From: Raillietiella orientalis | Taxonomy: Eukaryota | Assembly (NCBI GenBank): GCA_036172245.1 | Contig: JAYWIR010000025.1 | Location: forward strand, 2,852,001-2,916,000 | Length of the DNA: 64,000 nucleotides | Direction: 5' to 3' | Shown here: in pieces, positions 1-64,000 of the stretch | How the letters are laid out: every line of letters starts with the position of its first letter | Position numbering within the stretch: the first letter of the stretch is position 1 | Notes under the pieces: generated by a model | Told to the model about the DNA's origin: nothing | Databases searched by the model: none | What the model saw: the letters and a program-made list of their open reading frames with translations, nothing else | Position numbers and translations under genes: made by a program

Positions 1-662
1 CCGGAATGCTCCAGAGGCTGCAGCAGGGATGGATGGGGATACACTGTAGCGACCCTTCGGGTCCCCCCTTCGGAGGAATGTCCATCTCTCCGGGATGACC
101 GCTTGCCTCCTGGACGGCGATCCCCTGCCACAGCGGTCGCCGAAGAGGAGGGGCGTGGAAAGGGCCCAAACCAAGTTGCGTAGTCCAGGGAAGGCTTGGA
201 ACTCACGCCATTCTCCTTCTTAGCTTGTTCCCGTCCCTGTCCGCCAGGCAGTGCCGCATCTGGAAATCGCCCGTTCCGGCAAGTTTCACTTGCCGGAACG
301 GGCCGCGGTATGGAACGCGTTTGCGGCCCCCATCCTTCGCCCCCTACTTTTCGTTTGCCATGTCCCCGTGACAAATAAAGAAGAGGACGAAGGACCTCCG
401 GCGCATCGCCCTTTGGGACAAGGGGAGGCCCCGAGTCCCTTTGATGGACTTGTGCGCTCCGCGTCGGAATGGCGGTCTTGGCCTCCTGACGCTGGAGCGG
501 ATGGAAATTCAGCTGCGATGGCGAACCTTGGCCATCGCAGCGAAGTTTCGGTGAGTTTAGGCCCGCTTCCTCGCCAGACGTGTATCCGGAACGGGAGGAC
601 TTGCATCTCATCTCTTATGCCGCGGCAAGAAGATAAGAAGATGCGACCTTCTCCTCGGACGC

Positions 663-1788
663 ATGGTCACCCTGGCGAAGGAGAGCGGGTGGATGGTCTG
701 CAGCCCCTCCAACCCCAGCGCATGGCTGGATGAACCTGTTGGCACGTGGGCGGAAGTGAATCAGAGGAGCCACGAGACGTGTAATCGCCTGCGACGCGGC
801 CGCTGCACTCTGCGCGAGATACTGGAGTATCCAGCCAGGGGCACGTGGGCAGAGACAACCTGCCTAGCTACGGCGCTGCCCTTCCTACGGAGGGCCCTCA
901 TTAGCAGCCGGACGCCGAGGTGGCAAGTCTCTTGCCGTATCGCAGGCAGAGAGAAGTTGATGAGAGATTGGACCATGGGACAGCTGGCGGACGCCACGAC
1001 CCAGAGCGCCTTTCCGCGTGGACTGAAGAAATGAGGCGAGCTGCTAGGCATCACGACGGATGACCTGAAGTGGCCCCCAGTAATAACCGGAAGAAGGATG
1101 CTTCCCCTAAAATGGCCGGAGTCGGCGCTCATGCTGTTGCACTGGGGACTCCCCTGCAACGCGCGCCGCCACCACTGGACACGGGGAAGTGTGAATCCAA
1201 ACTGTGCCAGGTGTGGGGAGCGGGAATCCCTCCCGCACCTTTTAGTTGACTGTGTTTCCCTCCGGCCCCTTTGGGAACGTTTTGAACGACCCTCAGGATC
1301 CCGGTTGGCAACCCTCCCAGAGACGTTTTCCGGCTCCTCTTCGTGCGGGACGCCCTGCAGCCAGCCGCTGTCGTGGCAGCGCTCAGCTGCATCCGCGGTA
1401 TTGTGGCGGCCTAGAGTGGATCCGACGAAGAAGAAGCAAACGACAGGGACGTCATCGAGTATGCGGCTCGTTTCCTGCGAATAGCAACCCGATGGTCCCA
1501 CCTGGGAAACATGCGGAAGGACCACGTTAGTATCCTGCAAAGGATGGACCCTCCACCAAGAGGAATGTGATCCCTTCCTGACCCTCCAAATAACTATGGT
1601 GTTTTCTTTTTTCAGTTTTCTTTTATTTTTATTTTTGTTTTTCCCCATCCCCCTCCGCTGACGTGGAGAGTCAAGTCGGTCTGCGCACCGACGACCCGGC
1701 AGGTTCCTTGTTTTATTGGCCGCAGCGGGGCTTTGTACTGCAATTGTTATCTGTTTACAATAAACGCCCCGGAGTGACCGGGTGATAA
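663..1788 (+). mobile_element. 3' portion of a decayed L1/Tx1-like non-LTR retrotransposon (ORF2 C-terminus with zf-RVT CCHC motif, 3' UTR, poly(A) signal and terminal hairpin)
   Basis: ORFs 663-1034 and 1098-1484 are in the same frame, broken by one TGA. The frame contains LHWGLPCNARRHHW..NPNCARCGERESLPHLLVDC..LRPLW, a C-x2-C..H..C zinc finger typical of LINE ORF2 ends. A T-rich tract and AATAAA at 1759-1764 follow. Confidence 0.8.
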
Positions 1789-1799
1789 CGTTTGGGAAT

Positions 1800-3760
1800 C
1801 GCAGTCATCAGTGCGAAACGAAGCCCCCGCCCGCCCCTCGGTCGACCCTTGCTTCATCCCCTGCCAGAACTGTTCCCAACCAGTCCTTCTCCGACTAAGT
1901 CTGCTGCGGAGACTCTTCGGCCGTGAACTCGGGCACCACCTCTCATCGGGGAAAGGCACTCCCCGCAAGAACTCCATCCTCGGCGCACTGTCGTAAAGTC
2001 CCTCGTCTCATTGCCTTACGGCAATCTCGGAGACCCTCCTACTTTCCGACGTTACCTGCCATCCGCTCCTGGAAGCAGCAAAAGTAGCAGAGCATTTGGG
2101 AAGGAGGGGAGAAGGGGGCTTCCCTGCCGAGCGCTTCCTGACAGGGTGAGAGCTGCGAGCCACTCCATCTCGCCTGTCTCTTCTCCTGTCGATGCTCTGC
2201 ATCTTCGGGAAGGGAAAAGGACCTCTTCGTCCTAGGAGAGAGCTCCTTCCTTCTTCCTCGGTCGTCCTTCGAGCTTTCTCTCAGCTCCCTCTCCGGGTCA
2301 CCTACGGCTCGCCGTGTCCCAGGCAACAGAGACGACATCCCTCCTGGATGCTCGCCGGTTCACTCCTGCTACCCTGGGCGTGGATACGAGGGTCCTCTTT
2401 CGCGTGTTCAGGGACAAGGGTGGCCTCACCATTCCACGGCTCCAAGAGCGGGACTGTTGGCGAGGAGCAACAGGTCGTCCAAACGGGAGTCCCGGAGCAA
2501 CTGAGCCGAGAAGGGAACGAATAAAGGCGGCTACCGACCTATTTCCGTAACAGGGTCCCTCTCTCATGCGCACTCTCTTCCCTCCCTCGCTAGAAGGAAG
2601 AGAGGGAGGGATGATCCAGAGAAGGGAGAGCCGGCAGGACGCAGCCGTCCGAGAGGGGGCCCCGCAGCGTTGAGTCCGATGGGCTCCGCTCTTATCCCCC
2701 GGATGAGACCCGGGAGGTCCTGCCGTTTCCCTTCTCCCCCTCTTCCCATCTGGATCCGAAAGGGAAGGGGAGACCGCAGGACGAAGGAGGAGTTGGCTTC
2801 CGTGGAGAGAGTGCGGCGCAGCGCCTCGTCTCGGAAACCTCGAAGGCTGATGACCACCCCCGCTGGTTTTCTTCTCGCGGCGCGACGGTGGGCGGGGCAG
2901 CTGCGCGTCTCCGGAATTCTTCGCGGGCCGTCGCTCTCCGCGGCACCCGGGAAGCGTTTCCGTGCGCTTTCCGGCGCTTCCTGAGCCGCCCCGGGCCAGG
3001 CGTAGGACTGCATTTCTTGCTTGCGAGAGCCCCTCTCGCGGTCAGGGTGAGTTGCGCGGAAAGGGGGGGGGGAGTCTCGAGGTCGCTGCCGGAAGCGCAG
3101 CCCTCTGCCGAACCGCCTCCCTCATTCCGCCTGCCGCGCGAGAAGGGAGGATGCGGTAGCGACTCTGTCGGGTCTCCCTCACTTTCCCTGAGGGCATCTC
3201 TTCGCTACAGGCGTCTCGAGCAGCGGCTCCTCCGAGCCGGGCTGCTGACGCCTCCGGCGCGGCGAAGAGAGGGGGATTCCGGGAGAGCAGCCGGAACGGA
3301 GGCTCCCGCCTGGACACATCGGACCCGTCTCTCGGGTCCGAGACAGCCGCCGCCCTCCGGGGAGAGCGCGCGCACGTCTCAGGTGGTCAGCCATTCGCGA
3401 CGGAGCTTCGTGGCCGCGGCACCCTGACGCGAGCCGCAGCATCCTCCCTTTCCCCGGCTTCCGAGGTTGCGGCAACGGACTCCTCCGCGGGATCCGCCAA
3501 GCACCGGCACCCAGGACCTTGACCCAGCAGCTGCTCTGGAGCGCAGCCGAAACGCCGGCGATCCTCGTCCCACGCGTGTCCCGCCATTCTGATCCGTGCC
3601 GCCGGGCACCATCTTCCTCGTCTCCTCCCCTCCCTTCCCGGAAGGGCCTCGGAAACTCCCCATCGTCCGCCCCTCCAGAACGCTTCTGCACCCCGCATGG
3701 TGGAGCGGCGCCAAGCCGCGTCAACCGAAGACTCCTGGACCTCTATCGGGATGCTGGGTC
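1800..3760 (-). mobile_element. Decayed L1/Tx1-like ORF2 (APE endonuclease end plus reverse transcriptase core)
   Basis: Degenerate motifs occur in the expected order on the minus strand: GTRIAGVS..PRKPGKGRMLRL (like SRIDR..GKGxWRLN), VRPPLSLNTRKRTLV (like RPISLLNTDYKIL), GKPPSPLLP (like QGCPLSPLLF) and MEFLRGVPF (like KILGVxF). Many frameshifts. Confidence 0.55.
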
Positions 3761-3849
3761 CGTTCATCCCGCTTTCCAGGTCGCTCCTTTCTCAGGAAGA
3801 AGGTTTGTCTCAGTTGCTGCTACTTCCTGGGAACAGAGTCGATAAATAG

Positions 3850-4755
3850 CTGAGGGACTGGCGGACGCTTCCGCCCCCCTATCCCACCCAGCCCTTGTCT
3901 GGAGAAAGAAGGATCTGGTTGGTTGCACCACGTTCAACTCGCTGCGACCCCAAATGCCCCGCCGAAAGGACCTCAAGTGCACTGGGGAGAGCTTCTCGGA
4001 ATGCCACCTAAAGACCTCCACCAGTGCTCAGGTAGCACCCACACCCTCCTTCTCAAGTGGCAGGAGCCATCACTTCCGGGGGCCTCCAGTGCGACATACT
4101 GGATCCCGGGGGTTCCCAACTGCAGCAGACGCGGAGAGCGAGAATCCTCCCCCCCCCGCACCTGCTTGGGGATTGAGTTGTCCTCCGACCCTACAACTCG
4201 TTGTAGGGTCGTTGGGACATTTGGCCACGAACCTCCACGTCCCGGCTGGCAACCCCAGGGACGTTTCCAGGAGGCTCTTCATCATGATGCCCTACCGCCC
4301 AGCCGCATGCCTGGCAGCTCTCTTTGCTGCATCCTTCGCGGGATCTTGGCGGCCTGAAGAGACTCCAGAGGATGTCAGGACGACCGAGACGCAACCCACT
4401 TTGCCATCCGCTTCCTACAGATCGCATTGAGGTGGCTCCCACCCTATGAATTACCCAGCAGGAACTTGCCGGCATCCTAGAAAGGGTGCAGAGGACGCCC
4501 TCCAACAGGTAGCGATCCCTTCCCGAACCCCCAAAGTTTTTTTTCTATGTACATTTGAATTTATTTCTTTTATTTGTTTTTTGTGTGTCTCCTCCTCCCC
4601 CTCCCCCTTGGTGCCGAGGCGACCCGCGCCGGTCTTCTCACCGACTTCCCGGCAGGTTCCTTGTCCGGTGGGCGTGGCCGGACCGAGAGCTCTGGCACCA
4701 CCTACGAAGGTGGTGTTATTTTTAACAATAAGCGCCTCGGCGCACCCCGGCTGGA
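3850..4755 (+). mobile_element. Second 3' fragment of the same LINE family as 663-1788
   Basis: PNCSRRGERES/PHLLGD*VVLRP matches the zf-RVT of the first copy. It shares the 3' UTR motif cggcaggttccttgt and a variant terminal motif aataagcgcctcggcgcaccccgg (4727-4750). Confidence 0.75.
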
Positions 4756-4779
4756 AGCATCCCCTATTCTCCCGCGGGG

Positions 4780-5330
4780 GATGAAGTCAGCAGCTGCCGA
4801 GAGCCGCCTGCAGCCGGGCAAGGTCCTTCCCCGTGGATTTCACTCGGAGAATCCTCGGACCGGATCCAGGCAGACGCGAAGCGCCCTGAGCTTGGAGACA
4901 GCACAGGAAGATGGGTGCCTGGCAAGAACGCCTCGTATGGAGAGCAGCTCCATCCCCACCTTCACCCCCTCAGGGATCGCGATGACGCAGGCGTCAGATG
5001 AGGGTCCGAAGGCACGGGGTTTGGCCGTTTCGCCTGAGGGCTTCCCGCTTCTCACCCGGGGATTTGCGCTCGCCCGTCCGGTGCAACCAGAAAAAGTCCC
5101 GGCAGCATTCCACCGGAAGTTCCCTCCCACGCCGCGTAATGGGTACCAGTGGCCGCCCGCCCCTGCCCGTTGGGAAGATGCCCCTGCACTTCACCATTCC
5201 AGGTTTATGTTAGAGGAGGGGAGGGTTCCTTGCCCTAAGGTCCCACATACCGTTTCCTCGACCTGCCTTGGGTCCTTCGCCGTCGGAGAGGCGCTCTCCA
5301 GCCATGTGTCCGGAAGAGGCTGGAGGCTCC
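4780..5330 (-). mobile_element. Decayed reverse transcriptase fragment (LINE)
   Basis: GVKVGMELLSIRGVLARHPSS..LRVCLDPVR resembles the RGVRQGCPLSP..LEPL motif and is followed by LSAAADF at the YADD position. Confidence 0.45.
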
Positions 5331-5336
5331 TCCAGC

Positions 5337-6260
5337 AGGTTCACCCGCCGAGATTCTAACCCTCTCCTTCCCTTCTCTCTCGGCACAGGAGAGGGAGGTT
5401 CGCGCAGCACCGAGCGCGTCGGCCGCGCCCCGTCCAGCCATCTCTCGGACCCGCTGCATCCAGTGCCACGGTGCCATCAACTTGCTCGGGGTCACAAGCC
5501 ACCCAGCGCCTCGAGCAGCCGTTTGCGGCACTCCTGGCCATGCGACGCACTGCTTCACCGCTTGAGGGAGCCGGGAAGGGATCGCGGCCCCCTGCAAAAG
5601 CCTCACCCCTGCGGCGCGCCTCCGCCTCGACCCGCATCTGCCGCTGCCCGAGGGGAGGAGACGGTCGTCTGGCCTGCCCCTTCGGCAGCGCCCGTGACGC
5701 GCTCGCAAGTGCCCCGCCAAGGAAGCGCAAAGACCTCGCGTTCCACCCGTCTCGACGGAGGACGACTTCCGGGTGGTCGTTGGAGCCCGTGCCGCCGGGA
5801 ACGGCCACGCTCTCTAGGCTCCTGAGACACCCCCTTTCGACGGGAGCAGGTGATCCGACGGCCAGGCATGGACGAAACGGCTGGAACATCGGCGCGCACC
5901 TCCCGCAGCGACTGGTCCCGACCGACGTGGCTGAGGATTCCCGGAGAGGATGCTGTCACACCTTCGTGCGGACAGGGCAAGAAGAAGATGGTGGCATCCC
6001 GTGGAATCCCCTCCCCCTCCCCTTCCGTTCGCTCGACGGACAGAGCCGGTTCGCATGCCTTCCCTTTCCTTCCTTCTTTCCTTTCTTCCTTCCCCGACGC
6101 TCGCTCGAGCGCATTGCCCGGCTTGGGTTGCTGGGAAAGGAAGGGGGAGCGCGCGGTTCGCGCAGCTGGCCGCCCCGTTCGTTCCCTTCTTCCCTCGGGA
6201 GGAGGAGGTCGGGCGGCCAGGATCTCCGAATTGCCGTGCACCGCCGTCTTCTCGATGCCG
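5337..6260 (+). repeat. Left arm of a 924-bp inverted duplication (content resembles a decayed LINE ORF1/gag zinc-knuckle region)
   Basis: Reverse complement of 8792-9715, with only about 5 substitutions seen by eye. Identical ORF translations appear on opposite strands in the ORF track. Degenerate knuckle GCCHTFVRTGQEEDGG. Confidence 0.95.
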
Positions 6261-8414
6261 GATTTTTGGAACGACGGTCTCCTCCCCCGTGTGCCGCATC
6301 CCAGCAGGCTTCTTTTTCTGGTCGCCTTCCGCGTGGAAGGCGTGTCCTCCGCTCCCACTGAAGGATCCCTCTTTCCTTCTTGTACCCTGCGATCCCCGTG
6401 AGCGCTCCCGAGGTTTGCGGATTTCCTTTTGCTTCTTAAGCGGAAAAAGGAAGACTCCGGCTCTGCAGATGAGAGATCTCTCATGGGGTACCTTCAGGAC
6501 TCTTCGGGAGGCGAAGCTATCAAGCTCTTTCAGAAAACGCCCTTTCTTATTTGTCTTGGGCAAGACGCAGGGACTCGCGTCTCCTGGATAGGGAGGGCCG
6601 CGCGCGCGGAAGCTGGAGGGAAAGCGCCCTAGGGCAGAAGCGGTAAGGAAGAGTCTGCGGGACCTGTCGGCTTCCCCAGGTCTCCCTCTCCCCCTTCCTC
6701 CCATCCTTCAACTTTCAACGAAATGACCGGGGGCGTTGGCAGGACGTGGCGGGACAGGAACCGGCAGCCCTGCCCCAGCTTGGGAACCCGCCGGGTCCAA
6801 GGGAACCGTTTCCTCTTACTCCGTCCCAGATGAAAAGATCGAGGCAAGAGGTCGCGGTGCGCGCGCCCCACCCGGGGTCCGCGTTTCTTCCTCGCCACGA
6901 GGAGGTCCAAGACCTCTGGGGAAACTCTTCTCCTCCCGGTTCCTCGGCAACCGCTTCTACGGTGCTTTGGCAGCCCTTTTTCGAAGCTGGAGAGCGGCGT
7001 TTCTTGACCCTGCGCCCGTGCAGTTGCAAAGTTCTCCCTAGAAGCTCCTGGAATTTCCCTTTCCCCCAAATGTCTGCGAGCCCGCGTCTGTGTTGCCGTG
7101 AAAATTTCGCCACCGAGCGGAATGGGAATGGGCGTGCGTAGGCGGAGGCGCTGCCTCGGGTGCACGAAAAAAAAAGGCGAAACCTCGGAGGAATTTCGGG
7201 AGGAGGAGGTCGGGTGGATTGCGCAGCCGCAGTGCCGCTGAGAACGAGGCCAACGGGAGGAGCTCGCGCCAGTGGAGGAGAGTGGTCGTTTCTGTTGCAC
7301 TTCCCGTTTCTCAGACTCCTTCGCTGGCGAAGGAAGTCGCCACCTTCTGCTTCGAGCGGGCCGTTTTGGGGGTCAAGCCTGCTCCAGGCTTGACTGGCCC
7401 TCCGCTGGCGGCGGCTTTAGACAGTTCCTGCTTTCTCGTTCCGACGTGTGGGCATCCTCCTGAGGTTTCGGCGGAGCTGCCGACGTCCCTCGCTCCGAAC
7501 GGCTTCTCACAGTCCGCCACGAAGGATCTGACGGACTGGAGACACGTCAGGAGTGCAGACGAAGGGCGCTGGAGCCCGAGTCCTCGCCCCCTCGAATCCC
7601 GCTCACCGGGATATCCTCAGGCCCCCTTTTGCTGACGCACGGAACGGGGAATTCACATGGAACGATCCCATAAAAAGGGACTCCGGCTTGTTCGACGCCA
7701 TCCCTGATGCATCTTCCCAAGTCACAGGGTTGTCTCCCGCTGCTCCAAACGCCGAGCAAATTCATCCCGGTCCGTGACCTGGACGCAACGAAGGAAGTCG
7801 ACGCGCTGCTAGGATAGAGACAACTCTCCTTCCCTTTGGTTACAGAAGAGAGGTGTCTTCTGCGATCCTTTCTCGAAGATCTACTTCCGCCCTTTGGCAA
7901 CGAGCGTAAGAAAAACTGCCCGAGGTGAAGCAGCATCAATGATGACACTGGACAGACCTGACAGAGCAAACAAACAACCGGCGGCTCACGAATCGCTCCT
8001 ATTTACCTATGGTTTTCTTGCGGATCGGAGAATGGGTCATGCAGCAAATGCTGGGGGTGATTCGACGACCGAGCTGGACCGAAGGATGACCGGACCGCGG
8101 CAACCAACTACTGCATGCGTCAGCTCGAGTCTCTAAGACGGACTCCACTGGTGGACTCGCCAGTCCACGATACGTCACCGGGAGCGAAAAACGATTCGTC
8201 GTCTGGTTCTGAGCGGAAGGAGTCTGAACCGTGAGCACAGATCAAAGACAGATGGATGAAAACAGTGAAAAATAGTCATCTGAAGGGTTTGGAACATCGT
8301 GGGAAGATCGACCAAGAAGTGAAGAGTAGCGATGCGAGCCGAGAAGAACGATTTAGCCGAAGGAAATGATTATCATTGTCCCATGAGTCATTAGGCTGGA
8401 AACACATGCAAAAA

Positions 8415-8421
8415 ACACACA

Positions 8422-8462
<41 letters not shown>
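8415..8462. repeat. Compound (AC)n(AG)n microsatellite
   Basis: Directly visible. Confidence 0.98.
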
Positions 8463-8791
8463 TTCTTCATTGTCCAGGAACATTGTGGCAGTGGTTCCAA
8501 TCAGTGGTCACTGCAGACGGTGAGGAGTTCGCTCCAGACTCTTCTTTATAGCAAGAAGAATGCAGGCTTTGTGAAGTAAAGAGAAGGGGCCAGCGTGACA
8601 ATCGCAGGTGTAGTGGTGGCTGGTCACCAATGGAAATTTCCGGAGGCAATGAATGAAGTTCAACCGGTCCGAATACCGACCGGGAAACCGACAGGCGATC
8701 GACCTCTCCGTCAGCGCCTGACATGGAATGCCGAGCATCGGAAGCCACTGGCGTGAGCCGCTCCAGACTCCACCTCGGGAGGCACGCACGG

Positions 8792-9715
8792 CGGCATCGA
8801 GAAGGCGGCGGTGCACGGCAATTCGGAGATCCTGGCCGCCCGACCTCCTCCTCCCGAGGGAAGAAGGGAACGAACGGGGCGGCCAGCTGCGCGAACCGCG
8901 CGCTCCCCCTTCCTTTCCCAGCAACCCAAGCCGGGCAATGCGCTCGAGCGAGCGTCGGGGAAGGAAGAAAGGAAAGAAGGAAGGAAAGGGAAGGCATGCG
9001 AACCGGCTCTGTCCGTCGAGCGAACGGAAGGGGAGGGGGAGGGGATTCCACGGGATGCCACCATCTTCTTCTTGCCCTGTCCGCACGAAGGTGTGACAGC
9101 ATCCTCTCCGGGAATCCTCAGCCACGTCGGTCGGGACCAGTCGCTGCGGGAGGTGCGCGCCGATGTTCCAGCCGTTTCGTCCATGCCTGGCCGTCGGATC
9201 ACCTGCTCCCGTCGAAAGGGGGTGTCTCAGGAGCCTAGAGAGCGTGGCCGTTCCCGGCGGCACGGGCTCCAACGACCACCCGGAAGTCGTCCTCCGTCGA
9301 GACGGGTGGAACGCGAGGTCTTTGCGCTTCCTTGGCGGGGCACTTGCGAGCGCGTCACGGGCGCTGCCGAAGGGGCAGGCCAGACGACCGTCTCCTCCCC
9401 TCGGGCAGCGGCAGATGCGGGTCGAGGCGGAGGCGCGCCGCAGGGGTGAGGCTTTTGCAGGGGGCCGCGATCCCTTCCCGGCTCCCTCAAGCGGTGAAGC
9501 AGTGCGTCGCATGGCCAGGAGTGCCGCAAACGGCTGCTCGAGGCGCTGGGTGGCTTGTGACCCCGAGCAAGTTGATGGCACCGTGGCACTGGATGCAGCG
9601 GGTCCGAGAGATGGCTGGACGGGACGCGGCCGACGCGCTCGGTGCTGCGCGAACCTCCCTCTCCCGTGCCGAGAGAGAAGGGAAGGAGAGGGTTAGAATC
9701 CCGGCGGGTAAACCT
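8792..9715 (-). repeat. Right arm of the 924-bp inverted duplication
   Basis: Reverse complement of 5337-6260. Confidence 0.95.
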
Positions 9716-10049
9716 TCTCTACAGGGACGTTACCTGGACAAGGAACGCTCTCCAGTATCGCGACACCCGCTGGAGACCTGACCGTCGCCTCCAAAGACGA
9801 GCTGGACAGGTGCTGGAAGCGATGGAGACTATGGAACATCCCTCCCTTGCGTTGTTTCGACCTCTAACCTTTTTCCCCTTGACTTGCACTTATCCTGCCG
9901 CCGACTAGAAGAACTCCGTGGTCGGGAGAAGGTGATCAGCGAGGAAAGCAGGTCGGTCCTACCGTAGTGCGACCTCCCCTTCGGACAGTGTGAGTCGAGT
10001 GAATCTTCATGCATCCACTTTTCTGAGGGTCCAAAATTTCACCTGGGAG

Positions 10050-10960
10050 GCCGTGGCTACGGTTTGTCGCGAGACGTCCTTCTTGAGCTGCGACAGAGCT
10101 GCGAACCGCCTACATATCCGTGAGGATGCGACGCAACACGTGCGAGACGCCGTGCTTTCTTGCGAGGAGAGGAAGAGAGGCGGAGGACTGCAAGGCGGCA
10201 GGGACGGGGAGGGAAGGCGGTCTGCTCAAGTGGTGCCGCCTGCCAGGGCGCGCTGGCGGGGCGTCTGCGGGTCCGTAAGAAGTCTCGCAGGAGCTCCTCC
10301 GCCCCGCATTCGCGACAGACAGGACGTGGGGAGCCTGCGTCCCCCGCGGCCCTCCCTTCTCGCCCTTGCCTTCGTGAGCGCCGGGAGCGAAGCGAACAGC
10401 CGCTGATAACCTTCCCCCGCCTCCAGGGACCCCGGGCACCACACCACCACTGTTGGCAGGACCTCCCGCGTTCGGGGCTGCCGCTCGCCTCTCCACCCCC
10501 CCTTGCCTTGGCGCGAGGTGGGGCTGTGTCATCCGCTCCTCCTCTGGGCAGCTTCGCCTTTGCAGCCGATAGCCCACGTCGGCAACGAGGATCGAGCCAG
10601 GGGTGGTCGGTTCGGGGACAAGTCCTGCCTGATCCTCTTTCGTCCTCCCCCTCCCCTACCCTCGGCCGGCCAGCATGCACGTCTTCTCTCGCTAGCCCAC
10701 TGACGCGGCCCGATGACCTCCGCCGCGCGCGCGCGCGACCTTTCCGGAAGCCCCGGTCGCCTTCGGCCGAGCTGCTTCCTAGTCGGGGCTTCCTGCTGCG
10801 CGTTTTCGACAGTCGCCTCAGGCATTCCCGTCGGCAAATCCGTCCCTCGATATCTTTCCGCGCAGACCGCATCCCCGGCTCGCCGCCGTTCCCCGAGGGG
10901 ACGGCACTTGGGCAGCCGGCGCTTCTTGGAAGAAGGTCCCGTCTTCCTGAAATACATGCC
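10050..10960 (+). mobile_element. Possible decayed LINE ORF1 (gag-like) fragment
   Basis: GC-rich low-complexity sequence with a degenerate zinc knuckle, TPCFLARRGREAEDCK, near 10145-10195. Confidence 0.3.
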
Positions 10961-13429
10961 TGAATGTCTTGCAGGAATTCTGCTGTTTTATTTATCTACT
11001 TATCAGGAAGGAAAAATCGATTTTTTTTCACTTTATTAGAGATAAGATAGGAAAAAAATCCAAGAGTTCTGCAGCTATGCGAAGATTTCGACTTTTTTTC
11101 TTTTTTCTCTTCTTTTTTTTACCGCCTGTCGCAGATTTTTGGGCAGTTGGACAACGCCTTTCCCTACCCGGGTCTCCCCAGAAGACGTCGACGCGCTGCC
11201 GTCTCGAGAGTCTCTTATCCTGCGTGCGTTTTCTTTTTTGTGTGTTTCTCTTCGGTTTTTGTTTTCTCGCCTTTCCGCAGAGCGGTGCTGCCAAAGTTCT
11301 GAAGCCAGCTACTGCTGCTGCTGCTGCTGCTCGCGAAAAGGGGAAGCCCTATCCGCGCTTGCTTGCTTGCCTGCAGCCCGACGGATCGCTCGCTCAGGAA
11401 GACGCGAAGTGGCTTTAGCCTCGCGGAGGGGAGCGACATCATCGTTGCTGCTGCCTCCCGCCTGATGCTGTCAAATTCTGGATCTTTGCTTTTTGCAACG
11501 AGCTTCCTCCTCGTTTGAAGTTATCGCAAGCGTCAGTCTCAACCACCCCCATCATCGCCGCCGCCTTCTCCTTCCTTGCACTCAGGCAACTGGCACTGTA
11601 GGGGAGCGGCAAATCAGGGATTTGCCCTCCGGGATGAGGGGGGGACTGCTTCACGGGACTTCCCCTTTCAGCTCTCGGGTTCGAACGGGAAACAGAACAA
11701 CGCACGCGAAGCGGTGGTGGCGATCTACTCAAGGTCAAGGTCGTTTTGCGGTCCCAGCATCCTGCAGAAGCCCACGGGAGACGAACGTTGGTGAACGAAA
11801 GGTCCGGGTCCGCAGGAAGAGGAACCGACCTACCCCCCTCCTTCCCCTTGTGCCTACGCACCTGGCCTGGCCACGAGGCAGGCAGCGCAAAACGGCAACA
11901 GGAGAGAAGGTCACCTGGAAGGAAGACGCAGGATGCTCGCATCTGCAGAGAGATCCGCTCCGGCGAAACGTGCGCTTCCTTTCCCGGTGGGGCAACTTTC
12001 CTTCCTAAGGAACGGCTACCCACTCGGGCGGGGAGAGAGGCAGTGGGACTCCGCACCCTATGGCTTCGGGCTGCCCGGAAAATCCGACCTTTTTTTCCGG
12101 CGGAGGACACGGGGAGTAGCGAATGACGCAACCAGCTGGCGCGAATGCAACGCGATGCGTGAGTCTGCGCATGGACGCGGGCAGCATTGCCCACTGGGAA
12201 ATGCCGCAGGTTACTCGCTGACGCATCCCGGTGTCTCTCGCCTTCCTGATCAACAGATCGGGAAAGGAGGGGGGGACTTTCCGGTGGAACGAGCAGAACT
12301 GCAGCGACTCTTCCGGAACGAACGCCTCTGGTCAGACCGCGACTCCATGGTGTTCCCCTCGCCTTCCACTCTGCCACCCGAAAAGGAAAAAGAAGAAGCG
12401 CGTGGTGTTTCTTCTGCTGTTACGCACAGGGTGCTTTCAGTTGCTGCCTCCTCACTGACCTGTGTGAGGGTCAGCGAGGAAAAGTAGGAGCTTTTCACTC
12501 CACTTTTCTCGCCATCGCGCGGCGGCGCCATGTGACGAAGATCGATCAGCATCCCATCCGCGTACCTTTCGCGAATTTGCTGCGTTGCGTAACGCACCGC
12601 AGCCCGTGCAGGGTCCACTCTGTTTCAACAACTCTGTTTCATCTTCATTATCACTGAGGTGTCGGCGCAGCGCAGGCCTTTCCTTCGATCTCCCCACCCA
12701 TTTGAGAGAGTAACTCCACCTCTTTCGCAGAACATAGCTCCCTTTCTTCGAGCGTTTTTTCCGGTTCGCTTCCCCGTCGGGAAGACCGGAAGACCGGTTT
12801 CGGTTCCCCGGGCAAAATCTTTACGGACGCTGTTGCACCGTTGACGCGTTGGTAAGGATGGAGCAGCATAACAAGATGGGTTATCAGCACGGGTGGGATG
12901 ATTTCTGGGTCACCTTCAGACCACCCTCGGCCTCCACGCATCCACGCTTTCCGATGATTTCATGAGGTCTTCCAAGGCTGCATGGAAAAGACGGCGGACT
13001 CTGTGCAGGTACCGACACTCCCCAACAAACAGCTCCTGACCTGGCTGAGCTGATGAACCTATCTGCTAGTCAGCGTGACGTGGATTCCAGCAGCACCATT
13101 CACCGGATTGAATGGCACTTCCTCTCCGTTCTTACGCCTCTTCTTCGTCGCCTCTGATTTCGTCTCCTCTCGCTGAATCTCCTCGAGATTCTCGTGCTTC
13201 GCTTGCAGGATCCGTTCGTTGATCAGATGACTCTTTCGGGCCTTCCAAGAGATGCCCAAAGTTCCGGCCCGGCTTCCTGGAAAGAAGGTGGAGACCAATA
13301 TGAAGCGCACACCACGTGCTCACTCGTCTCCCTGGAGATTTCGAGCCGTTCCGTCTCTAGCGTCAAGGAATCGAGTACGTCTGAGCGATTCGATTTTTCT
13401 TTAGAGATCAGGTAACCACCCGCGCCCAC

Positions 13430-13867
13430 TGGACATCCCTTCAGGTTTCCCGCGACTCGACCTGCCACAGAAGCACCGCTGCCACATTTCCCGCTTTCGC
13501 CGGAATCACCTGAAACGCCGCGTCCAACGGCATCGCCTTCTTTCTCTGAATGGCCACTTTTTCGCCGCCGAGGCAAACGCAGTTCGGAGCCCTTCCCAGT
13601 GGGTTCGCTCTTGGTTCCAGGATTTCGCTCCCGTGAGGACAGGCAAGAGCGACGCTTCCCCCTTCCATAGTCGTGGAAATCACTGACACGCGAGAAGTGC
13701 TCGACGATTTGGAGCACTTGTGGCCTGAGGTCCGGTAAAGACAAGTGTTTCAAGACAAGACCCCAAGAACCACGTGTTCTCCACCTGTAAACATTTTTAA
13801 GACTTTATTATAAAAAAAATTTTGTAAAATTTTAATAATAAATGCCCTGGCATATCCGGGTGAAAAA
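13430..13867 (+). mobile_element. LINE 3' end with poly(A) signal plus terminal hairpin variant
   Basis: An AT-rich tract is followed by aataaatgccctggcatatccgggtgaaaaa (13837-13867), homologous to the terminal motif at 1759-1788. The 5' boundary is approximate. Confidence 0.5.
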
Positions 13868-13869
13868 CC

Positions 13870-15200
13870 TGTGACGCCAGGAGCTCAACGCGCACGCACC
13901 AAGCCAAATGAGCTTGGAGCGCGCTTCGAAAGGAGCCCTCTACAGCAAAACGAGCCCATAAAAATCCGGGGAGCTCCACACTGTTGACTGCAGCCTTTAA
14001 GGACTTGGTCAAAAAGGAGAAGGGACGAATGGCCATACGCCGCTCACAGAGGCTACTCGTTGCTAAACTCGAGAGGCCTGATGACTGCGCTGCTAGGTCG
14101 AGCAGGAGAATGGTTATCAATCGACTGACCTGGAAAAGGAAAGAGGCACTGATGCGAAATCACCAAATCAAGATCGTGCCTAAAAGTAAGGAACTCTGGA
14201 AGGAGTATTCCATCCTGGGGATCCCATGGCAGCTCCCAGCCCCAAGCGACACGAGGAGTTGGATCTACCAGCGGCCCAGAGTTACCTGCAGAAGAACCGA
14301 AAGCTGGAAACAGGGAGGATGCCAACATATCCCTTGAATCCTGAAATACATTGAGATGGTATCAGGAAGACTCACCCACCGGACCCACGAAATGTGGAAA
14401 AACCACAACTACGCATGGTCCAGGATGAGCAAGAAGAACCCACACCGTCTACTACCCGAAGCCGACAGAGACACCTATGCCCTTGAAGAAGCTGCCAATC
14501 GCTACGAGAGTGCCAGGGTCAACCTGTGAGCGATTGGAACGACGCTCTTGAGGTGTGATTTACCGCCAGACTCACAGGATAACCTCATGTTTTACCACGG
14601 AGGAATCCTGAGCGGGTCGAGGATGAAACACTCCACGGGGAAAGGAGAGGATGAGGACTGCAGAGCATGTGGAGACGTGGACACAAGAATTTATGTCCTG
14701 ACCTGTCCCACGATGCACCAAGATTGGCAAACCCTGAAAATGGCAAATCCATAGGGCTGCCCAACTTCTCATTGATGGGAATCTTAGTAGGGTTCCAAGG
14801 AAACGGCAACGTTCCCTGCTATAATCCTATGGTTAGGATTACCATCGCCCTCTTCATCCCCACCATCCTCATACGGTGGTGGAAGATGAAGATCGCCAGA
14901 ATAGCCGTATCTCCCATGGAAATCCTGAAAGGGATTATCCAAAAGGAGATCGGCGTAAGAAACTGTGGAAGAGTGCCGGCCTGGACGTACCGACACATCC
15001 TGGAGGGGATTAAGGACACCACCCAGGCACACTCACCACCCAGTTCCCCCTAATTGCAGAACCCCATTGATACGACCCCAAAGAAGCAGACTTTAAAGTG
15101 CTGTCAGTGGTGTGTATGATAAACTCGAATGAATGAGATTGTAGTATGAATGATAAGAAAAAGATAAATTTACCCCACTCCCTGTGGGATTGGGGAAAGT
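13870..15200 (+). mobile_element. 3' fragment of another decayed non-LTR retrotransposon (zf-RVT-like)
   Basis: LMFYHGGILSGSRMKH..DCRACGDVDTRIYVLTCPTMHQDW is a C-x2-C..C..W zinc-finger remnant. The fragment ends in a hairpin, ccccactccc-tgt-gggattgggg (~15173-15195). Confidence 0.55.
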
Positions 15201-18200
15201 CAAAAAGGAGAAGGAAAGCAAGACGTTCTCAGGGGCAGTAGGTCCAGAAGGATCCCCTGACGCTGCATATGTCGCTCGAAAAGTGCCTCAGGAGGAGATT
15301 GGATGAGATCTGTGTTCGCAGCGTTCCTGCTTCTTCGTTTCCGTCCTCTTACCTTGGAACTGCCCACTTCTTCGTCTTAGTTGACGATTTTCAGATGGGA
15401 AACAGAAGCTCCTCCAAACGCAGTTAACTTCCGGACATCCGGTTTCACGGACTCCGTGATTCTTATCGAAGCACAGAGTGCAGATGGTTGCGGCAGAAAT
15501 GCAGGAAGCCAGGAACCAGCTGAAACAAGGAAGGGACTCGAATGCAAACAAGAAGAGCCACAGGGCGGCATCCTTCGACGACGGCAGCAAATGCCCTTGA
15601 AGATTTACTGCTCTTTTTGGGAAAGCGAGCAGCAACAGCAACGGAGACTGCAACCGTTAGAGAGGCAGACTTTGCCAGTCAGCCTCTCTAGAATCGCACG
15701 CTTCGTCCCGGGGACTAGCCAGGAAAGCGCAATTGGATCCGTGGCGCATCCCCACAGCAGCAGTCAACCGGATTGCCAACTTAGCAGAGGGAGTACTCAG
15801 CAACGGGGCGATCCTGGCGGTGTTCACCAGAAAGAGCTCCGCGCCTGACTTGCTGCTTGAATCCCCGGACTTTGCTTCCTCCCTCGCAGGGTCCTTGCGA
15901 AACGACATGCAAGTTCGCCGCGGATCAAAGAAGGAAAAGAACTGAAATAGGCCGACGTCGCGAGCGACCTTGGATTCGCGAAGGCGGACGCGTATCCTCG
16001 GTCCCCACCACGAACACCTCGACCCGCAGGAACCCTTCGACCATGCTGCCACGCACACCCCATGCAAACGAGGTGGCCTTCAGAAGCCGTCGCGAACCGA
16101 TCGCGAAGAGAAGGACGGAAGACTGTCGCTTCCTCAAGCCGAAAAAAGAAAGATCCTTAGCCAAGCGAAGGCACTTTCCGGAGGTCCTTTCGGATGGTCT
16201 TCTCGAGTTCCATTTTTTATGAGGAGGAACTTGGACCTTGCATCTCCCGGTGCCGTTGGGATCCACCGGCAAGTTTCATTTTGCTACGGGCCTTATTTCT
16301 TCCAGCAGAGTGTATCAGGGAACAGAATGCCGCTGGCGCTTCGGTCGACACTCCGTATTATCCGAAATCAGCTGGCTCCGCCCATACCGCGAGGCACCGG
16401 GAAGCCTGGGAGAGACGGCGAAGAAACCTTGGAAACTTAGCTTCTACGTGGTCTACTCCCCTGAGGGAGTAGTCCTGGGTCGATATCGCCTCCGACCCCC
16501 TTGCTCACGCCCATGTTCGAGGGCCACCTTAGGCACGGATCCTCGGGCGGAAGTCGCCCTCCTTCCGACCGCCCAGCCATCTGCTGGTTTTCAGGCAGGA
16601 ACTTTGCCCGAGGTAGCTGCAGCTCTGGATGCGAGCGGAGGCGCACAAGCAGGATGCCCGGTGGGGGTTCCGGAAACATAGAAGACCTCGATGAGCGCGG
16701 CTCTCGGCTAACACCACAGACCTTGTGGCGCTATTCCCGCTACGACGACGAAGGATCCAGCCGCAAGGAAGGGGGAGGGGCGGAACTTAGCGCACCTCGC
16801 TCGGGTAGGGGGAGCCGTGCAACTAGGGCGAGCTGTCACTCGCGAGGCGCGAGAATTTTGGGTCTGCTTCTCTCCAGGTCCGAAATTATCCAGAGTGTCC
16901 GCTGGCTTCCGTAGCACCCATGCAGTCAGAAAAATACTGACAACCTCTGCGCCGCTGCGGTTGATCTCCGGCCTCATCCGCATCCTGACGTGCATCCGGC
17001 AACGCTTATCCTCCGAGAAGAACAAAGGAGACCACTGCTCTTCCCTTTCGAGACGTTCGTCAGGCTTGGTTCCTCCTTTGGGTGCTCCCTCCGGCATCTG
17101 GAGGGAATGCTCCTCTAGAAGTTCTCACGACCTATCTTCCTCCACGGCTGCATTTTCCAGCTGACTGTCGTCGTCTGTACTGGTCCTCCCTGCCGCCTGC
17201 TGCCCCTAGCATCGCTGCGTTCGAAGGCCCTGCCCGGGACTTGTTGTACCGAGGAATAGGGATGGTCTGACCTTTGGATGCAGATGGACGTGCAAAGGGA
17301 TCCGAAGAGATCCGTCAGAACGGACGTGACCAGGAGAACGGAGGGGACGTTTGTGTAATCTTCCGTTGATTATGGCCCCGATGAAAATAAGATTCCCAGT
17401 CCCCCTCAAAAAGTTCCCACCCACTCCCTTCCCCCTCTTTTGGCAACACGAAAACCATCCTACACTCTACAGAAAATCACAGGATGCATTTCGAGGTCGC
17501 TGATGTCAGTGCCCATAGTGCAACGTGCACGCGGATACCCCCACTGGACACAGTACGGGAGCACTGCGGCGATAAATTGACCGGCACCCTTGCGCAGACT
17601 AAGGGAAGGGGGAGAAGATCCCTTTGCCAGAGGTTCTCCTCCGTGGAGAACGCTGGAGTTGTTCGCAGTCTCTAATCGTGGGTTGCGAGATGGAACAGAA
17701 CCCCCGCCGTGTCTGACGCGACCTTCATGCGAAGTGCATCTCAAAGGCGCACCTCATGCTCTCCGAAGATCTTCCACTTAGAAGGTCATCGCTGCAGGCG
17801 CTCTTCGGGGTCGAAGTCGCCCCTCCGGAGCACACCTGCCACGAGAGACTAGGAAAGTACGGATTGCTGCGCCCAGTGGGGTCTTCCGTTGCGGCCTCAA
17901 GACGCCCACAAGACGGAACCAGAAGACAGCAACACAAAAGAGTTCTTCTAGCAGCTTCCTTTGCTTGACGCGCGGCAGACCGCAGGAAAAGCGTTGGTTC
18001 CCTGAAATCCAAGAAGGAAAAGACGTGTGATTCACTGGACCCCCTTGACCCTCACCTACGAGTGCTTTCCTTTTAAGGTAACTGCCTAAGACCATTACGC
18101 GAACTTCGACACCTGACCACATCCGCCCCAGCGACTCTGCGTGACCGCTGGACTGTGGTGAGTTGACTTTATTAGTTCATCTTGGATCCAGCAAGACACC

Positions 18201-19249
18201 GATCCTCCGTGGACAAAATCGTGATTGACCTTCGACCTTCGGTGGTCCCCATTAGGAAAGTCGCTGATAAAGAGGGATGGGGAAAACCCCTTCTCTGTCA
18301 CTTGGCTGTCCGCCTCGGGGGTGGCAGCGTAAGAATTTACACCATGAGACTCCACATGGTTTCTGGATCTCGTCCAGAAGCACCGATGGAAATCTCCTAC
18401 GAAGCGGAGCAACAGTTCTTTGTGTCCACCGGGTGAGCTTTCAGACAAAATTAGAGCCGTTTCGTCGGCCCCAGAGTCGCCCTCTGAGTGCTTCGTCCCA
18501 CGTAGATGCTGAAGTACGACCTTCCGAGATCTCCCAAGATGAACTATGCGGAGACACTAATTCCGGAGGAATGCGGAAGAAAGGCATTGCATTTTGAATC
18601 CTCCTTTAGCACCCTCGACACCCGTAACTAAAAGGTTCTCACTGCCGTGTCCGTCAGTTTTTTTTTCCTCCTTCTTCGGGAACGGAAGGAGTGAGAAAAC
18701 TCTTTTATTTAGGTCACGCAGAACTCAAATCGGTGTCATGAGCGATAATGCATTCACGATGCTGCTTTGACGGACCGCTCACTGTCTGCCAGCACGCGTG
18801 CTTCCGCTTGCATGCTCTTCAGGAGATATAACCGCGTCTCTCGGAGAGTGATGTTGCTCTTTGCGGGTCCTCCGGCTGCCTGGAGTCGTTCTCCAGATAC
18901 ATGCTCTGATGATCAAGAGGGAGAAGGCGGTTCATATGGCGCGGACGTGATCACTGTCGCGTCTTGGATTCGCGGCTAGAACCGAAGGTGGTTCCAAGGC
19001 TGCTTGGTGATGCCTCTTCGTGATGACCTCGACGGCTTTGCCATCTCGCCTACTTCTGCTGGAAGACGAAGTTCCCAGAAATAGGACTTGTTTTTGAAGG
19101 CGCGTGCGGCGTTCCGCAGGGTTCTACAGAAATTAGCAATGCGGTCAGCAACAAATCCCATGGTTTCCACTTCGAAAGGAGTCGGGGTTGCTGCAGTCCC
19201 TCACTTCTTTTTTAGCTTCAGGGACCAGTAAGCTCGCGGTCGAGTTACT

Positions 19250-19720
19250 ATAGATCGCGCACAGGGTGCTCGCACTCAAACCAGCAAAGAGTGCAGCCTG
19301 CATTTCCAAGGAACCGCCCGATCCTTTGGCGGCCTGGCTGCAAAAGAGCTATTGGAGGAACTCGACAAGGCTCGAGGAGAGAGGTTCCGGAAAGGCCCTC
19401 AATACGAGATGAAGTCGGGAGGACAGTGCTTGACGAAAGCAACTCATCGTTCTTCCTCGTTCAAGTGAGCGCTTTGTCGGACCAATTCACCGTTCCCTCA
19501 GCAACGGGTAGCTTCGCCGTTGCCCTTGCGCCTGTTTTCTCGAGTTGCGTCGTTGCTCGGGTCGTTCGGAAGTTGCCCCATCCAGTGCGTCCAGATGTCC
19601 AGACCGTGTCGTATGATGGATGACACTATCATCCCAGATCTATCTCTACTCGAAGGGAGAAGAATGATCATCTTGGACGTCGCCTGCCCTTTACAGAGTA
19701 CACCTAGAAGCGTTCACAGG
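19250..19720 (+). mobile_element. Remnant of an RLE-type (R2/NeSL-like) retrotransposon endonuclease
   Basis: IIPDLSLLEGRRMIILDVACPLQ matches the PD-x(n)-D motif context (PDLVL..IILDVTxPFE) of restriction-like endonucleases. Confidence 0.5.
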
Positions 19721-20659
19721 GGATCGAAAAAAGATCTCACTGACTCCATGACAACGAAGGATGTTCCAGTAACCGTCTGAACCTTTATAGTTGACTCTCT
19801 GGGATACTGAGATCGCAAAAGTGAAAATGGGCTAGGGATCTCACGGCTGCATCCAATAGAATGAGGAGTTCAACGGTTACCTCGAACATCCAATATGGCC
19901 GCGACATCCACTGGACCCACAGATTGAAGGTAACGAACAGAGCAGCGACGAGTTCATACCAGTTCATGCGGATGTGGACGAAGTTTCTTCGGATGCAATC
20001 TCATTCCATCCCATGCGTGGAGCAAAAGGAGATACAAATAGGGTGAGGATAGAATCCTTCCGTTCTCTCGATAAACAGAGCCGGCTCTCAAACGGGTCGA
20101 GAACGTCCAGCTCTGGAGGGACAGCTCCTTCTTTGGGACGGCACTGACCCCCCCCCCCTCCCCTTCCGAAACTCGTTCTCGGCTTGGGTTGTCGAGAACG
20201 AAAGGAATAGAGCGCGATGCCCGCAGTTTCCCGCTTGTTCCCCTGCTTTGAGCAACTGCCGGAACGGGAATCCCTTCCGGCCGAGCATCTGTTGCTTCAC
20301 TCTGCCTGCGCGGGGTGACCTCAAGATGGGGAGCGCATCCCACACTGTTCATAGCTTACTACCGTTCCGTTCGCTCTTGGCCCTCAATTGAGGGGTGATT
20401 CCGGTTTCATCTTGGATGTGGAAGGCAGGGGTAAGTACCTCCACTGTAAAGTAGGGAGTGGAACGCGAAGGAAGGTCGTCCGTTGACGATACCCGACCTC
20501 GAGAACAAGCAAGTCTTCTTTTCCTCTTCTCCCTTCTCTTCTTTTTTTAGACAAATATGGACCCAAATATACTCGGCTCAGAACCTACCGCCTTAGCACG
20601 CATCGACTCATCATTTTTTTTTCTTTTTCTTTAAAGGCCAATAGCGAGCTCACGGAGGG

Positions 20660-21297
20660 ATGATAGTGGCCTGTTTGTCTAGGATGATGGATATCCTTCG
20701 GGGGTTCTCCTGTTTTCTCTGCTTTCCTTCCAGCTTTTTTGTTTTTTCTCGTTTCCGTTTTTTGATTCGCTAAGTAATCAGAACCGGAAAAGGAAATCGG
20801 AAAGGATCCGCTTCAGGATTTCTTTTCCGGAGGGAACCCACAAGAGAACCTCTCCCTATTTTCTCCTCCTTCGAAGAGAACCCCGAAGGAACGCTTCCGA
20901 TTTCTCTCTGAAGAGAGATTCCCCGAAGGGAACAGAGCGCTTCTGGACACTCTGGAGAAACGACCCCACTACTGGAGACCTACACCGAGGGGGGTATCAA
21001 CCAGCTCCATTGTCACAACCTGAGAGTAACCTCGAAGGGACCGGCCCCTTGATTCCTGGAAGGATTCCGGACAGTCAACTTCTAATCCCGGCCAGTCGAC
21101 GGGGGCATCTGGGAGTTTCCGGCTTACGCCAGCGCCATCCCCGAAGGTCAACCAGAGTTCCACGGAAGAAGGGAAGGGGACTCGAAATCCACGATGCACT
21201 CATTTCTCGAGGTCGATCCTTTCTCGGGTGGGATTCGAACCCACAAAGCTTGGTACCACGAGCGGAGCTGTGGGCAGCCTCATAGCCGCCAACGAAG
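20660..21297 (-). mobile_element. tRNA-derived SINE-like element with internal hairpin array, copy A
   Basis: B-box GGTTCGAATCC (21241-21231 on minus), a conserved downstream block gtgcatcgtggatttcgagtc, and repeated hairpins (cccttcgggg, ccttcgggg) with GAGAA-rich linkers. Homologous to the 34.2 kb and 52.4 kb copies. Confidence 0.75.
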
Positions 21298-22485
21298 CAA
21301 TTTTTCCGGGACAAGCAAGTTTCTCGGAAATCTCGGAGGATCGATGTCTTAGGGCTTTTGTTTTCAGGACATGACTGCCGATGCCTTCGGCTCGCCACGT
21401 GCGTCACATCCCCAGGGCTTTGGCGCAGCACCTGGGGTGGGCTCCTGGTGCAGATGAAAGCCACGAAGAACGCGAGAGCTCGCATTGTGACTTCCGTGAA
21501 CGCCTTATGACTCCGGAGGAGCGGAAGCAGGACGGATCGAATCGACACGTCCTGTGCAAGTAGGAGGGCTGCATACCTGCGAGCATCCTGCCTCCTCCAC
21601 CAGCAGTGTTTTTGAAACTCAACACCTGCTCAGCTCTTCTCAGGATGGGAAGACCGAGTCTAAAAATCAAGTCGTCAACGCACCCTGGATGAAAAAGAAA
21701 GGTCATTCGTATTTCCCTCAGTTCTTGGAGTGTCAGCTGAAGAGCAGCCTCCGACTCTGCGTTGTCCGGCAACTCGTGAAATGCATGCGCGTCCACCATG
21801 GAGGATCCGGATTTGTAGGACGTGCGATGAGCTGATCGTCACCACAAGTTACCACGTGGCACCAGGCGAATCTGAGCTCCCAAAGTTCGAATAGCTCCAG
21901 GCCCAGTCACGTGATCACGGGAGCATGCACGCCCTCTACGCGCTTCCCGAACACCCCAGAAAGTCGGCGCGACTTTCGACTTCACTGGATGAGTGGCGCG
22001 AACGGAGGGACTCCTGGGTTCTGGGTTACCCATTCAGATCATTCTCTTTTGGAACATCCATCCACAGGTTGCTTCCGCGGAATCTTTGCTGTGTTTCTGC
22101 AAAGCGAATCGCTTAGTAACGTCCAGCCGCGCTTGCGCTTCATCTCGACCCGTCACAGCGACGCAGAGCTGCCCATCCTGGCTAGAATGACCCTGAATGA
22201 CTCCCCAGAACATGGCTCGGCTCCACTCTCTAAATTGGAACCCTCCATGCATCCCTCCGCGCTTTCTGTCTGGATGTGTGGGTTCGACAAACCGCAGTGC
22301 CTCACTTTCCTGTTCGACAATCCTGGTGTCTGGAAACGCTCCCCTCGTGTCCCTCTTTTTTCAAGAATTCCTCGTGGTATCCCCTCGGGTGTGATCGAGG
22401 TGTCGTCACGCGTTCCACTGGCGATGCGTGGCATCGAAACAGCACGCTCTCCTCTTCCCACGGGGGCGCTCGGCCGTCTTCGCCA

Positions 22486-22669
22486 TGCACGGATGCTCGG
22501 CCTTTGAACGGCGGTTCTAAAGGAACGCGTTGCGTTTATCCATCCGCTCTGGCGCTGGTCGCGACTCCATTGCAGCAGGGCAACCGAGAGAGAGAACGCG
22601 CTCTTCGGAGCTCACCACAAAGGGGAACCACTCCGCTACAATCCTGCGTGATTTCTGGAACCTGCGGAT
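22486..22669 (+). repeat. Left arm of a ~185-bp imperfect inverted repeat
   Basis: Aligns with the reverse complement of 23921-24107 (tgcacggatgctcggc...gtgatttctgg..ctgcggat), roughly 80% identical by eye. Confidence 0.85.
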
Positions 22670-23920
22670 CGTTAGGGAGGCTTTGGTTCACAAAAACATC
22701 CCGGTCCTAAGCCACAGTCTGGTTCTCTTCCCTTCCGTCCGGCTCGGACGCCTTCCTGCTCGCTGGAGGTCCAACACTCTCCGTCGAACCCTTCTTTGCA
22801 CCCCAACACATCTCGACGAAGGACGCATCTCCTTCTCCGAGCCTCGGCTTGTTCGCAGATTCCTACGAGAACCTACAAACTGTCCGTTCTTCCCTCGCCG
22901 CCGAACTTTCTCCGGGAGTCTTGCCGGAGTTTGCGTGGTCGTTTCCTCCGCCGTACCAGCAGCGACTCCTCTCTGCTTCCTCCTCGCAGGGAACGTGAAA
23001 CCGCAAAGACCGAAGCCGAGACCGGAAGACCTCGGAGCAGCGAGGGCCCCCTCGGCTTTCGAAGCGACACCCAGGAGTGCGGAGTGGGCGGTTGTCCTGG
23101 CTGCGAGTCTGCGGGCCCTACTGAGATGCGCTCCTGCAAGCGGCAGCAGCCGTTTCAGAAATACGCAGGGACGATCCTCTCGCGAGGGCAACCTTCGGTG
23201 TCAGTGGGCGAGGTCAACCTGCTTCGCCGTGGCACCCGCCATTCACGGGTAGTGGATACTATTTTTCCGAACCGATTCCTTCCGAGTGTCTGCCATCTCC
23301 AGAAAGGCTGCGCTACTAGGAACAGAGAGGAAAGGAAGGGAGGGGAGATAAAAAAAAAAAGAAGGCGGACGCTACGAAAACAGTGCGTGAAGAGAACGAC
23401 CGAGGCATCATCCGAACGCCTGCCCCCTCCTCAGAGCCGAACGCGGTCCCGTCTTTCGCTTTCTCCGGAGTCCGCGCACCAAGAGACGTCAGCAAAAACG
23501 AGCGTTTAGCCGAGGTATTAGACCCAGGTAATTCACCTCTTGGTCAGCTGAATGCTTCATTCATGATTCCCCTGAGATTTATTTTTAGATCACCTCGAGC
23601 ATTTTTATGCAAATTTCGCTCATTCCGCTCGGAAAGAGAGTGCTGAAGAGAGAGTGCCGGACGTCACGGTAGGCGATGCTGTTCCGACCTCCTCCGTTCC
23701 CGTTCGAGGCGGGATGGGGTCGCGGAGCTTCCGAACGTCACTGCTCGAGCTTCGCGGAAGTTCCAGTTCGCGAGGCGGCGCGATGCCTTCAAGATGGCAA
23801 GATGCCTTGAGGCTTCCGCGAGCGCATAGACGGCTCCAGTGGTCTTCATCCCCAAGCGGAGGGGAACCTCGAGGTTTCCACCGGTGTCGAATCTCAAACT
23901 CGCGCCACAAGTCTCGAGAC

Positions 23921-24107
23921 ATCCGCAGCCTCCAGAAATCACGTAGGATCGCAGCAGGGTGATCCCTCTTTGCGGTGAGCTCCGAACAGCGTGTTCTCTC
24001 ACTCGGTTGCCCTGCTGCAACGGAGTCGCTGCCAGCGCCAGAGCGGGTGGAAAACGAAACGCGTTCCTTTCGCACCGGCGTTCAAAAGCCGAGCATCCAT
24101 CCGTGCA
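23921..24107 (-). repeat. Right arm of the ~185-bp imperfect inverted repeat
   Basis: See 22486-22669. Confidence 0.85.
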
Positions 24108-25999
24108 GGTTTCTCTCTGTTTCTTTCCTGCCTCCTTTCCCCGGGAAAGCGACTGGATTACCATTGCAACTTGTCGCCTCATTATCATCGATAGCGGTGA
24201 CGGAGTTTTCATCATCATGGCCATCGTTACGTTATCTCCGCTGGAGGAATTTCAAAAGAATGCGCGCGCCCGTTCCGCCGCATACGCCCGCTCGCCGGCC
24301 GCGTTGCGGTGTGGGGAGCGCGACCGCTCCGCCGCATCGGGAGTTTCGAGAAGCTGTGCAGACGGACCTTCTTGCAAAATCTCGTTCATCTCTTCCTTGG
24401 CGATTCGAAGACGCCCGTCGAGGAACCGAAGGTGCGCGCAACGCCGGTGTCTGCGGGCGGGGAGGACCGCAAACCCGCAGACGGGGACAAACCCGAGTGC
24501 AAGAGGTCGATCCCGGAATCCGCCGGAACGTCGACGCCGACCACCCGCTCACTTTCCGTCGTCGCCAAATGCAGCGACGACGCCGACCCCGCTAGGCGGC
24601 TTCTCCGGGGAGCCTCGTTCACTGCAGGACTATGCTCTCGACCGCTTCTCGGGCTGGAGGATCCACGCTCTTCTCCAGCCTGCCCGTCCTCTTTGCGGTT
24701 GGTTTATCCGAGTGCCTGGAAAAAGAGGGCTTCTCTTCGTCGAGAGGGGCTTCGACGGCGACACCACCCGCTCCTTCTCTCTCTTCTGGAGTCGGGCTCG
24801 AACGGGCATCCGAGATTCGCGCGTCCTTTCGCGGGCTGCAGTCCACCCACTCGAGCGCCGCGGATGCTGGGGAGGACGGCGCGGACTTCGGGTCACTCGC
24901 ACCGCGGCTGAAGAGTCACCTTCAATTGGAAAAGGCGGCGTTTCGTACCGAGAGGGATGATTAGGAAGAAGGCAGTGAAAGATGCTGGAAAGATGAGCAC
25001 GTCGGATGGGGGCATCTGCGGATCAGAGGGTCGAGAGGACGCAGGAACGTTTCGGACGGGATGACAGAGGCGCGAGCGGATCGAGGCACTGGTCGAGGAG
25101 AGAGGAACGGAGGATGGAACGCGTTTCAGTCGCAGTCCTTCTGGTTCCACGTGGATCAGTGGTACACTCTGCTGAATTCGACAGGCAGTCCGCCAGGAAA
25201 CCTCAGGGATAACGAAAAGGCCTCCTCCCGCAGGGATAGAAAACACAAGGGATCGTGCAGAGCAGGGAGAGAAGAGAGACAGGGGTCTCTCCAGCAGGGG
25301 ATGGAGGCCTCTGCAGCAGATTCTTTTGGCGCTCTCTGCGAGTCTCGCTTCCCGGGCGCGCAACTCGTTTCACATCTTCTCATGGACGCACATCACTTGG
25401 GGATCTCTCCTCTTCGCCCATGGCATCGATCACGATGCCGCAGCTTCTCCCGACGTGGAACCGAGCTCGATCTCGTCCACAGGACCTGTCGGCAGCCGAG
25501 GGTTTCAGCAGAGTGGCGCACGCACCAGTCCCAGGGGATGACTTTCCTCTCATGACCTACAGGGTTCCTTCCCGCCATCCAGGAGGCCATAACGCTGCGT
25601 CCCTGTCTCGTCTGCCTGCTTCGCCCTCACTGAGGATGCGGATCCGCACGACCTCGGACGCAGGGGGGAAGAAGGGGTACCGAAGATGCCTCCGTCACCT
25701 CAAGGCAGATCTCCGCAACGGAGATCTCCAGGGATAAAATCCTTACCAAACCATCTGCACCTTCTCGACGGGCATCCAGAATGCTTCATCGGCAAGATGG
25801 ATGGGTGCAAAAACGCTGAGCGCCACCCGGTCACGGCAGCTCTGCTGAGGCGCAGTTCCTCCCCTTCCATCATCCCCTCTACGACTGGCGAAGCCGCAGC
25901 GGGCAGGCGCACACATCGTTCAGACCGGATCACTTTCGCCCGCGACTTGTTAAAGGCTTCCTCACTATGGCCGAAGCATCATCAGGACTGCCGACCGCC

Positions 26000-26900
26000 T
26001 GGCACCCGAACGGAGGCTGAATGAAAGCTTCCCCCGCGTTTCCCACGGAGACTCGGTCGTCCTCCACAGATCCAGGACTTTTGGGAGGAAGCCCTCGAGC
26101 GGATGGCTTTCATCGGAATTCCTGATGTCGCATATGACAAAGTGCCAGCACCCCCCTGAAAGAAAAAATTTCCCTCCCCCCCTCGAAGAAGAAGAAATCC
26201 ATTGAACTCTGTGTCTTCTCGTCCCTCTTCCCCCACGAGAGTTGCACAAGAGGAACCGGAATGTTGGTGAGTTGAGGGCGACGCGTCTGTCCCTCTTCAC
26301 GAGAAGCATCAGCGGACCATTGCTAATGCTGCTGCAGCAGCAAGTTCCAACAAGCAGAGGAAGTCTCCTCCGAACAGTCTCGTCCCCTTTCGACCGCCGC
26401 CGCGAGGTCGGACCACGGCCGACGACACCCGTTCCGCTTCGCGGCCGTCACCAGAACCACGTCTTCGTCCGGCAGCGATGCCTCCGCACGTCCTTTATCT
26501 GCCGGCTGCTGTTATCAAAGACTGGTAGTGCTCGGTACATGAAGTCAATCCTCTTCTTATCTCACCGTTGCGAAACGGCATGAGAGGTGACTGATACGAA
26601 AATAGCGTCCCTCCCTCCCCGCCCCAGCGCTTCCTCCGAGCGGGAGAAGACCCGATTCCCTTGCCCAAATGTGTCTTCTTTAGGAAAGTTTGCGTTTCAG
26701 GAGGTCAGGGACCAACGGAGCCGTGAAGTTTCGGAATCCGAGGTGCTCTTTGGACCCAACTCCTTGGATCAAAGACCGGTGGACCCACGCTGCTTCTCTC
26801 AACCACACAAAAGGACCCCCAATGGCGGCAAGAAGGAGACACGGGTCAGTGCCACTGTCGAAGATCGAAAACATCATCTGCAAGGGAAACAAACCCTCCT
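26000..26900 (+). mobile_element. Decayed LINE reverse transcriptase fragment
   Basis: RKPSSGWLSSEFL (like KSPGPDGLxxEFY), LRATRLSLF (like WRPISLL) and TRVSATVEDRK (like KVSAYADD) occur in order. Confidence 0.4.
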
Positions 26901-27099
26901 CCGCTTTTCCATCTGAAAGTCCTCGGGTTGCTTCTCTTCCGCGTCTCCTCCACTTTCACCCCGACACCCCGTGCTCCGTGGTCTTTTGGTGATCTTTCCG
27001 AATTCTCCGCATTGACGAGCTTCGAATTTCCTGCAAGAGGGGAGGAGCAGGCAAAGCAGGAGAAACCGCTCCTAGAAACGTCCTTTCTGTTGGAACGGA

Positions 27100-27380
27100 G
27101 GCCGCACGCTAGCAGATGAGGGAGAAGGTGCCCTTTTCTCCTTCCAAACGCTCTTTCTTCAGCTTCATGGATCAAATTGGACCCTCCCACTGCCCTCGGC
27201 ATGCCAAGGGACAACTTCTGCTGAGTGTGGGGTTCCAGAGCGGTGCAGTCCGGGTTTCAGGTCCCCCTGGTTGCTAGGAGCCCGGAGGCAGAGAGCCTCA
27301 GCACGGCTGGGAGTAGGGTCAGTTCAGAAGTTCCAGGATCCCCATATCCCTGGTAGAGTGTCCACACACCTCTGACGGGA
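27100..27380 (-). mobile_element. Small LINE ORF2 fragment (post-RT region)
   Basis: LGMPRAVGGSNL resembles the LxLPxxxGGLGL motif of L1/Tx1 ORF2. Confidence 0.35.
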
Positions 27381-28150
27381 GTTTCACGAGCTTCTTCGCG
27401 AGCCACTAGGCGGAAATCCCGCTCCTGGAAATCCTACCCTCTCGCGTCCGGAAAAGCAAGCTGGTTCCGGACGGGGACTCGGAACCCGCTCCCGCTGCGG
27501 CGTCCCAGGAACTTGTTCCCAGGAGATGCGAACGAGATCTCCCGGGAACGAAGGCTGCGCTTCCCTCTTCCAGATTTCCAGGCAAGCGGGTGCCTCCTGG
27601 TCTCTCTCTCCCACCGCTACTGCAGCGCCATCCATTGAGGAATCCTCGGCTGAGCGAAAGCCAATGCCAAGGCCGTCGACGTCTGCAAGGCTGCGCCGTT
27701 TCCGCCACCGCGCGAAAGGACGAACCCATGGCAGACTCGGGCAAACACAGACACGTGCAAGAACCAGGACAGCGGAAGCCTCCACCCGCTGGCGCCAACC
27801 TACCGTTGGCCGTAAACACCCCGAGGGTATCCATTGGACAGGACCATTTCCGTCCGGCATTTCTGCTTTCTGACCGAGATGGCCACCATCACGATTTCCG
27901 TTCCTTGCCCGACGGCGACGGCGGGTGAAAGACGGCTGGAAGACTCCAGCGCGACCTCAACCAGCCTGCCGATGCCGCGCGGGAACGATCCTGGGGAGCG
28001 AACGCGTCCGCGCAGCACGCAGAATCCTTCCGGCTTCTCGTCCTCGAAGCTTCCGCCGTCTCGAAACCAAGCCCAGAGGACCTCGGGTGGCAGGTGTGCA
28101 CCTGCGCAGCGCGGACAAAGGCGGCGACCAAACGGGATTCATCGTTCGGT

Positions 28151-28725
28151 TGACACCCGGTCACGCCGAGGCGTTTATTTATAAAATAAACAGACACGTC
28201 TGTGTCAGGACGTTTGATCCTGCCACTTTACTTATGACCACAAGAAGGAACCTGCCGGGATCTGGCACGCAGGCCAGCGGGGTCGCCTCGGCAGCACAAA
28301 GAAAGGGAAGACAAATAAAAAGAGAAAAATAAAACAAAAAGCAAATAGTCAAAAAATGGGGGGGTTCGGGAAGAGATCCCTGTATGCTGGAGGGTGTCCT
28401 CTGCAACCTTGTAAGGATGCAGGCAAGTTCCTGTTTCAAAACTCCCAGATGGGTCCTGACTCAGTCCTTTTGAAGAGGACAGCAAAGTAGATGGCGTCCC
28501 TGTCGTTCTGGATTCTGGCATTGATCCATGCAGCCACGGTCCCGCCACGTGGGCAGCAAAGTGCTGCTGGGGATTCGGTCGGAGTGAGGGAGTCGCACAG
28601 GAAGACGCGCTCCAAAACGTCTCTGGCGTTGCCCTCAGGGATCTACAGGGACGCGGGAAACTGTTCCCACATAGGACGGAGGACGACACAATCCATGAGC
28701 AGGTGCAAGAGGGACTCTCTCTCGC
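28151..28725 (-). mobile_element. Third 3' fragment of the 663-1788 LINE family
   Basis: ESLLHLLMDCVVLRPMWEQF zf-RVT remnant, shared 3' UTR (cggcaggttcctt), and terminal aataaacgcctcggcgtgaccgggtg at 28179-28154. Confidence 0.8.
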
Positions 28726-31700
28726 CGCTTCCTCGTTCGTAAGAGATCTCTCCCACCGCTACCATCCTCGAAGAGAAACTTCGAGGAGGTTTCTAAAATT
28801 CTGCCTTCCGCGGGTGCTGCAATGCGGCGGCTGACCGAATGGCGTCGATTGCCGCTATCTTTTTCTACAATCCGACGGCCAAAGTAATGTCCTAGTGATA
28901 ATACGCCATTTTGCTTGTCTCCCGTTTCTATGGAAGCGGAACTGAAAAGCCCGAAGGCTTGTGGGCATGCTGGGTGCAGGAACGCATCCGTTGTATATAC
29001 GGTACCTTCTCGACTTGGTACACTTCTTTCACATTGTCCGGGTCTTCCATCGCTTCTGGATGCGTCTCATCCCGCGACATTCCACACCCACCAAATCGGG
29101 GAAGAAATCTCCACGCACCTCTCCTTTTTTCTTGGAACCAACTCGCCGTGAATCGGTCCTCGCAGCGGGTGCCGCAGGTCGAGATGGTTCGTAGCACTCA
29201 CCATAACAACGTCGTAGCTCTACGAGTCGCGCAGATGTCCGTCTGAGCCCTTGCATCGTAGGTTCGCGAGGACAGCTCCGGGATTGCCCCCACGCTCTCC
29301 TAACTTGCTCGACGGGAAGTCACCGGAAGCCTCTGTGTTATTACACATGCTGGAGCTCGTTGGTCACCCGACGGGGAAGGGGGGAGGATCAACCATCTGC
29401 GTGGAACGCGATAGAAGGTGTCCCTCCTCTCCCAAGGGGGAGGAGGACAAGCAGTTCCACAATCAGAGGGGAACCCTGAAGGGCTCCCTGAGGAGGTTTC
29501 CTCAGAGATTTCCTGGGAGGAAATCCCGGAAATTCTGGTCAGCCGACGGTAGGCGTCCGGATTCCACCGGTGCCGTCCCACCCGAAGCCCGCAGGCCAAC
29601 CAGCTCCGTCCCATGAGGGGGGTGAGGAAGGAGCTCCTACCACTTGCTCATTGCCATGAACAAGAACCTCGGCTTCCATGGAAACTCACGCCGGGCCCCA
29701 GGCGTCTTGAAAGCGGGAGCCCAAGAGTTCCAAGAGTGTCACTTACGACTCCTACTGTTATTAAGGGAGGATGAGGGGGAAGGGGGACACACTGACATCG
29801 CAAACAAGCCCAACAGGTGCACTCACTTTTTTTTTTCATCCACTGTTGTCCAAATGCTTGATGGATCGCCTCTGGTAGAAATATCTCGCTTCACTTGACT
29901 ACGGAGATCGTCAAAAGAAGACCTGCATGCTCCCTCCTTACTGCCTGGTTGTTCGTCCCTTCACCTTGAATTAGCTGACTGCGGAAGCGACCTCCTTCGG
30001 AAAGGTGCTGCAAACTGCTGCTGCCCCGCTGCCGACTTCCTCAGCTCGAAGAGCTCGCTCGAGCTCAAGCACTCGTCCCCTGCCACCGCCTTGGGGACGC
30101 TCAGGTTCGGGTCCACGGCAGCTCGCTCCAGAAACTGAACGGCCATCCCGCAGTCAAGGAGCTCGAAGGATTCAGAATTTTTCATGTTTCCCGGTTGCCA
30201 ATCCTAACTCCCTGCGAGTCGGGTCCCCTCGGCTGATGCCGATACTTTCGGTTTCCATTGCCGCCCTTCCATAGGAACAAGATTGGCCGGGATTCTACTC
30301 TGCAAGAACAGGATATTTGAATTTCGTTTCGACGAAATGTGATCTCCTCTGCTGCGGCTCCTTGGCAAGGGAGCACTCCCTTGCTCTGTCGTGATTCCCT
30401 GATTGCTTTGGACCAGGCACTTTGCCCACGTCTAAAAGCGCGCGCGCGGGTTCCCAATTCCGTCCAAGAGCACCAAGCTCAAGTCTGTCGCTCTCTTTCG
30501 CTTTTGTCCCCCTCCCGGCCCGTTCTTCCTGTGTTCTTCCTCCTGAGTCGGGATGGTCGTGGCTACGGTGTGTCTGTTCCATATTTCTCCCTTTCCTTTC
30601 TGAACAGAATGGCCGATATTTATGGACAATGAGCGGGTGACTACCAGTAGACGGATTTGTTTTCGATACATCTTAGAGGATGCTGTTCTCTGGGAGTTGA
30701 GCTTTTGTTCCTTGCCAGTCTTGGAATGGGATCTCTAGAGAAACTAGAAGCAGGTGGCTGTGCAAAAGGTCTTGCCCACTTTACTCCGGGCTCCTCATGC
30801 TGAAGACACCGGGTGGACGTTGCGTGCTGAGATTTTCCTGTCGCATACGCGTGTATCAGGCTGCACGCACTGCAGAGCTGTCCGCTTCTTTTCCTTCCAT
30901 ATCTTTAAAAGCAAACTCCAAGGAATTGACAGGCGACAGTAGGCAGCAATACCGGAAACCAGGAATGGAAGGCACTGAAGATGCTCATTACAAGGAACCC
31001 CCGAAGACAAGGGACGAGCCTGAAATCTCACAAGGGTAACTCGGAAAGTCTCCTGCTGATTTCTCTGGCACTCCATCGCAGACAAACCCTTATGTGCACG
31101 TATGGTTGCAGGAGTGGATTCGGGCAATTGAAAGCCAAAGGTTTGTTTTAAATAGGCGGGTAGGAGTAGCCAGTGATTCTTTTAGCATATAACTGCTAAA
31201 ATGACCAACGTCACTTTGCTTTCTTATCCTGATGAAATTCATCCGCTAAAGGCTTCGGCCAATTTTTTGCAATAAATGTCAAAAAACGCGCACTGACACG
31301 ATGTACGACCAGTACCTCACAAAGTATGAAGGTCTCTGTATGAACCGATTATGCTTTTCCTTGTTCTTTGTCCATTCAATGCGTTTAGCATTTGGCTATC
31401 ATTTCGAGCTCCAAAGCAACCATTTCCTCTCCCAAATAGGGAAACTTTATTTCACAAGGTTCGAGCTGACTGTGAAAATTTGCGGGCGGCAATCTGTACC
31501 GTAGACTGCCGCCGGTCCCATGCAACGAAGCTTCGGTGCAGCCTGATGCTGTAGCTCGCTACATGGCGATGAGAGGTAGAGAGTGACAGCATCCACGTCG
31601 CCGCTGCGACCACTCAGTTTGAGTAGATCATCTTCATTTTGAAAGGAATGTGTCCTCCTTCCCCTCCTCCTCCTTCTCCTGCTTCTTTTATGAAATTTTT

Positions 31701-31763
31701 GCCAAATGAAAAATGGATACGAAGTCTACCTGTTTAGCAGACACTTCTGGTTGGAAGTCATTA

Positions 31764-31767
<4 letters not shown>

Positions 31768-31828
<61 letters not shown>
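31768..31828. repeat. (AT)n microsatellite, ~30 units
   Basis: Directly visible. Confidence 0.99.
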
Positions 31829-31831
<3 letters not shown>

Positions 31832-34186
31832 ATTTTCACTTTCATGTATACGTTTGGACATACGTTTACGAGCAGTCTGTGGGCTTTTTCAACAGGTTCC
31901 TGAATCTTAAATGAGGACATGTCATCGTTTTCATATTTTCAGAGTATCCGAAACACAATAATTTTCTGGTTGAGGCGTCTTTGTAAAAAGTGATTGCAGG
32001 CATTTTTTCCACGTTCTCCGCAAATACACAGCGCCACTTTAGAAACTTTTTTTTTTTCCTTTTCCCCTTCTTCACTGCGACCCCGTCCTCGTTTTCGTTG
32101 CTCTGTAGTTGGCAACCCTACCGCGATGTCCTCTGAAATTCAAACTAACCAATGAGAAGCAAGCTTCGACCGAGAAAGACGAATGAAACGAAGGACCAAC
32201 GGAAACGGAATGCGAACGCAGGCGAATGAAGCGACAGCCGGATTCCGCCGCGGCGTTGTGAGGCAACCGGAAAGCGGTTCAGAGAAGATGCTGGAGGTGT
32301 GGGCTCGCGGGATGGGCATCCGCATCTGGCGGGGCAGGGCGATTCCTGGATGCCCTTCCCCGGCGGATACGGACTGCGGGACGGAAGGGTGCCGCGGTCC
32401 TCTCGTGGCGCCGTTCCCCGGGCGCGGACTGCCGAGGAACTAAAGCGACCGTCCGGCTTGCACTCCCTAGCTTTCCGCGGAACAGCGCGATCGGACTCGG
32501 CCCCGGCCCGGCTAGGCGTCTTTCCCTCGCGGGGCTCGTTGCCGGAGGGGGAGAGTACGGAATGAGCGCACGCGATGCGCGGCCACGCCCGCGAGAAACG
32601 GCGAGCCCCAGGAGCCGCGTGACGTCACGCTCGCGGCGAACGCGTTTTCCCCTCTCGCGCGTTTCCCCTCTCGCGCGCGCGCTCTCTCCCTCTGGCCTTC
32701 GCCGCCCGAAGCGACGAAGGCGAGGCAGCTTTTTGTAGGGGTCACCCGAAGCGGCGACCGAGCGAAGGCTCACAGGGCCGGCAGGAGAGCGGGGAGGCGC
32801 GCATGGCTCGCGCGAAAGGAGGGAAGGCGTGCAGGGAGGCCCTTCATCCCTCTCCCCGCAGCTGAGACAGCACCGGCCACCGAGGGCTGCTGCTACTGCT
32901 CTCTCCTGACCTCGTGCGCGCTTCGAGCGGTTTCCAGGGAAACGGCAACTTTTCCCTCCGGAGTGATGCTGGTCGAGCCAAGAGGTTGTGCGCGCCGTAC
33001 CGGCGAAGGGAGACCCTGCGCGCGCACGCGAGGGGGGGAAAGAGGGAGCGTTCGTCGCCCGGCAGCGATCGCGGGCACCGTCCGGGCAGCGAGCCACCTG
33101 CAGGGAAGGCGCGGCGGTGGTCGACTGTCCTTCCTGCTGGATGCCTCGGAAACAGGTCCTCTTCCCACGGGGAAAGAGGCGATGCTCTCTTCGCCTCGCC
33201 AGGCTCTTCGCCCGATGGACCCATCCGTCGTGGGCCAGTCTAAGGGAAAAGCCCGTCGTTCGGTAGCCCCTCTAGCGGACCGTAGGGGCAACGCCTCTTC
33301 CGGGAACGGGCGGCAGAGGACAAGACGGGAAGATGGGGCACCGTCTCCTCCTTTTCTGTTGCCAGGTTCTCTTGGTGCCCCTTGGACTGCTTGCTCTCAG
33401 GACTCGCCGCCCGGACCGAAACTCTTAGGGGCGCGTCCTCTCGTGGCTATGGCGGCGAGGGGCCGTGGACGGGCCACCACCACTCCGTCCCCGAAGCGCC
33501 GCCCCACCCGCATTCCCTTCGACCAAGCACGACCGGGGCAGGGGCGCGTTCCCTGGCTCCGGGGTCCTCGAAGCGGCCGCCAGTCTTCAATGGGGGTTCC
33601 GCCCTGACGGTCAGCGGCGTCCGTGCCGGGCGGAGTCGGCGCTGTGGGTTTCACCCGGCGGCTCCACCCCACCCCCTACTCCCCCCCGTTACGTCGCGGA
33701 GGCGGCACTGGGGAGGGAGGGGGATCGCCTCCACGCCACCATCCTCCTCCGAGGTCCCCGACGGGGGCCCGACCGACCACCACCGCCTGTGAGAAAGAGG
33801 CGAGATATCGGCTCCCGGAAGGGCACGGGATGCTTGGACTTCGGGCGTGGGCATTCCCCACTCACCTCCGCGAGGGGATCCGCGGAAGGATCGAGAAGGG
33901 AGGAGTCATCCGACCTTGCCCCCCAGCATTCCTCCCATGACTCCCCTCAGCCGAGAGGCGGCGCCTCTTCCGTCTTCCCCTACCCCCTTCATCCCCAGGG
34001 GAGGGAGGCGACCTCGCTGCGCGCTCACCCGCGTCACGTCTGTCAAACGGTGACGTCAGCTTTGGTCATAGAGTCCTGCGCAGGGCGGCCCCAGCGTAGG
34101 GAGAGGATGCCCTTCCATTCGGAAGGAAGGTCACCGGACGGAGGATCCTTCCTGCTGGCAGCACGCCAAAAAAGAGATCTCTTCAA

Positions 34187-34945
34187 GTGAGGCCCACGTC
34201 TGGCTGCGGCCTCCGTCAGGCACCACCTGGTGTCGCAGGTTCGAATCCCGCCCGGGGGGGAGGGGCCATGCCGAGAACGCGGGGGTGCATCGTGGGTTTC
34301 GAGTCGCCCCCCTCCCACAGGATGACTCTGGGTGGTCACGGATGTTGATGACTGGTGGGACGCGCGTTTACGTTGGAAACCTGATCTCCCGGCCGGTTAA
34401 TGGCCGGGATGGGAAGTTGGGCCACCAGAGTCCTTCGCCAGTTCCCTTCGGGGTTCCTCTCCAGCAATGGAGCCTCTCTATTCGACGGGGGCACCCGGCT
34501 TCCAGCTCGCTCGCGCACCCCACCAATGCCGCACCCGAAGACCAGTGGCCAATCAGCGACGCCATTGTGTTCCATGGAGTTTCCGTTTACCCCTTCCCTC
34601 TCCCCTCTCCGGGAGACCTCTTCAGAGTGTAAGAAGCGCTCAACCCTTCAGAGAAGTAAACAAGGAGCGATTCCTTTGCGGATTCGCTCCTGAGAGGGAA
34701 TCAGGAGCGGCTCCCACAAACCAGGGGACCCTCCGATTCATGGGGACCGGAGAGAATGAAGAAGAGGGTGTCTCCGGGGTCTCCTTCGGAGACCACTAGG
34801 GAGAGGGTTCCCTTCGGGGCTCCCTCCCAAGAGTAAGAGAGGAATGGACTTCTTCCTCCGGGAGACCTTCCTGGATCAATCAGGGTGGTCCCTGCGGGGT
34901 TTCTTCCTGACTGAGTCACACGCACCCTCAGGTGGCGTAGCAGCT
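34187..34945 (+). mobile_element. tRNA-derived SINE-like element with internal hairpin array, copy B
   Basis: B-box GGTTCGAATCC at 34238-34248, then gtgcatcgtgggtttcgagtc and cccacaggatga, hairpin units (ggagcgattcc-tttgc-ggattcgctcc; cccttcgggg), and a 3' caccctcaggtggcgt shared with copy C. Confidence 0.8.
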
Positions 34946-35166
34946 GCCTTGTGAGTCCCCATATGGCGCATCGTTGAGCCTCTTCGCCACCCCCCCCCCA
35001 TACTTCCTATGGAGGAGGACGTCCTTCAGGACTTCGGGCGAACCAAACCCGGTGAAGAGAAGGACACTTCCTCACTCCTTCCGTTCTTCGAGACCAAATT
35101 CAAGTGGCCAGCAGATGGGATGCAAGAAGGAACTAGTGGAGGAGGAGGAGAAGGAAAGGAGGACGG

Positions 35167-35203
35167 ATGATGATGATGATGACGACGATGAGGAGGAGGA
35201 GGA
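35167..35203. repeat. (GAT)n/(GAG)n trinucleotide run
   Basis: Directly visible. Confidence 0.9.
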
Positions 35204-37534
35204 AGAGGGTGTAGGAGGAGGCAGGGTTTCCATTTATCCTGAAAGTGCCGACCAGCCCGCCAATGGCAAGCATCTCAGGACCCTTTGGCACGAGATTAGT
35301 GCAGCTGTAGGAGGACAGAAGCAATCCGCGACGGTGGCATGACCGGGAAAGGTCGAGTTGGCATGCTACCTCCTCCAGCAGGCTCTTTCGGAGCCCCTCT
35401 TCGCTTTCGGTCACGTGGCAGCAAGGTAAACCGAGAGGCGAGAACTCCCACCGAGTTCCGATCCGTCGCGCTTGCTGTGGCAAGAAATCAGTTGCCACTG
35501 TCCTCCAGGGAAACTGCAGCAGCTGGCTGGAGATCGGGCTGGTCCATCCACGCGGCTTTACCCTGGGCGCCCGTGCGAAAGACGGTCCGCTCCGGGGAGA
35601 GCGGAGCTGCTGCACGTTCCTCCGCGAGAACTGGTGACCTTACTTCCGAGCATCCGAATGACCCCATGCTGCTCCTCAGTGAACAGCACGTGAGTGGAGC
35701 TCTTCTTGCACCGGGCACTGTACCTGGCGTAGGGGGGTAAAGGAAGTGGGATTTCTGCACCCGCCTTTGGACGGCGATGTCCCTTCGGAGCACTTGGCGT
35801 CGCTGCTGCAGATTGAAGGCGCCCCCAAGGAAACGGCTCCGGAGCTGCCTTCACGAGAGACGAGCGGCCTTAGTGGCCACGGCTGCACCCGCGTCTGAGG
35901 TCGGCTTCCCGTGCAGCCCGGACTCTCCAGCAACTCCGGGAGAAGCCGTTTGCACGACTGCCTCTTCTACGAGTGAAGCAAGCGGATGGGTTTTCCTCTC
36001 AAGGACAGCATAGTGAAAAATAGTGAAATCCTTCGAGGAATTTCGATCCCGATGGACGACTGAATTCCGTCTAATTCTAATGACGTCATGATCCAACTAA
36101 TAGGGCAAAATCTCTGAAAGAATAGAACACATCCTCCCCCTTTCCCCCCTTTCGTCGTCCACCGCGATACGTATGGGTCGGAGCAGGCTCAGACTTCGAT
36201 TCCACGACGTGGAACGAGAATCCTGGAATGCCCTACCAAGAAGTTTTAGCCCGGCTTTCTCCGGACAACGGGTTCCGAATGTCCGATGCGCGGGGACAAG
36301 CTTTTCCTTTTGCAAGCCACGTGGTTCCTCTGCTGGAGGAGCGAGCACGGCGGTGGGCAATCTCTGCTTCAATCTCCGACTTTCTTCTCTCAACGAAATG
36401 CAGCCATCTAGAACTAACCTGTGCCCTACTAATTACAGCTCTTAGGAGATTGCGCATGCAGAGATTCTTCCCTCCTCCTCCCCTCCCCCGTGTACCCATT
36501 TTATTTATTGTTGCTTCGCGAACATCTGCATTTTCTAAATTTTAGCACGTTTCACAGTGACTTTTATTTTTAATCGGGGGGACTCGTGCGCACAACGCTC
36601 AGCTGCCATTCGTTCCGCTGATTTCGCCTCCATAGTTAATTAAATCGCAAGGTATGCTGGTGGATGTTCTCCATTGTCTGGCCCATCCTTCCTGAGGTTG
36701 CCTGGCAACACCTCCTTTTCCATCGGTGGAAACAAACACGTGTCATAACCCAACAAACATATACAAAGGAGGTCGCCGAATTTCTCCCCATCCAGTTTCA
36801 CTCACTCCCCAGCGAGAGTATCAGCTACGCCATGGGAAAGGTGGAGCATCTTAGCATCATCACCCGTGTTTACCTCATCTTTCCATCGCCGAGACGAAAA
36901 GCTCACGCTGCGCGCCGGGTGCACGCGTGCTGTGGGACGCGTGCACGGATGCGGGGGTCTCGTGTCTTCCAGCGAGTGGTTGCACAACCACCACGTGCGC
37001 TATTGTGGCATCGTCTGGATTCTGCCTTTGCCGAGTGGAATTCCACCTTCCTTCCTCTCCCTTCGATGAAAGAGCAGCGCGATCGCCGCCGCCCGCGTTC
37101 CGATTCGGCCATAGCGGAATCGAATCCGAGGAAAAGTTTTCAAGTCCTGTTTCGAAAATGAGGACAGAGGTCACGTCACCAAAGGCATCATGATCACTGG
37201 ACCGTCCGTGAGGGTACGTAGCACCGGGAACGTGAGAGATGCTGCGGTTGCATCTCGTAGGAACGCCTGAAATTTCTTTCCCGGTTCCCCACAAAGGCAG
37301 GTTTCGGTTTCTAATCCTGAAGAAACATCCCTATCCGGATCTGGCACCTTGGCCTTCGGTCCGCAACTTTCCCAAGGAAAACTCCGCCAGATGTCCCAGC
37401 AATCTGCGGGTTCGGGTCGGTTTGCGCGCATTACGCGAAAAATTGCAAATGGCCGCCTAAGGCTAGTAAGGGCAAAACAAGCTCTTCCTTCCTTCCAGAA
37501 ACCCTTCAGAATGGGATAATGGAAACGATTGAGA

Positions 37535-40500
37535 TCACGTAAATTCAGTTGTTCCCAGTTTTCCTTTTCTCATCTGCCAGACAGCGGCGGACGTCTGCGG
37601 TTGTCCTGAATCTCGAGTTCGTGGGTGATTCCCACGAACAGCTTGTGAACCTCCTTCTGGAGAATGAAGGTTGACTTCCACCTTTGAAAATTGCCCACAG
37701 TAGCCGAAGAGAACTCGGGTCCTTGTGGCTGCGTGTGGTTTCTTTCGAAACCTTTCATTTGCAAAGCCACCGCCACAGGGACTATTAGGACGCCTCAGTT
37801 GAATCTGGCGGACTCCACATTCAACGTCCTGGGCTAGACGCTCTTCGTGCCGGGTTGCCAGGTGGTGACAAAGCTGTTCCCACGACCGCGCTGTTACGTG
37901 CCATGTGTTGATTGGCTTTAAATCGGTAGCCATCGAGCAAAAGAAATTATGAAATTCGGTTCGGATCTCCCACATTTCTCGCATGACCACTTTGTGCTCT
38001 TGAGTTCCAGTGACCGCAGACCCAGCTAGGAGTTAATTGTCTCTGACGGTAGCAACAACAGCAGCAGAGGATTTCTTGACTAGAAGTCGGTGGTTCCTCT
38101 CTGAGCGGCGAGGCTTGTGATTGATTGCATCCCTAAAGGCCTTCGATTGGTCTTGTTCGCTTCTGCTGCAAATCCTGATGACTTCATCCATTCCTCCTGT
38201 AGCGTCCTACATCCATTCCTACGCGTGCTCTGAGGAACTCTTAGCTTGCCCTCCAAATGCCAAGGACAACGTGCAGGTGTGTATAGGTGCAAAGCAGGTT
38301 GTGAATGAAATGACTGAATGAAGAAATGAATTTGCTGTTGAATGAAAGACATTCAACAGCAGATTCGTTTGTTCGACCAAGTCCGCAATCGGTGATGCTG
38401 GCCGAATCGTGTGAAGCGTTGGTACTTCCGAAAACTGGTATCACAGATTCAGGTTGTTTGAAAAATGAAATTCATGGTGACGAAACGAAAATCATTAAAA
38501 GCCACAAAAAGGAAAAAACGGTCCAAGACCATCATTTTCTATGTTAAAGACCACCAGACCTAGAAGCATCATTTCCGCCGTTTGAAATCAATAATTGCAG
38601 ATTCGGGAGGTAAGAGGCAGGTACGAATTCAAAGCATCGGCGCTTCGGTTTTACCTGAGAGCCCCAACGATTAAACGAAAGAAATCCGTTCCCCAAAATT
38701 TGTACCTTTTAATTATAGCCCATTATTTCCGGTTAGTACGCTGCGTCAATAAACGTTACGGGCCTGAAACAGAAACATTTTTTGCCTCCAAAGAGGACGG
38801 GCCTGTTGTGCTGACACCGAAATGATTCACATGACCCATCAAACCCTACGACACGTGACCTTGCACGGCAATTCGACACACTGCAGGTGCACTTCAGTTT
38901 ATTTTTGCTGCATTGAAAATACGGACATTCGTGCCAGCTGCTGATTGCTTCCAGGTTCAGGTGACCTTTTCGTTCACTAGCCACCCTTATGTGAAATGCA
39001 AAAATGAGAAATTTAGGGTAGAGAAAAAGAAAAAAGGAAAATCTGAGACCATCTCTGTTGAAGTGTTTAGGAGTTCCACTTCTCAGGAACGTTTCATCTT
39101 CCAACCCTGAGCTTGGAAATGCAGAAGTGCTTTTTCAGCATCTGGATCTATCTCAACAAGAGATGGAAATCGCGCGATCTCGGAGTCTTTCGTGAGTCAT
39201 CCGTCAGTAGAAGACAAGACTGTTGTGTCTTTCCTGCCCTCGTCGTATCCACAAGAACAGACCTTCTCTCAGTAAATACCACCACATCTCTCTAGCATCC
39301 AGAGATGTCACCTGCATGCTTGTCAGCAGCTCGGTCCATACAGACTCTCGCCTAATATCAAGCACTCGATCAGAGCACTCACAATAAATAGGGCTCAACA
39401 CAGTGTTGTGTGGCGACTGGTGTCGATGCTGGTTTCGCTGCGCAGCTCGGGGCATTCCCTAAGGGAATACGACTGAGCTTGTGGGAGGTGTATGAGACTG
39501 CAGGAGTAGTCCTTGTCCTTCTTGCTCCTCAACGGGAGCAAGAAGGCGTTTTTCTGCTTACCATTTAACACACTCTGAGCAAATGCGACGCGCGCAGAAG
39601 ACGCGCGGTGCAGTTGTCCCTTTCGCACATCATTAATTACTGCACGCGAAATTCTGGTCCCTCCGCCAAGAGGCACGCTGGTCCGGCAGACCAACTTGAA
39701 GAGACGGCGCAGAAACAATGGAGTCTCGTGATTCCTAAGCAGCAAATAAGGGACCCAAAATTTCGGTCTGATCTGATGCTACAGAGCAGCAGTCGGACCA
39801 ACCTACTCGGTGTGTCCCGTTTCTGCGGGAACTCAGTGGTAGGCCTGGAGGAAACGCCAACGAATTGAGAAGCTGTCTTTGAAGGTTGCATTCAGAGGAG
39901 CTCTGGCGTCCCTCGGAGCTCTGGTGGCCATGACCAGTGGAGCTTGGGGTTCAAAGAAGTTCAGAAACAACTCGCGGGACGTCGCACTAAGAGAATGATG
40001 CCTTCCTTGGCTCCACTGCAGACAAGATGGCAAAGATGTATAGCATACACGCTAGGTCACCGGCCGAGAGTACCCACGGGGACCAGAAGTACATTGCCGT
40101 TCTTCCGAACCCGTTGATTGTGAGGCCTAACTGCATCCCATCCAAGAGAAGAACAAGAGCATCGTGGAAGACAAAAAGCACCATCATCTGTTTTGCAGGA
40201 ATCCTTTGCCAGCGGAACACAATTCCAGGACTCTCTGCTTTCAGTCTTTCCTGAGAAATTGGTACTGACTCCCTCCCCATCTCGCCAGTCCAAAGTCCAG
40301 AGATTCCGAGATCCGTAGATTGGCTCTCCCTTCCTGTTCCCAAGATCAGAATGCGTATTGGAGGGTCGTCTCGCTGCTGTGGACAGCTAAATCAAACCGC
40401 TACGAATTCCCCAATGCAGATGGACCGCCCGAGCTGTGCGCACAGTGTAGAATGACGGGTGATGGTGGTCACGGGTGAAAAGAAGCAGTGAACGAATCAA

Positions 40501-43500
40501 ATGGAAGAGGCCGCGTCCATGCGCTCATCTGAGGTGACCCTTTCCATGTGTTGGGTGGCTCCTGCTATCCCGCGTGGCAGACGAAGTGCCGAATAACAGT
40601 TCCCTTCTGTTTGCACTTAAAGCAGCATCCAAATTCATGTTTCCACCTCTGGACCACGACAACGAGGGAGGCTTACCTTGGGTCAGTTCTTGTCCGAGGC
40701 ATTCCACTCTTCTCTCCGCCCGCTTGTACGAATCCATCCACTCTTTTGGATCTTTTCAGTTGGGAGGAATTGATTCAGATACTGGATCCCATTTTGCAGC
40801 TTCTTGTTCGAAGATGACCGAATTCTGGATCCTTCCCCTGTTAGTCAGAGACCTTTCTCGAAGTCTTCTTCACCCCCTCTCCTCCACTTCTCAGCTCCAA
40901 AAATAGATTCTGAAAAAAACAAAAACAAAAAATAACTGCAGCGTATCGGGTTTTGAAGATCATTTTCATCTTTGCGTCACCTATGGAAGCATCCTCCTCT
41001 CTTCCGAGTGTCTCATGTGAAAAATACCTCCCTGCAATAAAACCCAGACAACTGGTTTTTTCTCCTTTCGCACCGATTAATCAGAGGAATACACGGCTCC
41101 TTCGCAATAACTGGTAGCTGCTTACTGACCTGGAATATTTTTATGCCACACGCAATGTGGACGTGACTGCAGAGCGTAGAAACGAACCGAGTTTTCCTGC
41201 TAGCGTCCCCTTCTCTATTGGTCTTTCGTAGTCAGTAATCAGTTGGTAATGAAAACAGGAAGAGAACGGAAAACAGGATGAATAAATCACCAAACACTTC
41301 ACTGCTGTGTTGCAAGAAGGCCCCAGAACAGCAAGAGTGCCAACCCGCACGACAGGCGGATTTGAGGGCCAAGTCGAACATCCGAACGCTGCTGGTCTCC
41401 GAGCTCATCCGGCCCGTGCTGTTTTAAGCACTCTGGCGGAGCGAAGCGTGGGGGGCAGCCGAGAACTGGGGGAGGCGGTAGTTCCCAGTTCCCGACCGGG
41501 CGCATCAGAGCAAAGGGAGCCGGGCTCTTGGGAAGGCGTGCTGCTCTGGAACTTTGGCCTCTGGTGTTCGCGCCTAATCATAGACTGAGCGGTGCTGAAG
41601 AAAACCCTTCGTTTGGCCTCGATGCTTCTTGGCTGCTCCGACCCCGCATTTGCTAGCAATTCGCCCAGGAGCTAACGGTTCCCGCACCATACGCGAACGC
41701 TCTGGAAAGAAGTCACTGCTTAAATGTTACTAAATGAGAAAGTCTTGAATCCATACATCTCTATGGGTAAAAATGGTAAAACAGAGTTTGTTTTTCGTGT
41801 CGATCATAGATCCTCATCTTTTGATAACCTTTTGCAGTTTTTCATTGCATCATTCCCTAGTGGGCACTTGTAAAAGTGCAAATTCTTCGCAACTTTGCTT
41901 ATTTCGTTTTTTGTTTTTTTTTCCTTTTTTAGAGTTCCTACACTATGTTTCCTAATCCTGAATCTTTGTGATCTTTCTGAGTCTTTTCCTGCTCCCTTGA
42001 GGGAAGATCTTTCAACAAACAGGCACGCATTTTACCGTTCTTCCGGACTCATTGATTTCGAGCCCTAACTGCATTCCATCCAACAGGAGAATAAGAACAC
42101 CTTGGAAGCCGAAAAGCTCCACCATCCGTTTTGCAGGAATCCTTTGCCGGCGGAACAGAATTCCAGGACTCTCCGGCTGCAATCTTTCCGGAGAAATTGG
42201 TACCGACCACTCCATTTGGCCGTATTTGACGGGTTACGAGCAGCAGTAAACACAGGAAGATGCACGCCTTTCCGTGTTTATTTCTCATTAATGAAGGAAG
42301 GAGAACGGAGGATTCAGTTTGCTTCTTGTTTTATTTAATTAATTTGATTTGATTTTTGCTGTTTGCGCTAACAGACTAACCCTGTTTTGGAGGAAAAGAA
42401 AGCATTTCTTTCCCACAAGGATTTGTAGCAGCAGTGCACGGGATGGGCATCAGAAGACAACTGCATGCTGCTGTCCTTTTTAATCGAAATCCATGGAACT
42501 TCTCTTTTCCTTAAACATTCAACATTGTAAGAAGTTAAAAAGGCAGGCTGGAGTTTCCCGCAGACAGGCAGCTGGTTCAGTAAAACGGGCAAAATCACTC
42601 TACTGAGCTACTCGACCCACGGACTATATAGTTCACTGCCTTTTAGAGTCAATTAGTTTCCTGTTCTAACGTTAATTCAAAGGAAGAAAAGAAGATGCCT
42701 CGCCAAAGATCTGGAGGCATCCCAGGAAAAGGAAAAAAAAAAAGGGGCGGGTGGGAGGGCACTGCTGCGTCGCAGCGCAGCAAGACCTCTGCACATTTTG
42801 GGATCGGAAGCCACAGGGCTTCTGTGAATTCATGCCGAGGGTGTGTCGTTGCCAGGGTCCGTGATCTGGTGTGGACGAATGAATTCGGGATAAGCGCGTT
42901 CCACGGATGAAATTCGAACGTGCGGCTTGGAACACATTGGAACTGTGTGCACGGTTCGTCCCGCATCACTGGCACGACAAGAACGATCTTCTGGTGGTGG
43001 CGGCGGCGTGTTTTTCTGCTGCTGCTGCTTTTTTTTTTTTTTTCGAATTCGTTCTTCGCGTAAGGAAGACTGCAAGCGAGCTGAAACCTGAGGCGATGGC
43101 TCCGCTACTTGAACAGCGACTCGTAGACAACACTTTGCTAACGAACTGTTTGTTTTGCACGTTGTCTTGCTAGGATCCGAGGGCCATTTAGGTGACACGT
43201 ATTTGCTTTCCCTGGGTGCCCTGCTCAAATATCGTGGGCATTCAATCATGGACGCAACCTCGTTTTCAACGGAATTCACTTGGCAGATCGGCCACTTGGC
43301 TCACAGACTGTCCATAAAATAACCTTGTCCATAAAACCCGAAGCCAAAGGCATTCTTTTGCCAATCGTCACGAGGGAAAACACGGATTCTCATGCAGCTG
43401 AATGGCCCGGATGAGCACATGTTTGTAGGGCTTTTGAAAACACTCCCTAAATGCTCTGCAACAAGATTGCTTTGCGAAGCAGATTGTGGAAGCTGCAATG
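37535..43500 (-). pseudogene. Degenerate, partly duplicated multi-exon gene(s), weakly resembling stonustoxin/neoverrucotoxin-like + FN3 + septin/AIG1-type GTPase proteins
   Basis: The duplicated exon (40097-40270 vs 42036-42209) is open in one minus frame with many synonymous differences. Fragments ELRSGGEG..EWMDSYKRAE, NFFEPQAP..ATFKDSFSIRW (FN3-like) and WEIRTEFHNFFCSM..VRQIQ occur in a plausible order but with stops and frameshifts. The family assignment is weak. Confidence 0.35.
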
Positions 43501-44437
43501 CATCTCTTTAGCATGAAACAGAAACCTCCGAGCGCAGACTTAGGAACCCATGCTTATGCAAAAAGGAATTTCATTTCCTTCTCATGCTGATTCTACCCAC
43601 TTTAGCCAGCAACAAACAATGCGTTAACTTTTTTCCCGTTATGCTTAGCATAATCAATTAAAAACAAGTTGGTATATCGGTTGTGTGCACCATTACGAAA
43701 CTGCTATTATACCTTTCGATCTATCCATATAAATTCATATTCAACCAGATGGAGCAAAGATGTGCCATTAAACGGCCTAATTTCGAGTACATCTCCCACA
43801 ACTGAGCTATTTGGCTGCAGCAATTACCGTTTCTCCTATTCTAGTTTCTATGATCTCTGTCTATTTCTTCATCGAACGGAGCCCTTCTCTTGCTTGCACA
43901 GCAGTCTGAACCACATAGACGTGTTTTGCATATTTTCTCTAATGGTTTGTGTTGTTTCTTCTGTATTGAAAAAATTTGGCTGCATTATTTCAAGTCATGT
44001 GAATCATATTTCTCGAAAAGCTTGTAACTAGCCAGGTAATTCACCTTTTTGTATCAGCAATCTCTCTGTATATCTTGTTGCAAGCCATCTAAAAACACCA
44101 GTGACTGCTCCCACTGTTGTTACCATTACCATCAAATTATTATAAATCATCAGTAGTAGTATTAGCATCTGCTAGGCACAGTTTAATATTTAATAAACAT
44201 GAATCTACATATGAAACCACTACTGAAATCTACATGGTTTCGTTTATTACTTCCGAAATTGATGAAAAATATTTCAAAGTCAACCAAATTTTAAACCACC
44301 AAGGAGTGGAATATCAAAAGTTCTCTTATCCAGTCTTCCATACTTTTGGCACATCAAGAACTCTTCTTGGTAATAGAAAGCACTTTTTCCCGTAACATGA
44401 GATACTTTGGATTGAAGTCCTCTAGCAACAAGATGGA

Positions 44438-45742
44438 TTACTTGGGATTCATGGTCTCCTTTATCTTCTTTAGGGAGGATGCTACAGCACTTTCTGGGAC
44501 TGATGACTCCAATGCCTTATGTTTACATAACTCCAATGAAAGCAAATATGCACAGACTTTCCTATATTTGTGAACTCCCGAGATCTGAAAATGGAAGAAT
44601 AAAAATCAAGTCTCCCATAATGCTCCTTCTCACCTTGATGAAGTACACTGTCTTATCTTCTTCATCTGAAGACAAAGCAGTTGCAGAATCGTGGTGACAG
44701 CGAGACTGTGAGACAGTTGGTGTCTCAATTCCAGATATGGTAGCTTGAGGATCTAATACTGAGGACTGGCTGTTGAGATCAGAGAATTGAGATTCCTCTT
44801 GGCTAACTGCTGACAGAACCTTGCCTTCTTCTGTTCTTTTATCCCTACTTGGACAGGCACACACTCTCAGGTTCAGTGTAGAGTGGCCCAATTCATTGCC
44901 TCTGAGAACAATTTACAATATGTGAATGATTGTCTCATACTTACTCAAAATCTTCTAATCTAAAAACTACGGCAACTGCCTGGCGCCCAGGCCCACCAAC
45001 GCAGCTGTGTCTGCACATGAAACGAAATAATAGGGTGGCAAGTGATGAACCTGGATTGCAGAAGGCCAAAGGAGCACGCACAGAATTGTGCTCGTTTTCA
45101 ACAAGATAAGTAGCCTGGGAGGAGATGATCCGAATAAAATGCTCCCTAAGATGCTCTGGGAAATCTAGATGCACAAAAATAGTGAGTGTGGCAACCACAG
45201 CACATGAAAACTCACTAAGGTTGGTGAATCGATCCATTACATGATGTTTGCAACGTTTCAAGGGAACGTGGACCAAAGAAGCATCAACAAAATATGCTGT
45301 AGCTCTCACAAAAAGCCAATGAGATATGGCTTTGGGCAATACTTCAAAACTAATTGGAACTGTGGAATTAATTTCTACAAACAACTTATTCAATAAGGGG
45401 GAAAACTGAAACAAAATCAGTGAAATAACGCAGCTGATGACTAACAGCCCAAGTAGTGGTGCGGGAAGTTAATTCCTCTGGAAAAACTACATGGAATCCT
45501 AACTCTCCTGGTAAATTATCAAACTGGATTCCTGAATGTGGGTTCCCAGCAGTCAAATCACAAACCCTGTCATCACATCCCAGAATGGCCTCGTCAAATT
45601 CTAAAGTATCTCTAGTAGTTCCATGGGACATGAGAAAGTTTATTAGGATATCCACTTACACAAAATTTTTCAAATCCTGCACGAGAGTGCTATCACATGT
45701 TAGGGAATACTCCATCGGGTTATGATCATCGAGATCCATCAT
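44438..45742 (-). CDS. p53: p53-family transcription factor (DNA-binding domain plus oligomerization domain), 357 aa, 6 exons
   Basis: Exons 45742-45660, 45611-45446, 45405-45216, 45164-44945, 44901-44634 and 44584-44438 are all GT-AG and phase-consistent (introns 48, 40, 51, 43, 49 nt). Motifs: FSPLLNKLFV, RCKHH, FMCRHSCVGGPGR, RVCACPSRDKRTEE, and tetramerization-like YFIKISGVHKYRKV..LEL. An in-frame TGA directly precedes the ATG. Confidence 0.93.
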
Positions 45743-47191
45743 TCATTGTTAAATAGAAGCTATGTCGGTGCCTGTTGGATTCTGGGAAACCACCAGAAGC
45801 TTGCTGGCTGACGAAAAGCACCTTGCAGGCTCAATGAAAACCAATTTAATTTAGTTCGCCACGTCTTAAAGAAACTACAAAAGAAACATCGGGAAATGAT
45901 GCCTGACTACAGTACTTTCGCTTCTTACACGTTTAGACAAATATAAGCTTACATTTTCTCTAGCCATCCTTTCTCACAGCCACTTGTTTCCATTCAAACT
46001 TACACTGTTTATCCTCAAGACACACACACACACTTCAACCGTTCACTGCTCTCCGCTCTGCGCCAATCGAATCGGGCAGACGGCCCATGTTGGGCGGAGT
46101 AACACGTGTTATCCCCAATACCCTCAGCTTGAGCCAGCGGGATTTTCGAGATGTACCTGTTCCCTATTTTGAACAGGTGGACCCTCAAATTCGAGGAAGC
46201 GTGAAGGAACCAACCTGATGCGTTATTTCCCTCCCTCTCCCCCCTCCCCCTCCCCAAACCAAGGGACTGAGCAGGTGTCAGGGTCCCCCTCTGCGGTTAA
46301 CAAGCGCTCACCGAATAGAATTAACTTTAAAGCATATCTGGAAAAACGAGAAAACTACGTGTGGGCAAAAAGTTTCTTGAAAACCGAGTTTTCGGTTTTC
46401 AAGAAACTCGTTAGACTATTTTTCTTTCTTTAAAATAGGGAATGTTAAACTGAAATGGCCAAATTCTAAATGGAACTACTTCCCTGATTAATGAAATGGT
46501 TAATTCGTAGAATTCTGTAGACCCCACTTTTCGAGGAACGTTTCTTTTTTTCGCACCGAAAAGTTCCTACTCTTACAAGAACTCAGGAGAAAAAACAAAC
46601 AAACAATACAGCGAATAAACACACAGTGTATCTCCGGCATCACATTAACAAAGTAAATACACGGAACCAGCACCATGACTCGAAAAGGACACAGCAGGCC
46701 AACTGAGGTGTCCCCAGTTTCGGCAAGAAAACCTCAGACCGAGATCGGCTGAGGTGGCTGTTGAGTCCACGAGACGCTTTTGTTATGTTACTGCCGCGGA
46801 CAACATTACAAGACACCGTTCCATGTTTATTGGAAGCCGGTACTTTGTGACAAGATTTATCAGGTGCCCAAACAAGGGCAAAAGTAAAAGATAACTGCGA
46901 TATGGTGGCACCGCATTTTCAAGCTTCGACATGCTTTGCTTTGTTTTTTGCTTTTTTTCGATCAAATTACTTGTTACATTGCCACATCATAAGCAACACT
47001 AAGTATGACATGGCATATTATTGTTATTGCATTTAAGATACACGAATTAGCTGTTATTGCTACCCATGGATATTTATTCATTACAAACACGGTGGAAAAT
47101 GTGTTTGTTTGTATCAGGTTTCGAGTGAGCTTTGCATTGATTTGAGACCACAACCAAAGTTAAGGACACTCATGGATGAGAGAAGCTTGCA

Positions 47192-47793
47192 TTAATAAAA
47201 ATACACTTCGTTAAGAAGTTTCGAAGTGCTTCGTGATCTTTAAGTGGTGGGTGATCCCAAAAGGTAAAAAGATATAGTTATCAAACAGAACACACATTCT
47301 CTCATCCAGCATGGATTTTAGACAATAATCATCGTGTGTGATTCGGTCACTTATGCAGAGCACTTTGGATTTAAAGTGAGTAAGATTCTCACGAACCTCT
47401 AGAGAACACGGGTCTATGACAAAATCGTTGGTAAAGCCACATTTATTATTACTATCATTATTGTTAAATAAAATACACCAAGCCTCGCTTTCAAGCGCTA
47501 TTATCCTATGCAACGAATCGCAGATGAACTCCAGCACTTTCTGAAGGAGAAGCACTATTTTATCGGCTTCCTCAGATCGAAACATCCTGATTGCAATTCG
47601 ATGATAATAGAAAACGGAATACAGAAAACTGGGATGCTTGCATAAGATGCTGATCCGTGAGCTTCTTGAGATAAAACACCGCAGCTTTTCCCGGCATATT
47701 ACAGCCGAGCAGGCATATTACAAACGATCGCAAAGAGCGGAGCATCCTGGATTCAACGCGAGATGCTTTATGTACCAGCTCATGTAAGTTCAC
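47192..47793 (-). CDS. Hypothetical spliced protein-coding gene, product unknown
   Basis: Overlapping ORFs 47572-47793 and 47211-47585 can be joined through short AT-rich introns (one needs a GC donor) into ...MPGKAAVFYLKKLTDQHLMMFRSEEADKIVLLLQKVLEFICDSLHRIIALESEAW... No recognised domain. Confidence 0.3.
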
Positions 47794-50499
47794 GGATCAC
47801 GAGAGATTCTGGATCGGAACTATGATGTTTGCGTGTGTGGAAACGAAGTCGTATTTTTCCAACACTTCTCGTGTTGTCCCATGCTTCCGCCTTCGAGGGA
47901 AACCCACCAGAGGAAATGAGAATTCCAGTTCCGACTACATTCCGCGTTTCTGGATCGGTTCGAGGGGAACGCCAGTTGTCCGGAGCTTTTTCTTTTTGCT
48001 AGAAATTTCGAATTCCGGGAGAGTTTTCATATGTTGATGGCGATGCTTAGGGCTTAACGGGGCGCGGTAGCTGCAGAACCGTATTACTTTGTGCGTTGGC
48101 GCTCTGCAATGAGCTTTATTTTGTCTGGCGTCTTAGGTCATCTTAGTGCAGACGGGATTTGAAGATCACCTTTTTTCTGTAATGGGGAAAAAATAGTGGC
48201 AACATCGACAGCATTCGTTTTCTCATATTGAGTAGTTGCCAACTGCAAGCAGAAGTTATGGAAGCATTGAATCAGTGGCTTTTTCTTTTTTTTTTAATTT
48301 CTGAAGATAATGGAAATCCATATTTGCAGTTTGCGGGAGGAGTGAATACTCCGAATGAGGTCGTCAAATGAATTCTCAGCTGCTAAAGCTTCATTCAAGT
48401 GAAGTCTTTGCGTAAAAGTAGTGCATTCCAAACACAGTTAAGGACAAAAGCTGCCTTTGGGCTTAACGGATTTTTGCGCGCGCGCACGGGTGTGTCATTT
48501 CTTCCTAAACTATCGCATGGGTGTCCAAAATATTCTCTTCTTCCTCACGTGTAGTCTAATGCGTATAAGGTTATATGTAATGTAATTTATTTAACTGTAT
48601 TGATTTCATTTGCGATGCATCGACAATCACAAGTCCAAAGTCCGTCAGCCACAAATCATTACGCCACGGGGGCGAAAAGGAGCGCAGCCTCCTATTCGAC
48701 CTGCCTTTGAATCATGTTAGGTTGTTTAGGATACTGATGAAACCGGCAAGCAAATCTTCTGGTGGATGTCCGCCTCTGCCATTCAGAATTCCATCCAGAG
48801 TACTTTGAAACTTCGAAAAAAATGAATTGATAGCTCGCGTGCGCTTCGCAAAAAAAGTTCGCTTTTTTGGAAATGAACTCACCCCACTCACTTCCTTCTT
48901 GCCTTGAAACCAAACACGGACTTTTGCTCCAAAGCGCAGAAAGGGGTGTCAAGAGCCGATTGCCCTTCTCCTGTTACCTCGCCGATGCCTCCATCCAATC
49001 CAACCGTTTTCGAGTCTCGGAACTGCTTCGAGCGTGATCTGTTGCAGTGATTTTCTCGGATATTCAGATTCCGGCCGGTCCAGCAAAGCTTCGAGTCCGT
49101 AGATAATTGAAAGATGAGGGTAAATACTCCTCACATCGACTCAGTTCAGCTCATCGTGCATCGTGGAGCTTTCTACCTAGGAGAACATGAGGAGAAAAGA
49201 ACCACGGGAACGTGCCTGGGTCTTCATGAAGGAATCAGTTCATCCTGGAACACTGACACGTGCATTATTAGTGATGACGAAGGAAAGAAAGCTCTGCACA
49301 AACACACATCATCTCAATCTCCAAAGCCATTGGATGATGACACGACTTGGGCACATCCTTCCCTTGAAGCGACATCGCCAGAATCAACCCCAACATTTTC
49401 TCTTGTTAGCAGTGCGACTCATTGCCAACATAAAATCGCCTCTGGTCTTTGACTTCAGCGAAATGATCACATGACGGATCAGACTGCGTGACTTGGCACA
49501 TAGGCTTTTGGTACAGAAGCGGCAAACCTACTGTGTTCGTGTGTACGCTCAATTTCCACCAATGACCACTCATTCTTTCCACGGAGAATGTTGGCATTCT
49601 CTCCCTCTTTTTTTCTGCACCGATTTCCACTAAACCAACATGAAAATTGGAAGGCAACCTTTTCATGTGGTTTCCATGTGAAAAAAAACTTGCTCTCCGG
49701 AAAGCGACCGTTGTGAACCGTTCTTTCCAGAGCGGATAAATTTCGTGCTTGTAGGTTTCGTTTCAGCACTCAAAAGTCCAGTCTTGGTCCAGCACTCCTT
49801 AATCTTTGCGGAACTTGGCATGCCTCTTCTCAGCTAAGAGAATCTCATTTTTGAGTCGAAGAACAAGACAAGCCAAGAACGGTTGCAATTCGGAGCAGCG
49901 GTGCTGGAAGCAATGCAATCTAACTGACGGTGAACGAAAACCATTTCTGGTACTGCATTTGTTCCTTTAGGGACAGCAAAATGAGGCGATAACCCTGTCC
50001 AAGGTGATGTGGCTTTTAGCTTTCTCGAGGCCTGAGTTCTTGGCTTATGTGGCTGGGGTCTCGTCCTGCACGGTCCGTTTCGAAGCAGCTTATCTCCCTG
50101 GACAAAACGCCTTTGCGTTAGGGATTTTTTCTTCCAGGTGCGACTATACTGCTTCACGAATCTCTTGTGGCGTATTTTCCTTTTTCTCAAGTGATTCGAT
50201 GACTGCCCTCGTAACAAGGACTCGTGCTTGTTCCCAAGACAACGAAGCCACAAAACCACTTGACAATCATTTCATTGGGACGTCTTCTCATTTGCATTTT
50301 TTTTTTTCTATTACCTTGGGGTATCAGAGGGCCTAATGTCATCAAAGAATTAACAGCACATCAGCAAAGAGAATCCAAGAATTATATGAGCCTTGGAATC
50401 TGGAAGCTTCCTCAACTGATCGCTAGCGGGACACATGGTCTTGTTGTTCGCGTAATTTATCTACGGGAGCAGTCCCCATCGGTCTCAGTCATTAAGTCA

Positions 50500-51214
50500 T
50501 CGTCGAATAGCAACTCTCAATTAAGCTGTAGAATCACATCTAGGTCTAGAAAATGCTGCAAACGGTAGCATTTTCCAAGGGAGAAAACAGTACACGGCAA
50601 CATTCGTTTGCAATGTCGCCTCATCGAAAACAAACCCTTTAAAATGAGTTGTTCCTCTCCTAGGATCCTCTACAGCTCCTCCAACAAATACTGCACAAAT
50701 ACTTGATTTAAATGCACTCTACAAAACCGCTTGCCATCGAAAAGGCTTCCAGTGTAGATCGGGAACAGCGGTCTGTGCTCCACATATGTAAAAATGCCTT
50801 CAGAACACTCAAAATGCGACACGTTGTGTTCAGTGAACAAAAATAAGTACGATGCAGTTGTCAGCATTTTAAACTTTCCATAAACTTAGGTCATGCGTTT
50901 TCCCGTTTTTTCATACCGTTCTCACTTCGCAGTGGGTGGAATTTTTATATATCCTAGACGGAGGGAAAAATAAGTTTTCCCCAAGTCTGTTCTGTCAATT
51001 TCGAGTGATATCTTTGCATCCATGGGAACAGAAATCGAAAGCGTCTTCTGAAATTGAGAGAATTCATGAGCCCTGTCTTCATGGAGGATGACTAATCCAT
51101 TAGGATCAACATTTGGAAACAACCCACAAAATATAGGAAAATAGAGAGATTACCTGCTAAAGTAGGAAGGTTCTCGAAAGTATCAAAAATTGATGGCTGT
51201 GTTAAAATAGAGAG

Positions 51215-51261
<47 letters not shown>

Positions 51262-51450
51262 GGAGGACCTGATGAGTCATTTTCCCAGGACAAACCATTT
51301 CGGCAAAAACTGGAATGCTTTGTCGTCATCATCATTTAAGAATATGCGATTTCCGGCATTTTTCTGCTGCGCAACTGCTTGACACTTCTGCAGCCGCTTG
51401 GATGCTTACCTTTCCCAAGAAATTCTCCCTTTGTCGAACATGCTGCTTAC
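50500..51450 (-). CDS. Hypothetical multi-exon gene, product unknown
   Basis: Phase-consistent exons ...RENFLGK|PSIFDTFENLPTLA|VILHEDRAHEFSQFQKTLSISVPMDAKISLEIDRTDLGKTYFSLRLGYIKIPPTA with canonical gtaag/gtaat/gtgag donors. Downstream exon phases are not fully resolved. Confidence 0.35.
51217..51258. repeat. (AC)n microsatellite
   Basis: Directly visible; intronic in the hypothetical gene. Confidence 0.98.
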
Positions 51451-52410
51451 TCGAATCGAGAAATAGAAATAAAATGCAATATGTAGTTCTTGAAATTGTA
51501 ACTTCTGGCAACTCTGAATTCCTATTCAGTGGAGCCTCAGGAAAAGGCGAGGGGGGAGGGAGGACCGTGGTAATTTCGATGCGGTGAGGAAATTGAAATT
51601 TTTTCAAGGTCCACAATTCGATCCACGTGAGGATTCTACCTAAAAGTTCCGAATCGAACCTGTGCTCAAGATGAAACTCTCCACGCGTTCACAGTTCGCA
51701 TCCTCGTGTGTGCAAATGTGTTTTGCAAATGCGAGTGGACTCGCGTCAACAGAACGAATCCTCTTTCAAAAAGCGAAAGACAGTTTTTTTTTTCTTCTTC
51801 CTTTCCTCCCTTTCTAAATTCCGTGCTGCGACCGAGCTGTCGTCATGCCAGCATACAACATAGAGCACTTCAAGTACATTCGAGTGATGGAAAGCAGTAA
51901 TTACTTCACCAACTTCACAGGATGGGTACACTGGATACGATTCACGAGATAAATGAGTTTCTACTTTTGCAGATCGAAGCAACAGGCCGTTCAGATTCCG
52001 AGCATTTTTCAGTTTCAGGATCAGGATTCTGGTCCCTTTATCTTTCCGTTGTCTTCATTTTCATGTGATTGATATGCAGGCGTTAGGGCTTCCAGCTATG
52101 ACCATTTTTTTCTTTTTCTCTTCTCCCGATGCATTTCGTAGACACAAAAACCACATGTTTTACCTTTCAGCATAAAATGAAGGGTGCTTGTACCCATATC
52201 GCACTGTCCACTACGTCTGCGTCGTAACCACAAAATATTACTGTAAGGAGAATGAACTAATAATAGGAAGATAATGTTTGCGTTTTTTTTGTATTTTTTG
52301 CGTTCCATGAGTATCACATGCCTCTCAGGAATCTCGGTTTACGTCAGCAGTAAGCATGCCAACCTCTACTTCTCCTCTAACCTATGCTAACCTCTAATCT
52401 AAAGCATGCC

Positions 52411-53168
52411 CGCGTCGGAGGCCGTGTGGTTACGGTGGTCTCCGCGCGTGGCGCCACCAAGCGTCGTGGGTTCGAATACTCGGAAGGAATCGACGCAGTG
52501 CGTCGTGGGTCCCGAGTTCACCCCACAGGATGATGCTGGTTGACCTACATTCATCCGGGTGCAGCACTGGTAGCGGTTGAAACCGGATGCCCTCGATGAG
52601 GGCAGAGACAAATGGGAGTCGACTTCCGGGTCCTTCCAGGAATCACGGAATAGGAGCTCTCCTCCGGTTGGGAAGGAGCGGACCCCCCATTACGGGGGGA
52701 TTCTCCAAATCGTGCTCGTGGAGTAGGTGTATCGCCACCACCTCTGCAGAGAGTGCAGAGAAGGAACCGATCCCTTCGGGGAAGCTGCGTCCTTCTGAAT
52801 TTCAGAAGTGTCCCTTCCGGGTTCTCTTCAGAGGAGCAGAAACAGGAGCGGATCCCTTGCGGGGATCCCTCCGGAGAAGAAATTCCAGGATCGGATCCTT
52901 TCCGGGTTCCCTTCAGAGAAGAAAGAATGGAGCGGACCCTCTTGGGGTCCTCCGGAGAGAATAAGGAAGGAGATTCCCTTCTGGATTCTCCTTCGGAGAC
53001 AACCAGGGTGGAGGTGATCTCCATTTCCGGTGATCCCTCCCCAGGCGTGAGGGGAACGGACTCCGAGTACTTCCTGGATTCATAGGGCGGACCCCTCCCG
53101 GGGTACCCCCTGTCTTGAAGAAATGCTCACCCTCGGGTGGCGTGGAACCGTGTCTAACCTATGCCGTA
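52411..53168 (+). mobile_element. tRNA-derived SINE-like element with internal hairpin array, copy C (full length, with target-site duplication)
   Basis: A-box-like ggccgtgtggtta, B-box GGTTCGAATAC at 52469-52479, and ~40-nt hairpin units starting near 52845, 52888, 52929, 52965 and 53006. Flanked by the 15-bp direct repeat aatctaaagcatgcc (52396-52410 and 53169-53183). Confidence 0.88.
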
Positions 53169-55199
53169 AATCTAAAGCATGCCTCCAGTCATCAACAGAA
53201 TCACGGAATTTTCAGAGTTGACACGAAGCCGTGGATGCTGCTGGGCTGGAAGGGGTAGCAGTTGTGGATTATTTGAGGACACGTTTCGTGTACGGTTTGC
53301 AGAAAAAGACTTCCATAATGGTAGTTCGATAAACTGCGATTCATCAAAGGTTTCCGTTTGGAAACTGAAGCAAGACCCACTTGAGCATTTCTCCTTTTCT
53401 GCCTTCGTTCTTAATGATATGTTAGTTAAATTTCGTTGATCATTGCTTTTCTCACCTATATAAAACCAAATGTCTAAAGCGAGTTTAAGAAAATGTCTTA
53501 AACTCTTCTTGTCCCTCCTTTTTCTTCATTATATCAACACATTCAATCTCACATACAGTAAAACTTCCAAATTTTCCAGATGTAAGAGAAAGGAAGGACT
53601 CTTTATGTTTTTTCTATTTTTCTTCTTAAATATGAAATTATTAGGATAGGAAAGCTATGTCACAGGAAGGTAAAAGCCCACGATGTGAACTAACAGGCGT
53701 TAAGAGAGTATACTATCACATCTCTCAGCATGTAATCTTGTTGTTCAGTTACGAATGGTTATTCATGTTCAACACGTGATTTTTAAACAAGATAATGGAG
53801 CTTTTGAACAACTTCCTTGCACTGTTGCTTTGGATTCAAAGCTGCTCAGTTGAGAATGCTCCAGCTATCATTCTTTCTTCCTCTTGACTGCTGTTTGAAA
53901 ATTCAGTGCTTTGAAAAGATCTTAGTTGTTTAATTTTGCTTCTGCTGCCCACGTCGTTATTCGAAGCAGTTTGTTCTGACGACTTGAAACAGAACTGGAA
54001 GAACTCACAATGCATTAAAAAACGCAAATGATGACTCGTGTGTTTCAGGGTTCTTTAATGCACACGAATTAGAAATGGAAGACAGAAGAATCACCTTTCG
54101 GACTCTCCGTGTTATCCCTTTTGCTTTTGTTTTTTTCATGCAAAGCATGCAGCTACTTTGGAACAAAAACATCTGTTTCTTTGAATTCGACCCTTGAAAA
54201 TTTTTACATAATTACTAATTCAATTTTCTTTTGTAATCAAAATTAAATACTAGGCATCTTACTTTTGAAATTCATATAAACCTCATTGTTTTAACCAATA
54301 TTAAATCACATGCAAAAATGCTTACTAACAGTTTCAAGCATAATTAAATCCTAAATCTAATACATATCTTTCTGTCATATTAGTTTTCAATTTAAACAAG
54401 AAATTTTTCCTTTTTGGTGTAAACAAACTATTCTATTAAACTACTCCCTGCCTTTTTAAAACAATTAAATTTAAAATTTATTTAGTACTATGAATATTTA
54501 TCCCCCCCCCCCCCATCCCCGATCATTGTGTTCAGAATCTCAGAAACAGAATGAAAGACATCAGTGGCAAAAAACGCAGCTTCCTGAAAGTCCACTCTTG
54601 AAGTAAGAATGTGATCTTTCGGATACATCTCGTTGTAGCAGTTTTATATTTTACTACAGGAATATGTTGTGCTTGCGCACTTGTTTTACAACACAATTTG
54701 AGGCAGGAATGATCCGATGGATTTTTCGCTTTTGTCTCTGCCATTTCGGATGACCCCCAAAATGCTTCAACATGCAAATGACTTTTTTCCGAATGGAGGC
54801 ATATCAAGGAAATGGAGAGGTAGACGAAGGCACGTCTTCCGAAGCTTCGAGCTTCGTGTGGGCGGATGAAGTCCCACAGAGCTTTTCCGCGGCAAACAAG
54901 TGCAAACCGGAAGTCGACACACGAGCCGGGGAGAAGCGATGCAGAGACACAATGTGGCTGAAGCGAGAAACCTCAATTTCGAAACCTGGGTATCCAATAG
55001 GGGACATTATGCATTAACTCATCCTCTCATCTGCAGATCAGATGATCGCGTTCCCACGTTGCTGAGGAAATGCCCAGATAGAAATCCAGATTCCGGTACC
55101 AGAAAAGGATCAGCCCAAACCCTACTGGATGCAGTAAACCGTTCAAATGAAAATCGATCAAGTCTTATTTTCCGGAAACTGGGATCGGCTGTCAACCTC

Positions 55200-55384
55200 G
55201 CAGGCTAGGGCTTGTGACTTTATTTTTGTTGCCCCCTTGTCCCTCCCCCGTTCCGGACCTCTCCATTTCCCGGCCTGCGTGCCGGTGGACCCTCCTCCCC
55301 TTTATTTCTTGTGCTCGTCGGCTGGGAACCTTCGTTCCCAAATGCTTTATTTCGACAAACTCCCCGGCGTGACCGGGTGGTAAA
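55200..55384 (+). mobile_element. LINE 3' UTR stub with terminal hairpin
   Basis: Hairpin tgggaac-cttc-gttccca (55323-55340), then acaaactccccggcgtgaccgggtggtaaa (55355-55384), homologous to the LINE terminal motif at 1759 and 28179. Confidence 0.7.
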
Positions 55385-55450
55385 CTTGCGACTCATCAGC
55401 CCCTTCCGAACAGCTGACCTTTAATTGCAAAACGGCTCAGCAACTGCATC

Positions 55451-56020
55451 ATGCAAGGTGATTTCTCGACGAATTTCCAATCTTTAAGATTCCACTCGCA
55501 TGACTCGCAAAATTTCAAAACTTTTGCAACTCGGAAAGAAAACCACCGAAAGCAGAAAACTGCTTTATTCGGCACATGGAAGGCTTAGAATGTGTGTCCC
55601 TTAGCAATGCCCAAGACGTACGTGACCACGAAGAAGCTGCCGGAAACCGAAGTCACCGAACTGCGAAGGGTCATCGCGAACGTCACTTTACACGGCAACA
55701 AGAGCAGCTTCGGGGATTCAGGTCGGGCAGTCGCCTCTTCATCGTACGCCTCGATGACGCGTGTGTCTTGCAACAGGCTCTTATGATCCACTACTCCAAG
55801 GGGGAATCGATACTTGGATCTCCAAAGCTCGGTATTCACACGATGCCGAAACCGAGCTGGACATTAAGATGGACGCGAGCGATCGTTGTGCGGCCAAACG
55901 GATACGGGCGAATCGCTCCAAGTGAGACTCCCTTTTTCTCTGGTGCACGAGAAATCTCATGTTTACCTAGAAGCCAATCTTCTCATAACATTTTGCAGGG
56001 GCGTCTCTTTGAGGGCATGA
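55451..56020 (+). CDS. Spliced small ORF (~96 aa, unknown function) immediately upstream of and in frame with the sarcoglycan ORF
   Basis: Exons 55451-55457, 55605-55721, 55777-55921 and 55999-56020 are GT-AG and phase-consistent, giving MQAMPKTYVTTKKLPETEVTELRRVIANVTLHGNKSSFGDSGSYDPLLQGGIDTWISKARYSHDAETELDIKMDASDRCAAKRIRANRSKGVSLRA*. One donor (gtcggg) is weak. Confidence 0.5.
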
Positions 56021-56023
56021 CTC

Positions 56024-57234
56024 ATGATGATCCTTCTCTCAATTTGGGGAGGACTTTGGTTCAGGAGCATACTGGCTGATTTCGGTGATACCATGCTGCT
56101 GTTGGAAACAGAATCAGCATTTGTCTATGACTTGCACATGTTAGATCAAAACAACAGCGGTAGGATCAAAATGAATTTTACTTCTCATGAAAATTGTAGA
56201 TTCGCAACGACGCTTCCAGCCTCGGTTGGAACACCTTCCAGGATTACCCAGTTGGTTATCTTACAGTTCCAACGAAGAGAAAAACCTTGCAGTGCTATAT
56301 GGTGCCCCTCTGGAGCCTGGCAAAATCAAGGTAATGCATGATAGCACGCAAAAATGTAACACAAAAGTGCTGCAGATAGACGTAACCATTACTGATTTGG
56401 GTACTTTCACTTTCACAACCAAACGATTGATCCTTGAATGCATCCAGTCACCAAGTATGTTACTTTGAATTTGAATTTAGATTGATTTGGATTTAGGGAA
56501 GCCACTTAGACAAGTAGAGTTGATGTTGCTAAACTGGGATCTTAAAGATGTATTGCTCCAACAGAACATAGCTACCTTGCTGAATGTGTTCACATCCAAG
56601 TTGTGGCCTGAAAGTCAGAAAGATATTACCTTGACAGGAATCCAACTTCCAGCATTCAGAAATGATAAACAATTTATTGAGACTGGAAAAGACGGGTATG
56701 CTGGAATAGATCTGACTAATCAAATATAAGTATAATAATATTAGGATAGTGGTCAGAGTAGGTAGTGAAGCGCCTTTCTCAAGGCAGCTGCAATGGTTTC
56801 ACCAGGAAGCAATTCCTAAACAGTTGTGTATTCCACGCTATCAGAAAACCTCTGCAGAACGTTATTTTCGAGAAAGAGGACTTGCTCCTGAATGGTGCTC
56901 CCTCAAACTGATAGAATTAGCCCAACCAAAGTTATCCTCCCCAACAGCTTCTCTTTTTTCTTTTCCTTCACGAAAAGAGAAACCTCAACACACAATCTTC
57001 CACAATCTCGCCACAATACTGGTGCTACCCTGCGTTTTACTAATTATTTTCACATGTGGAGGGCTTATTGTGGTGTTGAAGGGGACCAAGCCAATAGCTC
57101 CTCCCCCTGTCGGTACTTGCGAATTCGCTTCCACTCGCCAGTATTATAATTCATCTGGAAGTGGGTCTCAACTACCACTGCTGCCAAGGTGCCATCGGGC
57201 TGCACCATTGCTTCTGGACACTCCCCCAACTTAA
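56024..57234 (+). CDS. SGCE: Alpha/epsilon-sarcoglycan family type I membrane protein, 344 aa, 5 exons
   Basis: Exons 56024-56159, 56200-56330, 56376-56454, 56497-56695 and 56745-57234 (introns 40, 45, 42, 49 nt). Signal peptide; PGLPSWLSY..VLYGAP; LLNVFTSKLWPES; GIVVRVGSEAPFS..L; C..YQKTSAERYFRERGLAPEWCSLKL; and TM segment LATILVLPCVLLIIFTCGGLIVVL. Invertebrates have a single alpha/epsilon ortholog. Confidence 0.85.
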
Positions 57235-59565
57235 TAGTTACAATGTTCCCCAAGTGTGGGCATGGATTTTTCCGAGAACCTGCCATGAAGCCCAAAATTA
57301 AGGCTTTTTCTGGCCGTGTCACCTTATTAGAGTTTCGGAACATTTCCTGGGCTTCTGCCATTTGCTCTTTCTGAATTACAAGAGAAAATAAAAAATACAG
57401 CCTCTGGTAACCTCTAACTTTCTCACCGTCAGTTGTAGGGAACGCTTTGTTACTGGGGGATCTTCCACAGTTTGTGAAATTGGTTTAGGTGCAGGAGAAG
57501 GTGGCGAATTCTCCCTATTGGTGGGCCTCATTAGTTCTGAACTAGCCACCTGAACAACTGAAGACTGGGAAAAAGTATCACGTGCTGCTGGCATTGGTGA
57601 TGGAGGCATTAATGGGGTGAGAGTAGCATATGTAGGAAGGGGAGTAGATGGAGTAGGTGGAGGAAGATAACATGGAGTAGCAGGTGCTGAGATACCAGGG
57701 CTGGAAAGTGGCAAACCAGCAGCATACTCTGGAGTAGCAGTATTGGTTTCTGATGCTTTCAGTGGATTCTCTCCCTCTGGCAATAGAAAATGGCAAGTGA
57801 ATATGCAACAATAGTGGTCTGAATTCTACCTGGTGCACGTTTCCTCTTTTTTGCTTGATTCCCTATGGGCTGCTCATTAATATCCAAAAGTTTAATGCCT
57901 CCTTCTTTATGCCCTGACAGAGATCGCAGCATGGAACGGGGCAATGTTTGTCCAGAACCACTCCGTGTCAACAAGCCACTCAATTTGCTTGGAATACCCT
58001 TTAGAGGAGCTAATAACTATTGTGAAGACCCTGCCAAGCAATTTAATCCTTACTGGTATCATTCATTTTACGAGGTAATCCCCTGGTACGCAAAGGTACA
58101 GCAGTAATCACATTTTTTTTCAAATGATTGGCTGCTTCTGCTGATTTACTGAGTAACTCAGCACGCAAAGCAGCAGCTTTAGGCTTGCGTTTCAGCTGAA
58201 AGTGTTTACAGGATTGATTGGCTGTTCCAGATATGTCAGACAAGATGTTCTTATTCAGAAAAGAACATTCCAGCGGAAGCAGGCCGGCAACTTCTCCGTG
58301 TCTCTTCACTAATCTTTCCAATGAGTCAGTATGCACAATGCCAGCTCAACACTCACAAACTTTCTTGATATCACTAAGGAGGTCCTGAAAAATCTTCCGG
58401 TTCTCTTCTGGTTCCTTAATCTCCAAATTTAACATGCCAGTGGATGGATAAGGCTTGAGAATTTCTGATAACATGGCAACCCATGACTCAGTATCTGCAG
58501 TGCCCACTTCAAGAATTTCCTCTAACTCGGATCGCCACTAATATCAAAATTAATAAGATCAACATTATGGATATACTATTCCAAAAAAAGAAAAAAATTC
58601 GCTTGAATTTGGGCAAAACTTATCAATTACAGATTTTGTAAGAAATAAGTTCATATTTAAAAAACACAGTTTAAAAAAAATCTGGCCAAAAAACATTTGC
58701 ATCAAATGAAAAAAATTAAATTTAAAACACACAGAAGAGTTTTTCATTTTTAAAAATCCAGTTAGGTGTTAACAAAGTCTTCTCCAGATATAAACGAATG
58801 AAGTTCGCCATTTATTTCTCCTTTTTATTTTTATAAAAAGAGGAATACTTGAATTCCACACACAGATTACAACCATCTTGGTGCATGCATTATCCTCGGC
58901 ACAAATATCCTGCAAAATGTGGTCCTTGCTTGAACGTTCATTGTACACTTATCATTAATACAGTTACAAATGAACTAAATAATTTTCCTTCGGCCACTTT
59001 CATTCAAATTTGAAAAACACAATACCTTTAGCGGCAAAACTTCGAAAGAACAGACTCAGGCTGCATTTTCACTTTAAGAGTCAAGGGCCAATAAAAAGAC
59101 AAAGGAGAAGAAGAAAAGGAAAAATGGCAATCCGATGGAAGATGAAATTTTGATTATTCCAAACGTCGCAGGGCAAATCTGTCCAGAGTAAAACACACAC
59201 ACACACACCCACACACATCGATGAAATGAACGAAACGCACATTTTATTCCTAAGCAACTGTGATGTTCTGCTCATGGCTGTCCACGAGAACTTTGCACTT
59301 ACACACAAACACTTGATTAAAAAATTCAGGAGATACTATACGAAGAATTTCTTACTTCTTCCAAACTGCGTTTCGGAATATGGAAAAAGGAAAGCAATAA
59401 TTTGAGCTTCACTTGGACTTGCAGCTCAATGAAACAGTCTCTAATGTTCCTCAACACATCAGATTTCAGCTGGGAACAGATGGATCCTCCAACCCAGGAA
59501 TCGTTTGAAGTCCCCAACTTGTTGTGCAGCCAAAGAGATGTATCACTATCCCTCACATTTGCCAT
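57065..59565 (-). CDS. NELFA: Negative elongation factor A, 493 aa, 6 exons
   Basis: Exons 59565-59356, 58537-58357, 58308-58054, 58009-57830, 57776-57427 and 57370-57065 (introns 818, 48, 44, 53, 56 nt). Hallmark motifs: MANVRDSDTSLWLHNKLG, VKLKLLLSFFHIP, LPLECSFLNK, KHFQLKRKPKAAALRAELL, GIKLLDINEQP and AQEMFRNSNKVTRPEKALILGFMAGSRKNPCP..FQMNYNTGEWKR. Confidence 0.97.
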
Positions 59566-60420
59566 ACTGACGATCCTTCATTCGGCCATACTAAAATCAA
59601 CGAGAAGTGGTCGCAGTGTTCCTACGCGTGGAGAGCGCTTTCGGGACTACCTTTTCTCCCGCATCTGTCCCGGCGAGCGGGGGCTTCCCGGGACGGGGAG
59701 AGACGTGGAGACGCCGTGGACGTTGTGATGGATGGCCTGTGAAGGAAGGTTCCTTTCGTACCGTTGCAGTGGTCCACTCGCAAGAAAAACTGCCTTTGAA
59801 TGCACGTCTTAAAAAAAGGGGGGGAGCGGAGGGGGGGGGGGAACACCTCCCGAATGGAAGAGAATACTTTGGAAGATAAATTCGCAATTCTTTTTAAAGA
59901 GGATGCGTGAAGACCGTCTTATTATTATTTTTTTTAGATGGCTTTTCGTACGCATGCCACGAATATAGACTTCGGTTCGATTCCACGCTGAATAAGGCCA
60001 GCTTGAAAGCACAATTGGAATTTCGGACGTAGTAATTAACCAGTGCTGTCTCAGTACTTGCGATGCTGCGTAGGAAGTGATGTGTTCCGTAGTACACCAG
60101 AACTGGTTTGCTGACTACTGATGAGCCTCCGGAATGATACATGAGGCAGTACTTAGGAGGCCTCCGTAAAGTGTGCCACATGCGACGCTCTTTTATGAAA
60201 CTTTTATGAAGCTTCCTTCGAATTTTAGCATTTTTGCAAAACGCGACAGACCACCGCTGATGACGATCCGACCGTTGCACTCCCACCGTTGAATCAGAGA
60301 GCACTGACGAAACCTCGCTTCGAATCCCATTTTCCAAGGACATTCCAAAGGACTGAAACTATTAAAGCCATTGTTCACCATGGCCGTCCTGTTCCTGAAG
60401 ACGATCCTCCCCACATCATC

Positions 60421-60443
60421 AAAAAAAAAAAAAAAAAAAAAAA
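60421..60443. repeat. Poly(A) tract
   Basis: 23 consecutive A. Confidence 0.95.
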
Positions 60444-61039
60444 CCAGAAGGCGGTGATTTCCTCAGGATGAGGGATCGGGTCCAGAATCCCTTGTCCCTT
60501 CCACGTGATGTCTGTCTGATTCTCATCGCTGGGCAAGGGGCACGCTGCTTTTTCGAACGTTCCCGATTTTTGGTTCTCCAGAAAACAGTTTGCAATTCCA
60601 TAAGGCAGTTTCCCTATGGCGGAACACTTCACAAATCCCGAAATCTTAACGGAATACCTTGGTTATTTTATAGAGCGAGGTAGATATCCATAATCAATAA
60701 ATTTAAGCGAGTAAATATTGTAAGAGTTAAGCAAACAAAACAAACCTTCATTCTCAAATTCTAATTATGCATACAAAACACGTGGAAATAGGAAAATAGG
60801 CTGGCGTACATATATAGTAAAAATTGCGTTCTCAATAACTTGGATGTTTTTGGGTCTTTGCATTACAAATTCTTTTCATTTCAGGCACACAATAGTAGTA
60901 AAGCTGCTGACATGCAAAGTAAGGGGCGCTGAGTTTCAAACGTGTTTCGACTGGGCGCTGCATTTCAAGTGCTTTCATTTTCACTAGTTTTCAAGGAACA
61001 CTTATTGACCTTCCCCGGAACACTGGTGACTCGCGGAAC

Positions 61040-61400
61040 AGCGAAAATCCCCCCCCCCCCTCTTCCTTCGCTTCCGCCCGCGTCTGTCCTCAGCTGGGCG
61101 AGTACCGACCTCGACAGAGGGAGTTTCCGACGACCGCCGAGTAGCCCCAGCAGCCGACCCTGCCGGTTCCTTGCTCGGGACCCCCCTCATTCCCTACCTC
61201 GCAGCATCCGGAAGACGGAGGAGCACGTGGGAGTGGTCGCCACCACCTCCCTCGCGGTTTTCCTGCTGACCTCCCTTCCCGGGGCGGTTCGCGGGTAGAC
61301 GCGGCTCAACCCCACAAGGAGGCACGTCTTCCAGACTGCCGGGAGACCTCCGAGGGATGGGAGTACATCGGAACATGGTTTGGGAAACGCTGCCTTAAGG
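61040..61400 (-). mobile_element. Short GC-rich APE endonuclease remnant of a LINE
   Basis: A GC-rich island in AT-rich context. GVEPRLP...GDHSHVLLRL resembles the SRLD..SDHxxV end of APE domains. Confidence 0.35.
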
Positions 61401-63630
61401 AATGGGTCGTTTTTTGTCAAGAAAGAAGGGAAACCCAAAATCCCTCAAAAGTACGCGGGAATTTCGATATCAGAAAATCGACTGAGGTGCGTTATACATT
61501 ACGCTGATTTCGAAGTGATCAGTTGATACATGGATTCTGTTTCGTAAGCGTTTAAGGTAGATTACACAGCAGGAAGGACGGGTGTACTGCCGAAAAATCG
61601 GTACTCGGGGACGGAGGACAAAAATGGGAGTTGAAAAGTGGGGATCCGTCCTCCATCTCAACAGTCGTCAGGACAGAAGAGAAGCCTTCGACTTTTTCAG
61701 CTCCGATGATCATCAGCTTCAGATACAGCAGGGAGTGTTCATCAAACACTAAAGTTTGTAGAGAAGCTAGAAGAATGGACTGCTCGTTAATAAGATTGTC
61801 GGTGCGTACAATCACAAAAATTTGCTAAAAAAACTGATTATGGAAGTTTGCTCTTAATTTGCTTAGCAATCATTCAAATTGGTATGAACAACCATTGACC
61901 AGTTGATCATGGATGAATAACTCAAATCATTACCTGTTACTAAGCAATTTTATGTAGAAAAACAAGTACTGAAATTGTGGGAGCTGAAAAACGAATTTTT
62001 CGATTCTAGAATTTGCTATTCTTTAAAATAAAACTTGTATTTATTATGCACTGAAGATTGCGATTATAATAAGCTGGTTATGGAATTCATGGTTATATAA
62101 TTATCCTAAAGAGATTTCCAAGTGCCAATTTACGATTAGGTTCGAAAGAAATCCCACGTTTAAATGGGCCGAATTCAAATTGAACTCCCATTCATTCTCG
62201 AGTCTTTGGATATTAATGAAACGTCATTTTTCGAATTCTCTGTTTTGGCTGTTTTAATGACTCGTGTTTTTAGAAACCGCTTGAATCCATTTACTTTCCG
62301 ATCAGTTTCCGTTCACACTTCAGCTCATTTTTTCTTGAATCATAACTCACCAATGATTCATTAATGACCACATCAAGAAGTTATTTAGTCCCGAATGTGT
62401 CCTGCATCCGGTTTTATTAGCCAGACTCATCTGTATCTCCTTCAGTTTACAGTTTACTCCTCTCTGGCCAATTCAGCTCCGATTTTTAGATAAGAGGCCA
62501 GCCGTTTTTGGAAGGAATGCCATCGTCTTGACCAAAGCTACTTCTTTTTAGTGATGCATCCTTTGACAATTCATGCATTTCTTCTTTTCCTTTCATCAGG
62601 CATCCACATTTCGTCTTGAGGTTCGTCTTGATAGCCAAAGGTTTCCAAGTCATTAATTAGACATTCCCGAATAACATCATTAGAGGGAAGTGAAACGTGA
62701 GCGTGAGCGTGGTCAACAAGTAAGACAGAAGTCATCAGCAGACCACATAAAAATCAGACCTAGCATCGTGGTCTTCAGATCCAATCGTAGAGAAGATGGA
62801 TCGCATTTCCATTTCTTGTACTCATGTTTTTGTTCGATTCATATTTTGCTGATGGGGAGCGTATGTGCTATCTTTGCGCTCCTCCATAAACTAAGATGAT
62901 TATGGGCCAAAGGAAGGTAGGGACTGATGGCACGAAAAGAAAGATTTCGATCCATCTGTATTTTTCATTCAAGAGCTTCAGTTGGATAATATTCCATCAT
63001 GCCATCAAATCTCTGCAGGCCGGAGGCTTTTCTGGTATTCCATAATCTTGGAATGTCCTCGATTGCTCTTCATTTTCTCAGTATGGCTGTGATTTTTTGT
63101 ATCTTCCTGAAATTATATCTACTATATGTCTGATACTTGGTCCGATTTAAAAATTTGAAATCACCTTGGCTCCATTCACGAGTAGCTGAGGTCGTTCTCC
63201 GTAATGTGAAGAAGCTCACTCCTCTTTATGAATTCTCAAGAACCGACTTTCCGATGCATCGAAGTATTGTCTTGATCGATTCTATTTTAGCTGTTTAACA
63301 CTGATCCATCCCTCTTAAAAAATCTGAATATGGTTTCATCTCTTTTCAAAGATCTGCATTAGAAGTCGCCTTCCGGTATCATTAAAGAGAATGTTCCTTC
63401 TTCCAAGCAACTTAGCAAATATAAGAGTAATTCTGAAGGCAAAAACACATCGAAAAATCAGAAAATTCTCCATTTTTTTTTTAAAAAAAAAACGTAATTT
63501 GATTTTTTTAATGTTCAAAATGAGTGCAGGAGTGCCCAGTTTCCAACTTTTATTTTACATTGTTTTTGCATTCAAAGCGGAAAACAGGTGTAGTGATTCT
63601 TTTCTTCTTTATGAAAAGAAGTTCCCAGCT

Positions 63631-64000
63631 TTAAAACAATTGAAGAAACTCCTCAGTCTGTATCCTTAGTGTTTTCCACAAGCTCCGAATCGCTAATAGA
63701 GAGGCCTCATTAAAAATCGAAGTAGCACTGAAATTATAGAGTGCTTACAGTCTCAATCTCAATTGGTGTTTTCCGTGTACAAACCTAACCGCAGATCTCC
63801 GTATGGCTCTAGCAGCGGTTTTGTACCTCTGTTCATTTACCTGATTTTCTTCATACTGGAATTTGCAGTCAGAGAGTACATTCCACTGCACTCCGTTGGT
63901 CCAGTGCTACCGGGACTGCCTGTTGCGTTGTCTCTAGTAAAATTCAGATTGGCGCGTCTGCTCTGATTCCAGGAATTTGTTCCAACTGAAAAGTTCTTCA
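63631..64000 (-). CDS. Possible terminal exons of a gene that starts beyond the window end
   Basis: An open frame from 63998 to 63841 ends at a cag|gtaaat donor. The acceptor tttcag|t at 63727 continues in phase to TAA at 63631 (SATSIFNEASLLAIRSLWKTLRIQTEEFLQLF*). No recognised domain. Confidence 0.3.

Follow-up and report, generated by a model that had tools for sequence, protein, structure and literature searches.

What kind of element combines a tRNA-like head with a tandem array of small hairpins, and are the hairpins themselves maintained by selection? The question is raised by a 743-nt insert at 52411-53153 of the window (the whole 64-kb stretch of DNA analyzed here), which lies inside direct repeats. 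The original prediction described it as a Pol III SINE whose body is a structure-selected scaffold of many hairpins. The first half of this description agrees with our results, since the element is dispersed, non-coding and retroposon-like, with a Pol III-type B-box and a flank duplication, whereas the structure-selected body does not. We conclude that the insert (copy C) probably belongs to a family of non-autonomous SINE-kind retroposons, old and moderately abundant, in an animal-type genome. The element is best read as a new, or at least unplaced, SINE-kind member with an internally repeated (“quasi-oligomeric”) body. The features of copy C and its surroundings are as follows.

52376..52410, no strand: left flank duplication, made of a 12-bp block (52376-52387), 8 unmatched nt and a 15-bp block (52396-52410)
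52411..53152, plus strand: copy C, running from the head through the conserved core and the repeat array to the 3′ stem-loop, defined by similarity to copies A and B
52420..52479, plus strand: tRNA-like head, with an A-box-like string at 52420-52432 and the B-box GGTTCGAATAC at 52469-52479
52504..52517, plus strand: second T-arm-like box CGTGGGTCCCGAGT, kept in all three copies as CGTGGNTNNCGAGT
52518..52740, plus strand: conserved core, including a hairpin at 52588-52604, which aligns with copies A and B and fragment D
52761..53123, plus strand: degenerate array of ~41-nt units, seen by TRF, autocorrelation, a unit HMM and unit alignment
53128..53143, plus strand: 3′ terminal stem-loop motif CACCCTCGGGTGGCGT, which recurs in copy B at 34923-34938
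53153..53183, no strand: right flank duplication, made of a 12-bp block (53153-53164), 4 unmatched nt and a 15-bp block (53169-53183)

The window contains three copies of the element (A, B and C) and one 5′-truncated fragment (D), in both orientations.

34191..34938, plus strand: copy B, full length and diverged, with the 3′ motif of copy C, found by similarity searches
29454..29621, minus strand: fragment D, 5′-truncated, holding the core and the first part of the array (nhmmer E = 3.9e-07 against a head/core profile)
20789..21297, minus strand: copy A, with head, core and 4 units and without the 3′ motif, found by similarity and the unit HMM

Occupying four separate places on both strands, the element is short (<1 kb), interspersed and non-tandem, as is a SINE. 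Copy C is 743 nt long, copy B about 748 nt, copy A about 509 nt and fragment D 168 nt. Identity between the copies is 57-66% in pairwise alignments and reaches 73% in the best BLAST segment. The copies share their boundaries. At the 5′ side, similarity sets in within a few bases of one point in every copy; at the 3′ side, copies B and C cease to match at GGTGGCGT, and nothing is common to the copies beyond these points. For copy C compared with A and B, this corresponds to a start at 52412 and an end near 53143-53151. An A-rich stretch follows copy A at about 20745-20780, while neither copy B nor copy C carries a poly(A) or simple-repeat tail.

The 15-bp target-site duplication that had been predicted is present. 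The two 15-bp blocks form an exact direct repeat, AATCTAAAGCATGCC, and the 12-bp blocks adjoining them are likewise exact; the longest repeat among 300 shuffled flank pairs was 10 bp. Taken together, the 15-bp and adjacent 12-bp repeats indicate a duplicated flank of ~31-35 bp, with an unmatched middle of 8 nt on the left versus 4 nt on the right. Another incomplete copy of the repeat, AAGCATGCC, occurs in the left flank at 52352, and part of the repeat could therefore predate the insertion of copy C. We looked for a flank duplication at copies A and B and found none, so that the target-site duplication characteristic of a SINE/LINE-mobilized retroposon is present at copy C only. Several of these properties sit uneasily with a SINE: the duplicated flank, ~31-35 bp and interrupted by unmatched bases, is longer than one would expect of target-primed insertion, two copies have no tail, two have no flank duplication, and the length of 743 nt is itself unusual.

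The head had been described as tRNA-Ser/Leu-like, and this description is supported only in part. GGTTCGAAT is invariant in all three full copies, as is the presence of the second T-arm-like box, which corresponds to the second B-box-like block of the original prediction. The combined signature of B-box and second box has three sites in the window, which are the three copies, and none in 100 shuffles. These two boxes are the best-conserved parts of the element. The tRNA likeness of the remainder is weaker. ARAGORN called no tRNAs in the window; relaxing the thresholds brought weak calls in copies B and A but not in copy C. The Rfam tRNA model produced a local match to the T-arm of copy A only, GTGGGTTCGAATCCCAC, which is perfect (12.1 bits versus a gathering score of 29), and no match in the 131 bases searched for copy C even at E <= 10. 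A cloverleaf was thus recognized neither by ARAGORN nor, at or near the gathering score, by Rfam. Of the three full copies, only copy C has the A-box-like string, which the other two have not conserved.

We further compared each head with a panel of 15 prokaryotic tRNAs from fetched loci, using 50 shuffles per head. Against this prokaryotic panel, the head of copy A scored 42 versus a shuffled maximum of 30.5, with 42 of 57 positions (74%) identical to a tRNA-Ser over less than 60 nt, and that of copy B scored 36 versus 31.5, with 38 of 56 positions (68%) identical, again over less than 60 nt. The best match of the copy C head in the same panel was also a tRNA-Ser (45 of 72, 62%), which lies inside the shuffled range. 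The lack of a tRNA call, a copy C head no better than shuffled sequence and the unconserved A-box-like string all count against a SINE. The sense strand of the four copies, 2,175 nt in total, contains no TTTT run, compared with about 4.8 expected; this is weak evidence for Pol III transcription, and no individual copy is significant in this respect. According to the SINEBase account, A and B boxes are an indication, not proof, of Pol III transcription (PMC3531059). The B-box and the partial matches are consistent with a head that may descend from a tRNA.

Inspection of the array revealed a unit with a consensus of roughly GGAGC-GGATCCC-TTCG-GGGWTCCC-TYC-RGAGAAGAAA. TRF reported a period of 42-43 with 1.9-3.1 copies and 68-82% matches in copy C, and the autocorrelation peak lies at 41-42 nt. 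The unit HMM found four clear units in copy C, which are the seeds themselves, and 1-3 weak ones; the clear units occupy 52803-52967 and weaker units flank them on both sides. The predicted periodic array is confirmed. The C(UUCG)G-type loops are enriched as had been noticed: CCTTCGGRG has 11 matches versus 2.0 expected, 8 of the 11 being sense-oriented inside copies A, B and C.

The degenerate ~41-nt periodic array is present in all copies, and the best 11 matches of the unit HMM all fall inside the family copies (A, B, C and D only). The array of copy C aligns with that of copy A over about 170 nt and with that of copy B over about 190 nt, and it therefore belongs to the element, not to the locus. 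It is older than the split between the copies and was already in their common ancestor, which rules out a local minisatellite. The array nonetheless has the character of a tandem repeat that decayed inside the element, and the refuting conditions named in the original prediction, of which an ordinary minisatellite was one, apply in part.

The 3′ end is similarly shared. CACCCTCRGGTGGCGT is kept in copies B and C, and the conserved 3′ motif that had been predicted, CACCCTCGGGTGGCGT, has two matches in the window versus 0.05 expected. This stem-loop could be LINE-derived. In the core, a candidate compensatory hairpin (52588-52604 compared with 34387-34409) was left unconfirmed because the four-copy alignment is ambiguous there.

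From these parts we propose an element of four modules. The first would be a degenerate tRNA-related head, probably of the tRNA-Ser type, in which a B-box/T-arm is followed by the second T-arm-like box. The second is the conserved core of about 220 nt, and the third an internally duplicated body, the decayed tandem array of ~41-nt units. Its consensus unit is a palindrome in which GGAG/CTCC outer arms enclose a CCC-TTCG-GGG core, and a purine-rich spacer comes after it. The fourth module is the short stem-loop conserved at the 3′ end. RNA polymerase III may transcribe the element from its internal promoter, a LINE-encoded reverse transcriptase may recognize the 3′ stem-loop, and target-primed reverse transcription would then insert the copy and generate the flank duplication.

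A different origin has to be weighed against this scheme. The copies may represent a non-autonomous element or fragment of another class, such as a LINE or Penelope-like UTR or a composite repeat, in which the B-box likeness is incidental and Pol III transcription does not occur. The tRNA likeness is indeed limited to the T-arm and weak elsewhere, fragment D shows the 5′ truncation common among LINE-derived copies, the element is long and ends without a simple-repeat tail, and its flank duplication is unusually long. However, the copies cease to be similar at common 5′ and 3′ points and share nothing outside these, and the B-box and second box are the best-conserved parts. A Pfam scan of 443 ORFs in the window (300 ORFs of at least 90 aa from the whole window, and 143 of the 182 ORFs of 55-89 aa beyond 36 kb) detected neither a reverse transcriptase nor any other Pfam domain. 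We consider an origin from another class unlikely, while giving it some weight. Terminal inverted repeats, an LTR, a Helitron end and a hammerhead core were rejected by eye on the copy C sequence, together with the Rfam scans.

If the element is a SINE-kind retroposon, the second part of the question concerns its hairpins. The array had been proposed to be a structure-selected RNA scaffold, serving as a protein-binding array, as repeated reverse transcriptase recruitment sites or as a small-RNA precursor. In units C2 and C4, different sequences give perfect stems of 6-8 bp (GGATCCC/GGGATCC and GGACCC/GGGTCC), and these pairs were the examples when it was suggested that units vary and yet tend to keep their pairing. 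Measured over 15 units and 11 pairs, this pairing is not above the control: 73.4% of cells pair, compared with 73.2% with shuffled partners, and 258 of 500 shuffles were at least as high. The covariation score, 0.269 versus 0.247, was reached in 82 of 500 shuffles, and the middle helix pairs in just 42% of cells. Covariation among units, whose absence had been named beforehand as decisive against the proposal, was thus not detected.

Comparison between copies gave the same picture. In none of the 10 cross-copy comparisons did stem retention exceed the permutation null at P < 0.05 (z from -1.61 to 1.44), and stems and unpaired positions show similar substitution rates. We used these projection and permutation tests in place of RNAalifold on copy pairs, which was set aside and is not counted as evidence because its consistent pairs are selected by construction. 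The sense strand folds better than dinucleotide shuffles (z = -4.15), but the antisense strand folds equally well overall (z = -5.44; 20 shuffles for each strand). Local folds favor the sense strand in three of the four copies: in C, A and D its gain in stability over the antisense strand is 13-19 kcal/mol, whereas copy B has no sense advantage. The enriched, sense-oriented UUCG-type loops and the presence of the array in the ancestral element would suit a scaffold, but no Rfam family matches it. With no covariation between units, stems no better than the null and no clear strand preference in folding, a selected scaffold is improbable. The hairpins come about as a side effect when a unit that is palindromic is repeated, and their individual maintenance is not supported by the data. 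With no sign of hairpin selection, the family is therefore a rather ordinary one among repeats, apart from its unusual length.

Dispersed copies decay neutrally, and the absence of covariation among them therefore leaves the master copy out of the test. It is conceivable, though we give it little credence, that this is a Pol III retroposon family of >700 nt in which a master copy keeps the UUCG-capped hairpin array as a working RNA scaffold. Were that so, the missing covariation among the copies would reflect only neutral decay after insertion. The array might in that case consist of serial duplicates of the 3′ stem-loop that recruits the partner reverse transcriptase, thus offering several priming sites. 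Copy A ends inside the array, which would fit such duplicates.

A repetitive protein encoded by the array, in a 191-aa antisense ORF (52554-53126) or in a sense ORF, is very improbable: long open frames do run over the array on both strands of copy C, and copy A also has a 200-aa antisense ORF, but no Pfam family was found for ORFs on the element, the antisense frame of copy B is split into three shorter ORFs, the only two matches at E <= 0.001 among 1.84 billion proteins are both repetitive and of low complexity, and the antisense ORFs of A and C agree at only 30% of positions and need 22% gaps, against a DNA identity that reaches 73% in the best BLAST segment, so that the frame is not kept. 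The element therefore carries no coding signal, and the protein-coding repeat that had been named as a possible refutation is not what the array is.

Searches for relatives of the SINE-kind element included Rfam, as the original prediction had suggested, and no family reached its gathering score. The best scores of Rfam 15 on the locus were 10.7-20 bits versus gathering scores of 45-57, and in the whole-window scan the only hit on the element was mir-320, far below its gathering score and in and just beyond the 3′ end of copy A. A metagenome scan with the double-box signature returned 30 loci, about the number estimated beforehand for chance, and in most of these the B-box half falls on a T-arm belonging to a prokaryotic tRNA. 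When the 30 metagenome loci were compared by BLAST with copies A, B and C, no match exceeded 24 nt. Contigs of prokaryote genomes contained no match to a 21-mer of the second box and none to the 3′-end pattern. The gene content of the window is animal-type. A P53-like exon in the window matches p53, p63 and p73 in the PDB (E of 4e-12 or weaker). Word-seeded searches of 5.8 billion protein clusters found no relative of this exon, and a protein atlas gave leads below 0.9 to P53 clusters, mostly of arthropods.

The element opens no new question at present. If the family proves abundant, it would be of use for annotating repeats in an animal-type genome that is poorly sampled, and it would represent a SINE whose length reaches or exceeds the upper limit and whose body arose from internal duplication of a palindromic unit.

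Partial counterparts of the individual modules exist in known systems. Twin of Culex mosquitoes is a dimeric-tRNA SINE, and our element resembles it in having two tandem T-arm boxes near the 5′ end, 24-42 nt apart. It differs from Twin in that the second block is a T-arm-like stretch of ~14-20 nt and not a second tRNA-like unit, and we know of no counterpart in Twin to the long repeat array. In stringent-type SINE/LINE pairs, such as UnaSINE1/UnaL2 of eel, a common 3′ stem-loop is recognized by the LINE reverse transcriptase. Copies B and C similarly end in a stem-loop, CACCC-TCG-GGGTG, without poly(A); a difference from the eel pair is that no reverse transcriptase was found among the 443 ORFs scanned in the window. 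The SINEBase paper defines a SINE as a short (<1 kb) interspersed repeat with head, body and tail, and in 2012 counted 175 families of 75 to 662 nt (Vassetzky and Kramerov 2012, PMC3531059). As described there, tRNA-derived SINEs share with our element a length below 1 kb, an interspersed and non-coding nature, a 5′ B-box/T-arm followed by a body and, at one copy, a flank duplication. Our element differs from them in a head that ARAGORN and Rfam do not recognize as a tRNA, in the absence of a simple-repeat or poly(A) tail at copies B and C, and in its length of 743 nt, which lies above the range given for the 2012 families. A degenerate motif repeated internally has been recorded in other SINEs before, CHRS being an example (PMC3531059). 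Compared by description only, the unit of our element is distinguished from that of CHRS by being about 41 nt long, palindromic and present in about 4-8 copies, while both share the same design, a SINE body built from a degenerate, tandemly repeated internal motif.

Copy C, the element flagged in the original prediction, has relatives elsewhere in the window. A BLAST search of the window with the element recovered two diverged copies (A and B), and a profile of its 5' half recovered a fragment without the head (D).
52411-53153, + strand: copy C insert, 743 nt between direct repeats
52396-52410 and 53169-53183, no strand: direct repeat AATCTAAAGCATGCC, exact, 15 bp, either side of copy C
52376-52387 and 53153-53164, no strand: second direct repeat TCTAACCTATGC, exact, adjoining each AATCTAAAGCATGCC copy
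about 20789-21297, - strand: copy A
about 34191-34938, + strand: copy B
29454-29621, - strand: fragment D (E = 3.9e-07)

The similarity among the copies starts within a few bases of one common 5' point, and that of B and C terminates at GGTGGCGT; no similarity between copies was found beyond the common 5' and 3' points. Pairwise identity is 57-66% in our own alignments. Copy A terminates inside the repeat array. Where B and C carry their 3' motif, copy A is followed by an A-rich stretch (20745-20780, - strand), which may represent another type of tail, another subfamily or mere flank sequence. The exact AATCTAAAGCATGCC pair flanking copy C bears out the 15-bp repeat that was predicted as a target-site duplication: when the two flanks were shuffled 300 times, the longest common word was 10 nt. 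Between the AATCTAAAGCATGCC and TCTAACCTATGC blocks lie 8 unmatched nt to the left of copy C and 4 to the right, so that the two adjoining blocks and their unmatched middle make up a duplicated flank of ~31-35 bp. The left flank carries an extra AAGCATGCC at 52352; thus, local repetition of the target may predate the insertion, and the exact length of the target-site duplication is uncertain. No flank duplication was detectable at copies A and B, consistent with the age of these copies. The original observation was largely right, and we regard a mobile SINE-like element as a reasonable and fairly probable assignment, whilst the structure-selected scaffold proposed for its body was not supported.

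The predicted tandem array of ~40-nt units was recovered by three approaches. TRF reported a period of 42-43 (1.9-3.1 copies, 68-82% matches), autocorrelation gave peaks of 41-42 nt for C, 40 nt for B and 84 nt (followed by 96 and 44 nt) for A, and the best 11 matches of a unit HMM all lie within copies A, B, C and D, the four seed units from copy C matching by construction. In the palindromic consensus unit, GGAG/CTCC outer arms enclose the core CCC-TTCG-GGG, and a purine-rich spacer follows. The C(UUCG)G-type loops were likewise correctly called, with 11 occurrences of CCTTCGGRG in the window (2.0 expected), eight of which are sense-oriented and lie within copies A, B and C. The array of C can be aligned over ~170 nt with A and, in its 3' part, over ~190 nt with B, indicating that it was already present in the common ancestor of the copies. 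A local minisatellite at the copy C locus is ruled out, since the array is common to the copies and is thus a module of the element.

The B-box GGTTCGAAT of the head is unchanged in all three full copies (A, B and C) and is followed 24-42 nt downstream by a second T-arm-like box. The combined two-box pattern matched these three sites only in the window, and was absent from 100 shuffles. The B-box part of the predicted tRNA-Ser/Leu-like head therefore stands, but the head cannot be recognised as a tRNA: in the whole window ARAGORN called 0 tRNAs, relaxed thresholds adding no more than weak calls in copies B and A and leaving C without any, and the Rfam tRNA model matched only a 17-nt T-arm in copy A (12.1 bits; gathering score 29) and nothing in copy C. 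The A-box-like string is present in copy C, but only there. We compared the heads with a panel of 15 distinct prokaryotic tRNAs, called by ARAGORN in metagenome loci. Copy A was closest to a tRNA-Ser (42/57 identical, score 42, shuffled maximum 30.5), copy B scored 36 (shuffled maximum 31.5), and copy C scored 28.5 (45/72 identical), inside the shuffled range. Judged from these similarities, tRNA descent of the head is plausible rather than established, and the ancestor may well have been of Ser type, as originally suggested. No TTTT occurs on the sense strand of any of the four copies (0 in 2,175 nt, about 4.8 expected; no single copy significant), weak evidence that would be compatible with Pol III transcription.

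A head stretch of copy C, GCGCCACC (52451-52458), is able to pair with the 3' terminal GGTGGCGT (53136-53143), a pairing by which the minimum-energy fold closes the element as a whole. A comparable complement, CCACCTG/CAGGTGG, was read by eye in copy B around 34220 and 34930. The pairing may represent a possible panhandle.

The proposal that the hairpin array is a structure-selected scaffold, whose units differ in sequence yet keep their pairing, now appears very unlikely. In a sequence-only alignment of 15 units, an 11-pair hairpin was paired in 73.4% of cells, against 73.2% once the 3' partners had been shuffled among units (258 of 500 shuffles at least as high), and the covariation score of 0.269, against 0.247, was reached by 82 of 500 shuffles. 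Pairing was still 71.5% when the partner was shifted by one column, and only 42% of cells were paired in the middle helix. This indicates that pairing arises from the composition of the palindromic consensus, not from compensated change. We also folded each copy locally and projected the stems onto the aligned partner. Substitution frequencies in the array were 0.30-0.35 in stems and 0.32-0.39 at unpaired positions, and between copies broken pairs were about as common as, or commoner than, kept-but-changed pairs. Pair retention exceeded a null in which the observed substitutions were permuted among positions of the same base in 0 of 10 comparisons (z from -1.61 to 1.44, smallest P 0.107). Both strands folded better than dinucleotide shuffles (z = -4.15 sense, -5.44 antisense; 20 shuffles each), as DNA palindromes would. 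In local folds of C, A and D, the sense strand is the more stable by 13-19 kcal/mol, which speaks slightly for RNA structure, but copy B shows no such advantage. Since dispersed copies decay neutrally, these tests speak of the copies and not of the master sequence. Separately, a strong hairpin occupies a similar place in the core of C (52588-52604, GCCCTC/GAGGGC) and of B (34387-34409, CCCGGCC/GGCCGGG); the differing stems could be a compensated change between subfamilies, in a region where the four-copy alignment is ambiguous.

On both strands the array is covered by long open frames, as expected from its composition. A coding role is argued against by the lack of any Pfam family for these ORFs, the divergence between the A and C antisense ORFs (30% identity, 22% gaps), the broken antisense frame in copy B and a full search of 1.84 billion representative proteins, in which the only two matches were to repetitive, low-complexity proteins. 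P0004, a protein of 369 aa in the representative library with ~57-aa tandem repeats, matched the antisense ORF weakly (E = 4.7e-05); its GVSNP-type strings are what translation of tRNA T-arm-like DNA would give, and its probable origin is a tandem repeat derived from tRNA, translated in another assembly.

The window is sharply split in composition: the first 35 kb are mostly 51-69% GC, with open frames in all six frames and one kilobase of 41% GC, surrounding an (AT)n run, at 31-32 kb, whereas 36000-64000 is 36-52% GC with recognisable genes. ORFs of the 36-64 kb half matched three Pfam families, indicating animal-type gene content.
44565-45468, - strand: P53 DNA-binding domain, two adjacent ORFs of 175 aa (E = 4.6e-26) and 116 aa, very divergent
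56175-57231, + strand: alpha/epsilon sarcoglycan domains, two ORFs, Pfam
58046-58537, - strand: NELF-A N-terminal domain, two ORFs, Pfam (E = 3.5e-15), on the strand opposite to the sarcoglycan ORFs

The P53-like exon had no relative in word-seeded protein searches, matched p53, p63 and p73 in the PDB at E = 4e-12 or weaker, and gave no more than leads in the protein atlas. The 443 ORFs scanned yielded no domain of a reverse transcriptase or of any other mobile element, and Pfam matched none of 150 ORFs scanned within the first 25 kb. A 927-nt inverted repeat (5334-6260 and 8792-9718; 99% complementary, arms 2,531 nt apart), whose ORFs match no Pfam family, may represent an element of the foldback or terminal-inverted-repeat type, or else an artefact of the assembly. 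Microsatellites lie at 51217-51259, (AC)21.5, and at 31765-31831, a long (AT)n run with a spurious mir-297 match.

A metagenome scan with the double-box signature returned 30 loci, about the chance number estimated beforehand; most of them match the B-box half through a prokaryotic tRNA's T-arm, and none of the 30 gave a BLAST match of more than 24 nt to copy A, B or C. Prokaryote genome contigs, scanned with the second-box 21-mer and the 3'-end pattern, gave no matches. As set out in the SINEBase description (PMC3531059), the criteria for a SINE include being an interspersed repeat under 1 kb and having at least 60% identity, across 60 nt or more, to a tRNA, 5S or 7SL RNA, A and B boxes being an indication only. 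The element is interspersed and under 1 kb, and its RNA identity is borderline. At 743 nt, it would be unusually long for a SINE compared with the 75-662 nt given there for 175 families. The same source describes CHRS as a "quasi-oligomer", in which a degenerate motif of ~20 nt recurs over 10 times. The body of the element is likewise built from an internal degenerate repeat, and CHRS thus provides a precedent for a SINE body of this kind.

Follow-up and report, generated by a model that had tools for sequence, protein, structure and literature searches.

A short open reading frame (ORF) ends 3 nt ahead of the start codon of a sarcoglycan gene in Raillietiella orientalis, on the same strand and in the same frame. 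Is it a gene and, if so, how would the sarcoglycan behind it be produced? The stretch of DNA analysed, referred to here as the window, comprises 64,000 nucleotides of contig JAYWIR010000025.1 (positions 2,852,001 to 2,916,000 of the forward strand) in a genome of 210 Mb and 491 contigs; positions are those of the window. The original prediction held that a single mRNA, spliced three times, encodes an unrecognised small protein together with sarcoglycan, the latter made by reinitiation or leaky scanning, or as a readthrough fusion. Our analysis suggests that the upstream ORF is probably a real small protein-coding gene and that it likely shares a transcription unit with sarcoglycan; it points, more tentatively, to a separate message for sarcoglycan itself.

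Anatomy of the locus

The structural part of the original prediction proved exact. Removal of three GT..AG introns (55458–55604, 55722–55776 and 55922–55998) would give an upstream ORF of 96 codons from ATG 55451, or 93 codons from ATG 55607, and the acceptor at 55998 opens an exon that carries both the end of this ORF and the sarcoglycan ATG. Within that exon, TGA 56018–56020, CTC and ATG 56024 lie in one frame. The splice junctions of the upstream ORF are predicted from sequence; site strengths below are ranked against 84 control introns.

54800..55920, no strand: CpG-rich, GC-richer patch (4–11 CpG per 100 nt) ahead of the CpG-poor sarcoglycan body (0–5 in 56000–57300)
55380..55381, + strand: further candidate donor upstream of ATG 55451, 6.1 bits; splicing from here to 55998 would leave an ORF of 19 codons that starts at a weak ATG
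55451..55457, + strand: coding end of proposed exon 1, an ATG with A at −3 followed by the strongest donor of the region
55458..55604, + strand: predicted intron 1, 147 nt; donor 8.3 bits (70th percentile), acceptor 3.1 bits (14th percentile)
55605..55721, + strand: main coding-like exon of the upstream ORF, with the second ATG at 55607 (G at −3); GC3 0.79
55722..55776, + strand: predicted intron 2, 55 nt, 60% GC; weak sites, the donor at the 6th and the acceptor at the 10th percentile
55777..55921, + strand: third exon of the upstream ORF; codon signal within chance; predicted helical
55922..55998, + strand: predicted intron 3, 77 nt; donor 6.0 bits (40th percentile), acceptor 7.1 bits (73rd percentile)
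56017..56029, + strand: junction, with an out-of-frame ATG at 56017 overlapping TGA 56018–56020, then CTC, ATG 56024 (C at −3) and ATG 56027 (A at −3)
57387..57392, + strand: first AATAAA of this strand past 55300, a candidate common 3′ end signal

The splice models were built from 84 hand-picked introns whose junctions leave the family sequence intact by eye, wrong or uncheckable predictions being excluded; the training gene models cover 86 loci of the Ras, proteasome and E2 families. Introns in this sample are short: 63 of the 84 are under 55 nt, 3 are at least as long as intron 1 and none exceeds 500 nt. The training introns are AT-rich and those of GC-rich genes look different, which bears on the low percentiles of intron 2. 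Retention of intron 2 would stop the upstream ORF at 55784–55786 after 59 codons, and retention of intron 3 would stop it at 55923–55925, a stop codon that the third donor overlaps.

Coding potential of the upstream ORF

That the three introns splice in consistent phase into a 96-aa ORF is correct as anatomy, but phase and length are within chance expectation. By hand count, ATG 55607 opens 89 other GT-AG paths that reach a length of 70 codons. Of the 423 control acceptors in a 264-kb stretch, 400 GC-matched ones were scored with the same site thresholds, and 49 of these end a spliced ORF of at least 93 codons. The case for a gene is made by composition. Codon use in this genome is bimodal, with GC3 near 0.3 in housekeeping genes and 0.7–0.9 in others, and our three-periodic coding model was trained on 1933 codons of GC-rich genes. 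The codon-frame score of the whole ORF was reached by 5 of the 400 control acceptors, and its codon and amino-acid composition scores together by 1 of the 423, a conservative figure since the control set holds real genes; an alcohol dehydrogenase among them (named by eye) scores below the upstream ORF. On the amino-acid score, the ORF ranks at the 23rd percentile among 98 real pieces and exceeds the 95th percentile among 103 null ORFs.

The coding signal comes mainly from one exon. The frame score of 55607–55720 was matched by 8 of 2500 GC-like stop-free stretches and beats 71% of 42 true exon pieces; its value of 1.15 was not reached in any of the 30 upstream regions used as controls, where scorable windows occurred in 11 and the best scored 0.74. 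The score of 55779–55919 was matched by 862 of 2500 null stretches and beats 3% of 32 true GC-rich exon pieces. The originally proposed parse ranks first of 150 on our own sum of coding and splice scores, and both of its ATGs (55451 and 55607) have a purine at −3, as do 28 of 30 control starts. Taken as a whole, the evidence makes the upstream ORF a probable small protein-coding gene.

Two observations were made on the control material. The sole control to match the upstream ORF on both measures, at about 14770–15230 of the window (+ strand; 94 codons, three predicted introns), may be an unannotated gene or a piece of a repeat. The 264-kb stretch also contains two identical alcohol-dehydrogenase-like segments (named by eye), inverted and about 7.5 kb apart, at offsets ~187967 (− strand) and ~195493 (+ strand).

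The sarcoglycan gene and its neighbour

56024..57234, + strand: alpha/epsilon-sarcoglycan, 344 aa, five exons (from Pfam, gene model and hydropathy)
56024–56159, 56200–56330, 56376–56454, 56497–56695 and 56745–57234, + strand: sarcoglycan exons
57065..59563 (upstream coordinate approximate), − strand: NELF-A, the convergent neighbour (from Pfam PF23553 and reading of frames)

The downstream gene is a genuine alpha/epsilon-sarcoglycan, as had been supposed: both of its Pfam families exceed their cut-offs (PF05510, 27 bits against 24; PF20989, 27.8 bits against 24.1), and of five sarcoglycan matches in the genome the one at this locus alone does so. Its four introns measure 40, 45, 42 and 49 nt. 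The moderately hydrophobic N-terminus, with hydropathy up to 2.0, is signal-like and may be read as a signal peptide, and a second hydrophobic run was noted by eye near residues 270–295. The base at −3 of 30 control starts is A in 21 genes, G in 7, T in 2 and C in none; ATG 56027, with A at this position, is therefore the probable main start of sarcoglycan, whereas ATG 56024 has C.

The last coding exons of sarcoglycan and of NELF-A, on opposite strands, overlap by 170 nt (57065–57234). At 80 animal NELF-A loci, kept from 109, neither sarcoglycan nor the upstream ORF was found beside NELF-A. By their family patterns, NELF-A and the histone genes look like those of an arthropod. At the 5′ end of NELF-A itself (59560–59650, − strand), about 25 nt separate an acceptor from the ATG; an in-frame upstream ORF (uORF) of 3 codons follows that acceptor, and a possible donor lies 60 nt further up.

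A probable shared transcription unit

The plus strand contains no AATAAA or ATTAAA between 55300 and 57386, and no poly(A)-like hexamer lies within intron 3; in 16 of 23 control genes one of the two hexamers occurs within 250 nt of the stop codon. The lack of such a hexamer between the ORFs makes it likely that they belong to one transcription unit. The overlap of the third donor with a stop codon raises the question of whether the donor at 55922 is a mere by-product of that stop. As many as 58 of the 84 introns begin with G followed by a stop triplet, and none of 23 control stops forms a donor of at least 6 bits, so the donor is likelier to be real. If the small gene is real, an RNA carrying both ORFs probably exists. 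Thus, the shared transcript and the unrecognised small protein of the original prediction remain plausible, but translation of sarcoglycan from that same RNA is less likely.

The reading that we prefer, at what we judge to be somewhat under an even chance, places the small gene and sarcoglycan in one unit and derives sarcoglycan from a separate message that uses acceptor 55998. Such a unit would start in the CpG-rich patch above 55451, which likely holds the promoter and the 5′ end, and would end past sarcoglycan; no TATA, Inr or DRE motif was found in 54600–55460. It would hold a lineage-restricted small gene (87–96 codons, basic, helical and belonging to no known family) together with sarcoglycan. 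The RNA from which all three introns are removed would be the message of the small protein, on which the sarcoglycan ORF rides as a passenger, and a second message, entered at acceptor 55998 and lacking the exons of the small gene, would be the main source of sarcoglycan. The anatomy, the site scores, the coding statistics and the missing hexamer are direct observations, whereas the position of the promoter, each of the splicing events, translation of the small ORF and the route to sarcoglycan are inferred.

Possible routes to sarcoglycan

The list of routes in the original prediction overlooked simpler, sarcoglycan-only messages that use acceptor 55998. Of two such routes we favour cis skip-splicing from donor 55458 to acceptor 55998, itself a tentative proposal and in its exact form rather unlikely. 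These are the best sites in 54700–56030 (8.3 and 7.1 bits), and the acceptors between them are weak. The product would retain a uORF of only 6 codons, which ends 14 nt ahead of the sarcoglycan start and is so short that ribosomes could resume scanning after it. The intron removed, of 541 nt, would be longer than all 84 sampled, but introns of NELF-A (about 0.8 kb) and of the EB1/MAPRE gene (about 1.3 kb) are longer still.

Leader trans-splicing at acceptor 55998 is a close alternative, which we regard as doubtful. The acceptor lies 25 nt before the sarcoglycan ATG and 73 nt after the unspliced stop, a spacer of less than 100 nt as in an operon resolved by a spliced leader (SL). An acceptor that serves a leader is expected to stand without an upstream donor, but here a 6.0-bit donor lies 77 nt upstream. 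Such a donor is nevertheless no absolute bar, since excerpts of a study of Schistosoma describe cis- and trans-splicing competing at one acceptor (PMC5832876). Acceptors show only a mild enrichment ahead of start codons (11 of 30, compared with 30 of 146; Fisher p 0.09). The surroundings of 8 of 43 5S matches, which were examined in part, revealed no leader RNA gene, and the amphipod leader motif has one lone match in the genome.

Some features of other loci touch on the same subject. EB1/MAPRE is followed on its strand, after about 150 nt, by proteasome beta-4 (G000:C50, ~1073400), and the beta-4 frame opens at its second codon right after an acceptor. The spacer offers no ATG that is followed by a donor, so the beta-4 start codon must come from a distant exon, from a few extra codons or from a leader. 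The 5S genes on contigs C24, C40 and C109 are inverted pairs and degenerate copies inside shared repeats, one of them near a U4-like copy.

Identity of the small peptide

The predicted small peptide is basic (pI 9.4) and hydrophilic, and its third exon (55777–55921) is predicted, with no alignment as input, as a single helix (pLDDT 79). A homology search of either exon found no homologue among 5.8 billion clustered proteins, 1.84 billion representatives, the PDB, metagenomes and the genome itself, the queries being one exon or frame each, in pieces of 38–65 residues. The clustered proteins gave two candidates, neither of them a homologue. The one match among the 1.84 billion representatives was rejected as a 1437-residue tandem repeat that sums weak pieces; one search returned designed repeat proteins only, likewise set aside; and of 593 metagenome pattern matches none was confirmed. 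The upstream region has no Pfam family in 22 frames (4 + 18), and the ORF has no second copy in the genome. As to a repeat origin, only short, weak DNA matches were found within about 0.66 Mb of the genome's own sequence. This blank is weak evidence, because only short pieces were searched and because the last exon of the genuine sarcoglycan (162 residues) is likewise unmatched among 628 candidates.

Two candidate identities were rejected. A relation to MIF/tautomerase gave z 1.6 against the genome's own MIF, while PF01187 matches only contig C2 and the intron positions differ. A TIR domain was suggested by an Atlas score of 0.88, with 109 of 256 features shared, which is below the Atlas threshold and so a lead only; there is no Pfam TIR match.

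By eye, the peptide resembles a small histone-fold protein such as CENP-W. It shares with CENP-W, the small histone-fold partner of CENP-T, a length of about 90 residues, a basic and helical character and a faint likeness of motif, also judged by eye, but it has no Pfam match and its motif spacing is two to three residues off the CENP-W pattern. In a test with a six-sequence histone-fold profile, 389 of 1000 shuffles scored as high as the peptide; this profile finds 5 of 6 left-out members but also misses the CENP-T-like protein of the genome (203 of 1000). We therefore treat CENP-W as a lead that no profile supports and as an improbable identity. According to excerpts of PMC12678787, CENP-W is present in shrimp, horseshoe crab and millipede and was not found in insects or ticks. 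No bicistronic CENP-W appeared among the literature matches listed.

The genome has a CENP-T-like gene at two places (26.3 bits, under the cut-off of 28.1). It has a 460-codon open frame (G000:C24:3124259 and C30:21688) with a long N-terminal part rich in Ser and basic residues, a histone fold and two further helices. Both copies share the same protein stretch and lie near contig ends, and may represent a duplication or an assembly artefact. A Foldseek search with its model (pLDDT 59.5) gave nothing at E 0.001; MHF chains, which have the histone fold, ranked 10 and 12, with E near 3. At G000:C23:387928 lies a probable CENP-A, a divergent variant of histone H3 whose gene contains introns and whose tail is rich in Arg. 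Near-identical copies of several housekeeping genes are also seen: TAF9, a Rab-like gene and a UBE2O-like gene each occur in two or three copies on one contig.

If this lead is combined with leader trans-splicing, the small gene would come first in an arthropod operon whose second member is sarcoglycan, and would encode a real orphan protein, perhaps a CENP-W that has diverged strongly. Cis-splicing and leader trans-splicing would compete for acceptor 55998, the former producing the RNA with both ORFs and the latter the sarcoglycan mRNA, and the choice would set the ratio of two unrelated proteins. We consider this combination improbable.

Alternative explanations

The upstream ORF may have arisen by chance, in which case the CpG-rich patch would be the promoter and 5′ untranslated region (UTR) of sarcoglycan, intron 3 and perhaps intron 1 would be UTR introns, and the TGA would be an ordinary stop triplet that happens to lie in frame within a UTR. 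This is unlikely on balance, yet carries appreciable weight. ORFs as long at 49 of the 400 control acceptors, the 89 alternative paths, a third exon within chance and the want of homologues are all as it would predict, and the NELF-A UTR described above, with its acceptor, possible donor and short in-frame uORF, is built in a similar manner. It fits less well with the exon at 55607–55720, which scores like a true exon against both the null stretches and the control upstream regions, or with the single control among 423 that equals the ORF on both measures; moreover, the homology blank is low in power. If the ORF is instead a real gene, both proteins might be translated from one dicistronic mRNA, with sarcoglycan reached by reinitiation after the TGA or by leaky scanning, as originally proposed. 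The top-ranking parse does end in the sarcoglycan start exon, intron 3 is probably real, no poly(A) signal intervenes and excerpts of PMC4528330 provide a precedent in 159 dicistronic pairs of flies. The three-intron RNA, however, presents six AUGs ahead of the sarcoglycan start, five of them with a purine at −3 and one, out of frame at 56017, overlapping the stop. The weak first start and scarcity of AUGs associated with leaky scanning are thus not seen, and ATG 56024 has a C at −3, as in none of the 30 control starts. Reinitiation is poor after long ORFs, and UGGGA, the motif of viral reinitiation signals, is not present. We consider translation of sarcoglycan in this manner unlikely.

Readthrough of the stop codon, functional or by way of selenocysteine, would fuse the small protein to sarcoglycan. 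UGA followed by C is the leakiest stop context. Here TGA-C, found at 1 of 23 control stops, is followed in frame by the second ORF, but a position in frame has one chance in three of occurring by accident. Stop leakage depends on the stop codon and its 3′ base, according to excerpts of PMC5100048. A stimulatory 3′ structure, which is present in a minority of known readthrough cases, was not found: the sequence 3′ of the stop gives z −0.10, and 88 of 200 shuffles fold as well. The fusion would bury the moderately hydrophobic signal-like segment behind 98 residues of hydrophilic, basic peptide. The stop lies in the 5′ UTR of a gene with a Met-Met start of its own, a single codon further on, a layout that the excerpts of PMC5100048 class as dicistronic when the stretch from stop to ATG is devoid of coding signal. 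The selenocysteine version was dropped, since sarcoglycans are not known to be selenoproteins. The fusion put forward in the original prediction is, on this evidence, very improbable. We return, then, to a small gene and a sarcoglycan gene in one unit with separate messages as the preferred, if tentative, reading.

Significance and comparison with known systems

If real, the upstream ORF encodes a small, unannotated protein, which gene-finding programs would overlook or merge with sarcoglycan, and the locus is a compact system in which to test how an arthropod genome with closely packed genes expresses two unrelated proteins from one unit. The finding would carry greater weight if the acceptor were trans-spliced, because the excerpts of the crustacean leader papers do not describe operons (PMC4664967, PMC5111886), or if the peptide were the missing CENP-W partner of the CENP-T-like gene. 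A fusion by readthrough in front of a signal peptide would come as a surprise, and nothing here supports it.

The present sarcoglycan resembles known alpha/epsilon-sarcoglycans in its two Pfam domains, N-terminal hydrophobic segment and one putative transmembrane segment; unlike them, it is very divergent and has a short cytoplasmic tail encoded antisense to NELF-A. Full-text searches of the literature found no report of a bicistronic sarcoglycan. With the readthrough genes of Drosophila and Anopheles, as excerpted from PMC5100048 and PMC4528330, the locus shares a TGA-C context and a second ORF in frame. Those known cases are nearly all C-terminal extensions, whereas a complete membrane protein with its own start follows here, with no predicted 3′ structure. 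The bicistrons of green algae, translated by leaky scanning, likewise have a short first ORF with a second close behind. Their first starts are weak and upstream AUGs few (excerpts of PMC11892635), in contrast to the A or G at −3 of the first start and the six AUGs ahead of the second ORF found here.

Spliced-leader operons are known from Ciona intestinalis (excerpts of PMC2760879). As in these, the genes are head-to-tail and less than 100 nt apart, in keeping with the Ciona spacing rule, a strong acceptor stands 25 nt before the downstream ATG and no poly(A) hexamer lies between. The locus differs from SL operons in the fair donor 77 nt before its acceptor and in that no leader RNA gene was found. 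Spliced leaders have been described nearer at hand, in calanoid copepods (PMC4664967) and the amphipod Parhyale (PMC5111886), in papers whose excerpts do not mention operons.

In Drosophila melanogaster, excerpts of PMC4528330 report 159 dicistronic pairs with an excess of small ORFs, the stop and the next start being −34 to 319 nt apart in the obligate cases; genes with a promoter and 5′ exons in common are frequent in flies as well, with 130 genes involved. The present pair is unlike these in being predicted from the genome sequence, in the lack of a known family for its peptide and in its absence from 80 other animal NELF-A loci. In common with them, it places a small ORF immediately ahead of a larger gene to which it is unrelated, on one strand and at a distance within the reported range, and may yield a monocistronic isoform by alternative splicing. 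By this comparison, the locus would work most like those fly loci in which a small and a larger gene share a promoter, exons or a dicistronic RNA.

Follow-up and report, generated by a model that had tools for sequence, protein, structure and literature searches.

A convergent coding-sequence overlap between a sarcoglycan gene and NELF-A, seen at the gene-model level in Raillietiella orientalis

A classic coding antisense overlap between last exons is that of the mammalian genes THRA and NR1D1 (Rev-erb-alpha), in which the overlapping exon of one partner is used in one splice isoform only. The preliminary description of the locus studied here took coding overlaps between conserved animal genes to be rare. 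This agrees with a survey of five metazoan genomes, whose account of overlap types describes CDS/CDS overlaps as strongly under-represented and opposite-strand overlaps as the kind that is retained (Solda et al. 2008, PMC2330155). As far as the survey characterizes them, gene overlaps are mostly species-specific and not conserved, and convergent overlaps, a minority of them CDS/CDS, are already documented in Metazoa (PMC2330155). Overprinting, or stop-loss extension of a reading frame into a neighboring gene, has been described for viruses and bacteria (PMC8227390, PMC2268670).

Here, we analyzed a 64-kb window (the whole stretch of DNA under study, 64,000 nt of contig JAYWIR010000025.1; all positions refer to it) that contains a sarcoglycan gene of the alpha/epsilon type on the plus strand and NELF-A on the minus strand. 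Judged from the gene models, the two form a convergent CDS/CDS overlap that is robust to 57 local splice alternatives. It is a tail-to-tail pair in which both protein-coding genes are intact, set in a compact, arthropod-like genome with 40–56-nt introns, and no intergenic spacer is left between sarcoglycan and NELF-A.

As in THRA and NR1D1, the last exons of two conserved genes lie tail-to-tail with both strands coding; unlike in that pair, no alternative 3' exon was found within the window. The locus resembles the convergent pairs of the metazoan survey, as they are described there, in that the genes lie on opposite strands, both 3' ends are involved, and the arrangement is apparently species-specific. 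It differs from them in that both stop codons lie inside the partner CDS and 128 nt fall in a deeply conserved domain, the overlap being known here from gene models (PMC2330155). With the viral and bacterial examples of overprinting, to the extent that the two sources detail them, it shares a new segment laid over an older conserved frame, here that of NELF-A, and a new frame that is without homologs (PMC8227390, PMC2268670). In contrast to those examples, the overlap here is antisense rather than same-strand, it lies in an animal nuclear genome, and a C-terminal tail has been added to an existing protein instead of a new gene being formed. Because the survey already records convergent overlaps, CDS/CDS ones included, in Metazoa (PMC2330155), we see no new kind of mechanism here; the sarcoglycan/NELF-A overlap adds a case to a known, rare arrangement. 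A literature search on both names returned no report of an overlapping sarcoglycan/NELF-A pair.

The sarcoglycan gene (56024–57234, plus strand) has five exons and encodes a product of 344 residues. Exon 1 (56024–56159) carries the Met and a hydrophobic N-terminus and was placed by its frame and the donor G/GTAGGA. Exon 2 (56200–56330) encodes the N-terminal domain, as indicated by PF05510, and ends at the donor AAG/GTAATG at 56331. Exon 3 (56376–56454) is preceded by a 45-nt in-frame intron (56331–56375, ending in CTGCAG), the excision of which gives the spacing found in sarcoglycan homologs; with this intron still included, the spliced CDS has 1080 nt and is in frame. Exon 4 (56497–56695) rests on a weak PF20989 match, a homolog tblastn match at 56514–56696, and splice sites read from the sequence. 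Exon 5 (56745–57234) comprises the end of the ectodomain, the transmembrane (TM) helix, the tail, and the TAA at 57232–57234, and is supported by PF20989 and by homolog P0154, which aligns over 56749–57087. The four introns measure 40, 45, 42, and 49 nt and all have GT..YAG ends. Across both genes, nine of nine introns read have such ends, the five that were measured span 40–56 nt, and the verified donors are GTAAGA, GTGAGT, GTAAGG, GTAGAA, GTGAGA, GTAGGA, GTAATG, GTATGT, and GTATGC.

Pfam matches identify both ectodomains: PF05510 (sarcoglycan alpha/epsilon N-terminal) scores 32.5 bits in the ORF at 56175–56465 (cut-off 24, E 8.5e-8), and PF20989, the second sarcoglycan domain, scores 27.8 bits in the ORF at 56716–57231 (cut-off 24.1). 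The TM helix, ATILVLPCVLLIIFTCGGLIVVL, was assigned by peptide mapping to 57010–57078 on the plus strand; this 23-residue hydrophobic stretch matches the TM of 10 homologs in alignment, while the hydrophobic, signal-like character of the N-terminus was judged by eye alone. The same alignment with ten homologs shows that the conserved Cys pair and the single C-terminal TM are kept. Thus far the protein is like the invertebrate alpha/epsilon-sarcoglycans (P0122–P0151), with both ectodomains, two Cys around K-T-S..E-W-C, and one C-terminal TM. It departs from them in an ectodomain that is 23–27% identical to its homologs, compared with 29–58% among the other seven full-length proteins, making it the most divergent in the set, and in a 51-residue tail without the PPxY motif, compared with 98–249 residues in eight PPxY homologs. 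When the last-exon ORF was compared with longer proteins in a word-indexed search, 641 candidates emerged but none at E ≤ 0.001; the ESM Atlas gave no usable match, and a PDB sequence search with exon 5 gave no match at E ≤ 1.

The high divergence could reflect relaxed constraint, and it bears on an explanation that we regard as unlikely, namely, that the overlap is not a functioning one. Sequence between the genes would then have been lost in the assembly or in one haplotype, or the sarcoglycan copy would be truncated, decaying, or unexpressed. The unusual divergence, Pfam scores just 3–8 bits over their cut-offs, and the absence of the usual sarcoglycan tail fit such a history. Against it, the gene retains five exons in frame, four canonical introns, a signal-like N-terminus, both Cys residues, and the TM. 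Preservation of 344 codons over five exons without a stop or frameshift at 23–27% identity would be unlikely under neutrality and argues against neutral decay. The region from 57000 to 57300 likewise bears no junction mark, with no N and, by eye, no repeat.

NELF-A runs on the minus strand from a Met at 59565 to a stop at 57065. The part of the gene upstream of the last intron (57429–59565) was delineated by tblastn of four orthologs, by PF23553, and by splice sites read from the sequence. The last intron (57373–57428, minus strand; 56 nt, GTGAGA..TTCAG) was likewise read from its splice sites, and the last exon (57065–57372, minus strand; 101 codons plus stop) was fixed by an 11-ortholog alignment, a tblastn match over 57382–57101, and the acceptor TTCAG/AAAGAG. 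In addition to an intron of about 0.8 kb, which is bounded by a tblastn match that stops at 59356 and another that begins at 58537, there are four short introns, the last being the one measured. PF23553 (NELF-A N-terminal, HDAg-like) scores 103 bits over 59329–59577 and 56.7 bits over 58346–58537 (cut-off 27). The best matches in a database without this species are crustacean, chelicerate, and insect NELF-A proteins at 60–78% identity.

The NELF-A last exon is 66–77% identical to 11 arthropod orthologs and contains the conserved C-terminal domain (..VTRPEKALILGFMAGSR..ETHFQMNY..GEW..). Past KYRQGE follows a variable end, 13 residues long here and 0–15 in the orthologs. We mapped IKLGECPE to 57212–57235, VETHFQMNYNTGEWKR to 57125–57172, GEWKRIRKYRQ to 57107–57139, and the last residues, SPSTPQ, to 57068–57085. 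The 51 invariant columns of the last exon across the 11 orthologs bear out the earlier statement that the portion of NELF-A within the overlap comes from the conserved C-terminal domain of the protein. Because conservation runs to KYRQGE, this domain accounts for approximately 128 nt of the overlap (57107–57234) and the variable end for approximately 42 nt.

The preliminary description proposed that 170 nt, from 57065 to 57234, are coding on both strands. ORF reading and peptide mapping support this at the level of gene models, in that frames are open across the stretch on both strands. The open plus-strand sarcoglycan frame spans 56716 through the TAA at 57232–57234 (172 codons), and the open minus-strand NELF-A frame extends from 57484 to its stop, which appears as TTA at 57065–57067 on the plus strand. 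Peptide mapping also places this stop where it had been reported, inside the codons of the sarcoglycan TM helix, at the Leu/Ile codons of GGLIVVL. The sarcoglycan frame exits the TM helix exactly at the end of the NELF-A frame and then proceeds antisense through the NELF-A C-terminal domain to the first in-phase stop. The codon phase is such that sarcoglycan position 1 pairs with NELF-A position 1, and an antisense stop in this phase requires that a NELF-A codon end in TT, CT, or TC and that the next codon start with A. The sarcoglycan TAA arises in this way, because NELF-A Ile46 (ATT) precedes Lys47 (AAG), and it is the reverse complement of sequence within these two codons. Codons of the partner thus supply the stop of either gene, and each 3' UTR must begin within the partner CDS.

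We enumerated every GT[AG]..[CT]AG interval of 35–400 nt with a start at 57040–57234 and obtained 57 candidate introns. All 57 alternatives lead to a stop at or beyond 57149, inside the NELF-A CDS, and local splicing therefore cannot abolish the overlap; within that limit, the earlier assertion that some overlap is unavoidable is correct. The eight alternative introns of at most 130 nt have a GC content of 0.49–0.58. The five measured introns lie at 0.24–0.40, compared with an exon-like 0.53 for the tail. Only a splice to an exon outside the window could remove the overlap.

The cytoplasmic tail itself (57079–57231, plus strand; 51 residues) was delimited by mapping, homolog search, and alignment. 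A search of 1.84 billion representatives with the 172-residue last-exon ORF gave 35 matches, none of which aligns past query residue 114, where the TM starts; the tail is thus non-homologous, as the preliminary description had anticipated. Of the 35 homologs, 15 yielded a TM position with a crude finder, and all eight of those with at least 98 residues after the TM (98–249 residues) contain PPxY. The motif is also present, by eye, in homolog P0138, while P0154 and P0143 have short tails without it. Most of the invertebrate homologs found have a long PPxY tail, which is not part of the formal definition of the family. The only stop-transfer signal in the tail of the window's protein is Lys-Gly-Thr-Lys, which counts against the explanation preferred below. 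We considered whether APPPV in the tail (which starts KGTKPIAPPPVG; 57094–57108, plus strand) is a remnant of the PPPY of homologs and rejected this as coincidence, because the motif lies 6 residues after the TM, compared with tails of at least 98 residues in the PPxY homologs, and because its letters are the antisense of NELF-A Q-G-E-E.

The PPxY of the long-tailed homologs, missing from the tail read here, is one reason to weigh a different 3' end for the sarcoglycan gene. A weak donor at 57056–57073 (GTGGAG, GTGGTG, or GTGTTG) would splice over the whole of NELF-A to tail exons outside the window. In that event a sarcoglycan intron would enclose NELF-A, and the real overlap of coding sequence would shrink to approximately 6–14 nt, where TM codons face the NELF-A stop and the codons just before it, or to none with the donor at 57056. 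GT[AG] sites do occur at 57056, 57070, and 57073, the NELF-A intron of about 0.8 kb indicates that not every intron is tiny, and the window stops at 64000. However, these donors are unlike the nine verified ones, and an intron of more than 6.9 kb would be needed, whereas the other sarcoglycan introns measure 40–49 nt. No PPxY occurs in any plus-strand frame of 57000–64000. Nor did tblastn reveal a tail exon of the canonical kind at any other place in the window: among 79 HSPs at E ≤ 1 for queries comprising the 35 homologs and the exons of the window itself, the 32 that fall outside 56000–57300 all have E ≥ 0.099 and are chance-like. Short-tailed P0154 and P0143 also show that a sarcoglycan homolog may lack the motif. 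Taken together, we judge a long-range splice of this kind, with the nested arrangement that it entails, to be quite improbable.

The tail frame is without homologs, and the NELF-A frame that it overlaps is old and conserved, which is the polarity that marks overprinting. Searched against the antisense of NELF-A from other species, the tail gives weak tblastn matches (e.g., 53% identity over 34 residues, E 0.06), and its sequence is therefore largely a NELF-A shadow. We find it moderately probable that this is a real convergent pair in which the spacer was lost along with the ancestral sarcoglycan tail, so that the frame now continues across antisense NELF-A until its first stop and yields an overprinted tail largely dictated by NELF-A. 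On this account, a long ancestral cytoplasmic tail with PPxY would have been lost, and the 51-residue read-through tail would have taken its place. That an overprinted tail replaced the ancestral one is a reasonable inference, as distinct from a demonstrated history. Since NELF-A constraint largely sets its sequence, the tail is probably a low-information, disordered stub and not a designed domain.

Conservation of the arrangement was examined in 80 NELF-A loci from metagenome contigs, none of which has a sarcoglycan beside NELF-A at E ≤ 1e-3. Of these loci, 71 include the NELF-A C-terminal end, with downstream sequence reaching 500 nt or more in 50 and 1 kb or more in 35. When the search was relaxed to E ≤ 1, there were 15 weak sarcoglycan matches, several of them antisense of NELF-A itself. 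None of the 80 loci is from a close relative, the best segment identity being 94% over just 33 residues, and among loci of this kind the arrangement looks lineage-specific. Its absence from all 80 would also fit an overlap that is not a functioning one, as would the roughly one-in-three chance of an open antisense frame.

The latter figure comes from resampling synonymous codons over NELF-A residues 47–101 of the window (20,000 draws): the probability that the antisense frame is open is 0.32 with the codon usage of the two genes themselves and 0.43 with uniform usage. Such openness of the antisense frame is only mildly out of the ordinary and not statistically compelling. In 58 usable loci of the 80, the phase-matched frame is open over residues 47–88 in 20, corresponding to 14 of 44 distinct DNA sequences, and it is open in 2 of the 18 sequences that share the ETHFQMNY (arthropod) type of the window. 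The Ile46-Lys47 position, which supplies the sarcoglycan stop here, carries an antisense stop in 19 of the 58. The commonest closing stop is at Ile83-Lys84, found in 31 of the 58 loci and in 19 of the 24 distinct DNAs with [IV]83-K84.

In the window, codon 84 of the NELF-A last exon (57119–57121, minus strand) encodes Arg (CGC), while the residue is Lys in 11 of 11 aligned orthologs. With Lys at 84, the Ile83 codon ATT would put an in-phase TAA into the sarcoglycan frame, and the resampled probability of an open frame falls to 0.09. The change from Lys to Arg takes two base substitutions (AAR to CGC). One could imagine a functional, co-adapted overlap in which the Lys84-to-Arg change was fixed since it keeps the sarcoglycan frame open, a conserved elongation-factor domain having been altered for an overprinted tail, with the two genes coupled through an obligatory sense–antisense RNA duplex. 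Arg84 is suggestive as a single substitution but falls short of proving co-adaptation, and locus L045 has Arg84 too with the antisense stop still there. We give this scenario little credence and retain the loss of spacer and ancestral tail, followed by read-through, as the preferred explanation.

With the gene models as they stand, the 3' end of each mRNA must cross the CDS of the other gene, and the transcripts would thus pair in cis as natural antisense RNAs over 170 nt or more. A single AATAAA occurs on the plus strand past the sarcoglycan stop, at 57387 inside the NELF-A last intron, where it is the reverse complement of the pyrimidine tract of that intron. On the minus strand, the only AATAAA within 55800–57100 lies at 56673–56678, inside sarcoglycan exon 4, and is a candidate NELF-A poly(A) signal. 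If both candidate signals were used, the transcript overlap would be about 0.7 kb. Within 57373–57428, one short stretch may have two roles, as an intron signal for NELF-A and as a poly(A) signal on the opposite strand.

Low CpG observed/expected ratios are usual for germline-transcribed, methylated gene bodies. The ratio is 0.41 in the sarcoglycan body and 0.43 in the NELF-A body, compared with 0.90 and 0.99 in the 3-kb flanks. This depletion is consistent with both genes being transcribed, methylated gene bodies, and its extension over the sarcoglycan body as well as NELF-A speaks against a sarcoglycan copy that is decaying or unexpressed.

Several other features of the window were recorded. 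The p53 DNA-binding domain (PF00870) matches two adjacent ORFs at 44565–45468 on the minus strand (92.3 bits over 44944–45468 and 26.5 bits over 44565–44912), which therefore indicate a p53-family gene approximately 11 kb from the sarcoglycan gene; in the bin at 44001–46000, which holds this p53-like gene, the CpG ratio is also low, at 0.38. The first ~38 kb of the window are mostly 52–66% GC (47% in the 2-kb bin at 30001), and from ~38 kb on the GC content is 38–49%. The GC-rich part has long ORFs in all six frames, with no Pfam match among the 10 longest scanned, and includes an inverted repeat of 927 nt, the arms of which (5334–6260 and 8792–9718) are 99% complementary and separated by 2531 nt. 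The ORF at 1035–1481 (plus strand) has a Cys/His-rich end (..NPNCARCGERESLPHLLVDC..) that by eye is like the C-terminus of a non-LTR retrotransposon ORF2. (TG)n microsatellites, read as CVCVCV, occur at ~8300–8400, 51150–51250, and 59200–59260.

What stands out at this locus is the deep conservation of the overlapped domain together with a clear polarity of old versus new frame. For annotation, the pair is a warning that in very compact genomes two such gene models should not be clipped apart. If transcripts confirm the gene models, this would be a clean animal case of antisense dual coding in which a constrained NELF-A frame, conserved in arthropods and beyond, is separable from the new frame of the sarcoglycan tail. 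Such cases help to gauge how much overlap with a second frame a conserved protein can bear, and to date overprinting events.
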